Both the position numbers and the translations under genes were made by a program. The notes under the pieces were generated by a model. It did not search any database. It was not told the origin of the DNA and was given only the letters and a program-made list of their open reading frames with translations. From assembly GCA_965645245.1 (NCBI GenBank), contig OZ287080.1, positions 1,364,001 through 1,428,000 of the forward strand: a stretch of 64,000 nucleotides of DNA. The letters run 5' to 3'. Position 1 is the first letter of the stretch. The number at the start of each line of letters is the position of its first letter. Below, in pieces: positions 1 through 64,000 of the stretch. The DNA comes from Massalongia carnosa. Its lineage: Eukaryota.

Positions 1-1014
1 AGTGTATTCTTTTAAGGCAGGCGAGGTTATTGGGGGTATCTATGCAGTATCCCTTGATGCTCATTATACTTCTCTATATGAGAAATATTGGATAAATGTC
101 AGTCATAAGAAGGAAAAAGGACAACAAGAAAGGATGGCGAAAAAGATGACGGCTTAGAGCCGTGACATGTTCTCATTCCTTTCTACCGAGGAGCATCGTC
201 AAAGAACACCATATTCACACTAGTTTAACGTCTCTCGCAATACACAATGTTCCGGAATACTGTTGGGGCCGGCTACACTCTAATCGTTCCATTACCAACT
301 TCGTGCACTTTCTTTCACACAATAGCGTACCTTGCCGTGTAGGCGATGATATCAACATTTCGCACACGTTGTTCAATTTAGTCTGGAGTCACAGATCAGT
401 GTTAATGGCAAAGAAAACGAAGCTGAGAATGGTAAGCTTCATACTGAGAAACTCAAGGCTTGCGCAAATATGACAAGAACTTACTTACGGAACTCTCTTG
501 TCATTATTAATACTTACTTCCCAAGGTCAAGACTGAATTTAAAAACACGACATACACATCTCTAAGGTTGAGTATTATCATAAGTTTGAAGGTCCATCGT
601 AGCTAAATTTCTGGTAGCGGGGAGTTCTTCCTCCATAAAGTTACAGCTTTTATCATGATAAACGCAGTCAAACTTCTCACCTGGATGCTTGTTGTATTCT
701 CTCGTTCTGTATACGAGACCGTGCCATCTCAGAACTGAGATTTTGGAACCGGTTTCAAGTTTTTACGATCGATACAATTCGTAAAAGGTTGTAAATTTAA
801 AACCACGTATGCAATACAAATTTATCTATTTAATTTCAGGATTGAAATCGAAAAATTGAAAACTTTTCTTAAATTTTCTAAAACTTACGACTTGCGAAAT
901 TAGCGGAGAATGTCACACTTGATGACCCGGACGATAAATTTTTGATAACACAATAAACTTGCTGTCTATTTTGCAATTGAATACATTTTCTAAGTGACAT
1001 GATACCCTATATCA

Positions 1015-3845
1015 TCATAAACTTACAGCAGGATTCGGAGGAACATGAGTTATCATGTCATGTTGCGATCGCAGAATTACTTCCGGATATACAATGTTAT
1101 CCGTTTTCCAGTCATTTCGTTCCGGAAACAACATACACAATCGAGACACATCCATAACTCGAGATAATGCCACATATAACTGACCATGAGTAAAAGGAGG
1201 AGCTCGCAAATCGACTCCTATCGTGTCCAATGATTAACCTTGCGACTTGTTGACAGTCATAGCAAAGCACAATCGTATCGGAAATTGTTTGCGACTTATG
1301 ATCCAGGGCAACTCGCCTTCCGTGGTATTAAGAAGAATCCGGGGAATTAATCGCGTTTCACCGTTGAATTCTTATCCCAAAATCTTTCCCTCTAGACAGG
1401 TCCACGAAATGTGAGTAAGACGTAATCGGGTGCCGTTACAGAGACCAAGTTTGGGATACAAATTCCGCAAAAAAATGATTCGGGCTCCAAGTTTCAGTTG
1501 CAATTGTGAAGTTTGTATAGACGATGTTTGCAAGGGTTGTAAAAACTCGGGAGGAAGAAAGTCTCCTCGTTCCTGCGCCGTATCGTTCTCTATTTGATCA
1601 ACGGAGTTCAAGGTGTGCGAACCGCCCTGCAATTTATTCAGTACTGCACCGTTTAACTCCGCGACGATATCGTTCCGCAAAGTCAAAATTGCTCGACTTG
1701 CGAAAGAATCCGCATCCAGATGAGCTTGCCGCATGCGATCGGAAGGAAAAACGGTGTCCACGAAACTGTCTAAGTTGTTCAGTTGATTGACTTGTTCCGG
1801 TAGCTGAACACGACCGGAAAAAGCAGGATCATAAGGCATTTTCCCGATCCTGTCCGCAAACGCCTCATTGGCGACTTCGTTACGAATTCGCATGTTTTGA
1901 CGCAAAAACAGGTTTTGAAATCGCGGCCACAGAAGGTGTTTTGAATGTTCGCCGCAACGATGGGTTCCCGATTTCCACGGGGAACAACGGGCAAGATTTG
2001 AGCGAAATCTCCGCCTAACACCATCGGAATAACTCCGAAAGGTCGTCATTACCTAAAAGGTCCGTAAAAGTGCGATGTACGGCCATGAAGCATTGTTTGT
2101 GTTGCATCGGCACCTCATCCCCAATGATTAAGGCTGTGCGTTGCAAAAGACAGTGTAAATGCGTGTTGCGGGTGATATTACACATGCTGTCCTCATTTAA
2201 AATCAAAGGAATTTTCAACCGGGAATGTGAAGTCTGTCCGCTAGGAAGAAGTAAAGCCGCAATGCCGGGAGACGCAACGCAAAGAATGATTTTTTTCTCC
2301 GCCCGAATATCATTGCAAAGAGTCTAATATAAGAAAGTCTTACCTGTTCCTGCAGGTCCGTGAACAAAAAAATGCGCCATTCTAGGATAATCTCTAACTC
2401 CCGCAACAATGGTATCAAAACAGTATTTCTGATCCGCATTCAATTGAGTATATCGTTCATTTCGTAACGTCGTTTCTTCGTTGAAATCGTAAGTCATTTC
2501 TGTAATGGTTCGACCATGCGTGGTGCGGACGGCAGGACCTACAGCGAACAAAGCAGGAGTCCCAGTTATAGTAGAATAGAGCTTGGTCTGCGGACTAAGT
2601 ATTGTGCCTTTTGGTCGGGAGGACAGGTGGCGCAATGGTAGAAATCTATTTACTTCTCGCTTCGTCACAATTTCATTTGCGATCAACGGATTTCCAGTAC
2701 TCCGACCCCAATCGTATGTAAACAGCGGCATATTCTAATCCTCTAATCGTTTTCCTAAATCCGAAAGACCTCCGTTTAACAAATAAAGGCCGTAATCTAA
2801 ATGCGGACTCATTAAATCGTCAGGAACATCAGTCATTGATCGTAATCGATGCGGTAAATCGTCATATATATCATTTGCGTATCGATTCCATAAGGCCGTA
2901 GGATCCGTAACACGACGATCATCGGTTGTGGCCGCATTCTCCCGCAAAGCCTCGCTGGCGGATTTGTAAAGCCTGATAAAGGGATTCATATTGTGCAACA
3001 TCTCTGTTAAACGTCGTACAATATCGGGATCCAATTCTGTATGTTGTCGAGTACGAATCGCGGTTGCTTCGTCGGGATCGTAAAAAACAGTTGAGCAAAG
3101 CGAGGAGAATCGTCAACGGGATCCAAAGGACCTTGCAGGTGATACAGTTCTCCGTGATTTTGAAAACATACCGGTCCACGACCGTTGCGAGGAAGTCGGC
3201 GATCGGGTTTGTAGTTTACGGAGGTGAACGTCAACGTGGAATTATATTTTCGGAGGTTTTTGCGAAATGTGCGGGTTCTAATATCGTCACCAATTAACAG
3301 TTGCCGTAAATAATCAGGAGGAGGCTGAAACGGTGGCAACACGACACCACCTCGCTTGCAACAGGATTTGTATACTCAATCTCGTCTTCTGTCACTCTGA
3401 ACAGCTTCCGTTCCCAATGCCACGCACCGCAGTTTCTGCAATGATATGTCATGTGTTGAATTCGTTGTATCGCGGATTCTAAAGTGTACTGACTTTTAAA
3501 TGCGGCAGGAAAGTTACGATTTGCAGCCGTATGGTCACGGGCTTCAACAGTACGGTCGCGACGACGTGTTCGACGATTTCCTCGTGACTCACGATGATTA
3601 ACAGGTGGAGAAACAGGTCTGGAACTCGCAATGGATGGAGAAATATGTCCGAAACTCGACCTTACGAAACCGCGAGCTCGGTTGTGATTGTACTGACCCG
3701 CTTCTGCTTCGTTGAGCAGCATTTCTTCCCAAATGTTCGGATTTTCCAACTGCAAATCATTTCGATTTGGCGGGCTTGGCGAGTGGAAAGCCGACGATAC
3801 GGGAGAAACGGAATTCGTTATTGAACTGTTAGGCGAACTCTGCAA
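1015..3845 (-). pseudogene. Helitron RepHel (PIF1-family helicase) pseudogene; frameshifted, Rep/HUH domain missing
   Basis: Ordered fragments in shifting frames: CxxC..HW zinc finger (HCRNCGAWHW), FRKNLRKYNSTLTFTS, Walker A GPAGTGKT, Walker B IIGDEVPM, GGDFAQILPVV, LRNLYPKLGLCNGTRL, FTHGQLYVALSRV. Confidence 0.9.
2501..2669. mobile_element. 169-bp solo LTR nested in the Helitron helicase
   Basis: TGTAA...TCACA termini flanked by a perfect 5-bp duplication ATTTC (2496-2500 and 2670-2674). Removing it restores NPLIANEMTYD. Confidence 0.8.
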
Positions 3846-4538
3846 AGATGGAAGAGTGACAGGAGATACAATCGAACTTCTTGGAGCAGGCGGACGCAGG
3901 AAAAGACTAACAGAACGTTTTCGGTGGTCGTAAGATTAGACGAACGCGTTTTGCGGGAGGATTTTCCGGAGAATTCACTTTATTATGCGGTCTACGGAGA
4001 GAATACCATTGTCGTAACGGAATGGGAAGTCGAGAAACGATTGCTCGAGGAGAAGAGCTAGGCTGCAAAGATATAGCGGTAGTCGTTGCTGTTGTTGCGA
4101 AGAGATCAGATAATTGTTAATGCTAAACCCAATTAAGACTACGTTAAACCGAATCGAGGGTTTTCGCAGGTTCATTGAACGGACGGATTTAGCGCAGTTT
4201 TCGGGAACATCAAAACATGAAAAACGCGAACAACGACCACCTCTCGCGGCCCACAACGAACGTAAAAGAACGTAGTTTTCGCGATACGGACTGATATCAA
4301 CAGGGTCAGTTGATCTCCGAAGTTTGACGAAGTGAAACGGTCCGGTACGGTCGAGGCAAGAGGGGAATTTTTGGTCCTGTCCGCAGGGAGGTCCTCCCCG
4401 CATTATTTGATAACTCAGTACTGTTCCGCAAGCCGCGTTCCCTTTTTCGGGTTCAATCTAACCGAATAAGGTAGTGTTGCCCAAAGTAGCAGGGTAACTC
4501 TTTCAGTACTATATAGATTGTTTTCTCTCCATTTAGTA

Positions 4539-4747
4539 CTGTCGCTTGCAAAAGGGTCTGCGCGGACCCTGAAATGGCCACGACACCTCAAAATTTAGCG
4601 AAAATAACGACCAACCAGCCAAACTTCCCTCACCGTCTATGTGATAACTATGCATTACTACCTGTTATAGTACTGAAATTCGTAGCTGAGAATATACTCA
4701 CTGCCATCCCCAGCTCCTCCGCCCTTGCCCGCTCTATTTTTCGTCAA
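4539..4747 (+). repeat. Left terminal inverted repeat (~209 bp)
   Basis: Reverse complement of 8053-8262. The outer 118 bp are identical and the inner part has about ten differences. Contains the internal palindrome AGGGTC-TGCGCG-GACCCT (4553-4570). Confidence 0.95.
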
Positions 4748-4748
4748 G

Positions 4749-5788
4749 ATGCCTCGCCCCCTCAGTCCCGCCATGAGGGAGACAATTACCCTCAGATTTG
4801 TAAGAAATGACGATAACAAAAGAATAGCAGCTGTCACCGGAGTCAGTCTTCGGCAGGTGCAATTGATGAGGTCCAATTGGACGAATTTTGGAGACGTCGT
4901 CGCTCCACAAATAACTCTTGGTCATCGACCTAGAAAGTTGAGTCAGTATCATGAATTGCAACTGTTGGAATTCCTGGAGCAACGCCCCCATGCCTACCTG
5001 GATGAAATGTGCTGGTTTGTCTGGGATGAATTTCAGATTTCCGTCGACGAATCCACTGTCAGTCGTGCCCTCAGACGACTTGGTTGGAATCGAAAGAAGG
5101 TGAGACGTCAGGCAGCTCAACGGAATCAAACTCTACGCGACGGTTGGATGCAACGACTAGGAGGTTGGACTGCCGAGCAATTGGTCTTCCTAGACGAAAG
5201 TGCCGCGTGTGAAAGAACCGGTATTTATCTTCCTATCTTCTTCTCATCTTTCTTCTCATCTCATATATAGGTGATCGTCGATACGGCTGGGCACCGGCCG
5301 GTGTTCCTGCGACCATGGTTCAGGATTTGAGAAGGTCAAAGAGATGGAGCATTCTTCCTGCATTTACGGTCGATGGATATATAGCTTGGGAGGTGCATCA
5401 GGGCTCCATAACTGCATTGATCTTTAATGATTTTGTTCTAAATCACGTCCTTCCTCATTGCACTGCCGACGGAGGCCCTAGATCTGTTTTAGTGTTAGAT
5501 AATGCTCGAATTCATTGGAATGACGATCTCATTCAGATGTGTGAGGCTGCCAACGTCACCTTGGCAAGACTACCTCCTTATTCTCCGGATTTCAATCCAA
5601 TTGAGACGTCGTTTGCATTGCTGAAAGCATGGATTCGTCGAAATGGAGAGATGAGTCTCTCATATACAGAGGTGTATGGAGGGTTCGGACAATTTCTTCG
5701 GGATGCAGTCAAAGAAAGAAGTCGAATGGGAGACCCGGGAAATTTATTTAGAATGGCCGGTATTCAGTATCCCACTATTCAGATCTAG
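4749..5788 (+). CDS. DD34E Tc1/IS630-family transposase, 329 aa, apparently intact (exons 4749-5220, 5271-5788)
   Basis: N-terminal HTH-like regions, then FLDES, a 50-bp GT-AG intron giving ERTG|DRRYGWAP, then LVLDNARIH and LPPYSPDFNPIE with 34 residues between D and E. Confidence 0.93.
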
Positions 5789-5839
5789 ATCTAGATTGCT
5801 GTCTGCAGACATCTTGTCTGTCTCATTTCGAAATCTAAT

Positions 5840-8031
5840 CTAATATTCTTCTTCGGCATAGTCGTATTCTAGATTATACGTATTTTCCAACTCATCCTCC
5901 TCAATGGCATCTTCCATTCTCGGATCAACCCTTTTTATCTCCCCTAGTGTCTCATCCACCTCTTCCTCATCCACCTCTTCCTCATCCACCTCTTCCTCAT
6001 CCACCTCTTCCTCATCCACCCCTTCCTCATCCACCTCTTCCTCATCCACCTCTTCCTCATCCACCTCTTCCTCATCCACCTCTTCCTCATCCACCTCTTT
6101 TATGACCTGAGTATTGGCCTGAGTGGTCATTTGCGAAGTTGGCAGGTAACGTGGACGTCGAGACATTTGCCGAGACGGGGGCGGAGGCATTCGCCGAGAG
6201 GAAGGCGGAGGCATTTGCATCTGCATCTGTCTTCCAAATTTGCTGACATCTCGTGCCAGCTGAATTCCGATACCGGGAGGAATACTCAGCTTCGACCAGA
6301 AGGACTGATGCTCAATACCCTTTCATGTCTGGATAGTCATTAAATCGTACCCACCTTCCATCAGTCGATCGTACGCATGCCTCAGTACGCCTTTCAGATG
6401 AGGTTTGGATTGGATATGCCAATTGACATAGTCTTCCATATCTTCCTCCACTGGACTGCTCGGAGCGGCGGGAGGGGCGACGACGGAGGGGGCATAACTT
6501 CCTTGACGATCTCTTCGATCCACAGGCGTTTCGTCTCGATGACGTCCGAAGTCGGAAGCTTGAGAAGGAGAATAAGAAGGAAACTGGGACGAATGAAGCT
6601 GGGGAAGTGGTGAAGAAGGAATAAATGCCGAGGGGTTGGCAAATGCTGAGGGGTTGACAAACGTCGAGGGGGGGGCAAATGCCCAGGGGGGGAAGGATTG
6701 ATACGCGGGATGCTGATAGATGGGATGCAAATGTCTGGTCGAATCTTCCTGACTTTCCTGTTTCGGAGTCGATGATGCAGTCTTCCTTTTACCTTTTTGC
6801 GAATACATACTTTCCCTGATAGTCGATGGAGGCATCTGAGAAGTGACTCCCGAAACGTCATCATCCAATGCCTTATTCCAAGCCACGAACTGATGACTGC
6901 TGATAATGTAATGTTGATCTCTTTCTTCATCGTTCCAACAGTATCGGCCGAAATTCTCACATGTCTTCTTCTTACAGCCATGCATAGATTGTAGAGCCGT
7001 CATTCTTTCAACTGTCTGACCATGAAGAATGGCCCTCTCCTCCAACTCCTTCTGCAATTTCAAGGTGGCCGTTCCCAACTTTTTGGAAACGGCAGCAGTC
7101 GGATCTTCTGGAATTTCACCGCTTTTGGTCCGAGCGAATTGATAGATTAGATCGACGGCCAAACTTTTTGCTCCATTCTCATATCGGAAAATCAAGACTT
7201 CTTCAATTGGAAGCCAAGACTCTTCCAACATCAGAGACATACGTTCTTGAGGTTTGATGCCATTCCATGCAACAGTGGCTTTGACATTGACTAGTCGACA
7301 AGCAAAAGTTTTGTCATCTGCATGACGTTGAGCCTTTAAACTCATCTCATTGAGATGAGGTCTGAAAAGAATCTCTTTTCGAATTCCGATTCCGAGTTAA
7401 CTTTTCGAGTACTGGACATCTGATGAACGACATCCTTTTCAAACATCACCGTCACATTCAGCAGGTAGGTGATGACAATGGGCGAGTCTGACGAGGGCGT
7501 CTTCTTGGTCTTGGTACGTGGATTTGACTTTGGCTTTCTAGTAGTGGCATTTTTGACAATCTTCTTTGCAGCAGAAACGAAAACATTCTCCTCAGCACTC
7601 TCGACTTCTTCCTCAACATTCCCCTCGGCAATCTCCTCGACATTCCCCTCGACACTTTCTACATCTACGTCATTCTCCGAGTCAATTGTATCATCTTCGT
7701 CATCCGGGACCATTAGGGATGCATAATAATTCGAGCCGGGAGGCGGCCTGGGCTTGATAATGGGAGGGGGCTTTGCTTTGGGAGGCTTTGCTTTGGGAGG
7801 CTTTGCTTTGGAAGACTTTGCTTGGGGGGGGGGCTTTGTCTTGGGAACGATCTTTTGCCTGCGAGATGCCTTCGGAGCTGAGGTTGGCGTCGATATGGGA
7901 TCATCGTCGTCGACCGCATCTTTGCCCTTCGGCCCCGCCAAGGTCAGTTTTATCTTTGCCTTTACAGGCTCTGTCGAGGCATTTGGAGGCCCGGTATTCG
8001 CTCGTTTTGAGCGAGGACCTCTTAGTTTCAT
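5840..8031 (-). pseudogene. Transposon cargo gene (~730 codons) with CCCH zinc-finger-like and SAM-like regions and an acidic tail; one frameshift and one in-frame TGA
   Basis: Three listed ORFs join into one: a frameshift near 7345, and TGA at 6323-6325 in frame with the 5840-6226 ORF (IQT*KGIEHQSFWSKLSIPPGIGIQLARDVSKF). Motif C-x4-C-x6-CW-x8-H is present. Confidence 0.7.
5951..6100. repeat. 15-bp tandem repeat x10 encoding (EEVDE)n
   Basis: Unit CTCATCCACCTCTTC, near-perfect. Confidence 0.95.
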
Positions 8032-8052
8032 GTCGAAGAATGGGGGGGAGAT

Positions 8053-8262
8053 TTGACGAAAAATAGAGCGGGCAAGGGCGAAGGAGCTGGGGATGGCAGT
8101 GACTATTTTCTACAGCTACGAATTTCAGTACTAGAGCAGGTGACAATGCATAGTTATCACATAGACGGTGAGGGAAGTTTGGCTGGTTGGTCGTTATTTT
8201 CGCTAAATTTTGAGGTGTCGTGGCCATTTCAGGGTCCGCGCAGACCCTTTTGCAAGCGACAG
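8053..8262 (-). repeat. Right terminal inverted repeat
   Basis: Reverse complement of 4539-4747. Confidence 0.95.
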
Positions 8263-10010
8263 TAATCCGTTTCGCTTTCACTCAATTTTTTACTTCATGA
8301 GATAACCACTTGTTTATCAAACATTAGGACAAGGGCTAGTCACATTAGGTAGCTTTAGTATCCAATCTTTCAAGGCTTCTAGAATATCAGCTATGCTTGC
8401 GTTGGCATTGGCGAGAACAAAAAATTTCTGGGGAAGCATTGAGTGGTGGAAGGAATGTTGAGGTTACATTGTTTATCATTGTTTTTATTTTATTTGATTC
8501 CATTCGTCCGTAACATCTCCGCACAAGAACGAGAATTGAAGACATCATGGTTCCCGCACTTGGCTGGATTGGAAGTGGGCGCAGAAAGAAAGTTCGATGT
8601 TATCGTATCTGCATATTTTCAACCAAACTCCTGGGTTATTGAAATACATAATTTAGGCCCAGATCATCTATGAATAGATTTGATTGGTTGATCGGAGGAC
8701 ATTCCGTATCCGTCCAGATTGCTGCAAGATCTGCTTTACACCACATATAAGGTTTTCGGGTGGAAGTCATATGAACCACTCTTTCAAGCACGTTACCCAG
8801 AGATGCTGGCAAAGAATATTCGCTTCAAATTCTGTCCCACACAGTGAACGCGGGGGCATGATGGTGATCTTCGTATCCGATTCGTGTGTTAACCACAAGA
8901 GATCTTAGAGCTAGATGGCAGAGGTATCGCGGCAAGCTGGCACGAGCTTTCTGAGCAATAGGCTAGAGAACATGATGGCGGTAAATAAGATAGCTGCCTT
9001 AAGGACATATCAGCAAGCGTTCATCCCTCGAAGAAGTTAGTGGAGCTCTTTGCTGACTGACCAAACCATTTGGGTTTCAATTGCATCAAAGCTAACAAAG
9101 CAAATTGCTCATATACGTCATACTTCACGAGGATAAGCAAGACGTCTAAGAAAGGAAAAACATGGACCCTTGTTCCTAGGGAAGTCTGTTACACATTAGT
9201 TCATCAAGTTTCCCCCCACACAAAGTCCTCGGAGAAGTAAAGTTCAATGGTATGTAATCGGTTTTGTTCCATCTCCACAACGTAGTTTGGGGGACTCAAA
9301 ACCCAATCACTGACCGAGTGCCTTCTTAAACAAGCCCTACTACTAGAATCCCCGCTTCTTCGCACATCTGAAGAATTCTGTAAAACATAACCCGGCTATC
9401 AGAGTAGGTCCGAGGATAGCCAAGATGTATTCTTTCCCCTCTTTCGCCAGCTTCGGTAACCAATGGTGTAGATCAACTTGCTCGGACATGTTCCTATTCG
9501 ACAAAAAACCATCGCATGCGACTCGAATATTGGCATCTAAGGCACAGGCGGAGAAAGTATATATCGTGCAAAGAAGCAGAGCTTGACTAATATCCAAGGA
9601 GTTGACCCTACATGTTCATGTATTTGGTCACAATGTAGCTTTGTGATGCAGCCAGCTCTCGACGTCGTCAAATGGCCCGGCCATATCTTATCGGCGAAGC
9701 TCGGCGACTATGGCAATTCGTTGAGAGCGGAAGGAAATTGGTAGCATAAAGTTGCTGCAATAAACTTTGCATATGCTCACCAAATCTCGTCTGCGCGTTT
9801 CTTTTTGTTGATATTTCTGCACTTCACTCCTTTTGCAATCAAGTGCCAACGTCATGGTCTCTCCATTTCCTTTCCATTTTCAAGGTAGAGCTGAGGACAT
9901 AAAACGAGGCCTTAACCCTCTCTATTTCTCTTCAGAGTAACTTTCTTGTCATCACTCTTAACTCACACCTATAACAAGACCATAACTATACCAGATTACC
10001 TACCGTAGTC

Positions 10011-10422
10011 ATGAAGTTTTCCTGGGGCACCATTGTCATCCTAGCCACAAGCGTCGCGGTCCATGCTCGGCGTTTACCTACGGTCGACGAGTCCAAAGCC
10101 CGCGCATGTGAGCAGGGCTACAAATACTCCGGAGCAAACTTGATCAAGGCTGGTAACGTAGACCCCAAAGTACCCTCATGTATCTGAAGAAAACAAAAAC
10201 ATCTAACGTTGGGGAACTGTCTCCCTCTTTCTACCTATAGGCTGGGACCCTGTTGATCTTCAACACTGGGCGCAAACGTTTGGCGTTGGTGGAGGCGATA
10301 TCAAGAAGTATCTCTTCTTTTGCATGGGCGCTCGGGTTCCCGAGTTTCTTCACTACTGCAAGTATGGCGCTGGGGATGGTGGAGAGGAATACGATGATTT
10401 CTGCTTTCTCGAACGTAAGTAA
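10011..10422 (+). CDS. Small secreted cysteine-containing protein (~107 aa, effector-like); exons 10011-10152 and 10241-10422
   Basis: Signal peptide MKFSWGTIVILATSVAVHA, then ACEQGYKYSGANL, a GT-AG intron, and LFFCM...HYCKYGAGDGGEEYDDFC. Not in the ORF track because of the intron. The last few codons could instead be spliced (GTAAGT at 10415). Confidence 0.75.
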
Positions 10423-11194
10423 TACTCCTAAGCTACCACTTATTCAAGGGTAATTCCAACCCCATTCCTTCTGACTCGTATTTCTACACTATTAGCGTTT
10501 TATGAGCTATAAAATACTTATTGACTTTGCCCTTGGTGTAGCTGAGGATAAACCCTCCGAGTCCTCCACGGAGAAATCCATCCGCATTCAGCTTTAAGAA
10601 GCTCTCGCTCTGATCATGTTCTCTTTCCGGCTTGTTTTCTGTCTCTATTTAACTTACTGGGCTCCCGTTGTTCATTGAGTCATCAACAAAACCGAATGTA
10701 AAGGAGAAAAGGCAAAGCTTGAGATAGGGGGTTCAAGGAAATCGGACTGGTTTCACAGAACTGGTTATCTCTCAGATACATCGTTGGTACTTAGTCTGAC
10801 AAAATCATGACTCTGACATCCTTCAGAATGAAAAGAGCTTATCCGCTTGTTGCTATGCTCTTCTGCTGTTAAGAACAGGAGATCTATCACGTGATATAAC
10901 GCTGGTATGATCTCAGTCTACCTAAGCTAGCCGAGCCAATGAACGTCAATTTATCACAACTCATCCACCGTAGCATATGTAGAAGAGCTACCTTTGATCT
11001 ACGGGCATCCTCATAATCATCAGTCTCTCATCCGGATATGCTCCATACTTTTCCTAACACGCTTTCAACCACGGTTCCGTTCCGCCTGTATTGGTCAAAT
11101 TCCATCATTGCATAAACATTTTCATAATTTGTCTCATGCTTTCGCTGGATAAGCTTATCTCCGATTTTCACATTTAGAGTCATGGCCAATAATT

Positions 11195-12925
11195 ATGATT
11201 TGGATGGTCCAACAATGGCCATCCATCGATTTACTGTCAAACTATTCCTTCTTCATTTGCGTCATGTCAATCATATGGTTTTCCATCAAGGCGACTCTCA
11301 TGTATCTACACGCTATTGTCCAGAGCGATGTACCCTCACAGCTAGTTATTCTCTCAATTTTGCCAATCGTGTACTCAGGTCTTCCGCGGACCCTATATTC
11401 GATTACCCTACAGATTCTACTGGTGTTTGTTCAGCTTTCCACCAGTCTAGCTCGGCCCTCCGCGGAGCGAGCTTTGACCTATGATTCAAGGCTTTTCAAG
11501 TCAAACGTTCGCCTTCGCGATTTGGGGGAAGTGGTAGCATGGAACTTCGGCCCAATATGGGATGCGCCTGTAAGTATAGGTGGACAGGAATTCGTCATGC
11601 TTATTGATACTGGATCTTCAGACTTGTGAGTGCTGCCTTAATTCCCTTCGACTCAAGAGAAGCTAGTTTCTCCCATCTTGATCGATACTGATGGGCAAAT
11701 ATCTCTAGATGGGTCACCAGCACAGAGCTCCCGGCCGAACAGCAAGGCGTCCATAATCTTTACGACATCTCCATCAGCCCAACGGCCATCGCGTCGAATG
11801 GCGAAAGTTTTCAGGTCAACTACTCTTTTGAGGGCGCTGCAGGTTACGTAGTGGAGGAGACGGTGATGATCGGTGATCTCTCTTTGCAGCATATGCCCGT
11901 TGGTGTTGCTACTAGAATTGGACCTTATCTCGTGCAGAATAAAATAGACGGCATTTTAGGGTTAGGTTTTCAAAAAGGGAACTCAAGTCAGATCCCCTTA
12001 TCTTATCCCTCGTCTCTTGTACTAGGACGACCTTGTCGCAACCTTTCCAGCCTCGCCCCTAATGAAGCCTAACCTAGACTAGTTCGGCCACGGCAGTCCT
12101 CGACCTTTATGCAGCTCATTCAAGACCGACTCGACCTTCCTGTATTCACCGCTAATCTCCAGCCTAACAATCAAGACGGCTCCCTCGAGTTTGGCTATAT
12201 TGATCATACGCTCTACCATGGTGCTCTTGTCTCTGCACCCATCAATAACACCACCGATAGTTCTTGGACGGTCGATAATGTTGTGATGGTGATTAACGGC
12301 ATACGGGTCGTGCAGTCGATGCTCGTTGGTATTCGATTCCCTTTCCTGTTTCCCCCCTTTCGCTTTTCCTTTTTCTCTGCCTATGTCCAATCCCCTCATA
12401 TCGACTCCCCTAAACAGATCCAATAGATACAGGTGGAGCAAATTTTATGCATGTCGAACCCGCAATTGCAGCCGCCTACTACGCCCAAGTCCCTGACGCT
12501 CTCCTCACCGCTAATGGAACTAGTTCGTACTGGGGATTCCCTTGTAACACGCAGCTGTTTGATTTCGAGCTCCAGATTGGAGAAGGTGTGGCTATGATTC
12601 CGTCGCAGTTTATGAATGCGGGCCGCTTGTACGGTGCTGCCGCTTTACCGTGTAAGTTCTTACGATGTGCTCTCTTTTGTTTCTAAACTCTTGGTTTTGT
12701 GACCAGTAAACTCGCTCCTCCCCTCTCCACTCCCTCCCCTTTTACCTCTCCTTGCTTGGATTTCAGTCCCAAATATTTGGCTAACCTCCTTACTCCCCAA
12801 AAGTCTGCACAGGGGCCCTCCAACCCTCCATCGGCCGAGGCAGCGTTGGCGCCCCATTCTTCCAAGCTCTCTTCGTCGTCTTCAATCAAGCCGATCCATC
12901 AATCTCGTTCGCTCCACACGCTTAA
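11195..12925 (+). CDS. A1 (pepsin-like) aspartic protease, 5 exons; start codon uncertain
   Basis: LIDTGSSDL|WV, DGILGLGF, GSLEFGYID, second catalytic MLV|DTG, GAPFF, C-terminal ISFAPHA*; GT-AG introns restore the frame. Confidence 0.85.
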
Positions 12926-14570
12926 ATCCTCTTGTTAAGAGCATTCTTCCGGCCTTCGTAACAACTTTATTCCTTGTTGTGGGGGATAACTTGAGGATGC
13001 GAGAAAAAGTTTCGGGGTGGCATGAATATTTGGGTGCTAGCTTTTTTGGGTTTAGATACTTGGGTGAAGGGGCTGGAATCCACAGAGCGTTGAAAGGAGA
13101 CGGAAAGAAATCTTCCCCTTTGCAAATGGAATAAGTTGAACTAGTCTCACACACCCCTCATGTCTGGGGTTTGATCCGCACATTACCTTTCCAGACTAAT
13201 GTCTCCCCTCGTTTCTTTTAAAAAGCTAAATGGTCCCGTGAACGATCTTCAAATCGCCTCTTAGCTGAGAACCCATCAAATTCACAGACGATCAGAGGTA
13301 CGTATCCCCAAATGCAATCCACATTGATGAAATTACATAGGATCTCTCCATTCCCTCGGATCTGTTGATCAATCGGCGACATGTGACATTCATATGCGCT
13401 AATCATAACTCCGTCAAGGCCATTTTATTGTCCGGATGAGAAAAACAGATGGCACGCGGCAATTGACTATCGCTACCAGACCAATAATATTAATTTTTAT
13501 CGGCTGGAAGTTGACTTCGCGAGCTATCTAAAAAATGGATACTCGGCTTTCTCTCAGTTCAAGATGCTAGCCATGGAGCTTGGTTTGTGTATCCCTTCGT
13601 CTGTACATATGAAGTTGACTGTAATGTTAGTAGGATTATCGTACAAGATATTCCGGTTTATATGCGGTCTTCGTGAGTGCCTAGATCCAAACTTATCTTG
13701 AGCCAAAGGTGAGTTGATGAGGAGAGTCATTGGAGAGTTTCCTTCATCATCGAAATAGCTGGAATTGGAAGATGAACCTTCGACAAGGAGTTTTCCCGTG
13801 GTTCTACCACATTTTTGGATTTTTTTGGGGGTGTCAATGATGAAGCACATTCCTCCCACATCCTAATCAAGATGATACCTATTTAAGTTTTTCCTGTCTA
13901 TGGAGCCTTGATGCTTGATGAAAACCCTTTTTTAAGATCCAGTGAAGCATTCGAGTGAATGCTTTGTATAGTTTGGAAATATGAGCTACTTGGGTCATTG
14001 TTTTTATTTCTCCAACTCTTCAGATATTCAAATGGGATTACCTCCGTTGCTTCATCTTGTAAGGAATGGAGGAATCTCCAAATATTTCCCTGAATTCTAC
14101 ACGAAAGTCGGAGTACTATTGCTTAAGGAAAAGAAGAACACCGCGTAAGGGCACAACGCACTAATTCTTGAGGAGGATAGAGCACATGATCTCTTCGGCT
14201 TTGGTGCTTCTCTCTCTCTTTGGTTGTGCTCGATATTCGATAATCTCTTAGAAGGCCTTTCGAGCTTAAATATTCTTTGTTCAGAAACCAGTGCGGCCCC
14301 AACACACTCCCTACGTCGAGTTGTTGCAAGTTGAAAGGAGGTAAAAGCTTTCTGGCGTTCTTATCCCTATAGCCTTAAGAGACTTCCAAAGCCTTTCCTT
14401 GAGATGGGATAATATCCTATGTCTTACCCAGAATATTTGTCGTTGAATCTCTTTTCACGACGTAGAGTCGATCATGGACCACATGATATTAGATCCTAGC
14501 CTTCTCATTCATTGTTATTCACGCCAGTCAGTCTGCTCCATCCTCCGTTTCACGGTCAAAACTACTTTAT

Positions 14571-16885
14571 GTGGGGTCAGAAGTGTCCGGATAGGCGAGA
14601 ATTTTTTTAGTTTTGAAAAGTAAAAAACCACCTTTCAATCCATCATGCCACCACGACGTACCTCTAAACAGCCCAAAACTACGCGCAAAGAAGTGCCCGT
14701 CAAAATCAGAGCTGAAATGTACGATATGAGCCTCGCCGGCGCCTCCGTTAGTATTATATACGAGAATTCCGCAATGAGGTCGTTCCATCATAAAAAACAC
14801 TTTTAAGAAGGCTACAACACACGACGACCACAAATCGGAAGTACGATCTGATCGGCCCAAAATAATCACAGCACGAGAAGAGCGTCATTTGATACGAGCA
14901 GCGATTAAATCGAGGTCAAAGAACCGTCGAACCGTCGACAGCCTCTGAGAAAGTTGCAAGCTAACATTATGCTTGATGTTTCTCGAATCATCATGAAACG
15001 ACGTCTTCGAGATCAAAACGTTCGCAAATGACGCGCAGCTAATCTTGCGATGTTAACGAAAGCTCATGTTGCTGATCGACTGAGCTGGGCACATCAATAT
15101 AAGGATGTTTCGAAGGATGAGTGAGCTCAAATGTGTTGATATGATGAGATGTCAGTTTGCAAACATAATGAGAGTGAGAACGTGTGAGTTTTCCGACTTC
15201 CAAATGAGAAATGAGATCAAGAATGCTTCGAACCAGTCAACAATGAATCGAGAATCACAAAGATGTTCTGAGGTTGCTTTGCAGGCAATCGACGAAATGG
15301 TCTGACCTCGTTGAAGCCCGATTCAGATCGTACGAAAAAGAAAGATATCACATGTAAAGCGCTACGAGACCAGTAAGCTAATCACGAGCCACACTGATCT
15401 CGAAAGGGGAAATGCTCAGCGTGAGAGGTGGAAGATAGCTACTACGTGCTGGTCTCCGAGAGTATACGTGATCCAAAGAACTAACGGATGTGGAAGTGCT
15501 TAGACTAAGAGATCTCGTCCGAGACCCAAACATAGGTTGTTCATAGAATAAAGACTAATTGACTACAGGATTTGTTCTGGTATTTATCCTATTCACCCCA
15601 AGCCTATAGCTTGGGAGCCTTGGAATCTTAGGAGCCTTGCAACCCACATCTGACCTTATCGCCTTACATCCAATCATCCCTCAGGATCCATCCACGAACT
15701 CGACGTTCGCTGGATCATCTAGTCAGCCTCGAGCAGCCTTCTAGATCTTCCCTTGCAAGGTAGAACAGTTCTACCTCCGGCTAGATCCCTCGCCACATTG
15801 CTAGCCTGCCTCTAAACATAAAGTCTAGAGGTCGAGGCTATGTAGCTTCATTTCGCCGTCACCACTACCAACGTAGCGATGGAAGGTTACCTCCGACTGA
15901 ATCTCTCTCTACACTGCGGACCTGCCTCTAGACACAAGGTCTAGACTACAAGGTCATGTAGGTTCATTCAGCCGACATCACTACCAGCGTAGCAATAAAG
16001 GTTGAAGCTGAAGTTTACACCGGGAAGGCCGAGCTCAAGCTGCGTCCAGCTAGCCGTGCCTCCTGCTACAACCCTTGATCCATCAAGAGATCGACTAGCT
16101 CCGAGTGTAGATTCCATATAGTTCACGGCTAGTGTCCACAGGAGTTCGCCTTACACTCCATGGCAATCTACCACCGCGGCCTCGACAGGTGTTTGATCTG
16201 TAAGCAGTCTAGAACGTAGTAACAACTAATTCGGAGTTGTGTGGCAAGGTGGCGTCGTGTCAACCTCGACGGCTATGCGACTACGGCTTGGCTCATGCTA
16301 GTTAATCCCGCAACCGCCGTAGGCGATCACGTATCCCTCTAGCGCCATCCGTATTACATCACAGGATTGATTATACTCGATGCCTATAAAGAACATCTTT
16401 CTATCATGCTCGATGACGATTCGAGCATTGTTTTCATGCAAGATGAAGCTAATACACACAAAATTCGAGAGACAATGAACTGATTCAAAGAAAAGAAGTA
16501 CACGGTCATGAATTGATCGATTTACTCCCTCGTTTCGAACCTCGTCGAGATGATATGAAAGAAAGTGAAGAACATAGTCTTAGAAGACATCCCGAGTTAG
16601 CATTCTGTCAGCAAGTGTCCCAAAAATTCAAGAGGTCATTGTTGATGCTGTCTTGAAGGCATGGGACTACATAACGGAGGCGTTTTTGGAAAGTTTAATG
16701 TGGTCAATGCCTCGTCGAGTGCAAGCAGTCCTGAACGCAAATGGAGGTTATACTAAATATTAGTTATATGCAAACAAATAATCGCATCATTTTAATGAAA
16801 CGTTGATTTTGTAGCAGCAAGCACAGATAATTCATACTGCTATGAAATTCGTTTAAATTCGCCTATCCGGACACTAACGACCTAC
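14571..16885 (+). mobile_element. Degenerate Tc1-like transposon (mutated transposase, imperfect ~28-bp TIRs)
   Basis: TIR core AGTGTCCGGATAGGCGA at both ends in inverted orientation. Remnants MPPRRT, RSDRPKIITAREERHL, RLSWAHQY, MF*GCF, FMQDE, ending GGYTKY* at ~16762. Confidence 0.85.
15353..16358. mobile_element. 1006-bp solo LTR nested in the Tc1 relic
   Basis: TGTAA...TTACA termini with 5-bp duplication TCACA (15348-15352 and 16359-16363). The transposase remnant resumes after it. Confidence 0.85.
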
Positions 16886-17226
16886 CTTTTTTATTTATTT
16901 ATTCATTAAGCGTATGCATCCTTATGATATGACGCTGTGACTGCTATTTATGTACATAAAAAACAGTCAGGAAGTGGAAACGTGGCCCCCATGGTAAAAC
17001 CACTCCCTTTTATTCCATATTGAACGCAACGAGATCGTTCTTCTACCACGCGGTGCATACACCCAGATCTTCAAGCGCTAGGAATCCTATAGACCCGATA
17101 AACTAGACAGTGTATCTCCACACGTTCGATGAAAATTCTCTCTCTTTAACCGTTTTGACTCAATAGATGATAGACTGGCCATGATCGAGGGCAGATCGTG
17201 GTGTCGTATAAATGAAGATGTGAAAA

Positions 17227-17443
17227 TGTGGCCATTCCGAATGATGGGCTTTTTCGATGAGGTGAAAGGCTTCCGCCTGGGGGGTGTGGCCATTCCGACT
17301 GAATGGACTTTTTCGATGAGGTGAAAGGCTTCCGCCTGGGGGGTGTGGCCATTTCGACTAAATGGGCTTTTTCGATGAGGCTCTTTCGATGAGGTGAAAG
17401 GCTTCCGCCTGAGGGGTGTGGCCATTCCGAATGAATGGGCTTT
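17227..17443. repeat. ~59-bp minisatellite, ~3.5 copies
   Basis: Unit approximately TGTGGCCATTCCGAATGAATGGGCTTTTTCGATGAGGTGAAAGGCTTCCGCCTGGGGGG. Confidence 0.9.
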
Positions 17444-19721
17444 GTATGCCTTCGAAGTGGTGAATGATCAGTAGAGACGTTGCTCATTCAAATGGCCACC
17501 GAGGTGGGCTTCAGCGTTGGCGATGATCAGATATTGGCCACCTCCGAGGAGGTGTTGATAGCCTGCACCACTTAGAGGTTTCTGACCTAGCAGGCCTAAC
17601 GACCTACCTTGTACCATAATAGCATAATTCAATTCTTCCACTCGAATAGATTGTTCTAGGGACACCCAAAGAGCATATGAATACCATCTGGAGAGTCCGG
17701 TAAATTTCAACAGACAACCCAGTGCTAACCAAGAGGGCCTCCAAGTACCTTAGCATCTCCGTGGAACCCCAAATCAACCGGATCATAGTATTTTCATACT
17801 ACTTCAAATGCAGAGATCAATTATAGGTCTTTAGGGCCTGGGACAAGAGAATTCTTAAGGAGTCTGACATTGTACTGCTAGCTGATAACTTCTCAAAAAT
17901 TTGGCCGAGATCACTTCCTTGGAAGGTGAAGATCTCTGGATGATTTCCCTCCCTCTCTCAAAAGGGGTACTAAATCCAGCGTCAGATACTGCCAGCCGAG
18001 ACCCCAATTCTCCCACTTCTCGATATCTGATATCGGTTATTCAAAGATGCTGGGGCTAAGACAGCTCCGATTACGTCGAATCGGACATTCTGCCAACAAT
18101 AAATCAAGAGCGCTGACGAGCTGAAAGTTCCGTAGGACTTAACAAGGACCCCAACAGCTCTTCTGAGACATTGGCTACGGTGCTTGCTTAAGAAAATACA
18201 CCATTGGCATATCCGGACCATCTCCACAAACCTCCTAATTCAGCACGAAACGACTTTCGCAAAAGAACACGAACATTGGAAAGCTATACACGAGCTTTTT
18301 TCGAATCATCGGCGGCCATAATTAATCCATAGACTCAACATGCAACAGCAGCCGCGCCGAACATTGACAATGCCAGTTTCTCTATCAAATCGTTAGCAAC
18401 AAGTATGCGCTAGTTTGAGGGGACAGATGGAATTGTTGTTAATCGATGAATGTACAACGGTCTGACCGCTCACATCCCCTTGTTAATTAACTTCAATGGT
18501 ATATACTAATATACCGCCCAATCCAATCTCTTCCCAAACTTCTCTGCCCCGCGCTCGAGTCGCCGGCTTCCTTTCTCATGGCCCAATGAATGTGACTTAT
18601 TTCATGCTTCGCTGTGGAAACCACATATGTAGCTCTCGAACTAACCCTCCCTTCACTGCTTACAACAGGGAGACCGATGCCAGCACCAGCGTTTTCTACT
18701 CAGATCTCTGCATTGCTAAGGCTTAACAAGATACGGACATGACTGCAGTCTAGAACCTCAAGGCCATGAGGACTAAACAAGGCAAAAGAAAAACTACTTA
18801 ATCCCAATTGGGAATTTACAAGTGGCCCGCTCTTTTTGAAAAACATCGCATTCTCGCTCACCAATTACATATAACGAGCATCCTTAAAACACTCAGCTTA
18901 TCCGGATAGCGGCTTTCATCACCTTAAAAACTTATATGGAACCCCCATACTTTTATCCACCAATCACGTGGAAAACCCCGCCAACCCACAAACAAGCTCT
19001 CTCTCCTCCCGTTCCCGCCCCCATTCTGATTCCCACCCAACTAACCAACTAAGCAAACAGTTCCCTGGATACGAAAGAGCGTTCAGCCAACCAGATCGCC
19101 CCCCCCAAAAAAGACGATTCACAGCGAGAATAAAAAACACCATTGTGACAGACGAAGCAAGCATTCCAGCCCGTTGTTTGTTGGGTCCGCGTCACCTACC
19201 TATCCGTAAATGAACCAGTTCCGGAGAGGCGTAACTCAAAGTTGGGGGTAGTGCCTGATAATTATGTACATATCTGCCTATCCCATGCAGTGCGCCAAAA
19301 CGGCTTCTTTGCATTGAGGGGCACCGGCCTTGAGGGTAGGTTATGTGATAGCCTTGCAGAGTGAAAACGGGGATGATAGGGATGAGGGAGTTATTGGGTA
19401 ATGTGAGAGGGTAGGCACACTTACCTATCTAGAGCGTTAGGAGGGAGCAAGGCGTAAAGAGAAAAAAGAGCACAACATGGTGATCGTACCACTTCAACGG
19501 GAGAAGTTACATCAAGCGGAAGGTCGCATTCACAGTAAGCAATGTGACCTTTTTAGTCCTCGGCAGCTGGCAGCTACCTTTAATTACTACTCGTTCCTTT
19601 TCATTGAATGACAGTCTGGTAGATATCAATAGAAAGCTTCGCTATACATATAGTAGCTCGGGAGTACAGAAGTTCGCTTCGTCTAATCTCGTGAAATTTG
19701 CATCGACTGAAGCATATCCTC

Positions 19722-21844
19722 CTAGACTCTTAATTTATCTGCCTTCATATCCGGAACAATCTCCACCACGACGCCTTTGGGCGCTCGCTTTCCGATTTCC
19801 CCCGCGCCGTACCTATTGATGATGATTAGTAGCCGTTCCTAGGATCTAATAGTATGCAAATCCAATATATAATTAAATTATATATTACGTATTAAAAATC
19901 TTTTAAATAAAAGGATATAAATTAAACGTACCAGGAGATAATAGCCATGCCGATGAACGCGCTCATGCAGCTGAAAACAAGCGCCACAATCCCCCGTGAT
20001 GTGAAGCCTGCCGGTAGCCTTGCTGGAGGTTGCGTCGCACCTTTGAGGTTGAGAAGGTCTTGGGTTCTACCCGCAGCGTTGCCCTCGGTAAGGATGTTCT
20101 GGGACTTGCAAGCCTGAATGTGGTCATCTGGAATCTTGAGGGAGGCTTGTAGTTCCTCAGGCGCTTCGACCATAGTCGCAACGAGGCCACCTGCAACGTG
20201 CCATTCGATATGGCAATGAAATAGCCAGATGCGTGAGGGTGGTCAGTGGGGGGCTTTGCTTCTGCTGGAGAGTGGGGAACATATCTGGATTATCTGCGCG
20301 GAAGCGGAGAACAATGTGGCCGTTCGGCCGCACCATAAATGTGTCTCGCCTCATAGGAACTTCTGGGAAGGTATTATTGTTGGCATAGAAGCCGGCTTCT
20401 TCTTTAGACCGAACAACTGCTTGGAAGGCGTGCCCATGCAAATGGAAAGGATGCTTTCCCGGATCCTCATTGTTGAGGATGATCTCGATAACTTGATTCT
20501 TCTTTAGAACGTAAGCATTAACGTTGATACCGTAGACAGCGGCGTTGGTGGCGACGGTACCGGTGCTAAGGGCGGTAAAGAGAGTGGGAACTTTGGGATA
20601 CACGTAAGTGATATCATTAAAGAATGCACTTAATCATATTGTCAGCACAGGTTTCACCAGGATTTACAATTACTTACTACTTTGCCCCATTGCCCAGATT
20701 GTCCATCCTCACGTTCAAGTTGAAAGAAAAGTCCGGGTTCTCGAAGAGCTTTTCGCCGTCTTCTGGCACTAGGGCGAAATCATCAAAAGGATTGAATTGA
20801 TCTATGAGAATCGGTTTTGGCAAATCCTTTGCTTTATCATATACTAGCCAACCAGTGACGTTTGGATTTAGCGAATCCGGGATAGTGTCAAAGAGGTCCT
20901 ACCTTGCATAAGCTTCGGAAAAAATGCAGGCCTCTAAACATACCTGGTCCATGCTTCCAACAATGGCAAAATTAGCAGAAGTATCATTCTTTGTGGTAAC
21001 AAGGACACTGTATCTTTGCGCAGCAGTGATATAGATCTGTTCTGCTTCCGCCGCTTTGGTGTAGATTCCATCAACTTCAACGATGCGCATGGTATGGCCT
21101 TCAAACCAGAGGTATTGTGCAGCGAAAGCTGCCATGTTAACTATGCGGAACATATAAGTCTTCCCAGGCTTGATTGGAATACTAAGATCCTGGGTGTCAT
21201 TCATGAGTGCTGCTTTAGGAATAGGTTCAGCACCAGTAGGGTTGGCATAGCTGATGAAACCAGCGAGAAGACCTGGCATTTGGTGATGATACCAATCGGA
21301 AAGGGTAAGAACGAGCTCCTCGTCATATTGGTCCTTGTAGGGGGACTCGGGATCATTGATGATTAGAGCGCCACGGAGACCATCAGGATACTGGCCTGGA
21401 GAATGAGAGTGATACCAGTATGTTCCGGGTTGCTTGATCTTTATAATATATAAGTCACGCTTGACCAAAATGATATGAATCATAGTTGGGGCTCACCTGA
21501 AAGTCGTAGGTGAAAGATGCTCCAGGCGCAATAGGACATTGTGTTACACCTACCGGGCCATCCATCTCTGTGGTTCCATTCTGATACAAGCCGTGAAAAT
21601 GCAGACTAGTAGACTGGTTCCCAAGATGGTTCACAACATTGACCATAACACGATCTCCAACGCTCGCAGTGATATGTGGTAGAGGCCATTGACCATTGAT
21701 ACCCATAACAGGTCTCGCGAAAGCACCGTCAGGATTCGCTATTACCCATCCAATATCAAAATTATACGTGACGCTTGCAGCTTGTACAATGGTTGCAAAG
21801 GATATTAGCCCCCTAATGGCAGACTTGGTAAAGTAAGATATCAT
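19722..21844 (-). CDS. fetC: Iron-transport multicopper ferroxidase (Fet3/FetC), 6 exons
   Basis: Signal peptide, [17 protein letters not shown] and HCHIEWH copper motifs, C-terminal TM ([23 protein letters not shown]); divergent to an Ftr1 permease. Confidence 0.95.
20233..20284 (-). other. Putative non-canonical AT-AC intron (52 nt) in fetC
   Basis: ATATGT...CTGAC...CTCAC; excision gives the conserved [16 protein letters not shown]. Confidence 0.8.
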
Positions 21845-22032
21845 GCTGCTCTCTGAAAGTATATTGAGTTATTCTTTAGAGAAGAGAGAAGAACCGAAGA
21901 AGTCCTTTAATGGAGAGAGAAATATGTAAGAGAAACAAGGTCTCCTACTTGGTGAATAGGGAAGATCTGTCTCCAAGCGTGCCTTTCTGGGTGCTTGGTT
22001 GTCGATGGGAGGAACCGAAGACCTACAAAAGG

Positions 22033-23086
22033 ATCTGATAAGATTGGCTTTGTCTAATCTGATTGTCACGCTGTTATGCTTGCCTAAAAGTAGAAGTGCA
22101 TTGAAAGTTATCTTAATTTTAATCCATACCTTTTCCGTAACACACGCCTAGTATAGAGGGGTTGAAATGCCGGTGGTCGGCGAGACCGACAGGGTCACTG
22201 TCCCGAGAACCCAAGGACTTGCCTCTCAGTGCCAGCCTTTGAAATAGTAGGCAGATGTCCGTAGGTCTGAACGGTCAACGCAAACTGAGGACTGAAAATC
22301 TAGGCCAAGGATCTGCTAGCTTATCAGATCAAATAAACCTACACTTCAACTGGCCAATAAAACTATGAACGCGGGCACCCTAATGTTTCAATTGACGAAG
22401 AAACCTTGTTCGGTGTCAAGCTAAGCGAAGACAGGAAATGCAAGTTGATCACAGTGCTGATTGATGACAGCACAACAATCCTGGTGCATTGAGCATGCTG
22501 CTCCCAGTGCAGGCTAAATGGTCATCCTGAATGCTGCCAAGAGAAAGATCGAATGATCAACCAAAGATAAAAATGAAGGGGATTACATACAGGGTTTTGT
22601 GAATGTTAAGAGATTTGATCAGGTTTGACAACAGATAATTATTCGTGTGAGTTTGAGAAGCGAAGAGAGTGTGAGTATCAATGCTCCAAACCGTGCAGGT
22701 TAATGTTACTCAGCATAGCGCACGTGAAAATAGGTTGACGGTATTGAAGAAGTAGGGTAGGCCCGCCTAATGGATGGAACCAGTCGAGGCATTTGAAGAA
22801 GTTAGCGTCATGTGGGAGGAGTTTTCATAACCGAGAAAACCCGCCACCTCCGCTCAAGACTCCAGATCCCTTCTCTCTGCAGAAGCTAATCCACTTACGA
22901 TTCATCCCGACATCGGCGAATATTATCTGATGACACTTCCAACCGAACGAAGACGCAGATCGAGCGTATAATGAATTGGTGTTGAAGCGGCATGTGATTC
23001 CAATGACGAAGTAATAACGCTAGTTTTAACCGAGATCAGATAAAGTTTGGACTTTCCCGTCTGCCCTTATCAATCTCATCAGATAA
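22033..23086. promoter_or_regulatory. Five ATCWGATAA boxes (SreA/GATA iron-repressor consensus) in the bidirectional fetC-ftrA promoter
   Basis: ATCTGATAA 22033-22041; TTATCAGAT 22321-22329; TTATCTGAT 22923-22931; ATCAGATAA 23035-23043 and 23078-23086. Confidence 0.85.
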
Positions 23087-23207
23087 AATTCTAACGACTC
23101 TATTACCCATCAATAGTCTGCACTCGAGGACTAATAAAAGGGGGCATACTGACCTTTCGCCTGAGACCTTGCGAACCGTCAAGTTCCCTTCTCTCGTGTC
23201 GAGCAAG

Positions 23208-24588
23208 ATGGTCAACGTCTTTGCTGTCCCAGGTATATAAGCCGCCCACCAAGAATGATGCGCTAGCTGATATCAATTCTCCCTTTTAGTTTTCTTCATC
23301 TGTTTCCGGGAGACACTCGAGACAGGTATTATTGTCTCGGTACTACTGGCATTTCTTAAGCAGTCTCTCGGACCGAATCGGGATGCTGTGACTTACAAGA
23401 AGCTGGTTCGGCAGGTAAGGCGATTTGTTTTGAAGGATCGAGATAGTTGAATGAGCTAAGAATCTCCAAGGTATGGCTTGGGACTGGAATCGGACTAGCG
23501 ATCTGCATTATAGTCGGTGCTGGTTTGATCGGAGCATTTTACGGCCTTGGGAAAGACCACTGGGCTGGTACTGAAAACATCTGGGAAGGTGCCTTTGGTC
23601 TTTTCGCATCGCTGATCATCACATTGATGGGCGCGGCACTCCTCCGTGTCTCTAAACTTCAGGACAAATGGCGTGTCAAGCTTGCAAAAGCTCTCGAAAC
23701 CAAGGACAGCACGCACAGCAGCACATTGACTGGCCGCTTTAAGCGATGGTGCGAGAGATATGCCATGTTCATGTTACCGTTCATTACTGTTCTCCGAGAA
23801 GGCCTTGAGGCTGTCGTTTTCATCGGAGGTGTAAGCTTGGGTCTACCAGCCTCTTCCTTTCCAATCCCAGTAATAACCGGAATCATCTGCGGCACCCTGA
23901 TTGGATATTTCATCTATAAGTATGGAACATCTGTCACGATCTTTACAGGATGGAGTGACTAACGCAAAACTCAGAGGAGGTAATTTTGCTTCCATACAGG
24001 TGTTCTTGATCATCTCGACATGTTTCTTGTATCTCGTTGCATCAGGCCTCTTCTCCAGGGCCGTATGGCTATTTGAAATGGACAGGGTAAGTAATTCGGC
24101 TCTACCAAGAATATAATATTGATCGCCGGAAGTGGAACAAAATTATTGGCGGTAATGCCGCGGAAACTGGATCAGGTCCAGGCTCATATGACATCCGCAA
24201 TAGCGTTTGGCATGTTAATGTCAGTGCTGTCAATAAACTCATATTTTGCGGGAGAGAGTAACCGCTGACGGCCAAAACACAGTGCTGTAGCCCAATGGTC
24301 AATGGCGGCGGTGGGTGGGGCATTTTCAATGCACTCTTCGGCTGGCAAAATTCAGCAACCAATGGCTCTGTTATTTCGTATAACGTCTATTGGATTGCCA
24401 TTGTTGTTGGGTTTGCCTTGTTAGGGTATAATGAGAAGGCTGGCCATTGGCCATTGGTGAAGCCGATGAAGCTATCAACGAGAAACGACAGTGAGACCAC
24501 AAGCGATGAAGAAGGCGGTATGGTCAACCCTCCGAGGGTCGTGGATAAAAATGGTATGCATGCTAGAGTATCCCACGCTATATCCTGA
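23208..24588 (+). CDS. ftrA: High-affinity iron permease (Ftr1/FtrA), multi-exon
   Basis: [19 protein letters not shown] and LREGLE (two RExLE motifs), [23 protein letters not shown]. Confidence 0.95.
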
Positions 24589-25403
24589 GCGTTCATTACT
24601 GCCTCTCAGGAATACGAAGTGGATTTGGCGACTGTCGGAGCTGAAATTTAACTGTTGCTGAAGACTTTCGCGGTGAATAGGCTGGCTGGGCTATTGCGAA
24701 GGAAATTTTGGTGTTACTGGTCCTTTGGGGTCTACAGAGTATATATCCTTATCTTAGCAGAGGGTGGCTAGAAACAAAGTATATGGAATTATGTTTCTTG
24801 CGGATTTCAACGCAGCTAAGGGACTCGAGAAATAGCCCTAGAGTCGTGTGGATTTCAGATCTCGTAAGAAATGATCGTGATGAATGGAGGATCATTTTCC
24901 TATCAAATGACGAGCGATGACCTACGGAATTAGATTAATGATGATTGGTCGAAACTAAGCGAGTGATAATTACTCGAGCTGCCACCTTCACAGAAGTAGA
25001 GGCTTTTGATTTTGATTTTGATTTTCACCTCTTCCGCTACGAGCACCTTGTAGTGGTAACTGGGCTTTGTTCAGTGCGCTCACTAAGAATTTGGATGGCT
25101 TTTGATTAACGACTGCCAGACACCCCCTATGCGATCATTGCTGCTGACTTTGCCGACATGGCTTGCCCCGTATCGGTAGGAGCTATAAGATGTCTCTGGT
25201 ATTGAGTTTTTCGTGTCTGACTTCACTTCTATATCTAGCAGTGCCTGAGCCTGAATTATTTTCTCTGCAGAAGCAGTCACGTTCCTCAACCTTAAGCCAA
25301 GTGCCCTCTTTTGACAGACCCCATTTTCTATGCGCGTCAATTTCCGCGATCTAAAGGCTGAATAAGGAAATATTCGTCTGCTGTTGGAGACACTACAACG
25401 AGC

Positions 25404-26722
25404 ATGGATCATCGAAAGTCGAATTGCGAAAGGCAATCACGCCCTTCTTCAGAAGAGCTCATTTTCCCAGCAATTGTCATCAATATTGATCCGAGTGGCG
25501 AGCTCCTGCTACAGAAGAAGCACGATGACCAGTCCATTCGCCTCTACCAAGTCTCTTTGATAAGTTTACGCTGTACATCTGCTTATTTCAATGCTTTGTT
25601 GGACCCCGATAAATTTAGCGAAGGTGCTGCTATACGTACAAAGTTGGCTGAACAGTTACACGCGCTGCGCCGGTATTCGATTTACCTCGAGTTACAATTC
25701 TGGATATTGGACAAGTTCCCCAAGGAAAATTATCCGAAGCAGCGTTCAAGCAATTTCTTAGTATATTGCACACTCCTAAATCCTCTTCTCCAGCTCCACG
25801 TACCCACTTCATATGTACTCTTGCTTTACTAGCTGATTGATTTGAAGCTACGGCTGTCGTTTCATTATATGTTATAAATAATGACTGGAAAACGAGACCG
25901 GCCAAGCAGGATAGAACTGCTAAGTCAGGCGTACAATTAGAGGTGTTTCGGCGGCAAAGACTGCTAATTGGCTTATTACTTGGTTTTCGTGACTGGGTTT
26001 TCCAGTATAGTTCAGAGTTGATATACCAAGGTTCAGAGAGATGGAAATCAGATCTGACTAATGATGATGAGAAACAACCTTGGTGGTATTTGCCCAATAG
26101 TGTAGAAGGTATGCGCATCAAACGAAGAAGCGCTGGATGCAATTGGAAGTTAATTGATCGCAGAAGAACTTGTTCGTCGGCGGGAATGTATATTTGCGAC
26201 ATTAGGGTCAATTCAAAGTCACTTCCTTAATCTGTACTCGTAGGCTTCGAAAATCCCATAATGTAGATTAGGATACGACTCCTCGTGGCAATGCGACTCC
26301 TTTCAACTTGGCGAAATGGTACGTTTCTTCACACGGAAAGGCACGCTGAGCCTGCAAAATTCGTTTTTCCTACCCAAAGATACGACGCAATACAATGGCA
26401 ACATCGATGAGCTTGTTTCCGTTCTGCGGCAATGTCCTAAGTATCAAATTGAAAAGTACCATTCGCATTGCGGACCCCACACCAAGCTCCTCCCAGCGCT
26501 CGTGACTATTTGCCTGCCTTGTCACACACGGGTATATGCCTCTGGTGCTGGAAAGGAAATCGCAGGGAGGACAGTTGGCTAGAGAATCCTACCAAAGGGA
26601 AGTGGTCCTTTCTGCTGCCCTTGCCCGGCCTCAGCACGCTGTCCACCGAGTGCCGTGGCCATGAAAGTATCAAGGCGATCTGCACAGCCGATGCAAGAGA
26701 CTGGACACCTCCCATCTCATAA
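25404..26722 (+). pseudogene. BTB/POZ-domain gene, disrupted
   Basis: IDPSGELLL...YQVS...SAYFNALLDPDKFSEG, followed by a frameshift near 25650, AD*FEA, and further stops and shifts before CDSFQLGEMVRFF. Confidence 0.7.
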
Positions 26723-27045
26723 TTGTCGTTCATATCCAAGGCGACATGTGGCCATTCATACAAGCAATTTGCAACCTCTATCGTCAATCAAGGCCATATT
26801 TATTTCACCTGGTGTGCCTACAGAGGGACCCATACCAAGACCTTGAAAATTAATGGTAATACGAAAGTTTTGGCATCCTGAATTTAGTTTCCAGATCTTT
26901 AATTGAGTTGGCCGCCTTACAAAGCATCGTGGAGAAGTACATTTACATAGCCGATTGAGAGGGCTGTTGGTGTATCTCAAGCCTCCCTTTGTAAGAAAAA
27001 AGCTATGAGCTATTGAATGATTTTGTGGAGTTGCGATCGCACGTA

Positions 27046-27847
27046 TGCCTCAGTACCTCAGACGTGCGTGGGCACGTAGGGTATATCCTGCCCTCCGGGT
27101 TACGGGATTTTCTGCTAGGAAGAGACCGGTGCTTGCTTGGTAAATCTAGCACGCTTTCAAGCCAGACTACACAGTAACTGTCAATTTGCTGATCATCACC
27201 AAAATGTGGCTCTTGCGTAACTATTTCGCTAAGCTCCTTCGGATTAGCGTCCCAGCTGACTAACGTGGCTGCGATAGCACGTCTGAGGGCAAAACTAAAT
27301 ATTACGGTCAGATATTCGTAATAAATCGTGTATTATTGCGATTTTTCGACATTTCGACATTTTGACGTCTTGCTTTTTCGCTTGACACGGGCTATTGCTT
27401 CGAAAGAATTCAAGTAGAATTTGTATAGAAAGTTTCCTGAAATTCCTGTTCGTTGTAAAGTTCATGTGGGGCAATCTGATTGCCCTTCGCATAGAAATCG
27501 AGAATCGACTTAACGAAAATAACAAGATGTATGTAAAACTGCTCTGCACGTTATAAACATAATAAAGATTGAAATTTATAACGAAAAAATCAAAAATACA
27601 TTGATCATGATCATATCAAGCGACGACGACGTCACAAACATGAAAACAATGAAGTTGTGACGTTGTTCTATAAGGTCGAAATCGTTCTTGTCATGATCGT
27701 TAAGCCATATCTGACCGTAATCTTGAGTTTTGGGCTTAGACTTGCTACAGATGTGCTGCGTAGTCAGCCTGTTAACCCGAAGGGGCTTAACGTTCTGTAA
27801 GGCTAACCCGAAGGGGCTTAGCAGGGCACGTCTGAGGTAGTGAGGCA
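27046..27847. mobile_element. Non-autonomous TIR element (MITE-like, ~800 bp)
   Basis: TGCCTCAGTACCTCAGACGTGC at 27046 and GCACGTCTGAGGTAGTGAGGCA at 27826-27847 form a 22-bp inverted repeat with 1 mismatch. An internal extra GCACGTCTGAGG lies near 27278, with a subterminal direct repeat TAACCCGAAGGGGCTTA x2. No recognisable transposase. Confidence 0.6.
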
Positions 27848-28379
27848 AGTGATTAGGTGGGCTTAGATATTGGGGCAATGTTACGCTTACGTTACCACAC
27901 CCTAATTCGTTAAGAAGTCTGTTCGCCTTCTGCACAGCAAGATTTTTGACTCCGAAGGCTTTTCGATGAGTTTAGTGTATAGAGAAATCAGCACCTCCGC
28001 CGTTTAATATCCCACCTTCAAAGCATAACGTTCATCTCCTAGGCTCTTGCCAAGGCATTATGAAAGGAATAGCAAACAAGAGGGAGGAAACCTTTTGAGT
28101 CCAGTAGTAATTCTTCCATCCACGTTGCTTCTTATATAGAGTATTTATTTATCTAACAATCAACCATTGCCCAAGGAATAAATCGTGCTCTCTACCTATC
28201 CCCACCAGTTCTTACACATCGCCTGCCGTTGTCGTTTGGATTTAAGGTACAGTTGAGCTATTTGCTATCATTCTTGTCGTGGTCTGTTTGCACTTGAAAT
28301 ATTGTCATTCGTCCTTGCTCGTCCAACCCGCTCACAGGTTAAAACCCAACAACATAATAGATTCTCCCGATCCGCGAAC

Positions 28380-29382
28380 ATGCCTTTCTCTTCCCTATTC
28401 AAAAGCAAAGACTCTAGCCTTCGCACCCCCAATCCTTCTCGAACTCTAAGTTTTCGATCAACATCCAAAACGCCTTCCAGCTCTCCCTTCAACAATCTTT
28501 TCACCTCTTCGGCAAACAGTAAGCCCAGTATGTCCCGTGCTCTTTTCTTCCGCTCACTCCATCATCAAGCTAACCCCTCTTACAGGGGCGCAGAGCCGCA
28601 ACACCTTTTTAGACACTACATCAGATGCTCCACCCGTCTACACGCCGGAAGCACCATCCACAAGCCATGTCCAAACTTATATTTCCCAGCCCGGCGTTTT
28701 TGACGGAGATGACCCTTTTGCCTTTCTCGCCAAGTTTGATACCGTTTTCTTGATCGATGACTCCGGCAGCATGGCCGGCCGCTATTGGAAAGAAACTCGC
28801 GATGCCCTCAAAGCAATCACACCGATCTGCACTGACCGCGACCCGGACGGCATCGACATTTACTTCCTCAATACACCAGATAGACCCGAATTCCGCAACA
28901 TCAAGAAGCCGAACGCCGTAGACCAAATTTTCAAGCAAGTCAAACCACATGGAGGCACCCCCACCGGCGATCGGCTTTGGGACATCCTCGAACCCTACCT
29001 CAATGATTTAAAGAAGCGAGGCGCAAAAGCGGTCAAGCCCCTCAATATCATAGTGATCACCGATGGCGTTCCGACTGATGATCCAGAGCAGACCATCATC
29101 GACACAGCCCAATTGTTGGATGAGTGGAAGTGTCGGTCATCACAGGTTGGCATCCAATTCTTCCAAGTAGGCAACGATGAGAGAGCCACAAAGTTATTAA
29201 TAGATATGGACGACAACCTAGCGGGAAGAGGTAAAGGCTGCAGAGATATAGTGGATACAGTGCCATTTTCCGATAAGAATGGAGTCGGTTTGAACGGGGA
29301 AGGGATTATGAAAGTCGTTCTGGGTGCTGTTAATAAAAGGCTAGACCGACAAGCCAACAACGGTGAGATAAGGCAGTTATGA
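28380..29382 (+). CDS. von Willebrand factor A (vWA) domain protein; exons 28380-28518 and 28586-29382
   Basis: FLIDDSGSM (MIDAS), GGTPTG, IIVITDG, GIQFFQVG; intron GTAAGC...GCTAAC...TACAG joins the frames. Confidence 0.88.
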
Positions 29383-30793
29383 TACTGGCCGAGAAGCATA
29401 AGAAAGTGGCAAGTGTTTGTTTTCAGCAAGCACCGACTGAATCTACTCTATGAAAAATGTTTCGACTGAGGCCCTTATACGGATTTCTTATTTCAGTTTC
29501 CTACTCAGTGATTAGAAATGGGGAGTAACATATTAGCTAGTTTCTATTGCTGAAGATTGGGGGGAAGGTTTGTTTCGTTTCTGTTAGGTGGCGAAAAGTA
29601 GCCCCTATTTTATATTCAATGTGAAAAAGCCATTACGAAGCAGACTCGATTTTTCAAACTTTAAATCGCCTTTTGTTCCGTTCGCATACGAAAGACAGAA
29701 ATGTAACGTACGCTTCCTGTTTTGCTCCCAGTTTTATCGTAGAGGCAGCGAGAAAAAATGGTCCAGATATAAGCCCGGGTTGATTCGCTCCTTAGCCGAT
29801 ACAACACCTTCCTCTATTTTAAAAATGACAACGAGCGGGCAAAAGGATATTAGAGCAAATTCAATGATGAGTATGAGCCATTCCCATAGCGCGATTATGG
29901 GCTTTAGCTAGGTACCTAGGGCATAGGTTATCTAAGCGTGTTTGAACCATGGGCCTTATCACAAAGGCTAGGGTGCTTTAAAAAACATTTCCTATATCCA
30001 ACATATGTTTTATTCCAGCCTTTTCTTACAGCTTCATCTTTAATATATAACTCCAAAGATTTCCTCTTCAAGAGCGTCACTCCGCAATCTTTTGTGGCCA
30101 CAAATACGAAGAAACTATTGGTGCGGTGCAGAGGGACGAAAAAGTGGTTGATACCCTGCAGTATTAGTCGGGAACTTGATCAGCAAGGTCTTGATGGAAG
30201 ACGAATACTTTAGTGGAATCTTGTCACCCGGGATACTTAAGGACTATCTTCAGGATATCCTAGTGACGCTTCCTCAAATCATGCATGTCAATATTCCACC
30301 TGGTCTTTGGAGAAGCATGTAAGCCGGGGAGTGGCAAACTCTGCGAGGGGTTCTGCGCAGTTCAAAGGATTCTAGCTATACTAGACAAGAGCAGCCATGA
30401 ATGCAGTTTGAAACCCAAAAAAGCATAGGACTTTCATTGAGTGCTAAGCGCCCGAAAAAGCAGCAAAGCTTCTTCCCTTTCCACATAAAAGAGGATATGC
30501 TACTAAATGTACATTGATGCAGGAACTTCCCAGCTGCAGGGATTTTTATTAGTGTTTGGAGAACTCGAAATTGGTTAGGAGGATGGTTTTTGTGCCCTGC
30601 GATAGTGTTAATGTACATCCTTATCGACTTTCGCAGCGCTCCGGAATTTGGGATCCAACAAGACTTTTCCAACCCTGCACCTCCTCACCCCTTCCAACAA
30701 TATCGCCATCCCTAATCCATCCCACCTCTGACCGCACCGGAACTCGGCTATACATCAGCTATACACGCATTGCGTAGCACGTGTTCTGCTAGT

Positions 30794-31742
30794 GCATGCT
30801 AGTGACAAAAAACGCTAACACCAAAAATTTCGTTTGCTGTCTATCTTGCATGCTATTTACATTAAACAATTCATCATCCAGTTATTTTACCTTTCTTATC
30901 AAGCACATCATCGAATTTCCTGAGCATTTTAATGAAAAGATGAGTCAAAGAGTGTATATTGACTTCATTTTGGAACCTGTGGTCAAGTCATGGCTTGAAA
31001 AAGGTGATGATTTTATTTTGGAAGAGGATGGAAACTCCTCCGGACATGGCTCAGGAAAAGACAACATCGTACGAAGATGGAAAGACGAGCATCAGTTGAA
31101 ACACTTCTTCAATTGTCCTCATTCTTCCGATCTTTCACCGATTGAAAATTGCTGACAGGTGCCCAAGCAAGTCGTTGGTCGTCAATCTCATTAGAATGGT
31201 CAAACCACAACTGCTGCAATCAAAGAAGGATGAGAGAAGCTTTCTCAGAGCAAGATCAACGAATGGATAGCATCAATGCTCAAAAGAATTGATAATGTGC
31301 TTGATACTGTGGCGGGGCCACACATGCTATATAAATGATCAGGTGACAAGACAGGCCTGTGCAGCCGAGAGTGGGAATAAAAAGTTTTTTTTTGCTGGCG
31401 TTTTCTCGCACATCTCGAAGAACATTCTCACATACATCTCAACACATCATCTTTGTCACATAGTCATAGTGACAACACATTCATTTGTGCAGTCGTCTAG
31501 TCGAGTTCATCACATCTCTAGTCAGCCGTATACCCATTCGATCATTTGTGTGTTCACTGCTCATTTGATCATCTATCTATCACGTCGCACCTCCTTTCAT
31601 TAGCACGCATCTTTGCCATTCATCACCCATTCTCAATATGAAAGGTAAAATGACTGGATGATGAATTGTTTAATGTAAATAGCATGCAACATAGACAGCA
31701 AGCGAAAATTTTGGTGTTCGCGTTTTTTTGTCACTAGCGTGC
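30794..31742 (+). mobile_element. Internally deleted Tc1-family (DD37E/TRT-like) element with ~100-bp TIRs
   Basis: Inverted repeats 30794-30896 and 31640-31742. Only the C-terminal catalytic fragment remains: LEEDGNSSGHG...FFNCPHSSDLSPIENC*. Confidence 0.85.
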
Positions 31743-33067
31743 GGTGTTACAATTGCTCTTTTTCGGTGATAGGTTTTTCCAGTTTCTTTGCGGGCACGCG
31801 GGGACCAAAATTGTCGAGACACTAAACTTTTCACCCCACCAAAAAACCTGTCATCATCAAATAACTTATTCAGTATGCAACGTCAGCAATGGTTCTGAGT
31901 ATGCCTCCACAACTGGAAGATGTTTTGGACGGTGACGGAGGGGTGACAGGTCATTAGTAGCAATTTTATGATCGTCTTGTATGTAGATAAATTGAAGTTT
32001 TGGTGGGTTTTGTTGAATTTTGGCATCGCGACAATTTTTGGTCCCTGCGTGGCAGAGTACTCCTGTGATGCAAAGAGATTGGGTATTGGAGTTGAAGTTT
32101 GATAGGCGTGAGTGTCTTCCCTGAGGTGGATGAACAACAGAGGTTGTTGCGGACAGATACCCTAGTATCTAATGTGTTGCAGCACTCATAGTACCCAGAG
32201 TCAAGAGCAAGAACATTTTGGAGAAGCAGGCCCAATCTCAAAGGTGGGTGACGAACACCTTAAATCTATCATCAGACCACAGCCATGCAAGGAGAAAAGT
32301 GGCTGATCATGAGTTTAAGTACCCGATTCAATTAATAATAAAGCTGGCAAAGTCATCATGTCCGCTTCTCAAGAGTGGTATTCGAGCCTTTTTGACCGAA
32401 AAAATCCACACAGCTTCACAGGCGTCTTTACACGCAAGGCAAACCTACTACCATGAGATTTGCAAACAAAAATAAATAGTCCACTATGGCGGAAGGCAAA
32501 GGGATATGATTCGTTCATTCCCGCTAACGTCTAGTGGTTAGTAACGATTCAAGTCATAGATCTGCAAATCCACTTCTACCATAGTATCCAATTTTTCCTA
32601 AAATTCTGTTTTTTTGTTTTTTTAATATTTTGTTAAAGTTATCGGCCTTTTGTGTCTTTGATTCATCACTTTAGCAGTTGCGCTCGCTGCACCATGACAG
32701 TTTATTCCGGTTACACGCTTGAGATGCAGGCTGAACTTAATATATTGTTTGCCATCGCAATCCTATGAATGAGCCTATGCCAAGTCCAAATTAAAATGTC
32801 TGCTTCCCGTTCACTCTTTCATCCGATTTACCCGTTGCATAATGCATGCATGCTATCACTCGCTTCGATGCGTCCAATTCTGTTATCACATTTATATTTA
32901 GACCTGAAGGAGGCGGCTAATTGCAGCCTTGCCAGCTCCGCTCAATATGATCCTGTCTTTCATCTAGAACAGGAAACTCTGCTCCATCATCATGCAGATA
33001 TTACTTCCTGGATAGTATAGCATTTTTTTATTTTCTTTAAATCAGCATTAAAGTTATCGCCATTACT

Positions 33068-36000
33068 ATGAGTTTTGGATTCAGCGTGGGCGACTTCATC
33101 GCCGTGTCCAGGCTTGTCAGCGATATCCAAAGTCGATTGAGGAATGCTCCAGATCAATTTAAAGCAGTATCTGCTGAGTGGGTTCCATCAAAGTCGATCA
33201 TTTCTTTCAGTCTACTTTGTTTGATAGAGTTAGGAGTCTTTCGGATATTCTCTGCGACTTAGAAAATGTTTTAAACAAGCGAAGTCTTACCGCGCGCCAG
33301 AAACAAGATTTGCATAGTATCGTTGAAGGATGTCGCGACGTCCTAATTGACCTGAATAAGGTGATGGACAAATATCATTGCTTGATCGTTAGTCCTAAAA
33401 GCCTTGGCGACAAATCTCAAAGACTATGGAAGAAGTTGAGATGGGAAATCCGATCACATAACGGAACTTCGTTCACGTATAATATCAAACATAAGCCTTC
33501 TGAATATTTTCAATGGAAGCCTAATCAAGTGAGAGATGCTCATTAGGTTAATCATTTCTATCTCGTTAACGATTCCAAGCAATATGTCTCATGCAACGAA
33601 AGACGGTGTGGATCGACTAAACAAGCATCAAGATGATAGGGAGCGGTTTATTGTTGAAGATTGGCTTTCATCCGCGGATTTCGCTGCACAGCAGACTGAC
33701 TTTATAAGTAGACGTCAAGAAGGGACCGGCCAATGGTTATTGAAATCTAACGAATTCAAAACCTGGCTTGATGGAACAAAAAAAACTCTATTCTGTCCCG
33801 GAATTCCAGGAGCTGGCAAGACAATCCTAACTTCCATTGTTATCGACCATCTTTGGACCAAATTTCAGGCTGATAGTAAGATCCGTATCGTGTACTTATA
33901 TTGTAGCTACAAAAGGCAGCAAGAGCAGAGCCTCAGAGATCTTATAGCTAGTTTGCTCAAGCAACTTGTCAAAGGACTCTCCGTCTTGCCAAACAACATA
34001 AAGAGTCCATATCGGCTTCATGTGGCAAGAGATACTCGCCCTTCGATTGACGAGTTTATAACTATACTTCATTCTGTCATTGACCGTTATTCCAAAATTT
34101 TCTTCGTCATTGATGCGCTTGATGAGTGTACCACCAGCGATAGAACTCGAGAACGGTTGCTGGAGCATATTTTCAAGATTCAGTCTTATACAACGGCGGC
34201 TTTATTCGTAACTTCGAGGTTTCTTCCTGAGATAACGGCAATATTTAAGAAAGAGATGTCGATAGAGATTCGTGCCAGCGCTGACGACGTCAGAAAATAT
34301 CTTGACACACGTATAACGGAGTTGTCCAGGTGTGTTTTACGGAACTCCGCTCTGCAGGATAACATCAAAACCGAAATTGTGAAGGCAGTTGACGGAATGT
34401 AGGTAATTTTACATCGTTCACAACAACTGAAGCAACTAATGATCAATTAGGTTTCTTCTAGCTCAGCTTCATTTGGACTCGCTTTCCGGAAAAACAACGC
34501 CCAAAGCCGTTAGGCTTGCGCTATCACAACTACCCAAAGGATCGAAAGCATTAGATGCTGCCTATGACGAAGCCTTAGAAAGAATTGAAGGCCAGAAACC
34601 AGGCTTTCCAGAGCTTGCTAAACGTGTCCTGTGCTGGATCACTTATACAAATCGGCAATTGACTGTTATGGAACTTCAGCATGCCTTAGCAATTGAGGTT
34701 GGCGAATTTGAGCTCGATGAAGAGAACTTTTGCGAGATTGAGGAAATGGTTTCCGTCTGCGCCGGGCTAGTGACAATTGATCCAGAAACAGACGTAATCC
34801 GCCTGGCTCATTATACGACCCAGGAATATTTTGAACGTATACAACCGCTATGGGCACCAGAGTTTCAAACCGACATTTCCATAGCTTGTCTAACCTATAT
34901 ATCTTTTACTACGTTTGAAATGGGTCCTTGTGTTAAGAATGAGGTTCTTCAAGCACGATTGCAACAGAACGTTTTTCTTTACTATGCTGCCGAGCATTGG
35001 GGGCACCATGTTCGTGCAGCTGCGAATGAAATTGTGAACGACTTTGCTTTTAGATTTCTCAATGACGATTTGAAAGCCTCTTGCTCCATTCAAGTACTAA
35101 TGCGCTATGGACAGGATTCATACCTTAAAAAATGATTTCTCTGGCTACGACCCTGGAAATCCTAACCGATTCACAGCGACACATCTTGCAGCATACTTTG
35201 CGCTAACGGAAGTAATGGGAGCTTTATTAAGAAGCGGTTACTCACCAGACGCAAAAGATGAGTATGGCAGAACGCCGCTAGCTTGGGCAGCCGCGTGCGG
35301 GCACGATTCAATGGTGAAGGTGCTATTGAAGCGTGCCGATGTTGATGCGGACTCGAAAGATCGTTACGAACGAACTCCGTTGGCCCAGGCAGCAGAATAT
35401 GGGCACGAGGCGGTGGTGAGATTGCTGATCGAGCGGGACGACGTCAATGTAGATTCAAAGACATAGAGGCCGAAAAAACGCCATTATCTAGAGCAGCAGA
35501 AAAGGGACACGAGGTAGTGGTGAATTTACTAATCAAGCGGGACGATGTCATAGTTGACTCAAAAGGCGCTAACGGACGAACACCGTTAGGTGAGGCGGCA
35601 AAAAATGGACACGAGGTAGTGGTTAAACTGCTGATTGAGCGTGACGACGTGAAAGCGGATTCGAACGATTTTTCTCATAATACGCCCTTATCTTGGGCGG
35701 TTAGGAATGGCCACGAAGCGGTGGCAAAACTTTTGCTGAAGCGGGACGACGTCAACGTAAATCCAAGAAATACGATGGGTGCAACACCGCTAGCTTCAGC
35801 GTGTTTTGCCGGGAACGAAGCAATGATTAGGCTGCTGATGGAACGAACCGATCTTGAGCTGAACTCAAGGAATAATAGCGGTTGCACGCCATTTTATGAA
35901 GCGGCATGGGGAGGGCACGAAAGAATAGTGAAATTGTTGATGGAACGAACCGATCTCCAGTTAGACACGAGAGATGATTATAATATAACGCCGTTGATTT

Positions 36001-36667
36001 CGGCGGCCCAAAGAGGGCATGAAAGGGTGGTGCAATTGCTGCTGGAACGAAACGAAGTCGACCCTAATTCTAGGAATGACAGAGGTGAGAGTCCGCTGAC
36101 TTCGGCAGCCCGGCATGGACACGGGGAGGTGGTGAAATTGCTGCTGGAACGAAAAGAGCTTGATCCTAATTCTAAAAATGACAAAGGTGAGACTCCACTG
36201 GCTTTGGCAGCTTGGCATGGGCGCGAGGAGTGGTGGCATTACTGCTGGAACGCAAGAACGTTGATTGGGATCCCCCGAATCGCGAAGGCGACACGCCGCT
36301 AGTGTCAGCAGCCGAAAATGGGTATGAACGAATAGTGAAATTGCTGCTAGAACGAAACAAAGTCAATCCAAATTTCAGAAGTAGCAGAGTCCGTCCCCCG
36401 CCTGATTTCGATGTCTGGGATGGACATGAGAGGCGGTGGAAATTGCTGAAGCCAAGCGACGGCACACCGCAGCGCATAGATGACAGAGGTAACACGCCGC
36501 TGACTTTCGCAGCCAAGAATGGGCACGAGGGAGTGGTAAAATTGCTGCTGGAACGAAAAGACGTCGATCCGAATCCCACAAATACCAAAGGTGAAACGCC
36601 GCTGGCTTTGGCAACCAAGTATGGGCGCGTGGGAGTGGTAAGGCTGCTGAAGCAATATATCTCCTAA
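33068..36667 (+). pseudogene. Fungal NLR-like gene: HeLo-like/SesA-type N-terminus, NACHT, ankyrin repeats; at least four frameshifts
   Basis: MSFGFSVGDF start, GTGQWLL, Walker A GIPGAGKT, Walker B VIDALDEC, RLAHYTTQEYF, more than 12 TPL..AA..GH ankyrin repeats. Frame breaks near 33447, 35130, 35465 and 36228. Confidence 0.85.
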
Positions 36668-38292
36668 TTATTTCAATTTCTCACCTATCACCGCATCTTT
36701 TTTTTCGTTTTTTGGATATTTTATACACTGTTTGAGGTATTTTGTACATCTCGATTTTATAAATACACCGCCCATCAATTTTATATGTGTACACCTCGCC
36801 CCTGTATGAATTAGAGTTTTTTTGTTACGATCGACTTGCAAATTCGAGCGGCAAATTGACCTTATACCTAGAATCTGTTCTACTGACTTTTGTACCTTTA
36901 AGCAACGAGAAAGGATAAGCAATAGATAAGACTAAAGGAGCAAGTACCAAAAGGATAAGGCCCAAAAGAAAGGGAGAAAACAGGAATTTACTTGCAGTCT
37001 CCCCCTAATACTAATTTCTTATCTCCTATCTTTTTCAAGTTACCCGCATACTTTTTATTCCATGTATATATTGCTCTTATGTCATTTCCCCATATTGTTG
37101 ATTTTGGTCGGTACCGTCTAATTTTCCTTCTTCTTCTCTACCTCCCATTTACTCCACTTGATCCTTCTATTTCCTCTTCTGCCCTTTTGGCACGGTGGTA
37201 CGATAAAGTTAGAAGCGTAGAAATTTAAGGCGGTTAGAGAAGTATAACTATAGGAAGGCATGAAAGCAGATCAATAACGAGATGTTTAAAAGAAAGAGCG
37301 GCCATAAAGCGGAAAAAGTTAGGTTGATGGGAATTTCAGCGGAAAGAAAAGGGGTGAGAGTTATATACTTATTTCTAGCAAGTCTATAGAGTAACGTTAG
37401 CCTATCGCTCTCATCGCCGTCGATAGTATAACACAAAGCTGAATTTGGTTAGCCTGGTAGGGTGGTGCTGTTGCAGCGACGAAAACGGTTAATTTCTCCT
37501 TTACTCGAACAATCACGTGAACTGCCACACAGCAGTAGTTAGCAGTGCACAGTGGCTATAATGATTCGGTTTTTCCAGTGTCAAATCGTTACAAGGAGAT
37601 TATCGTTATACTCAAACCCCAAACTGTACAAAGTGGATCAGCTGGCTTACTAATCAATCAAAGAAAACCTCGCTTTGTCAGCATAATACGCTTTCTGATT
37701 ATAACGATGCACACTAAAAAACCCGAGAAGTGCTAACGATATTAAGTTATCGTTGTCTAACAAAATAATCGATTTCACAAGAACAAATCGCTATAATCAG
37801 ATTGTCAAGATCCTTATAGTTGATAGAAGAATGAAAGACCTTCCCCCTGAAGTGTTGCCGCCTGTGAGCGTCGCTGCCCCCAAGTTCTCTACGGCGCGCT
37901 ATTTCCTCTTCTGTCCTGTTTCTAATTTGAGTAAATTGGTGGCGCCAATCATCCAATCAAGATGGATCGGTGGCTTAGCTATTGCCATTGTTAGGAGGCA
38001 TTGCAATTTCCACCCAGAGCAGGTTAGATAGCCTTGTGATGCTCCGTGATATGATGCGAATATGTTCTTTCCCCAAGTGCGGAGTGCTCATTGTTTTCTC
38101 CGTTCAAACTCTCAAGCACAGGTGTCGCCTTTTTATCGCAAATATTGGATAGAGCAGAGGTTATATATCTTGCGTTTTTACACCTTCTGGGACAGAAATT
38201 TCTCAAACACTGTATCAACACGCTCAGAGATTTGTATGGTATCTGTATTTTGGTCTGACTGATCTAGTCGTTACACAGCTTCAGGATACTCT

Positions 38293-39048
38293 ATGGCCAA
38301 CCTATACTACGGTCGCAATTGGTCCCTAACCAACAATTCACCTTACTTTTTACTCCTGGCTCTTTGCCTACTTCTTCAAACTCAGTTCTTGCCGGCTGTG
38401 TCAGGATGGTCGTTTAACAATTACTCCCCTTGCACCGCTTCATGCCTCATTCAAGCAGCTGATCAATCCGGCTGTCCCGATGATTCGAAAACCTACAATA
38501 GCATGGCTGCTAATGCCTGTATTTGCCCGAGTGCAACCTTCTGGCAATCCAGTGCCCAATGTATTGGAAGGGCTTGCGGCACCTTTACCCTCAACACCGT
38601 TTGGCAGGTTGGCGCCTCAAATTGCGGTCAATCAAATACTCCGATAGGGGTAACGGAGCAACAGTTCTTCAGATACGGGAACTTGCAAGCATCGAGCAGT
38701 CCAAGCTTAGCAACACCCACCACTGCCCTAACAAGCTCTTTATCAAGCGAAATACCAAAAATACCGCCAACAAGCTCTCATGTCTCTCCTGTGTCTTCTC
38801 CCACCTCTGAGCTAGTGGATGTGCTTCAAAAGTCAACAGCATCGTTACAAACCACTTTTCAGACTTCCGCTACCAGGAACAGCCTTGTGAGCACGCCTTC
38901 TCAAAATTCCAAGCCGATAGATGTTAATGTCGTTGATGGAGCTAGCTTCAGCAGAAGCGACAAAATTGCGCTGGGGATCGGCTTAGGAATAGGCATACCG
39001 ACTCTCATACTGACAGCAATTGGTGCCATCCACTGTATCCGGCGATGA
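38293..39048 (+). CDS. CFEM-domain membrane protein (signal peptide, 8-Cys CFEM, Ser/Thr-rich stalk, C-terminal TM)
   Basis: PCTASC-x9-C...CIC-x11-C-x3-C-x15-C; SDKIALGIGLGIGIPTLIL. Confidence 0.8.
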   Translation: MANLYYGRNWSLTNNSPYFLLLALCLLLQTQFLPAVSGWSFNNYSPCTASCLIQAADQSGCPDDSKTYNSMAANACICPSATFWQSSAQCIGRACGTFTLNTVWQVGASNCGQSNTPIGVTEQQFFRYGNLQASSSPSLATPTTALTSSLSSEIPKIPPTSSHVSPVSSPTSELVDVLQKSTASLQTTFQTSATRNSLVSTPSQNSKPIDVNVVDGASFSRSDKIALGIGLGIGIPTLILTAIGAIHCIRR

Positions 39049-42000
39049 TCCGACATTGTCTTGGCTGGCGTACCGAGAATTAATATGATGCTTTAATGCA
39101 TGGACTTTATACCTATGGTCTTTTCTTCATCAAGGCTGAGCGCCGTGACTTATTGAACCATATCGGAATGCTTATCTGGCTTGTTCCAATGCCAGCTATG
39201 TGATGACAATTAAACCATGAAGAGCGCAAAGCATACCGTTCAATCAAATTAGCGAGTTCTCTGAATCTCTTAATCCTTCGGTAACAATGCACCTATATCA
39301 GATGGAAATTCTACCTCTACCCTCAGGATCTGAGTGCTTCTCTGAGCTTGATGGGATTTCAAAGTTTGCGCCACAATCATATTTACGTACATACTTCGCA
39401 TAAGTGGTGCAAATGGACTGTACTGAAGGAGATTGACACTAAGGCAGTTTTCAATCTCTCGCTCACACTTAATCCGACGCATAACAAGTGCATCATAAGA
39501 TTTGATTTCTCTAAATATCTACACCATACACTCTGGGCACCTCCATGATCGCTGTTTCGCGAAAATCCAGGCAAGTTATTATTTGGCCTAACCAAGGATA
39601 CTCTTATGATAGTTACCGCGAAAAGAACCTTTCGTTCTCGGCGGCTGAGCTCCGGAGTAGGGAGGTTGATAAAAGCGTTTCCACTATGTGCCTGAACAGA
39701 TCTGATGTGGACCGCTCCAAAATGCCTTCCATATAGCAATTTCTCCACCCTTTAACTCCATCTACCATCTCCAACCTACCTCCTTCCATTTCTGCCTCTT
39801 TCCTCGCCTCTCTCAGCCGAAACATCGCCCCCCAATGCCCTCCATAGCTACCGGATCGAGCTTTCGGGCATTCTCACCAGCCGTCGCTTAGATTAGATCT
39901 GGCCTCTCCAATATTCATGGAATGAGGGTCGAACTAATCCAGAATCAAAAACAACAGACACGCCTTGTGGAACACTACCGTTCAGTCTCTCTTTTCGGGC
40001 TTTTGCCAGATCTGAGGACATCTCGTCTTATGGAGTTACGGAACGAGCCCGGGGGAGCATAGTTTGATACAAGGCTTTGACAGCGGCGTTAAATAGCTAC
40101 AGGAATATGAGCAAAGGAATGGGGGTTCAGGTACCTGGTCAAAATATTCAGAAACCGTTCACTTTGTAAAACCCTCGACCCCGGCACCAAAATTAGCAGA
40201 GAAAACTATATTCGTTCCTAACGTTTTGTCAAATACCCCTTCCGGCCTTCCATCGCCAAAGCACATACATACATACTGTCAAAACCATTATTACAGTACT
40301 CATCTGATTTACCAATCCACTTCATCCCATCACCAAAAAAACCCCCTTCAATCACCTCCAAGCAACTTCAGGCACAATCTCCCCTATTCCCCAAACACCA
40401 TCGACCTCCTCTTTTCCCCATCCCGTTCCCCAAACCCGCATCTCATCCGCGCTCTCTCCCATCCCAGTCCCCACCCTCTCGACTCGTATTTTCAAATCCT
40501 GTCTAATTCTGCAAATATCCCCTTTCCCATCAAAAATAGCAGCTTACAAGCTCCAGCATTATGAGATAACCAAAAACAGACCTCTAGATATGTATACGAG
40601 CATATACAACATAGAGGTTCAAAAGAGAAAAGAAAAAGAAAAAGGCTCTTCTTTTTTCCTACGAAAAGAGTGCAAAACAAGTAATTTTACTCCAATTAGT
40701 CGCCCAAATCCCAATTCCTAGTTCACATATCCTCTTAGTTGACCTTCGCCCCCTCTTCTCTTTCAGGTTAAATTTAGGAACCTTTCCCTCATATTGTTTT
40801 CCTTAACCCTCTTATCTCGCGTCTTTCTTTCCGTCTCAACCGTTCCTTTTGCCTCGGGATGTGTAGGAAGGAAGGATATTTAGAAGATCGATAAGAAGGC
40901 AAGTGGATTATGTAACCTAGAAGATGGGAGAAATAGACATGGGTAATAAATAGGTGGACAGACAGACAGGCATAAAACCCTATTTTTTGACATCGGAGAA
41001 CGAACGAAGGGGATGATGTGACACGAAGGTGAGAAATCAGGATTTGGGAATACTTTGTATTTAAACCCCCTTTCCAGCCCTCCAAATTCAAAACTTCGCC
41101 GTCGTTCGTTCATCCATCCATAGCCCGCGGGAAATCCTTTCCCTCTCTATCATGAAGAATTCAGAAAAGATCCGACGATGGCAAGCTCGAATGGAGATTG
41201 GGATGATGATGATAGGATTGAAGTGGGGAAAATATCAGGGGTCTCGTTAGGTTTCTCGAGAATCTGCCGTGATAAATCCGATAGAGAGAAAAATCGTCTC
41301 GTGCTTAACTGATTGGGTCATTGACATGAAAAAATAATCAACAGGTATTTGGACAAGGATGAATCTCTCTCCTCTCCTCCGCCCTCCCTCTCCATCGTCC
41401 CCCCCCCTCCCCCTTCCGACCCCTTTCCTCATCCACCAATCCCCCTTCATCTCGCCCACTACTTACTCCATCACTAATCAATTAGTCAGTATTCCCATTG
41501 CCAACTGTAAATCTAAAAGCGAACCCCTCCCCCTTTGTTACCCTAACAACCCTACAATCACCATCCCGTCTCGTGTCGTCCCCGTCCCGCGTTTCACCAC
41601 CTTCCCCGATTCCCGGATCTGATCAGTTGCCTTAGTTTTTAACCGCCAGTCACTGCAGATAATCCTACCCTAGATACATACGGCGTAGAGATTATGGAGT
41701 TGGTGTAGTTACTTACAAGGTACCTGGATACATAAAGTTGCAAGTAAGAAATGTCCATTCTTCCCCTCTTATCTATCATCTACGGTTCATTTGCCATGTT
41801 CATATTCTACATATATAATTATCTACTCATCCTTTCGGTAGTTTAAACATCATCGTAAGAAAAGCCATCATTCTTCAAAGTCAGATAAAAATAATTATAA
41901 ATCCCCGAGATCGAGGTTAGATAAAGTATGCGAACTCGAGCCGTTTACGGCGTCTACAGGTCACTAGTCTGAAGCCAGAGCCAATCAGAAGAACGGAGTA

Positions 42001-42384
42001 AGCAGGACGCCCTTTCAACGTTTCGGGAGGTCGGTAACGTACAAAAAAAAAAAAAACCCCTCAATTAAAATCTTCGAGCAAGGGCGCCTAGAACGTAGTT
42101 AACGACGCAATTGTGCGCGCCGGGTCAATCTATATATAACTTGGTAATGCACTACCAAGCAAGAAGACGAAGAACAGGTACCCCACCATCCTTAGTCGTA
42201 CAAAAACAACGCAGGCGATTCCATTGAATGCGCCTTCCTTGCCGCGTAGAACACAAAAACAAGCTAACAAGCACCCTGCATCACGCCTTACGTAGAAAAA
42301 CTCGCAAATGGAGATTCGTACAAACCCTCGGGCGAAAATATCATGCGATGGAAACAACTTCGGTAAAGTCATCTTCGCCTTGCA

Positions 42385-43554
42385 TCATTGTCCTCCATAA
42401 ACGGTGGTAGTCTGAGTGCAGTGGCCCCACTTGGCCTGGCACCAGTTGGCTGATCCACAGAACTCCTCTCCGGTACCTGTACACATAAGCCTTCGTTGTC
42501 CCTTCACGGGTCAAGTTCGAGAGAATCACTTACCGCAGAAGTTGCTTCCGCTGCAGCAAAGACCGGTGGCGCACTTTGCATTGACAATGGGCCCGCATGT
42601 TTGACCAGTGGTGGCGATCTTAGGAGCACCCGAGGGTAGAGCGGGTGCTTTTTGGTCGGTGGAGCAATCACCAAAGCCCCCTTGGCAGCCGCTACCGCAG
42701 TAGAGGCTCTGGTCTTGCAGCTGGAGAGGAGTCAGGTTAAGCGCGAGAGCCAAATAAAAAGGACTTGGAAGCGAGGAGCTCACATTATTCTTAGGGCCTG
42801 GCAACAAAGGATAAATTAGTAGAGTTGGTTACGGTGTTTCCTGGAGTCCAACATACCGCAATGACCACCTGAGCTACAGCAGCGGTAAAAATATCCATTG
42901 CTTCCAGCACCTGGACAGCTCACACCGGTGTCCGACCCTGAACCGCAAACATCGATGACCGGAATTGAAGACGCGTAGGCTTTGCTAGGCACCGGCGTGG
43001 AGGTAGGGGTAGCGGTCTTGGTAGTGGTCTTGGCAGTGGACTTGGCAGTGGACTTTGGAGGGATGGGTATGGCGGAGGTCTTCCCCTGTGGGAATGTAAA
43101 TCGTTAAGCTTCCGAGGGCCAGGGTTTGCATAGTGGCAAAGGACGACATACTGCGCATGTAGATCCTGGACCGGAGAATTCTGAAAGACATGAAGTTGGG
43201 TCGCACCAAGCGGCTCCAGTATCACACTAGAGTTTGATAGCGGTTAGCTTCATGCTTTTTCAAAACAAAATTCCGGCCAGTCAGCAGAGTAGATAGCAGC
43301 TGAAGTACAAGGAAAGAACTCTTGACAGTGGGACTCGTTGAAGCATAGTAGTATTCGCAGAATGATTTCGGAATCATACCCATCCGTATTGACTACCTAC
43401 GGATTCGTCAGGATACATCAAAGGTGAACGACGTTGGGAAGAGCCACTCACAGCAATTGTTGGGAGCACAGATCTGATTATTGTTATCGGGGCCGCATTG
43501 TTGAGCGACAGCAGTCAAGGCGAAACAAGAGGCAGCAATGGTTGAGAAACGCAT
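42385..43554 (-). CDS. Secreted chitin-binding protein with three hevein/CBM18-like modules, 7 exons
   Basis: MRFSTIAASCFALTAVAQQCGP...C|CSQYGW|C; VCGS...RCCSSGGHC|G; TCGPIVNAKCATGLCCSGSNFC|GTGEEFC; all GT-AG introns. Confidence 0.85.
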
Positions 43555-44601
43555 CTTGAAGACGAGGGGATTGAATGGTAATTAGGGATAGTAGTTCTGC
43601 AATGAATGGATATAAAGCTACTTGAGCAAAGTAGAGACAGCCAAAAGCTTTTTGGATGAATGAGTGTAAAGAATGGAATGAGAACAAGAAGCAAATGGAG
43701 AATAGGAAGTAGAAGTAGAAGAAGTGATAAAGAATCAGAACAAGAAGCGACGTCCGGAAGGAACGTATTAACATAGGCCAAGCAACAGAATACAAGCCGA
43801 GTAAGCTTTTGTAGGTGGGACCTACCTGAGGTCAAACACGGTAACGGTATCTATCTCGCAAGGGGGAAGGCGTTGCCTTCCCTCCAGCCTTGCCGTCGCC
43901 CCTTCATACTCCACACTTAGTAGCAAGACAGACCACCTGCGGTTACGGAGTCAAGCGCCCAAGAATGTCAGTCTACTAGGAATTTGGGGAGTTAATTTGC
44001 CATTGCCCGAAAACGGCTCGAGGCCAAGCCAGCCCCGAAGTTAGAGTAGGCGTTTTGCCCGTGTAGCCTTATAGAGGTACTGCAAAGACACTCTCTTGAT
44101 TGTTAAGTAGAGGCTCAATGCGAGAGGCATCGATCTTGCCAATTTGGGTTCCTTGAAAGGATTGCATGTCTTGCTAAAAGTCTTACTTGGATCGTTGAGG
44201 TTCGCAGACCAAAGAGGAGTCAAATGCGCTGCTATAGCTGATGAACGTTCCCAAAAAGTTAATACCTGCCCGCTTGCGTCGGCGCACTCTGTGTACATCT
44301 ACGTTTTGGAGAGACTCATCGGCATTTGGGAATCGCTTCGATCGTTGGATCTCAGATCTGTAGGGGAAGCCATACGTTACTGGTATGTTTTAGGGTACTC
44401 TGTACTTCGTACTGTTATTGAATAGTAGGTAGGTATAGAGTACGGAGTACTCTATACTCATGTGGCCCAGAAGTCTGTCGTTTCCTTCTATGGTTAGCGT
44501 AAGGTAAGGATCATGACTAATAGAATCGCTTCATTTAAACCTATATTTCCGCTGGCTATTGTACAAGGTATCTGCTACCCGAAAAGGAAACTGGGCCACT
44601 A

Positions 44602-46844
44602 ACGTAACTCACTGGGCAACGGGACTAACTAAATTTCGCTTAATTTCTACAGCCTTTGCATGCAACTTAATCACATTTTACGTGGTTGACGTACAATACG
44701 ACCCCGTCTGGTAGTTTGAACCTTCTTCACCTCCTCCACCACCTCCACCTCCACCTCTACCCCCCCACTCACCTTCACCTCCTCCACCCCCTCCACCTCT
44801 TCTGTCATTGGTTGAAGCACGGGAGGAGGTAGCAATCGTCTTTGAAAAGAACAAATAGGCTTACTTTGTGAACTATCAGGTGCTTTCTGAGGACTTTTCT
44901 GAGGACTTTTCGTCGAAGATGCAGTAGACGTTTGTCCTAGTAAATCAGGTCCAAATCGACACATTTCCCTGAAAGTTTTGATAAGGTCCTGCTCAGCTCG
45001 TTTTAGCTGAGCGGCCTTCTTTTTTTCGTCTTTCACCTTTTGTTTATCTTTGGCCCATTGCTGTCTTTGTTGAACGTCTTCAAGGCTTAGAACTCGAGCC
45101 TTTCCTCCATAGTGAGCCCCGCTACGATTGGCTCGATGATGGCGCCGTACATTGGCCCGAAGAAGCTCGTTGTTGGTGATACGTAGCAAGGTAGAGTCTG
45201 CGAAGGCATATTTAGCGCCTTTTATCAATTTATTTAGCGCTCGAACGGGAGTCGAGTCTGATTCTTCATCATTTCGAATTCGACGAATCAGTTGATTTAT
45301 TTGATCGATATTTGCAGGTGTCTTTTCAATTTCGTGAGAGTTTTGAAGGGTTGTCGGAGTGTTAGGATGAGAGGAGGTGATATTCGTGGTGGTGGTAGTA
45401 GTAGTGGTGGTGGTGGTGGTGGTAGCGGTGGTGATGATGCTATCAGTCTTTCGCAACACCGATTGTTTATTAGTGAGTTTTTGAAGAACTGATGACGGAT
45501 TGTATGGTACTAATCCGGTTGCTCTCCATGCAGTCAGCACGTTTTTTGTGTTGATTGCTTCTTTTCTTGCTTTTTGAATGATCTTCAGAAAATCCACCTT
45601 GTCCACTGAACAGACGTTGAATCGGGTGACGACCTCCAATTGTTTTTTGTACTCCCGTGATAAGGGCCCAAAAACACTCACGTCCAGAGGTTGCAACATA
45701 TGGGTAGTATGTGGAGGTAGACACAAAAGAATGATTTTCTTTTCGTTGCAAAACCTGATGAATTCGGTAGAAATATGGGAAGCATGACCATCTACTATAA
45801 GAAGTCGATATTCACCGTGTAGATATTTTGCAGTAGCAGGTTCAAAACACTTTTTCAACCAATCAAGACCTAGTTCATTGTCTGTCCATCCGTTTTCGCT
45901 GGTAGCTATTTCAGTGTCAATGTCCTCCAGTGCATCGTACCAGGCCTTTTGCTTGTTGACTCCTTTGAAGATGACGAAAAGAGGTAAACTTCGACCGGTA
46001 GTACAAATGGACTCGATCAATGACACCTATTCTCGATTACCTGACTGTGCTGAAAAGGCTTGCTTTTCGTGCTTAGAAATTACTACTTTAGCACTAGCAG
46101 CTACCCCCATCATGAATCCCTTTTCGTCCATGTTGTAGATGTCTTCATCAAGAATTCCGTGCTTTTCTTTCATGGAGAGGAAAAGGTCAAACCAGTGCTG
46201 AAATATCTCTTCATTCTCAGCGAATAATCGTTCTTGATCTAGTGTGCGACTGTATTTAGCCTGCAGATCGGGATGACGATGTAAAAAATACTGTTGCCAA
46301 TTGACTCCTAGCACAGTATGATTCCCCCTTGCTCGTAGTAATTCTATGGCCATCTGACGTAGCTGAGCTATTTTAGCAGGCCAGCCCCAGGCGTACAGTT
46401 GTAAAACCCAGTTCTTCAAAGCGTCTTCCTCCTCGGGGGTCAGCAGTTGTTTAGTTTGATCAGACGTAAATCGTGATTGACGACCCTGAATGCGGGCATG
46501 AAGGGTAGACTTTGAAACATCATATAGAAAAGCTGCCTTCGTAATGGAAAGAGCTCCATCGGCCTGTTTCTAGGCCAAAAAGGCTGACTGTAATCGTTGT
46601 TGATAGGTGGAGGTGGGGTGAAAACATGAAGGAATGGAGGTCTTGTGGGAGGTGGTTTTTTTACCTACACCCATGATTATAAAGTTTCAAAATGATGAAT
46701 ATAATCTACTGTGATGTCTGAAGCTGAATTTGTATGTAAAATGTATGTAATGAAGGCTTCATCATCTAGAGTGGTCAAAAAGTGATGATTTCGGAATTAC
46801 TTAGTCCCGTTGCCCAGTTTGTCCCGTTGCCCAGTGAGTTACGT
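44602..46844 (-). mobile_element. Fot1/pogo-family DNA transposon, 2243 bp, TA target duplication
   Basis: TIR ACGTAACTCACTGGGCAACGGGAC at both ends; TA at 44600-44601 and 46845-46846; subterminal duplicate of GTCCCGTTGCCCAGT at the right end. Confidence 0.95.
44671..46674 (-). pseudogene. DD35D pogo/Fot1 transposase with two in-frame TAG stops
   Basis: HTH and CENPB-like N-terminus, YNMDEKGF, LIVDGHASH, QPLDV. Stops at 46570-46572 and 46027-46029 (GNRE* where GNREW is expected). Poly-Thr microsatellite at ~45388-45433. Confidence 0.92.
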
Positions 46845-47040
46845 TATGCCCGTAGTGTCTTAAAATGTGGGCTCCATGCCAGATTTAGCTTCTCGGAAGA
46901 TATTAATTCCGGGTTGCTGGTATCGTCGCGCTGGTTCGAAAAGGATTTTATATTCTAACCCTTCACTCACAGCCAAGTTGCTCTAGAAGCGTGTTGCTTC
47001 ATCAGCCTCGGTTTTTTTGAGACAAATCGTAGCCGACCTT

Positions 47041-50000
47041 ATGAGAACCCGTCATAAACCTCAATGGCTGATTCATAAAACTAAATGTTCCCAGCAGCTT
47101 CATAGTCCTTTCTCGACGCAAGCATTGAAGACCAGGCGAGCCATCCTTCAAGCTCAACATTCAGATTCATATGCACGCTCACGAAAATCCTCCAACAGCA
47201 AGTTAAATGTGAGGCGACCAGATGATAGGGATAAAGCGGGCCATTCGTTAACTCGATCGAAGAGAGGGAATACACCAAAGGTTTCACCCGCTAGAGGCAT
47301 TAATAAACTTTCAAATCCTTCGGTACACTTGCACTTTGCCTTAGCCTTTGACTGTCTGCTCTGGTCGGAGAGATTTCACACGATATCACTTGAAACTAAA
47401 GCTTTAGCTTTATTTGTGCCTAGTGATTATGCCAAGTACTCGTTTCGTGGAGCCTGGGAAGCTTCATATGCGATCTTTCGTATCTTGCAAAGAATAAGGT
47501 CTACGGAATTTCTCCCGGTGCAAGATAAGGCATTGAATTCAAGCCTTGCTTCCGCTACTCCAAAAACTTCTCAACTGCGATTAGAGTTATACAATTCGAC
47601 CCCTAATTCCGCTCCATCAGCAGACCGTCGGGTGCAATACAAGGCAGTGAATCGGCGTATACCAAGAACACCGAAAAGATCGAAAGCCTTGAAGGCGAAA
47701 ACCAAAAATTTAAACGTATCAAAACCTAGTTCCCGCTCACTTCTGCATCACGTAGGCGACCGGCTACTCGATCCATCGTTTCCCCTAGACCACGTCCGTA
47801 CGGGCAGAATGCATTCCTGGATTCAATTTCTTACTACACCTACTGCAGACACCCCAGGCACTGCCTTGCTACTCCACTTCGATCAACATCGTTATGTTAT
47901 TGGCAATATTCATGAGGGTCTTGCGAGGGCTAGCATGGAGATGGGAGCGAAGTTGGTAAAGGTTTCGAACATATTTGTGACTGGCAAGACGGAATGGAGG
48001 AACACTGGGGGCTTAATTGGAATGGTTTTGACCTTGGCAGATACAGTGACGCCTGCGACTACTCATACGTTAAAAAAGAACAAGGCCGCAGGAGCCGTCC
48101 AACCAACATTAACAGTACACGGGGGAAGCAATATCGCGCATACTCTTGCTACAGCAAGGCGATTCGTTCTTAGGAAGGGTATGCCCGTCGAGGTCAAAGA
48201 GTACTCCGAGAAGACTCAGAGCCAGAGAGTGGCGCAAAGATGGGAGCCTGATTGGGCGGACGAGTGTCTCAAGGTGTGGACAATAGCAGTGGAACCTTCA
48301 GGTACTGATGATATGACAACACCAAAATCTCCCCGGAAGCGAAGCTTTGAAGAGTTTAGCCAAGAATTTGCTTCACCTGCGGAAAAGCTCCAACTTGGGG
48401 AGCCCGGCGAGACTGTATCAAACTGGCAGCAAAAAACCCGAGCGAATGTGATTTCGGAGATGTTCAATTCAGAGTGGCGAATGGACAACCTTCAAGAGAT
48501 GCTACTTGCTGACGTGGTTATGCCCGCAACGATTTTTGTTAGTAACCCTGTCACGAAACAGATTCACCGTTACGAAGGCCCACTTCCTTGGGGAACACAG
48601 GCTGTACCTCATCTCAAAGTCTTGGTCCGAAAGCCTTGGCCAGGGGCGCTCCAGGTGTCTTTGCCGTCGACTGAGCCTTCGGAAACTGCTATATCCTATG
48701 TTATTCGATGCCACGCACAACGTGGAAAATTCCTACCTGCGAATGCAATTGCTTTGAACGTGCCTAAGGGCCGATTATGGACGCAGCTATCTAGAGGGCT
48801 AGATGTGCAGTCTCTCGATGGGAAAACTATAAAACCCGAAATGGTGATGGCGGCGGGTAAGAATGGTGGAGGCGTAGTCATAGCAGACTTGCCATCGCAT
48901 CGTTATGTCCGTGGTCTTCTTGACAGACCAGAGTGGCAAGCTTTAGAAGTAATAACAGGTGTCGAAGCGGTTATTTGGATCTTAGGGCCTGGGGTCAGCC
49001 AGAACAAGGAATTACAAACTTTCATCAATAATCATAAGTCTCTAAAGCATATCGTTTCGTCTGAAGATCATTGTCCTAATTATCTTTCATTTGGTGCTTC
49101 TGCGGCCGCGTCCATACGCATGAATCAAGTTGACCCAAAGCGTTATCCTGTTCCTATTCACAACAATAATAACAACATCATCATTCCACGGCAAGGTGAA
49201 CCAAATGATGAAAAAACCTGTGAATTCGATTTCGTTCAAGCAGAACGTGGGCTCAAACTCCACTTTGCACCATCCATGGCTGTCGAACATGATCTAGTGC
49301 TTCCGATATTGGACACAGCAGCGGTTGCGCAGGAAGTATCACAAGATGTGCTTGAACTGGCAAAAATTGCAAGAAATGAAATATCAACGGAGGCGGTACA
49401 GGCAGAGATCGCGAGCCAAGATTTACCGAGTTCGGACGCAGAGATCATATGTTTGGGAACCGGGTCTGCTGCGCCCTCCAAATATCGCAATGTATCTGCA
49501 ACTCTATTGCGAGTGCCCGGTAAAGGATCATATCTGTTTGATTGCGGGGAAAGCACAATCGGACAGTTGCGACGCGTCTACACACCTACTGAGCTGAGCG
49601 AGGTTCTTCGTGATCTCAAACTCATCTGGATTAGTCACCTTCATGCAGATCATCACCTGGGAACGACGTCCGTCATCAAAGCTTGGTCTGAAGAAGTGCA
49701 TGGCAAGAAATTTGCAGGAGGGATCCCTTTAAGTCAGTCTTTATTGCCGGAACTACCCAACCCGGCCGAGATTTTGCTGACTGGAAATCGACTCTGTGTG
49801 ATCAGCAATGAACCTATGCTAGAATGGCTCCGGGAATACTCTCAAGTTGAGGATTTTGGTTTCGATCACCTGATCCCGATTGCTTCTCACCCAGGATACT
49901 TTGGAAAACTGGAATCACGCTTTTTTTGGAATGGTAGCTCACTGGATTTCCGTCATCGCAAAAATCGATTGTAAGTTCAACCACCTACGTTCTCAATCAT

Positions 50001-50958
50001 ATTAGTTAACCTAAGCTCCAGAGGTAGCGCTTTCCGAACTACAACAGGTCTCAGTGATATCGCTACCTGTGCTGTTTCACATTGTAATGGTTCACAAGCT
50101 GTTTGCCTTACTTTTTCGACTGGTTTCAAGTTTTCCTACAGTGGTGACTGCCGTCCCTCTAAAGCCTTTGCACTAATTGGAAGAGACTCCACCGTGCTGC
50201 TGCACGAAGCAACGTTCGATGATGAACGTCAAGGTGACGCGATAGCAAAAAGGCATAGCACGATGGGGGAAGCGATTGCCGTGGGGAAGGAAATGCGTGC
50301 CCGGAGGATCTTGTTGACGCATTTCAGTCAACGATATCAGAAGATACCTGTCATGAGTGGGATGGAAGAGAAAAGGGTGGAATACGAAGAAGTTGGGGAG
50401 GCTGCTGATGCTCAAGAGAAGGAGATCGACCATATTGTAGGAGGTATCCCAAACGAAGACATTCCGTTGCAAAGGCAGGAGTTGACGCAACTTACACCCT
50501 CAGCTTCCGAGACCAAGCGCTTTATCACGAAACCTCAATCTAAAAAGCTGTTGTCCACCAAGTCATCATCCTCCAACCCACTAGCAAACGATGTGAAAAT
50601 TGGCGTTGCGTTCGACTACATGCGTGTTAAAGTGGCCGATATCATGCATCTAGAAAAGTACGTGCCCGCCATGATAAAACTTCATGAGGAGCAGGAGGAA
50701 AAGAAGAAAATACCAAAGACGGGAGGTTCAGAATTATTGACGGTGTCTAACGAAAAGAACCAACTTGAAGACGAAAAATCGACAAAAAAATCAAGGTCTA
50801 CTACTTTGGAACAAGTCCTTAGAGGAATCGAAAGTGGAGAGCAAGCCGGGGCTGGATTCAAGTTGGATGATGAAAGTACCCCCGAAATAGGAGATGTGAT
50901 ACAAACTCCCCATCGAGACAATGCGCAGGGCAGGAAATTAAACTTGGCCCCCTCATGA
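47041..50958 (+). CDS. trz1: tRNase Z (long form, ELAC2/Trz1); intron ~49971-50021
   Basis: TPTADTPGT, LGTGSAAPSKYRNVS, FDCGE, SHLHADHHLG, YSGDCRPS, LHEATF, LTHFSQRY. Confidence 0.93.
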
Positions 50959-53800
50959 ATAGCCTAAATCGCCAGCGAAGTGTACGTACGGGAATTAACA
51001 ATATCACCGCTGCCCCGAGCCTATGAGAAAATAAACCCGAAACCCAAGGCTAGTTCTTATGCTCGGCGCGTTTACTTCGCTGACTGTATTTTCTCGGCCC
51101 AGCGGGCTTGAGGCAGTCGCCCCGTTGCCCTCAATCATCAGCTTCTAAAATAGACCACCCACTCTCCTCGCTCATGCTAGTACCACATTCTTCGTGACAC
51201 CAGTAAGTGCGCTGCGGCGGTCCATAATCCTCTAAAGGCTAGAGTAGCAGTTGCTTTGTTCCATAGATAGACATAATCCGCCAATTACGTAGCGAACAGG
51301 TATCAAAAATATGTTTCTCTAAACTTGCGCTCGCAGAGACAGGGCGAAAGGTGATTCCAGATCCACCATTGAACTTTCCGACCCTTCTTCATCTTTCCCC
51401 TTTCTTTCCCCTTATTTGAAATCTCAATCCCCCCCTATCGTGAGTAATTTCTCATCCAGAGACGTCAAATCTGTCAAAAACCATTCCCTCATCGTCGGCG
51501 TTTTTCTTTCTTTCTTTTTATATGCATTTTGTTAAGCCTAGATTGCTGAGATAGGTAGGTAGATATCTAGCTGCCAACTTCCTGCATAATGTTACCTTAA
51601 GGGTTAAGAGCTACAGTATGAGGGGGGGCTTCATTTAGAGCGGCGGGAGTAGTATAGAGTAAGTAGGTAATGAGGGTTGTGAGAGGCGGTTGTGTGAGGG
51701 AAGGGGAAGAGGGATCACGAGGGCTGGAAAAGGTGCGGGAGGGGGCCCGGCACGTAGCGGGTAAGATTTAAGAAAACAAAGAAGGGTTCGGTATTTAGTA
51801 TAAGGATTAGTTAATGGGAAAGCGAGAGACAGGGGGTTCTGATTTAGAAGGGAATTACCGAAAAAGAGGACGGACAGCAACGGACAGAAGACAAAGAAGA
51901 GGATAGAAAGGAGAAGGGCAGGGCAAAGGGTGAAAGCTTATTTACAACAGCATGTCCCTGTGCTCCATGCTGGGGGAATAAGGAAAAACCGGCGGAATAG
52001 ATCGTTGGGATGGGACGGGATGGAATGAATTGGGGCGTTCAACGGAATATCTAGGTAGGGAGCTAGCTAGCTCTTGTGGGTATGATGGGATGGACGGGTT
52101 TTTGAGGATTTGAAGCCAGTTATTCTCTTCATTAGATTCGTTGTATTGCATCACCGTTTCCTCGAAGCTCTCCGCCATCTCCCCATCCTTACTGCCTCCC
52201 ATCCCAATTCCGTTTTTCCAGGCCCTCGTTTCGGTCCAACTCGGTTCAGCAGCTTGTTGATTTTTGGAACTTGGCTGCTTTTTGGAAATGGGAGGGTGGG
52301 TGAGTTTTTGCGAAGGTGGTTAAGATATGCTAAGGGGGGAGGGGAGGGACGGAGAGGAGAGAAGGTCCTCAGGCCGCTAACAATGGGTGGTGGGGGAGGA
52401 GAATGAGTCGTGGGAACTTCTAGCAGTTTGTGCTGGTGGGGCTGTAGGTTGATCTACTTGCAGGGCGGTAAAGCTGGTGGAAATTAGGAATATTCGACGT
52501 ACAGTGGGGGAGAGAGTCGGGAGAAAGTAGTCATGGGCTGGCCCATTATCGCTGCTATTGAACCTACCTAGAGTATTTATGACCGAGGATTGCGAAGGAT
52601 ATATACTCCCTAAACTTTGTATAGCTTCCAATCAAGATTCTGGCATCTTGCTTCCCTTGGGGAGTGGACGTATGACGTGACTGCTAATAGAGCTATGTTT
52701 TCGTTTCTAAGCGGATTGATAGGTGACGAGTTGGAAAAGGAAGACATGTTGGGTGGTGGTTGGAAGCTTGGAGTTGGACTGAGGAGCCGGTGGGGTTGTT
52801 TCGGCTGTATGGAAGGAACTTTGCCTGTTCCTACATATCCTTGCTACATGCCTAATTATCTCGAACCTCTTGTATCAAGAGATTAAATGGAAGTGCTTAC
52901 TTCGCCCTGTTATGATAGGAAAACAGCCCCATGTCAGAAACTCCCGTTCCTCTCAAGGACATAAGTCTCGGTCGCTCGCTTTGGATTTGTGGAACATCGC
53001 ACTCGTTCGTCAGACTGCGTTATTACTAGACTAGGTTTGAAATGACACAGTTCAATGCGTCAGCGAGATTCTAATCTGCTTTGAAGGCTTGCCGTCTTCT
53101 GTCACACAAAAATCGTGTGGGATGGTTGATTGAAATGTATCGAGAGATTCCCGTTCGGTTTGCAAATCTGAAATTGGGCCAAACACGGTTTAAGAGTCTC
53201 TTACATGTCCACATGACTGTGTTCGGGCCGTTCGAACAAGACATCGACTCAGACACTGAAGGGTTTTCATTTTCTCGAGATAAAATGCAACCGCTAAAGA
53301 ACGTGTCCTACCAGTCAATCCCATCCAAACCAATCCCCCGTTAGACATGCTTGGACATGAACAGCGGAATCTGTGAATACCCCTTTGTTGGATATCACAA
53401 CGCTCTCAACCACACTGTAGCTGTCAAAGGAACCCAAACAACGAGTTACTAGTCATGCTGCATCATCCACCCAGACTAGGTGCTCCGCTGGACGCGGTTC
53501 CTCAGAGGAGCGGCCAATGGATGGATGCCCCTCTGATGTTCGTAGTGATGACAACCCATCTTTTGACTAGGCCGCAGCTGATGAAGAACCTGATGGAAAG
53601 AGACACTGTCCGCTGCGTTCACCCTAGCGCCACCGTCTGACCTAGTTCCGTAGAGGGACGACGGAAAGTGCGAGCATCCCCCCGCCGCTCATGGAAATGG
53701 CGAGAAAGTGAACGACTCATAACAAAGGCCGTCCAATCAAATTGCCTCGAGCTCGCCCCCTGATCTAGAGCAACCCCCCGTTCACTTTGATGCTATCCCC

Positions 53801-54152
53801 TGTTCGGAGCTGAACAGGGTCCTTACGTTCACTAAAGGAGTTCCGGCACTCGTTGATGAGGTCTCACTCGTCTTGATCCTCGTCACTGGGGCGGAAGGGG
53901 AGCACATTCATTGTGCCTTACCCCTTCATCGATTTCTATATCCTTCATGTCTCCAGATCTACCGTGTGATCATGAGAAAACTGCGGTTCATTCTGCTGCT
54001 ATTCCTTGTTCGGAACTGAATGTGTCCCATTTCGTTCACTAAAGGGGTCCCAACCTCCTCTTCGCGGGGATCCTGACTCTCATGATCCTCGTCGCGGGGG
54101 CATTAGCTCAAACGATTCATCCATCCCCCCCTCTTCATCGATTTCTTTATTC
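53801..54152. repeat. Diverged direct repeat, period ~206 bp, non-coding
   Basis: Blocks TGTTCGGAxCTGAA, CGTTCACTAAAGG, TGATCCTCGTC and CTTCATCGATTTCT each occur twice in the same order. Confidence 0.7.
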
Positions 54153-56848
54153 TTTATCGTTTCGGTCTTGCTTCATCGCTCGGTCACCCCTTGGGTATCT
54201 TCTACTACATAAACCCACCTTTCTCCCCTCTTCTCCTCCTCTTCTTTTTCTCCTTCATTGTCTTTCCCCTCATCCAAAGTAGTCGTTTTGCAAAAGATTG
54301 TTTGGAAGGAACTTCAAGAATCTTTGGTGTGATCAACACCATATGCAGCAACCACTTGCACAACAGTATCACCCACCATCTTCAGTTTTTGTTTCTTCCT
54401 TCGTCTTGCACTTGCCTTGGGACAGACAGGCATGCACCTCATCTCCATCATTTATCATATCCACAGTAGAGTCTCTTGCACAGATAGTTCTCGAAGGGCT
54501 CCATCACTCTGTCTTATGATTAATACCTTCCATCATGACAGCATTACCATCTTCAAGCCTTAACACCTTCACCCATACCAGCCATGCCTCCCAACCTTGA
54601 TACGTCTTTTCTATCTTGCTCCGCAATAGTACCAAGGTATAACTCACTTCATACCCACACACGAATTCGTCCTTTATCCTCCTCAACAATGCATCTTGCC
54701 CATTCAAAGGCTTTGCAATATTCTTTGGTATCCGAAAAGATCACATTTGGCAAACAAGTCATCGCGAGTTCTTCATAACGATGTATCAAGGCTCCTAGCG
54801 AAGATGGTATGGTTGCTCCACAATAGGAATATATCTACTATTGCTAACTGCGGCGACATCCAGAACACCATTACCTCGATTTTTAGATGAGCATGTCCAG
54901 GCTAGATTTGCATAATGCATGTCGCAGCGGCGGTTGACTCAAGATCCCAATGACACCCCGGCACTATGTGGTACTCAAACCCGGGAATATTCAGTCTGGC
55001 AGGGTTTTCTGGAAAGGCAGTGTCTGAGCTTAATACCTCTTAGCTTTTCTTTCATTTCATTTTAGACCAGGTGAACATCGTCTCGGGATTCATGGTCCAG
55101 GCGGAAAAAAGCCTTGACAAGATATCGTCTGGCTGGCACAGCAAAATTTGCCTTGCCTATCTGGTCTCAAGGACATTCGCATCTAATACAGAGGTTTCCT
55201 AACAGCTGTTCGATGGAAGACAGCCGTAGGCCAGTAATCTTGATGCATCCAATCAACCAAACCAAGGTAGGCCACACACATCCTTCTAGTTGATAAACGT
55301 CCCTTTGCTAATAGCTTTCCATGCAGGACTAAACAGTCTTCCATCCAGGTTTAGTCGTTTGATACATGACGAGTTCCCTTTGAATCATGAATCTTTCTGT
55401 GCAGGATCTGTCGTCGAATAGCAAGAAAGCCTTCGACCATTCAGGTTTTTCTTAACAGCAGCATATATCCAAGTCAAAGAAAAATGGCCTGTCATCAGAT
55501 ACCCTTTGGAAACCTTCTATTGCCCAAGCCTCAATAATAGATCCCTCCTCCCAGATAACAACTTCTCATACAAGGCCTGTCCGTCCACAGTACAACTGGT
55601 TGACAAGATGCATTGGTTATGTATATTGGCTTGGCAACAATAGACAAATGCTAAAAGGATACTCGGAAGGCCTAAGGAACGTCGATACTCGGTTTGGGTC
55701 ATTTGGCCTTTACTAGTCAAGTCCTTATCAGACTTACCGGTGAAGTCACTATAATTGAACAAAGCTTGTTACTGGTTGAAGTCAGGTACGTAACCGAAAG
55801 CTTTGGAAGACACAATACTGGATATTAGCTAAGTGATGGAAGAAAACGCGCCTAGACTTGAAATACAGGATAGGGGTTGGCATATCGAGCCGCCAACGCT
55901 TCACCACCTTTCCTTACCACAAACAATCATTATGCTTAAAGGAGCCTCTGGAACCGGTTTTCTTCGAAGGAAAACTTACGCCCTTGTTCATTCACCTCAT
56001 TTCTGTTTATACTATATATTTAATTTCTTTCTTTAGTTCTTTCCCATCACAAAGAATGTGATGGGAAGCATTATACTATATATATAGCCGCCCCTTAGCC
56101 CCCGCCCTACGGAATCTCGATGCCATCACTCCCTTTACTCCGAAACACTTTCCTCGTTCATAGCCTTTATCGGCTTGCGGAGAAGGGGCCACTAGTGCCC
56201 TGCTTCCATTGTGATGGTGGGGATGAGTTATCTATCCCACCTATCGGATGGAAGGAAGTGTCTCGGAGTATGAAAAGGGGGAGGGGGGCATCACATCTAC
56301 ATGAACGCGTAAACTGTGAATTGCCCCCGCTCCTGTGATAGGCACCACCAGCAAAGTGTTCCTCCCAAGAGATGTGTAATTCTCTGGGCTAGTGAACACA
56401 TCTGGTGAATCCGTTAGGGCATCGGGGCCTACAAAAGGGCTACCTTCTTCCTACCTCCTTCCTTTCTCTTCTGTTTCTTGCAGCATCACCACCAACATTG
56501 TCATCAAGCTTCCAATACTTTTGATCATCAATCCAATCTTTCGGCAATTGTCTTTCATCTTTACCTTCTCGTCATCGATAAGCTTCTTCATAAGCTTCGA
56601 CAGAAGAAGAGAGAGATTGACAATCCTTTGTCGAAGATTGAAAAGTGTTGGGCGTAGACTCTGTTGGTTGTTATTTCTTGCAAGAAATAAGAAGTAAGTG
56701 TTGCCGGCTCCATCCGAATTTCACTTCTATCTTACTCAAGCTACCCTACATCTCATCTCCCCGCCTCTTGCTTATCATCTTGCATCCTATCGAACTCCAC
56801 TTCATCATCCAACTCATTCATCAAGCTTGACGGCTAATATAACATTAG

Positions 56849-58273
56849 GAAAGAGAGATGTCTTTCTCCGGATTTGGAGCCAGAGGATTCTCAAGGGGAG
56901 CGCAGCAAGGTAGTGGGCAAGGTCCTCGTAAGTCATTCTTAGTCTCTGTTTTTTTAGAAATATCACTAACATCTCCAAAGAAGGACAACCCGCCAGCCAT
57001 CAAGATGCCGCTCTGCACCGCGCCATCCGCAACCTGATCAGCGATGGCCAGGATGCGGAGGTGCAGAGCGCGCTGGTGCAACACTACCACGCTCTTCCGT
57101 CTTGCGATCAGCCTTCCACCAGCGTGATCGTCAACCAAGCAGTGCAGCTGCTTGGTCTGGCTGGAGGTGATCTTGCACCTCGTCGAGCAGTCATCTTGCT
57201 TGCCGAAGCAAGATGGAACTATGCGGCAGCTGCTCAGGCCGCGCTCGACGAGGTGGCAGCAGCGAGAGAGGATTCTCTTTCGGGCTCCGAGGAAGGCGGG
57301 GACATCGAGGGGACGGAGGAGGAGGTGTCGGACGAGGCGGGATCGGAGGTAAGTCAATCCAATATCTCCAATCTTAAACACGTCATAGCTTTCGTCATGC
57401 TAACCCATGATGTGTTCTTAGGGAGTAAAAGGTCTGGATTTCGAGTCCAGAATGCGCCTCCTGAATCGAGGAATCGATCGGGAGGTGGCTAAAAAGGGCA
57501 AGCCAGACCCATCCAAACTCACCATTCGGATAAAGCAGCTCGGCGGCCAGCCGGATAAAGTGCTGCGATATCGCGAAGTGGTGGACTTCTCCCAACCGGT
57601 CCGCGCCTTGAACAGGTGGAGGAGTCAAATCTTCCGGTTCGTACCTCCCTTGATCATCCACTCCTAACCCACCCCCAACCTATCCGAACCTAAATTACTG
57701 ACCTCGTCCATCGCATACAGTCGCCACCTCGGTGGCTCGCGCCCCTTCCGAACCCGCTTTCATGAGCTTGAGAAGGACTTCCTGTACGACGAGCACGTCG
57801 CTTTCGAGCAACGACGGCGTGCCGACGGACTGGTCGTCGATTACTCGGCCATGAGGTGGGTGGAAATCGCCGGGCGGTTCAACCAGCGGTTCGAAGGCAA
57901 AATCCTGCCGGGGGCGAGTGAGCCGCGACCGGCCCGTACCAAGGTCGCGCTGCGCACTGAGCGCTCGCGGATCGCTCGCATCACCGATCACACCGGGATT
58001 GCGCCTAAGAACCAGGAGCCGGCTCTGAACCGGCCTCGGGAACGAAGGAGAGCCGAGAAAGCGGCGGTGGAGGTTGGCGCGGAGATTGGAGAGGAGGAGC
58101 AGGAGGAAGGGGACGAGGAGGAGGGGGAAGGCGAGGACGGGTCCAGGGGTATCCGGAGGGGAGATCCCCCTCCGGGAAAACCGCCGAGGAGGGACCCGGA
58201 GGATGAGGGGGGAGCGGGAGCGACCGGAACGGTGGTGGATCCCCGGTCGTGGAGGAGTGTGGTGGGAGTTTGA
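56849..58273 (+). CDS. Spliced hypothetical protein with UBA-like and Myb/SANT-like segments; 5' end unresolved
   Basis: GC-rich exons with GT-AG introns; AVILLAEARWNYAAA; ALNRWRSQIFR; RWVEIAGRFNQRFEGKILPG...RPART; acidic tail. Confidence 0.55.
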
Positions 58274-58640
58274 TTTTTTTTCTCTCTTTTTTTCTTTGTT
58301 TTTTCTTTGTTTGGGGGAATTGGGTCGGGTTTCGTCAAGGGCTTGCTTGGAGTTTACGAAATTTAAAAAGGGATCGATCGTCATTCTTCTTCTTCCTTCC
58401 TTCCAACCTCCTTTTTATTTCCCCCTTCCTCCGTACATATCTTCACAACAGAGAACCAATCGCTCGAGGCCTCCCTCCCTCCCTCTCTCTCTCTCTCCCT
58501 CTCTCGCGCCCTTTCCTCCTCGTCCCACAGACTTCTCTCCATCCCGTCCCGTCTCGCGCCCGAGGACCCAACCCGACCCGAACCTCTCTCTCTCCTCCTT
58601 CCTTCCCTTCTAACCTTTTACCTTTAACCTACTCGCCTCG

Positions 58641-59009
58641 CCCATCCATCCATCCATCCATCCATCCATCCGACCCCATCTTCACAGTGGTCTTTCGGTC
58701 AAGGCAAGTTTCTACGTGGAGCGGGGAGCGGAGCGAAGGGGTGGTCTCGCGAGGAGAGGGAACGTTCGAACCCCGGCGAACTATATATATATATACCATA
58801 CTGTGCTATACTGTGCTGTGCTGTGCTGTGCTGTGCAGACAGGACAGGCGTTCTCGATACATTGTCGATTCAGAGACGGAGTGGGGCTCTAATATACTGG
58901 ACATACAATGTTCGGACGGTTTTTTTTTTGTTCTTTCTTTCTTTTCTTTCTTTTTCGTTCGAGTTGCGCGCGTTTACTTACTTATTTGGTTGGTTGGTTG
59001 GTTGGTTGG
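58641..59009. repeat. Microsatellite cluster: (CCAT)n, (CTGTG)n, (TTGG)n
   Basis: Directly visible at ~58641-58670, ~58811-58836 and ~58986-59009, between convergent gene ends. Confidence 0.9.
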
Positions 59010-59234
59010 CTGTCTGTTTATTTGTTCACTCACTCGCTCACCTGCTTCTGAGAGAGAGACGGGATAACCAAAACAGGTTACAGGACATGTTATGTTGATG
59101 AGTTGATAGATGGATAGGTGGAGGGGATGGATTGGATGGATGATTCTTTTCTTGGTCTCTTCTTTCTCTGCTTGCATACACAAGATCCCTACGATTCCTC
59201 CTACCCACCTACCTACCCCTCATCTCCCGAAGAA

Positions 59235-61073
59235 TCAGCCACACACCACGCCTTCCCTCGGCATCTCCCCCCTCGGCGGGCCTGCCCCATTCCCGTCGCT
59301 AGCGCGCTTCCCACCTTTCACTCCCACCCCCACTCCCATCATCACCTTCACCTTCACCTCCTCCTCTTCCACCTTCCTCCGGGCCTTCTTCCCAAGCGCC
59401 CAACTCCCCTTTTCCAACGCCTCTTTTGGCAATGGGCGCACATACGGCTGACACACCCACCACGGCTTCTTGCACGCGCGCACCGCCGCGACGGAACTCC
59501 CGAGCCGGTCATCTTCGTCGTCGTCGCTAGCGGTCTTCTGCTCGGTGGCTAGGTTAGGGGGGGGGTCCTCGTATTTCGCCGGATCGGTCGCATGGTCAAG
59601 GAGACCTTGCTCGACGGCCGCTTCAACGAGCGAGAGCACGTTCTCGAAGGCGGGGATGTCGCCGGCTCGAGAGTGGGCTAGGGCGTCGCGAATGTGGGTG
59701 TGTTGGGTTACTAGAGGGCGGAGAAGGCTGAATAGGTGAGCTTGTATGGAGAGCAGGTTAGGGGAGGTGCATTTGATGTGTTTTTTCTTTGGCTTGTCCT
59801 CATTTGTTGCTCTTTGGCTTGCTGTCGCCGTTCCGTCCGTGGGTATACCGACTTGTCCTGCTGGATTGGCGCATTTTAGTTTCTTCGCCGGCCGCGCGCC
59901 AACTTCATTGAAGCAGCCTCCGAGTTCCAAGGCAGCTTCAGCAGGAGAATCAGAGGGAAGGAAGAGCGGTTTCCGTTTCGGCAATGGCGTTTCTAGGACA
60001 TATTGATAGATAATATCCATATATCTCCTGAAAACGGCGTCCATCCGATATCCTCCCTTACCATCGCGACCCCTCCAATACTCTCGATCTTCATCACCCA
60101 TAGCAGGCGCTTTGGCAAAAATAGCCGGATCATGCAGATTTCCTTCCGCACTCATCACTCCATCGGCGCCCGTCTCTCTTAGGCACCTATCGATATCCCC
60201 GTACTGCAGGATATTACCATTGGCAAATATAACGGTTTCTGGGGGGAGGTTCTCCCTTAGGTAGCGTAGAACCGACCAATCAGCCAAGCCAGTCTTGTGT
60301 CCCTTTTGGTCTCGTAGACGTCCATGCACCGTGAGCACACTTGCACCCGCTGAGAGGATGACCTTTGCATATTCCAGCGTCTTCTCTCTCGTCTCTAATA
60401 TTCGCATTTTGGCCGTCACTGGCACGTCGAGATTCTTGTGAAGCGTGTTGATGAGTTCGTACACAAGTTTCCAGTCTTCCTGCAGGAAAGCACCATAATG
60501 CCCCTTGCGTGCAATGCCTTGCGGACAGCCTAGGTTCAGATCGACCGCATCGCAATATGGCGCAACGTACCTTGCAGCCTCTAGAAGGTAATCAGGCGAA
60601 TTTGCGCAGAATTGAACGATTAACGGTCTGTCCACGGAAGGATTACCATCCAGGTATATATCTGACGGCGCAGATACCGATTCGAGAGAGGGAGGCGATA
60701 CCATGCCAGATCTCGTTGGTTGGAAACTATGATTGCGGTATTGGACCGTCTGGGCGAAGAGCCTTGAATGTATCATAGGCGTGTAGGCAAGGAGGTCTTT
60801 CGAAGATCCGGGGGGCATGAAAGATCTCGTGAGCATTCGCCAGGCCTAGATGTTGGGGTCAGTCGGCTGATGAGTGACGAATGGCAAGTAAAAGCATACA
60901 AACTCTGATTGATCGACCATGGGAGCAAGAATCATCTTGGGACTGCCCAAGCTCTCATAGAATGCTCGACCCGTTAGTTTTCCTCTTGTCGTTGGCTGCA
61001 ACGATGACGATTGATCCGATTGAACTCCTGGTCGTTGCGAGATTCCATTTGGACTACTCATTAAGGTAGCCAT
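59235..61073 (-). CDS. dus1: tRNA-dihydrouridine synthase 1; one intron ~60847-60900
   Basis: LAPMVDQSEF|AWRML, YTPMIHSRLF, DRPLIVQFCAN, DLNLGCPQGIARKGHYGAFL, TVHGR, ANGNI. Confidence 0.93.
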
Positions 61074-61495
61074 ACGCACACCTATGCGATGGATGGGAGA
61101 AACACCAAATTGGTTGCCAAGTTTCGAAGGGTATATCAAAAGTCGCTCCAGGGCTGCGGAAGGTCTGCATGTGGCCTTCGCACTCACTATTTTACGACGG
61201 TTTTGGGGGGTTTCGGAGAAAGATCAAGCTATGCAATGTACAAAAACACATCAATAGGCTCTAAGAAGGTCTATCGATCAATGAATCCATCTTAGATTTT
61301 TTTTTTTACTTTTGTGCTGAATTCTAAGTAAGATGGAAATCCAAGGGTGTTACAAAGGTTTGACTCAGCCAACCAACTAGCCCCCACAGCTCTAACTCCA
61401 TCCTAGAGCACTTCCCCCACCAACGAACCATACATATAAAGATCTCCTCTACTAGCAGCAGCCAAATCCCATCTCAAGGAACCCATCTCCCCGCA

Positions 61496-61794
61496 ATGAA
61501 CCTATGGGACCTTTCTCCACAGCCTGACACGGTCGAGCCATCCCCTCCACCCCGCCTCACAAGCCACCAAATCTTGACTTTGGAACGCTACTTCACGTCG
61601 TGCCCGAAACCAAGCTCAAGGAAGAAAATGGATCTAGCTTCGCAGCTAGAATTAGCGCCCCAACGGCTTCATGTATATTACGCTCTGAAGGCACGCTGAG
61701 CTTCACGCTGACAAGAGCGGTAACTACCTAGAACTGGTTCCAGAATCGCCGAGCAAAGGCGAAGCATCAAGCTAACAGCACGGTTTTGGCATAG
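61496..61794 (+). CDS. Homeodomain-only small protein (79 aa); exons 61496-61672 and 61732-61794
   Basis: PRLTSHQILTLERYF...KP...K..LASQL, intron GTATAT...CTGAC...CTAG, then NWFQNRRAKAK and TAG 9 codons later. Confidence 0.75.
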
Positions 61795-63108
61795 AGTTGT
61801 CGTCATCGTGAAGTGCAACTTCGCTTTCTCCTCTTCGCTTCATTTCCTCCAGTCGGACTCTAGGCTTCGGGCAAAGCTCTAGGCCAGTTTTGGGGGCTGA
61901 GAGTATAGGCTAAGGGGTCCCGGTGGTGGAGATGAAGGCTCTAGAGATAGACGCTAGATGAAGCCTTGGGTAGATCAGAGCCGCTTGAACAGATGGTCTT
62001 GCAAGCTCTCTGCGAGATTCCGAGTTTGTCGACCCGTTTGAAGTACATTGATGAGTTTTCGTAAGAAGTTTTGTTGTTTGCGTGAGATCTAAGCACGAAG
62101 CGTACAAATCTGTGGCGCCATGATTGTCATCTTGCGAACCCTCTCTTTCTCCAATGAAACCAATGTCCGGTCTAGCTTTGCTATTCTGCCCTCCCTTGGT
62201 CTTATGCTTCATCCTCAGCGTTTGCACCAGCATCAAGTTCAGCCAAAAACCGAAGAAAAGCTCTCCGATTCCCATCATCTTCCCGAGCTGTTTCAATCCA
62301 AACAACTAAATCAATCCTCTCCTTCGTCTTCATTCCCAGCCAACCCCATCCCACCCAGATTTGGGGGCGGATGGGAATTGTTGCGCCAACTAAATGAGGA
62401 GCCAACCAACTAGAAGAGGATCAGTGATAGATGGATCTCGAAGAATGCAATACAGAGGATCGGGAGAAGGATCAATGGTGTAGGCTTAGCTTATAGGGTT
62501 TAGGGGGCTTGAGGGTTGAAAGGATTGGGGATTTGGCGAGGAAGGGATTGCGAAGAGCGGAAAACCCGATGGATTTGGCGGGATACGACGGCATCTAAAG
62601 GGCGGGCGAGGGAGGATTTATTGGAATGGAGAATGTGTAGCTTACAGGTAAGTACTTAAACAAGAGACAGAACTATGAGTAGACCATTTTCTGTAGCTGC
62701 AAATGGTTTTACATCGTGATAAAGATTTCTATCATCAGCGCAGCGGTGGGGATGTATTTAGAAAGATGTCATTGCACCAATCGAATGAGAATAACATGAA
62801 CATTGGCCCTTCCCCGGACCTTTCCATCCACATCCGTTAGAGAAAAAGAGCTTCGCCCCCCGTATGTAGCGGGATTTAGAAAAGAGGGCTTAGGTTCTGG
62901 GTATTATATGGCGTGGCGTTTTGCTCATTAACTTGCTAAAACAGCGAACCACGCTCGATGTACAATGTTGCATGCAAAACCGAAAAGTAATCGGAAAAAG
63001 AGACTCCTCCCGTGTGTGTGCATGCTCGCAACAAATGGGAGTTACTCCGATACCGCTAACAAGGAGTCGAAAGAAGATTGGATGGGACCAAGCAAACTTA
63101 GCTACTTA

Positions 63109-64000
63109 TCAGAAAAAATGTGTATACACCTTGGATTGCTCGTGGACTTCCATTTCCTGCTATCATGTCAGCTGTCATCCAGCCCGAATCTCACGAACAG
63201 GCCAGACGTACCATCTTAAATGTGTTCAACTCCTCTTTGATTTGCTGGGCAAGCATAGGGGTGAGACGGTTACAGGTTGCAATCTCGCCCCTGCGATCGT
63301 ACTCTCCGCTCGGCCAGGTGTCATGGAATTGTAAACGTGGGCTGAAGCTAATGTTACGGGCCGCAATACTCTGCGGGGTGCCTGGTACACTCTTCGATTC
63401 TCCGCTGGCATAGTTTGCCAATGAAAGGAAGTAGTCCTCGCCCTCGATGGTAACGGAGTCAGTCCTCCGATGCCCAAGACGTGGGGCTTCGTCTGACGGA
63501 GTGCTTGGCGAACTAGAACGTGGGGTGTCGGTAAATGGATTGAGCTGGGGGATGGAGATGTCGGTAGCCTTTATATCGTCCGGCTTTGTGACTGGTGAAG
63601 AGTTCCCTGATTCGGTGCCGGTACCGGTACCTACGTAGAGTCAGCGTGTGCCCGTAAATATAGCAACGGTGAATATACGTTTCAAAATGCCTTTTTTGAC
63701 TGCCGCCAAAACCTCAGCACGCTCCTTTTCTCCTCCAATGATGCTACGTCTTTGGCGAGTATTATCGTTTACAAGTTCCTGGGTGATAATCTGTGGTTCG
63801 TTGGCTAAGCTCGCCGCGTCGATCGAGTTCCGCTCCAGCTTCGGAAACCCAGTACCACCACCCGCTTTTTCGTGGGGATTGGCATTCACATTAACTTTCT
63901 CTCGCTCGGCCTCGACGGTTACCATCGAGACCTGAGCAATACTCGGTTCGGGAATGGCAGAGTCGGCAGGAGGAACTCCTACAACTGATTTGGGTCGGAA
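63109..64000 (-). CDS. BNI4-like PP1-targeting protein, 3' portion (truncated by the window end)
   Basis: KKGILK, ISFSPRLQFHDTWPSGEYDRR, RLTPMLAQQIKEELNTFKM|EMEVHEQSKVYTHFF*. Confidence 0.8.

Follow-up and report, generated by a model that had tools for sequence, protein, structure and literature searches.

The window, the whole 64-kb stretch of DNA analysed here, contains at positions 4539-8262 a real transposon copy of 3724 bp, with TA directly outside both terminal inverted repeats (TIRs) as target-site duplications (4537-4538 on the left and 8263-8264 on the right). Inverted-repeat comparison delimits a left TIR (4539-4747, + strand) and a right TIR (8053-8262, − strand) of about 210 bp with one indel between them. 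The outer 118 bp (4539-4656 on the left) are identical in the two arms, and all mismatches are confined to the stretch 119-181 bp from the ends, the inverted arms matching at 97% over 4537-4688 and 8113-8264 and at 95% over 4689-4747 and 8053-8111. Since only two inverted pairs of at least 60 nt occur across the window, this pairing is not due to chance. On the left, only base 4748 lies between the TIR and the ATG of a + strand gene (4749); on the right, a 21-bp spacer (8032-8052), which varies among copies at 8049/8050, separates the TIR from the ATG of a − strand gene (8031). The two genes converge on stop codons at 5786-5788 (+) and 5840-5842 (−), leaving a 51-bp spacer (5789-5839). The TA-flanked boundaries, the ~210-bp arms with identical outer 118 bp, the left TIR end at 4747 and the spacings of 1, about 21 and 51 bp had been claimed in a sequence-only reading of this DNA, and all were borne out by the sequence and the alignment of the arms.

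The left flank of the element is a very high-copy repeat and the right flank is single-copy; the window is rich in repeats, with further transposon remnants at 30807-31728 and 44674-46026. No reads joining across 4539-8262, as at an element-free junction, were found in any sequencing run, run X5 covering simple repeat only. A search of 4000-9000 for Rfam RNA families found none, and a sigma-70/terminator scan, whose bacterial models are not applicable to a eukaryote, gave fewer sites than shuffled sequences.

The transposase and the second gene

The + strand gene is, once spliced as predicted, an intact IS630/Tc1-type DD34E transposase. Exon 1 (4749-5220) carries the DNA-binding helix-turn-helix (HTH) region together with the first of the catalytic D residues; it matches Pfam HTH_33 (2.8e-07; 30.5 bits, over the cut-off of 25) as well as HTH_32 and HTH_23, both under their cut-offs. 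Exon 2 (5271-5788, including the stop codon) encodes the DDE_3 catalytic core (Pfam 2.1e-24), in which, counted on the translation, the D of LVLDNARIH is spaced from the E of NPIE by 34 intervening residues. The gene is interrupted by a putative 50-nt GT..AG intron (5221-5270), and the 329-aa product is open only after its removal. The spliced product aligns to the 285-aa relatives P0036, P0046 and P0048 with no gap at the exon junction, and the two exons match adjoining parts of the NCBIfam IS630 model (positions 13-153 and 160-279). The sequence-only reading had called this transposase intact: the DD34E spacing and the domain models agree with it, while the required intron had been overlooked. 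We use the label Tc1-type for the combination of TA duplication, TIRs, DDE_3/IS630 core with DD34E and HTH, and not for a tree placement among the DD34E/35E clades (Gambol, Hiker, Dici). Exon 1 is identical to a multi-copy contig (run X1 record 2, 4718-5361, 0 differences), and exon 2 has 767 relatives, including cluster P0023, which is 100% identical and found on four contigs.

The second gene (5840-8031, − strand) spans about 730 codons if read through, as had been proposed; what the earlier reading overlooked is that there is no intact ORF in this copy, the gene being broken twice and left as ORF fragments of 229, 340 and 160 codons. The first break is a 1-nt loss in an A-run at 7365-7368, where the window has A4 and contigs of runs X1, X3 and X4 have A5 (an A inserted behind 7364, at full depth in 3/3 runs); intact copies read RFFFRPHLNE across this site. 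The second is an in-frame TGA at 6323-6325, which is Leu (TTA) in other copies (6324 C>A; runs X1, X3 and X4 all show it at full depth). A 15-nt tandem array coding EEEVD repeats (5951-6099) is expanded in this copy and accounts for about 40 of the ~730 read-through codons, compared with two units in other copies such as P0001. An intron in place of the frameshift was considered and rejected: the only frame-restoring GT..AG candidate near 7365, of 56 nt, would remove conserved residues that are translated in P0001 (VNSESEFEKRFFFRPHLNE). Intact 584-aa ORF calls are represented by P0001, P0009 and P0010, with the N-terminus found in P0012. Neither the frameshift nor the TGA is present in the read-derived consensus or in P0001, P0009 and P0010, so that the second gene is open there. 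As assembled, the window copy thus pairs an intact transposase with a broken second gene and would rely on intact copies for the second protein.

Copies of the family in the genome

The window element belongs to a young family (A) of about 6-8 near-identical copies. Contigs from runs X1, X3 and X4 bridge the inner TIR to the transposase start (4718-5361 and 4689-5277), the tail-to-tail junction (X1 record 4, 5686-5979, with 0 differences; X3 record 9, 5724-5951) and the region that joins the inner TIR to the beginning of the second gene (7899-8106). Depth on these contigs is 2850-3323 in X1 and 5739-7192 in X3, against 461 and 849-961, respectively, for the single-copy right flank, which corresponds to about 6-8x. 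Second-gene ORF calls of subfamily A number nine on eight contigs; the transposase cluster P0023 has eight loci, matching the second-gene count, and the five contigs listed for the transposase all belong to the eight that carry the second gene. In family A the multi-copy consensus thus contains the two genes side by side, an architecture common to all copies of this family, which answers here the check proposed in the sequence-only reading, namely whether other copies keep the second gene: the two start regions and the tail-to-tail junction are all bridged at multi-copy depth. The single-gene organisation of Tc1-type elements is not what is found here, since a convergent second gene of ~2.2 kb is present in that consensus.

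Family A is not RIP-mutated (TpA/ApT 0.47; (CpA+TpG)/(ApC+GpT) 1.42). All four differences among transposase copies are synonymous, and all seven full-length family-A exon-2 ORF calls are open. The second gene is damaged in the window copy and in at least four more of the eight family-A loci; damaged second genes beside open transposases raise the possibility that the element can do without this gene in cis, or altogether. A diverged subfamily B (44-65% identity to A in the second protein, with the same N-to-C architecture) contributes 13 second-gene ORF calls on ten contigs. At least 24 B-type transposase loci stand against these 13 calls, so that some elements may lack the second gene. Co-occurrence in subfamily B (8/10 second-gene contigs shared with a transposase) was rejected as evidence of linkage; it is about the level of chance, 16 contigs carrying a B-type transposase.

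The second protein and its relatives

A profile search with the second protein recovered 179 clusters of relatives at 50% identity, 69 of them with E<=1e-10; of the 150 clusters listed, 19 are 574-806 aa long. The relatives share conserved Cys/His, Trp and SSPV motifs, and eight positions (C247, C252, C259, H268, W279, S419, S420 and P421) are near-invariant among 40 aligned sequences. The second protein thus belongs to a large, widespread and unannotated family with conserved motifs. No Pfam family matched in the window pieces, in 20 long relatives or in the 40 aligned members; NCBIfam, PDB sequence and broader protein searches gave nothing usable, an Atlas search with the whole protein returned only unnamed fungal clusters, and metagenome scans with alignment A3 and with the relative P0174 found no locus in either case.

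Outside family A, gene adjacency was judged from contig sizes alone, for ten distant relatives. Four of them lie on contigs of 3407-4066 bp, on which 1.4-1.75 kb remain after the second gene, compared with 1.53 kb in the window element; for two others, contigs of exactly the same length (8756 and 356187) were recorded for the relative of the second protein and for P0068 and P0055, which are relatives of the transposase. The multi-copy cluster P0172 includes truncated members. The bridging contigs at ~6-8x depth, the two subfamilies and the 179 diverged clusters together support the claim of the sequence-only reading that the second gene is a dedicated accessory gene, a regular component of the element and neither a one-off capture nor a single-copy host gene.

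The structural models contain only three small domains, which are PB1-like, Cys3His and SAM-like in kind; the predicted make-up further includes an N-terminus that is basic and rich in Lys and Pro, and acidic tails. The PB1-like/beta-grasp domain (7100-7482, − strand; P0001 residues 78-205) is modelled by AF2 with pLDDT mostly above 90 and resembles PB1 domains with middling VIA scores (Z 6.0-6.7, rmsd 3.2-3.6 over 83-94 residues) and without a Pfam PB1 match. It is followed by a long helix and the putative Cys3His module (6785-7099, − strand; residues 206-310), seen in the AF2 models and the 40-sequence alignment as C-x4-C-x6-C-x8-H with a conserved Trp. Folded alone (pLDDT 82.8), this module gave no fold match in a wide VIA search (best Z 4.5), and an Atlas search with the same part gave no usable match. 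The SSPV motif and the predicted SAM-like five-helix domain (6215-6460, − strand; residues 419-500) form the best-conserved part; residues 420-500 resemble SAM and RAD51-N domains, again with middling scores (VIA Z 5-6.1), with no Pfam SAM match and an Atlas SAM lead of only 0.79. Foldseek against PDB and BFVD returned only weak beta-grasp look-alikes (rmsd 9-10).

Possible roles of the second gene and comparison with known transposons

Tc1/mariner elements are the textbook case of transposons that need only their own transposase, and hence serve as tools for gene transfer across a wide range of hosts. For this normally one-gene class, an additional conserved gene that belongs to an undescribed protein family is unusual. 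We consider it very likely that the locus represents a true two-gene transposon lineage. The reading that we favour, and hold to be probable, is that the window element, in an evidently fungal genome, is one copy of a young, un-RIPped family of two-gene cut-and-paste transposons of the IS630/Tc1 (DD34E) type whose second gene would serve as a transposition helper. Both genes would be transcribed inward from putative promoters in the TIRs, as suggested by start codons that lie 1 and 21 bp behind them. The second protein (about 690-730 aa) would then act in trans, and its modelled make-up would suit an oligomerising adaptor with a hypothetical DNA- or chromatin-binding activity. Such an adaptor could pair the two long TIRs, or recruit the transposase to them, by analogy with PIF/Harbinger ORF1; this particular mechanism we put forward only tentatively. 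A stronger version, in which a widespread fungal Tc1-type lineage is an obligate two-component system that requires the second-protein family to assemble or license the transposition complex, with the family here still active, seems to us somewhat unlikely.

A second possibility, which we regard as unlikely, is that the gene is element-borne and selected but manages the host, as an anti-silencing or chromatin-opening factor, a transposition brake, or a factor that modulates host defence so that the family continues to be expressed or tolerated. PB1-like and SAM-like domains with long disordered acidic and basic regions are typical of chromatin and signalling scaffolds and not of DNA-sequence readers, and both the un-RIPped state of the family and the intact transposases in copies with broken second genes would fit such a role. 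Between subfamilies A and B the second protein has diverged by ~40%, compared with 13-17% for the transposase core, about three times faster, as would fit an arms race. This divergence is uneven, with identities of 80% in the SAM-like domain, 62-65% in the Cys3His module and 17-63% in the disordered parts, and the conserved Cys3His and SAM-like cores point instead to a stable function rather than rapid adaptation.

A passenger status of the gene, whereby a Tc1-like element picked up a host gene on one occasion (transduplication) and has carried it since without a role, would agree with a family that normally needs the transposase alone and with the broken second genes of the window copy and several others. 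We nevertheless judge it very unlikely, because the gene occurs alongside diverged partners (in subfamilies A and B, and in relatives of ~20-25% identity on element-sized or transposase-sharing contigs), its relatives are repeat-like and multi-copy with truncated members, its motifs have been kept over deep divergence, which argues for selection while element-borne, and an intron-bearing host-like paralogue was not seen. Insertion of the 2.2-kb minus-strand gene from a different mobile element into an ordinary Tc1 copy, followed by amplification of the composite, could be imagined in a repeat-rich window with a high-copy left flank and other transposon remnants, but is extremely improbable given the absence of a second repeat pair or target duplication within 4539-8262 in the inverted-repeat scan, the tight packing (21 bp from TIR to ATG, 51 bp between stops) and the lack of any relation of the second protein to a transposase (hhalign probability 2.4% between the two profiles; no Pfam transposase domain in any second-protein member scanned).

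Should the helper reading or the host-management alternative hold, a conserved element-borne second protein would mean that a helper has evolved in part of the Tc1 group, much as in PIF/Harbinger, CACTA and MuDR, or else a host-management factor. The element would also provide a first context for a protein family annotated only as 'hypothetical' and comprising at least 179 clusters at 50% identity. As the family is young and un-RIPped, with naturally intact copies and a consensus in which both genes are open, the function of the second gene is testable without reconstruction.

The window element shares with canonical Tc1-type elements (Tc1, the Sleeping Beauty-type IR/DR elements and fungal impala) the TA duplication, the TIRs, an N-terminal HTH and DDE_3 core with DD34E, and a transposase of ~330 aa. 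Unlike these one-gene elements of 1.3-1.7 kb, it carries a convergent second gene that makes up 59% of its 3.7 kb. The ~210-bp TIRs, which the sequence-only reading took as unusual for Tc1, were overstated as such, since IR/DR elements such as Sleeping Beauty have TIRs of ~200 bp; those contain direct repeats, whereas none of 8 nt or more was found inside the window TIR.

PIF/Harbinger elements have a different transposase superfamily and target duplication and a Myb-like ORF1, whereas no Myb/SANT Pfam domain was found in the window pieces or the 40 members of the second-protein family. They nonetheless offer the best model of how the second gene might act here, since two separate element-encoded proteins are both required for mobilisation (PMC2836001). 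The MuDR-like layout noted earlier holds for the convergent genes with ATGs 1 and 21 bp inside the TIRs, and fails for the target duplication and the transposase family: the Mutator superfamily has a MURA-type (MULE) transposase and a 9-bp duplication, in contrast to DDE_3/IS630 and TA here. In maize MuDR, mudrA and mudrB are convergent with promoters in long TIRs, and MURB is of unknown function and narrow distribution (PMC3276141), unlike the widespread homologues (179 clusters) of the second protein, to which no sequence relation would be expected.

Our literature search found no description of a two-gene fungal Tc1 architecture. A comparable fungal case is Dici1/Dici2 of Diutina catenulata, presented in PMC13469147 as a new ITm family; like the window element, it is TA-flanked, about 4 kb long and DD34E, with young near-identical copies and more than one CDS, which its authors call unusual for ITm. 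By contrast, Dici transposases measure 473-477 aa (432-478 across the family), longer than the 329 aa found here; beyond them, Dici encodes an orphan of 143-146 aa and a degenerate relic of a transposase, whereas the second protein of the window element has no relation to its transposase, and Dici-family relatives in other fungi possess only one CDS. The Ogataea parapolymorpha element Tc1-OP1 (5.66 kb, 169-bp TIRs, DD40E; PMC9977792) is likewise an over-long fungal Tc1-type element with a large extra protein part; this 'domainX' of unknown identity, compared by description only, is joined with the transposase into a single ORF of 1155 aa, whereas the second gene here is separate and convergent.

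The Beauveria element hupfer (~3.3 kb, transposase ORF of ~320 aa) is, we presume, a possible relative of the window element. Additional conserved genes also occur elsewhere in the Tc1/mariner group, in TBE/Tec and in Fanzor-carrying elements. The extra genes of TBE are a zinc-finger/kinase ORF and a 22-kDa ORF. The extra gene of Fanzor-carrying elements encodes a RuvC nuclease, whereas TnpB-type Pfam families matched 0/40 members of the second-protein family at E<=1. Fanzor (TnpB-like) proteins occur in diverse eukaryotic transposons (PMC3627910), and the three genes of the ciliate TBE all have dN/dS far below 1 (PMC4724952).

Ends and transposase of the element

The element is a two-gene Tc1/IS630-type transposon of 3724 bp occupying positions 4539-8262, as delimited by its TA flanks and inverted arms, with the TA target-site duplication directly outside it at 4537-4538 and 8263-8264. 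The arms were recovered by a repeat search (152 nt at 97% plus 59 nt at 95%) and independently by blastn (224 bp at 94%), and because just two inverted pairs of at least 60 nt exist in the 64-kb window, they are not a chance pairing. Global alignment revealed that the terminal inverted repeats (TIRs) are identical over the outer 118 bp, that mismatches and a single indel are confined to 119-181 bp from the ends, and that the inner ~30 bp match again. The 3724-bp TA-flanked element with identical outer TIRs proposed in the sequence-only reading was thus found by two methods and borne out by the alignment. The spacings given there were also correct when measured on the sequence: one base separates the left TIR from the transposase ATG (4749), 21 bases separate the right TIR from the second-gene ATG (8031, minus strand), and the convergent stop codons are 51 bp apart. 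From this geometry of start codons and TIRs, both genes would be transcribed inward from the TIRs. No further copy of the element was found within the 64-kb window.

The transposase gene on the plus strand had been called intact; it does yield a product of 329 aa, but is open only after a predicted 50-nt GT..AG intron (5221-5270) is spliced out. Exon 1 matches Pfam HTH_33, HTH_32 and HTH_23, exon 2 matches DDE_3 at 2.1e-24, and the two exons match adjoining stretches of the NCBIfam IS630 model (positions 13-153 and 160-279). When aligned with 285-aa relatives of 60-61% identity, the spliced transposase is gap-free across the intron junction. The spacing from the second D to the E, counted on the translation, is 34 residues, which together with the DDE_3 match confirms the proposed DD34E transposase. 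Exon 2 has 767 relatives. Among the Tc1-type features of the IS630-Tc1-mariner group that were tested, the transposase displays all except "one gene", an assignment made at group level.

The second gene and its copies

A long second gene of ~730 codons had been read on the opposite strand; the gene is there, but in the window copy it is broken by a frameshift and a TGA into three ORF pieces of 229, 340 and 160 codons. The first lesion is one base missing in the A-run 7365-7368, where intact copies read RFFFRPHLNE, and the second is the TGA at 6323-6325, where intact copies encode Leu. Both are absent at full depth in contigs of three sequencing runs from two studies (6324 C>A; A added behind 7364). 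The sole intron candidate for restoring the frame, a 56-nt GT..AG stretch, was rejected because it would take out residues that are translated and conserved in other copies. The changes private to the window copy of the gene comprise one stop, three missense changes, one frameshift and one synonymous change, and the array at 5951-6099 is expanded, with nine pattern matches to a 15-nt unit coding EEEVD vs two units in P0001, an open form of the protein. Over the second gene and the right TIR, all six substitutions separating the window copy from the three-run consensus (6324, 6439, 6978, 6985, 7915 and 8107) are transversions, with C or T in the window and A or G in the runs on the plus strand, and the separating indel sits in a homopolymer (7365-7368). 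Since such a transversion-only spectrum is odd for natural mutation and the frameshift lies in a homopolymer, the differences of the window copy could be assembly error. Repeats of 15 nt (KAKPP units, 7768-7840) encode the Lys/Pro-rich N-terminal part, and the run contigs are interrupted there. Run X4 (organism B) differs by a deletion of 17 nt at 7809 and by two P>S replacements, yet its right-flank junction is the same.

Copies elsewhere in the genome(s) were drawn from a protein collection whose entries are ORF-style calls that evidently ignore introns and allow alternative starts. The second gene of subfamily A, the element's own near-identical family (93-99% identical), accounts for nine ORF calls on eight contigs. 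Three of these (P0001, P0009 and P0010) are open 584-aa forms and P0012 has an N-terminus continuous from MKLRGP, the other calls being shortened by frameshifts. The family-A transposase cluster P0023 comprises eight loci, and all five contigs named for it are among the eight that carry the second gene. In the diverged subfamily B (44-65% identical) the second gene has 13 ORF calls on 10 contigs with unchanged N- to C-terminal architecture, and B-type transposases (83-87% identical) occupy at least 24 loci; the overlap of the two, on 8 of the 10 second-gene contigs, is about what chance gives and so proves nothing about linkage.

Single run contigs extend from the inner TIR into the transposase gene (4718-5361) and over the tail-to-tail junction (5686-5979), in both cases without a difference from the window; a further contig crosses the junction at 5724-5951, and another joins the second-gene start to the inner TIR (7899-8106). 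They are covered 6-8x as deeply as the single-copy right flank (X1, 2850-3323 vs 461; X3, 5739-7192 vs 849-961), a rough figure rather than a copy number, which agrees with the eight transposase loci. As contigs of multi-copy depth bridge both gene starts and the tail-to-tail junction, the two-gene architecture holds for the whole of family A. This is a two-gene Tc1-type transposon family in which both genes are open in the consensus. The transposase copies differ at four sites, in every case synonymously. With TpA/ApT at 0.47 and (CpA+TpG)/(ApC+GpT) at 1.42, the element is not RIP-mutated. The family is young and without RIP mutation, and its particular value lies in these young, un-RIPped, naturally intact copies.

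Relatives and possible role of the second protein

A profile search with the second protein returned 179 clusters at E<=1e-3, of which 69 reach E<=1e-10; lengths of 574-806 aa occur in 19 of the 150 clusters listed out of the 179. A convincing Pfam domain was absent from 20 long relatives and present in one of 40 aligned members (DUF7924, 2e-20). Near-invariant in the 40-sequence alignment are C247, C252, C259, H268, W279, P295 and S419-S420-P421 (P0001 numbering). Judged by alignment, the second gene is a member of a conserved family. Four of 10 relatives examined sit on contigs of 3407, 3629, 3824 and 4066 bp, which minus the cargo gene leave 1.4-1.75 kb, vs 1.53 kb in the window element; one of the four, P0188 (KAL8738313.1, 3407-bp contig), comes from the MAG of a fungus that forms lichens and is labelled 'hypothetical protein' at NCBI. 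Two of the 10 lie on contigs of identical size to those of transposase relatives (P0180/P0068, 8756; P0173/P0055, 356187). The small-contig and matching-size data agree in suggesting, indirectly, that the second gene travels with the transposase in several lineages. The relative cluster P0172 is multi-copy, with some members truncated. With both genes in the family consensus and the second drawn from a conserved family, the accessory-gene interpretation of the sequence-only reading gains support.

An AlphaFold2 model built with 40 sequences predicts three confident domains, with disordered stretches of basic, acidic or Pro-rich composition between them. The first, residues 78-205, is a beta-grasp most similar to PB1 domains, with middling scores (VIA Z 6.0-6.7). 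Residues 215-310 comprise a long helix, two small hairpins with the Cys3His residues and two helices; when this part was modelled in isolation (pLDDT 82.8), no known fold could be matched to it (best Z 4.5). For residues 421-500 the model gives a bundle of five helices, whose nearest structural matches are SAM and RAD51 N-terminal domains, again with middling scores (Z 5-6.1). Subfamilies A and B agree most in the SAM-like domain (80% identity), followed by the Cys3His part (62-65%) and the PB1-like domain (53-60%), and the disordered parts range over 17-63%. Such a pattern would be expected under selection on folded domains. With its basic tail, its metal-binding module and two modules of types that are known to self-associate, the protein would suit the role of an oligomerising adaptor on DNA or chromatin.

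We tentatively prefer to regard the second protein as a trans-acting helper of transposition, which would bring the long TIRs together or recruit the transposase in the manner of PIF/Harbinger ORF1; in PIF/Harbinger both element proteins are described as required (PMC2836001). The main rival, somewhat less probable, is a host-management factor acting in anti-silencing or regulation; in its favour, the second protein evolves faster and transposases have stayed intact beside broken second genes. That the gene is a mere passenger fits the data poorly and is improbable, and a nested composite element, fitting poorly too, is more improbable still.

The element has partial parallels in known systems. 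MuDR, described as having two genes, TIR promoters, convergent transcription and a MURB of unknown function (PMC3276141), has in common with the present element the layout alone, namely two convergent genes. The fungal DD34E elements Dici1/2 of Diutina catenulata, ~4 kb in size, contain three CDSs, which their authors call "unusual" for the group; their transposases measure 473-477 aa, and the extra CDSs are given as an orphan and a transposase relic (PMC13469147), whereas the second protein of the window element bears no relation to its transposase. An unknown 'domainX' is reported fused to the transposase in Tc1-OP1 (PMC9977792), three selected genes in ciliate TBEs (PMC4724952), and Fanzor proteins in diverse eukaryotic transposons (PMC3627910). 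Our literature searches found no earlier description of this two-gene architecture or protein family.

Neighbouring sequences in the window

The left flank at 3539-4518 is a very high-copy repeat (in runs X1 and X3, roughly 40-300x as deep as the single-copy right flank) that ends ~20 bp before the insertion site of the element. Its (CpA+TpG)/(ApC+GpT) ratio is 0.77, unlike that of the element, and the ORFs at 3297-3935 and 3978-4457 (minus strand) have no Pfam match. Between its 93-nt TIRs (94% complementary), a TA-flanked element of ~920 bp at 30807-31728 retains part of a Tc1/mariner-type catalytic C-terminus (...SDLSPIE... motif); it belongs to a different Tc1/mariner family and has lost internal sequence. 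A third DNA-transposon family is represented by a 451-aa ORF at 44674-46026 (minus strand), a pogo/Fot1-type transposase (DDE_1, 2.8e-30). The ORF fragment at 1375-2052 (minus strand) matches the Pif1 helicase 2B domain (5.7e-14) and may be a Helitron-type remnant. At 33533-36299 (plus strand) lies an NLR-like gene encoding NPHP3_N/NACHT, a winged-helix domain and an ankyrin array on 102-nt repeats.

Follow-up and report, generated by a model that had tools for sequence, protein, structure and literature searches.

Here, we show that the fourth intron of the fet3/fetC gene of Massalongia carnosa starts with AT and ends with AC, and that it very probably works as a U2-type (type II) AT-AC intron, spliced out by the major spliceosome. 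The case is made by the sequence, the reading frame, a strict co-variation of the first and the last intron base, conservation and compensating bases. Use of the U2 machinery is what the splice signals point to, together with the published absence of minor introns from Ascomycota. The class itself is known; the fet3 intron adds a member to it and is functional by every indirect test.

The gene lies on the minus strand (21844-19722) of the window, the 64,000-nucleotide stretch of contig OZ287080.1 that was analyzed, and has five introns, of which all but intron 4 are GT-AG. The gene, intron 4 and the divergent neighbor are laid out as follows:

21497..21844, minus strand: fet3 exon 1, with the start codon and Cu-oxidase_3
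20944..21438, minus strand: fet3 exon 2, following GT-AG intron 1 (21496-21439)
20678..20898, minus strand: fet3 exon 3, following GT-AG intron 2 (20943-20899)
20285..20628, minus strand: fet3 exon 4, following GT-AG intron 3 (20677-20629)
20233..20284, minus strand: fet3 intron 4, phase 1, 52 nt, AT...AC ends
19932..20232, minus strand: fet3 exon 5, with the HCH motif and a predicted C-terminal membrane stretch, placed by eye
19722..19812, minus strand: fet3 exon 6, with the stop codon, following GT-AG intron 5 (19931-19813)
22033..23086, no strand: shared fet3/ftr1 promoter region
23208..24588, plus strand: divergent ftr1/ftrA iron permease gene, outer limits by eye

The fet3 exons match three multicopper-oxidase Pfam domains (three cupredoxin domains), all complete. 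The best solved structure for exon 4 is yeast Fet3p (1ZPU, E 3.6e-37), and Fet3p is also the closest solved relative when reached via an 80%-identical relative (P0003). Judged by these matches the host is an intact Fet3-type ferroxidase gene with predicted activity, and its protein groups with those of Peltigera and Lobaria (SH-aLRT 99-100), which makes the source a lichen fungus of the Peltigerales type. The ftr1 gene begins divergently about 1.4 kb from fet3 and carries domain PF03239 (E 1.3e-39 at 23447-23959). ATCWGATAA, a motif reported for A. fumigatus SreA targets (PMC2610380), occurs six times in the window where 1.5 are expected, a count reached in 0 of 100 shuffles; five of the six lie in the shared promoter region. 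Three cupredoxin domains, a divergent permease and SreA-type motifs are also what characterizes the Fet3/FetC-Ftr1/FtrA pair of reductive iron uptake (yeast Fet3p, 1ZPU; A. fumigatus SreA regulon, PMC2610380). Only the intron differs from these known systems, while the protein is ordinary. Two further features were seen around the gene. A GT...AG stretch at about 22084-22128 on the minus strand, 5' of the fet3 start, looks by eye like a 5' UTR intron. Within intron 5 (119 nt) lies an AT-rich piece of 57 bases (19863-19919) that is covered in runs X1-X3 by other contigs whose depth exceeds the local one about 4- to 25-fold. Its loose ends are identical in all four runs, and the window holds no second copy; it is a dispersed repeat or decayed element that lengthens intron 5.

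The signals of intron 4 and the motif that follows it are located as listed here:

20279..20287, minus strand: 5' splice site CAG/ATATGT, U2-type except for G+1 replaced by A
20242..20246, minus strand: branch site CTGAC, branch A at 20243, 10 nt before the 3' end
20233..20235, minus strand: 3' splice site CAC, with no AG between branch site and intron end
20198..20218, minus strand: HCHIEWH codons, the last copper-binding motif, five codons past the junction

Read on the minus strand (20284-20233), the intron starts with ATATGT and ends with CTCAC, and its inner bases are 51% C. Removing it yields a protein of 599 residues without internal stop, in which DNP-G joins IWLF-HCH and the Gly codon of DNPG is assembled across the junction. 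Retention would end the protein at residue 511, ahead of HCHIEWH. When donor/acceptor pairs of nine end types were enumerated over exons 4 and 5, 781 junctions kept an open frame. All pairs that keep both HPFHLHG and HCHIEWH are AT-AC or CT-AC, and among them the 20284/20233 AT-AC junction is the only one that also keeps DNPG; no GT-AG or GC-AG pair among the 781 keeps HCHIEWH. The claim of the initial annotation that only removal of these 52 nt restores the frame cleanly was borne out. Its 22-nt GT-AG alternative does not leave an open frame, as it hits the branch-site TGA in frame. Since this TGA is in frame with exon 5, every upstream AG acceptor is blocked. Other GT-AG options that we tried and rejected are those of 16 and 19 nt, which bring an in-frame TGA that lies inside the intron, and one of 27 nt, which shifts the frame. 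There is a second, in-frame CAC at 20239-20241 (minus strand), six bases ahead of the true acceptor and four bases past the branch A. Its use would add two residues and lose the Gly, and it is a possible acceptor for a minor isoform.

The letters themselves are secure. Contigs of runs X1, X2 and X3 (depth 421, 148 and 771), which come from two samples of one study and may include the source of the window itself, cover 19964-21950 with no differing letter and no gap. An X4 piece at depth 2 spans intron 4, likewise without differences. The ends of intron 4 are no assembly error. As a bare motif, an intron with first base A and last base C (A..C) is no rarer than chance: the window has 15 candidates, while 20 Markov shuffles of it gave 19.9 on average. 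The case rests on frame restoration and conservation. By eye, none of the remaining candidates in the window restored a recognizable protein.

The donor fits the U2 consensus except at +1, with G at +5, and shares seven of nine positions with CAG/GTAAGT; the A at -2, in the exon, occupies the third position of the DNPG Pro codon. The branch site is of the U2 type. U12-type introns have an ATATCC(TT) donor and a branch site of the TCCTTAAC type, and intron 4 has neither the ATATCC(TT) donor nor a TCCTTAAC-type branch site. A Rfam scan of the 64-kb window gave no matches, which is uninformative about minor snRNAs elsewhere in the genome.

The same intron was then sought in metagenome DNA with a pattern that fixes the flanking codons and leaves the intron ends free, and that reaches introns of 41-101 nt with exact flanks. 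It returned 43 loci, of which 27 are GT-AG, 12 AT-AC and 3 AC-AC, and one is an intronless false match. Mixed ends (GT-AC or AT-AG) occur in none of the 42 intron-bearing loci. The pattern found no locus in viral_contigs or genome_contigs, as expected for a fungal gene, and at the DNA level no match could be assigned to Eurotiomycetes, Leotiomycetes, Teloschistales or early-diverging fungi. With the window included, the position is represented by 33 distinct introns (21 GT-AG, 9 AT-AC and 3 AC-AC). Using a spliced aligner that admits both end types everywhere, with locus L041 left out, we found A..C ends at 12 of these 33 introns. Elsewhere in the same genes the aligner placed 97 distinct introns, and every one of them is GT-AG. 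By protein likeness the A..C loci are Tuber-like (L015, L021, L027, L031 and L035, with exon 2 of L027 98% identical to Tuber borchii), Pleopsidium-like, that is Acarosporales-like, in two paralogs (L001, L011, L032 and L004, L005, L008), or Lecanorales-like (L013 and L017, L030, L038). Loci with GT-AG (G..G) ends that are long enough to place are Sordariomycetes-like or Dothideomycetes-like. In the AC-AC introns of a Lecanorales-like fungus (L017, L030 and L038) the donor reads ACAAGT, with G+1 and T+2 both replaced; AC-AC is the A..C counterpart of GC-AG.

The A..C introns differ from their G..G counterparts in the surrounding bases. The exon ends in CAG in 12/12 distinct A..C introns vs 9/21 G..G introns, C stands at -3 in 12/12 vs 7/21, and A at +3 and G at +5 are present in all 12 A..C introns. 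Each of these 12 carries a branch motif of the CT[AG]A[CT] type (one is TTGAC), in contexts such as GCTGAC, GCTAAC, ACTGAC and similar, 8-13 nt from the end and with no AG after it. The U12 donor ATATCC occurs in none of them. Here, too, the first reading of the sequence was right, which had seen a GTATGT donor with G1 changed to A and a U2-type CTGAC branch site. Selection may be visible at a silent position. Among seven lineage representatives the third base is fixed in 1 of 70 fourfold-degenerate invariant columns, which is that of the donor Pro codon, and CCA makes up only 26% of the Pro codons in these genes. In ten G..G genes 1 of 69 fourfold columns is fixed, at another site, and 0 of 22 Pro columns. 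Because the lineages are related, independence is overstated in the Fisher values that go with this analysis (p 0.002 raw, and 0.02 after lineages were roughly collapsed). The intron is the most C-rich one of its own gene at 8/9 A..C loci vs 4/12 G..G loci (0.45 vs 0.29). The A..C introns are unstructured as well, and a tendency to keep out G, by which competing GT and AG disappear, may account for this without any regulator.

The proteins of relatives lead us to infer that intron 4 is spliced in M. carnosa. The Lobaria immixta model P0121 reads NP and then DK and loses HCHIEWH, while the Logan proteins P0003 and P0123, identical to it at 572 and 573 of 587 aligned residues, carry the predicted junction. 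The Letharia lupina model P0133 is mis-modelled likewise, and Logan P0069, P0134 and P0135 carry the predicted junction; both pairs are protein-level comparisons and may involve sister species. Logan calls on genomic contigs (P0122, P0124-P0126) stop at intron 1, and the full-length ones, on contigs of 2.5-5 kb, are therefore best read as spliced transcripts. The full-length proteins show no insertion at the junction. Together with the frame test and the homologous loci, this indirect evidence marks the AT...AC termini as a true exon junction.

Read-through of the intron leaves footprints in public gene models: reading in from the A turns DNP-G into DNP-D, and reading out from the C puts R before IW or VW. 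These footprints do not separate AT from AC donors, and the gene finder may distort them. Among 261 homologs, 160 are correct, 39 show NP-D, 3 show R-xW and 9 run on after G; 44 end short of the site and 6 behave otherwise. By count, D or R footprints occur in 26 named genera: Peltigera, Lobaria, Alectoria (two paralogs), Usnea, Letharia, Cornicularia, Mycoblastus, Lasallia, Pleopsidium, Agyrium, Xylographa, Ptychographa, Pycnora, Candelaria, Candelina, Sarea, Thelocarpon, Vezdaea, Geoglossum, Trichoglossum, Glutinoglossum (two paralogs), Watsoniomyces, Phylliscum, Cirrosporium, Tuber and Choiromyces. Models of four Tuber species and Choiromyces end after NP-DM. In Teloschistaceae the models are either correct or read on with a G at each end, and as far as protein models tell this suggests a GT-AG intron. 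Correct models, among them those of Morchella, Psora, Trapelia, Dirinaria and Exophiala, may reflect GT-AG ends, intron loss or RNA-guided annotation. The A..C state recurs in a second, divergent Fet3-like paralog of lichen fungi and earth tongues (P0137, P0139, P0161, P0390, P0391, L004), and for a similar paralog in Xylographa the model is correct. Of 150 cluster representatives, 88 are correct by the strict pattern, 16 aberrant, 20 off-pattern and 26 short of the site; two of the 16 aberrant ones read NP-DK and most others are only motif variants. None of the 150 shows U12-like read-through, a result that is uninformative for distant homologs because correct models hide the intron.

We propose that U1, and later U5/U6, would read the donor, which is near-perfect but for +1, and that CTGAC would be read by U2. 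In the second step the first base A would pair non-canonically with the last base C in place of the G-G pair, and the A at -2 would pair with the branch A. Two such pairs are seen in the post-catalytic spliceosome structure, one between the last and the first intron base and one between the -2 A and the branch A; A-C is modelled there as a tolerated substitute for G-G (10.1101/212811). G1A is rescued by G-1C in yeast and human, with lower efficiency (PMC1557818). The compensatory A-C pair invoked by the initial annotation is in these reports a known suppressor that the major spliceosome tolerates. The conserved N-P-G codons would provide a C-x-G exon end, in which selection would have fixed the silent x as A. 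A at +3, G at +5, C at -3 and the short AG-free distance from branch to end would have been kept, offsetting the weak end bases. Splicing would give full-length Fet3, while retention would give a protein that lacks the last copper motif and the membrane anchor.

Removal by a divergent, surviving minor (U12) spliceosome would account for the AT-AC ends and the phase, since minor introns typically have AT-AC ends and lie in phase 1 (PMC10639083). The branch site is also close to the intron end, and the donors, ATATG[CT], depart from ATATCC at one position (+5) or at two (+5 and +6). However, the complete lack of ATATCC, with G at +5 and a CT[AG]A[CT]-type branch in every one of the 12 introns, speaks against it, and the orthologous introns are plain GT-AG U2 introns. 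A survey of more than 3000 genomes (PMC10639083) reports, in its available text, no convincing minor introns in Ascomycota, in agreement with the premise of the initial annotation that Pezizomycotina are without a minor spliceosome. We regard such a surviving spliceosome as highly improbable. Decay of the gene in this lineage, or ends that are sequencing errors, with an intron that stays unspliced, is extremely improbable: the three deep runs show no differences, the other exons are open, the Pfam domains are complete, and ftr1 and five SreA-type motifs adjoin. The same state is moreover found in many lineages, with selection on a silent site. The view that the gene is not decaying has thus held up.

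A-to-I editing occurs in some filamentous ascomycetes and would make the +1 base read as G, after which ordinary splicing could follow; yet both A+1 and C-1 would need changing. Against an intron that is kept and bridged by frameshifting, A..C introns of 50, 51, 52, 58 and 86 nt cover all three remainders modulo 3, their retained forms terminate at differing places, and relatives' full-length proteins lack an insertion. Editing or frameshifting is extremely unlikely. The least credible reading, to which we give practically no weight, is non-spliceosomal removal of the Ire1/tRNA-ligase type, as in HAC1. The odd ends, and the fact that Fet3 is a secretory-pathway protein, would suit it, but the intron is unstructured (minimum free energy -0.8 kcal/mol here and between 0 and -6 for the relatives) with no hairpins, spliceosomal donor and branch motifs are conserved, and GT-AG introns occupy the same position. 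We thus return to removal by the major spliceosome. The initial annotation had seen a natural double substitution spliced in this way, and the U2 signals agree with it; the substitution is, however, not private, as it is shared across several Pezizomycotina classes and by two paralogs. The comparison with fet3 introns of relatives that it called for places A..C at the same position in multiple lineages, and its expectation of mis-annotation is met by the footprints in the genera listed above.

The divergence of Tuber (Pezizomycetes) from the lichen lineages is dated to about 435 My ago (400-487; PMC3683012), and the U2-type AT-AC intron at this position is perhaps as old, about 435 My. In trees built from spliced models, a clade of 55 rows with both Pezizomycetes and Sordariomycetes in it (SH-aLRT 99) excludes the divergent A..C paralog, whose branches are long and close to the outgroup. 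Teloschistaceae are nested inside a clade of A..C carriers (98 and 96). On the 61-row tree the fewest changes are four, or two when only DNA-verified rows are counted. A single G..G clade is not rejected with 61 rows (p-AU 0.447), an analysis in which the ambiguous P0015 (Gallowayella) was scored as GT; with 31 rows, from which P0015 was left out, and a simpler model it is marginally rejected (p-AU 0.045). Both end states at one position mean that at least one double change certainly took place; several changes, and their direction, are likely, the gene tree being no proof. We lean towards A..C as the state in the common ancestor of Pezizomycetes and Leotiomyceta, after which some lineages would have changed to GT-AG or lost the intron. 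Two or more separate A..C origins at a permissive site are somewhat less probable. A further idea is that the intron belongs to a small cohort of ancient AT-AC introns of filamentous ascomycetes that predates the loss of the minor spliceosome. Taken over by the major spliceosome with their A..C ends intact, they would have been retained for more than 400 My because slow, conditional splicing serves as a control point, and in fet3 the conserved C-rich, unstructured body would bind an iron- or copper-sensitive RNA-binding factor. This is improbable, and the regulatory reading, raised by the initial annotation as a possible rate-limiting step in an iron-regulated gene, and the U12-relic reading taken together are hardly less so. 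If true, retention of the A..C intron would remove the last copper motif of Fet3, and the lineages with GT-AG would have escaped, more than once, from a state regarded as a trap.

Type II AT-AC introns have been described before, 24 of them in human, mouse and fly, and the only fungal cases named there, as a hypothesis, are xylanase genes of filamentous fungi (PMC1557818). The animal introns of SCN4A, SCN5A and TAF2 share with the fet3 intron the AT..AC ends, a good U2 donor with G at +5 and conservation between distant species (PMC1557818). In contrast to this set, the fet3 intron has GT-AG ends in some lineages and AC-AC ends in one, and animal genomes with such introns also have the minor spliceosome, which this fungal lineage reportedly lacks (PMC10639083). 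The yeast G1A/G-1C suppressor and the P-complex structure (10.1101/212811) share the non-canonical pairing of first and last base, with which the lack of mixed ends in 42 loci agrees; there the pair is a laboratory mutant or a model, whereas the fet3 intron is a natural, long-kept allele with compensating bases. RNA-seq of Fusarium graminearum found 2 AT-AC and 1 AC-AC introns among 28 non-canonical genes (PMC3577648), so that both end types are spliced in a Pezizomycotina fungus, as proposed for fet3. The available part of that paper gives only gene ids for these cases, without conservation or mechanism, and the Sordariomycetes-like fet3 loci seen here are GT-AG. Lin et al. 2010 (PMC2831892) proposed a U12 origin for U2 AT-AC introns, which would be trapped once formed. 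The introns described as trapped resemble that of fet3 in having G at +5, with A at +4 or T at +6 improving the donor, and in their long persistence. However, this model, as far as its accessible text goes, expects no switch of ends, while the fet3 position shows both states; trapping does not hold strictly here. A cross-kingdom survey rates fungal AT-AC introns as minor (PMC7072748, in the part available). Our search of the full-text literature, with few subscription journals covered, found no paper on the fet3 intron or its conservation, and in the accessible portion of a preprint on a Rhizophagus oxidase (10.1101/2022.06.14.496117) we found no splice-site data.

The position offers a natural replicated test of first/last base pairing, with 42 loci that are G..G or A..C and never mixed. 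The A..C forms reveal which bases the major spliceosome then needs, namely the CAG exon end, +3A, +5G and -3C. With both states at one position across fungal classes, the route and the direction of a double change can be studied with existing genomes. There is a practical side as well. In public models of 26 genera the main iron-uptake oxidase is cut short or has lost its copper motif, and such fet3 models would mislead claims of gene loss or counts of laccases.

Several other features were noticed in the window. A Pif1-type helicase fragment lies at 1372-2052, a VWA-domain gene at 28450-29382 and an NLR-like fungal gene with NACHT, winged-helix and ankyrin-repeat domains at 33533-36302 on the plus strand. 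A Tc5/pogo-type transposase (HTH_psq, HTH_Tnp_Tc5, DDE_1) at 44671-46569 on the minus strand is interrupted by a stop. It adjoins a tRNase Z gene (46987-50958), in which a stop at 49972-49974 between two long ORFs is possibly located in an intron. A dihydrouridine synthase is found at 59235-60845.
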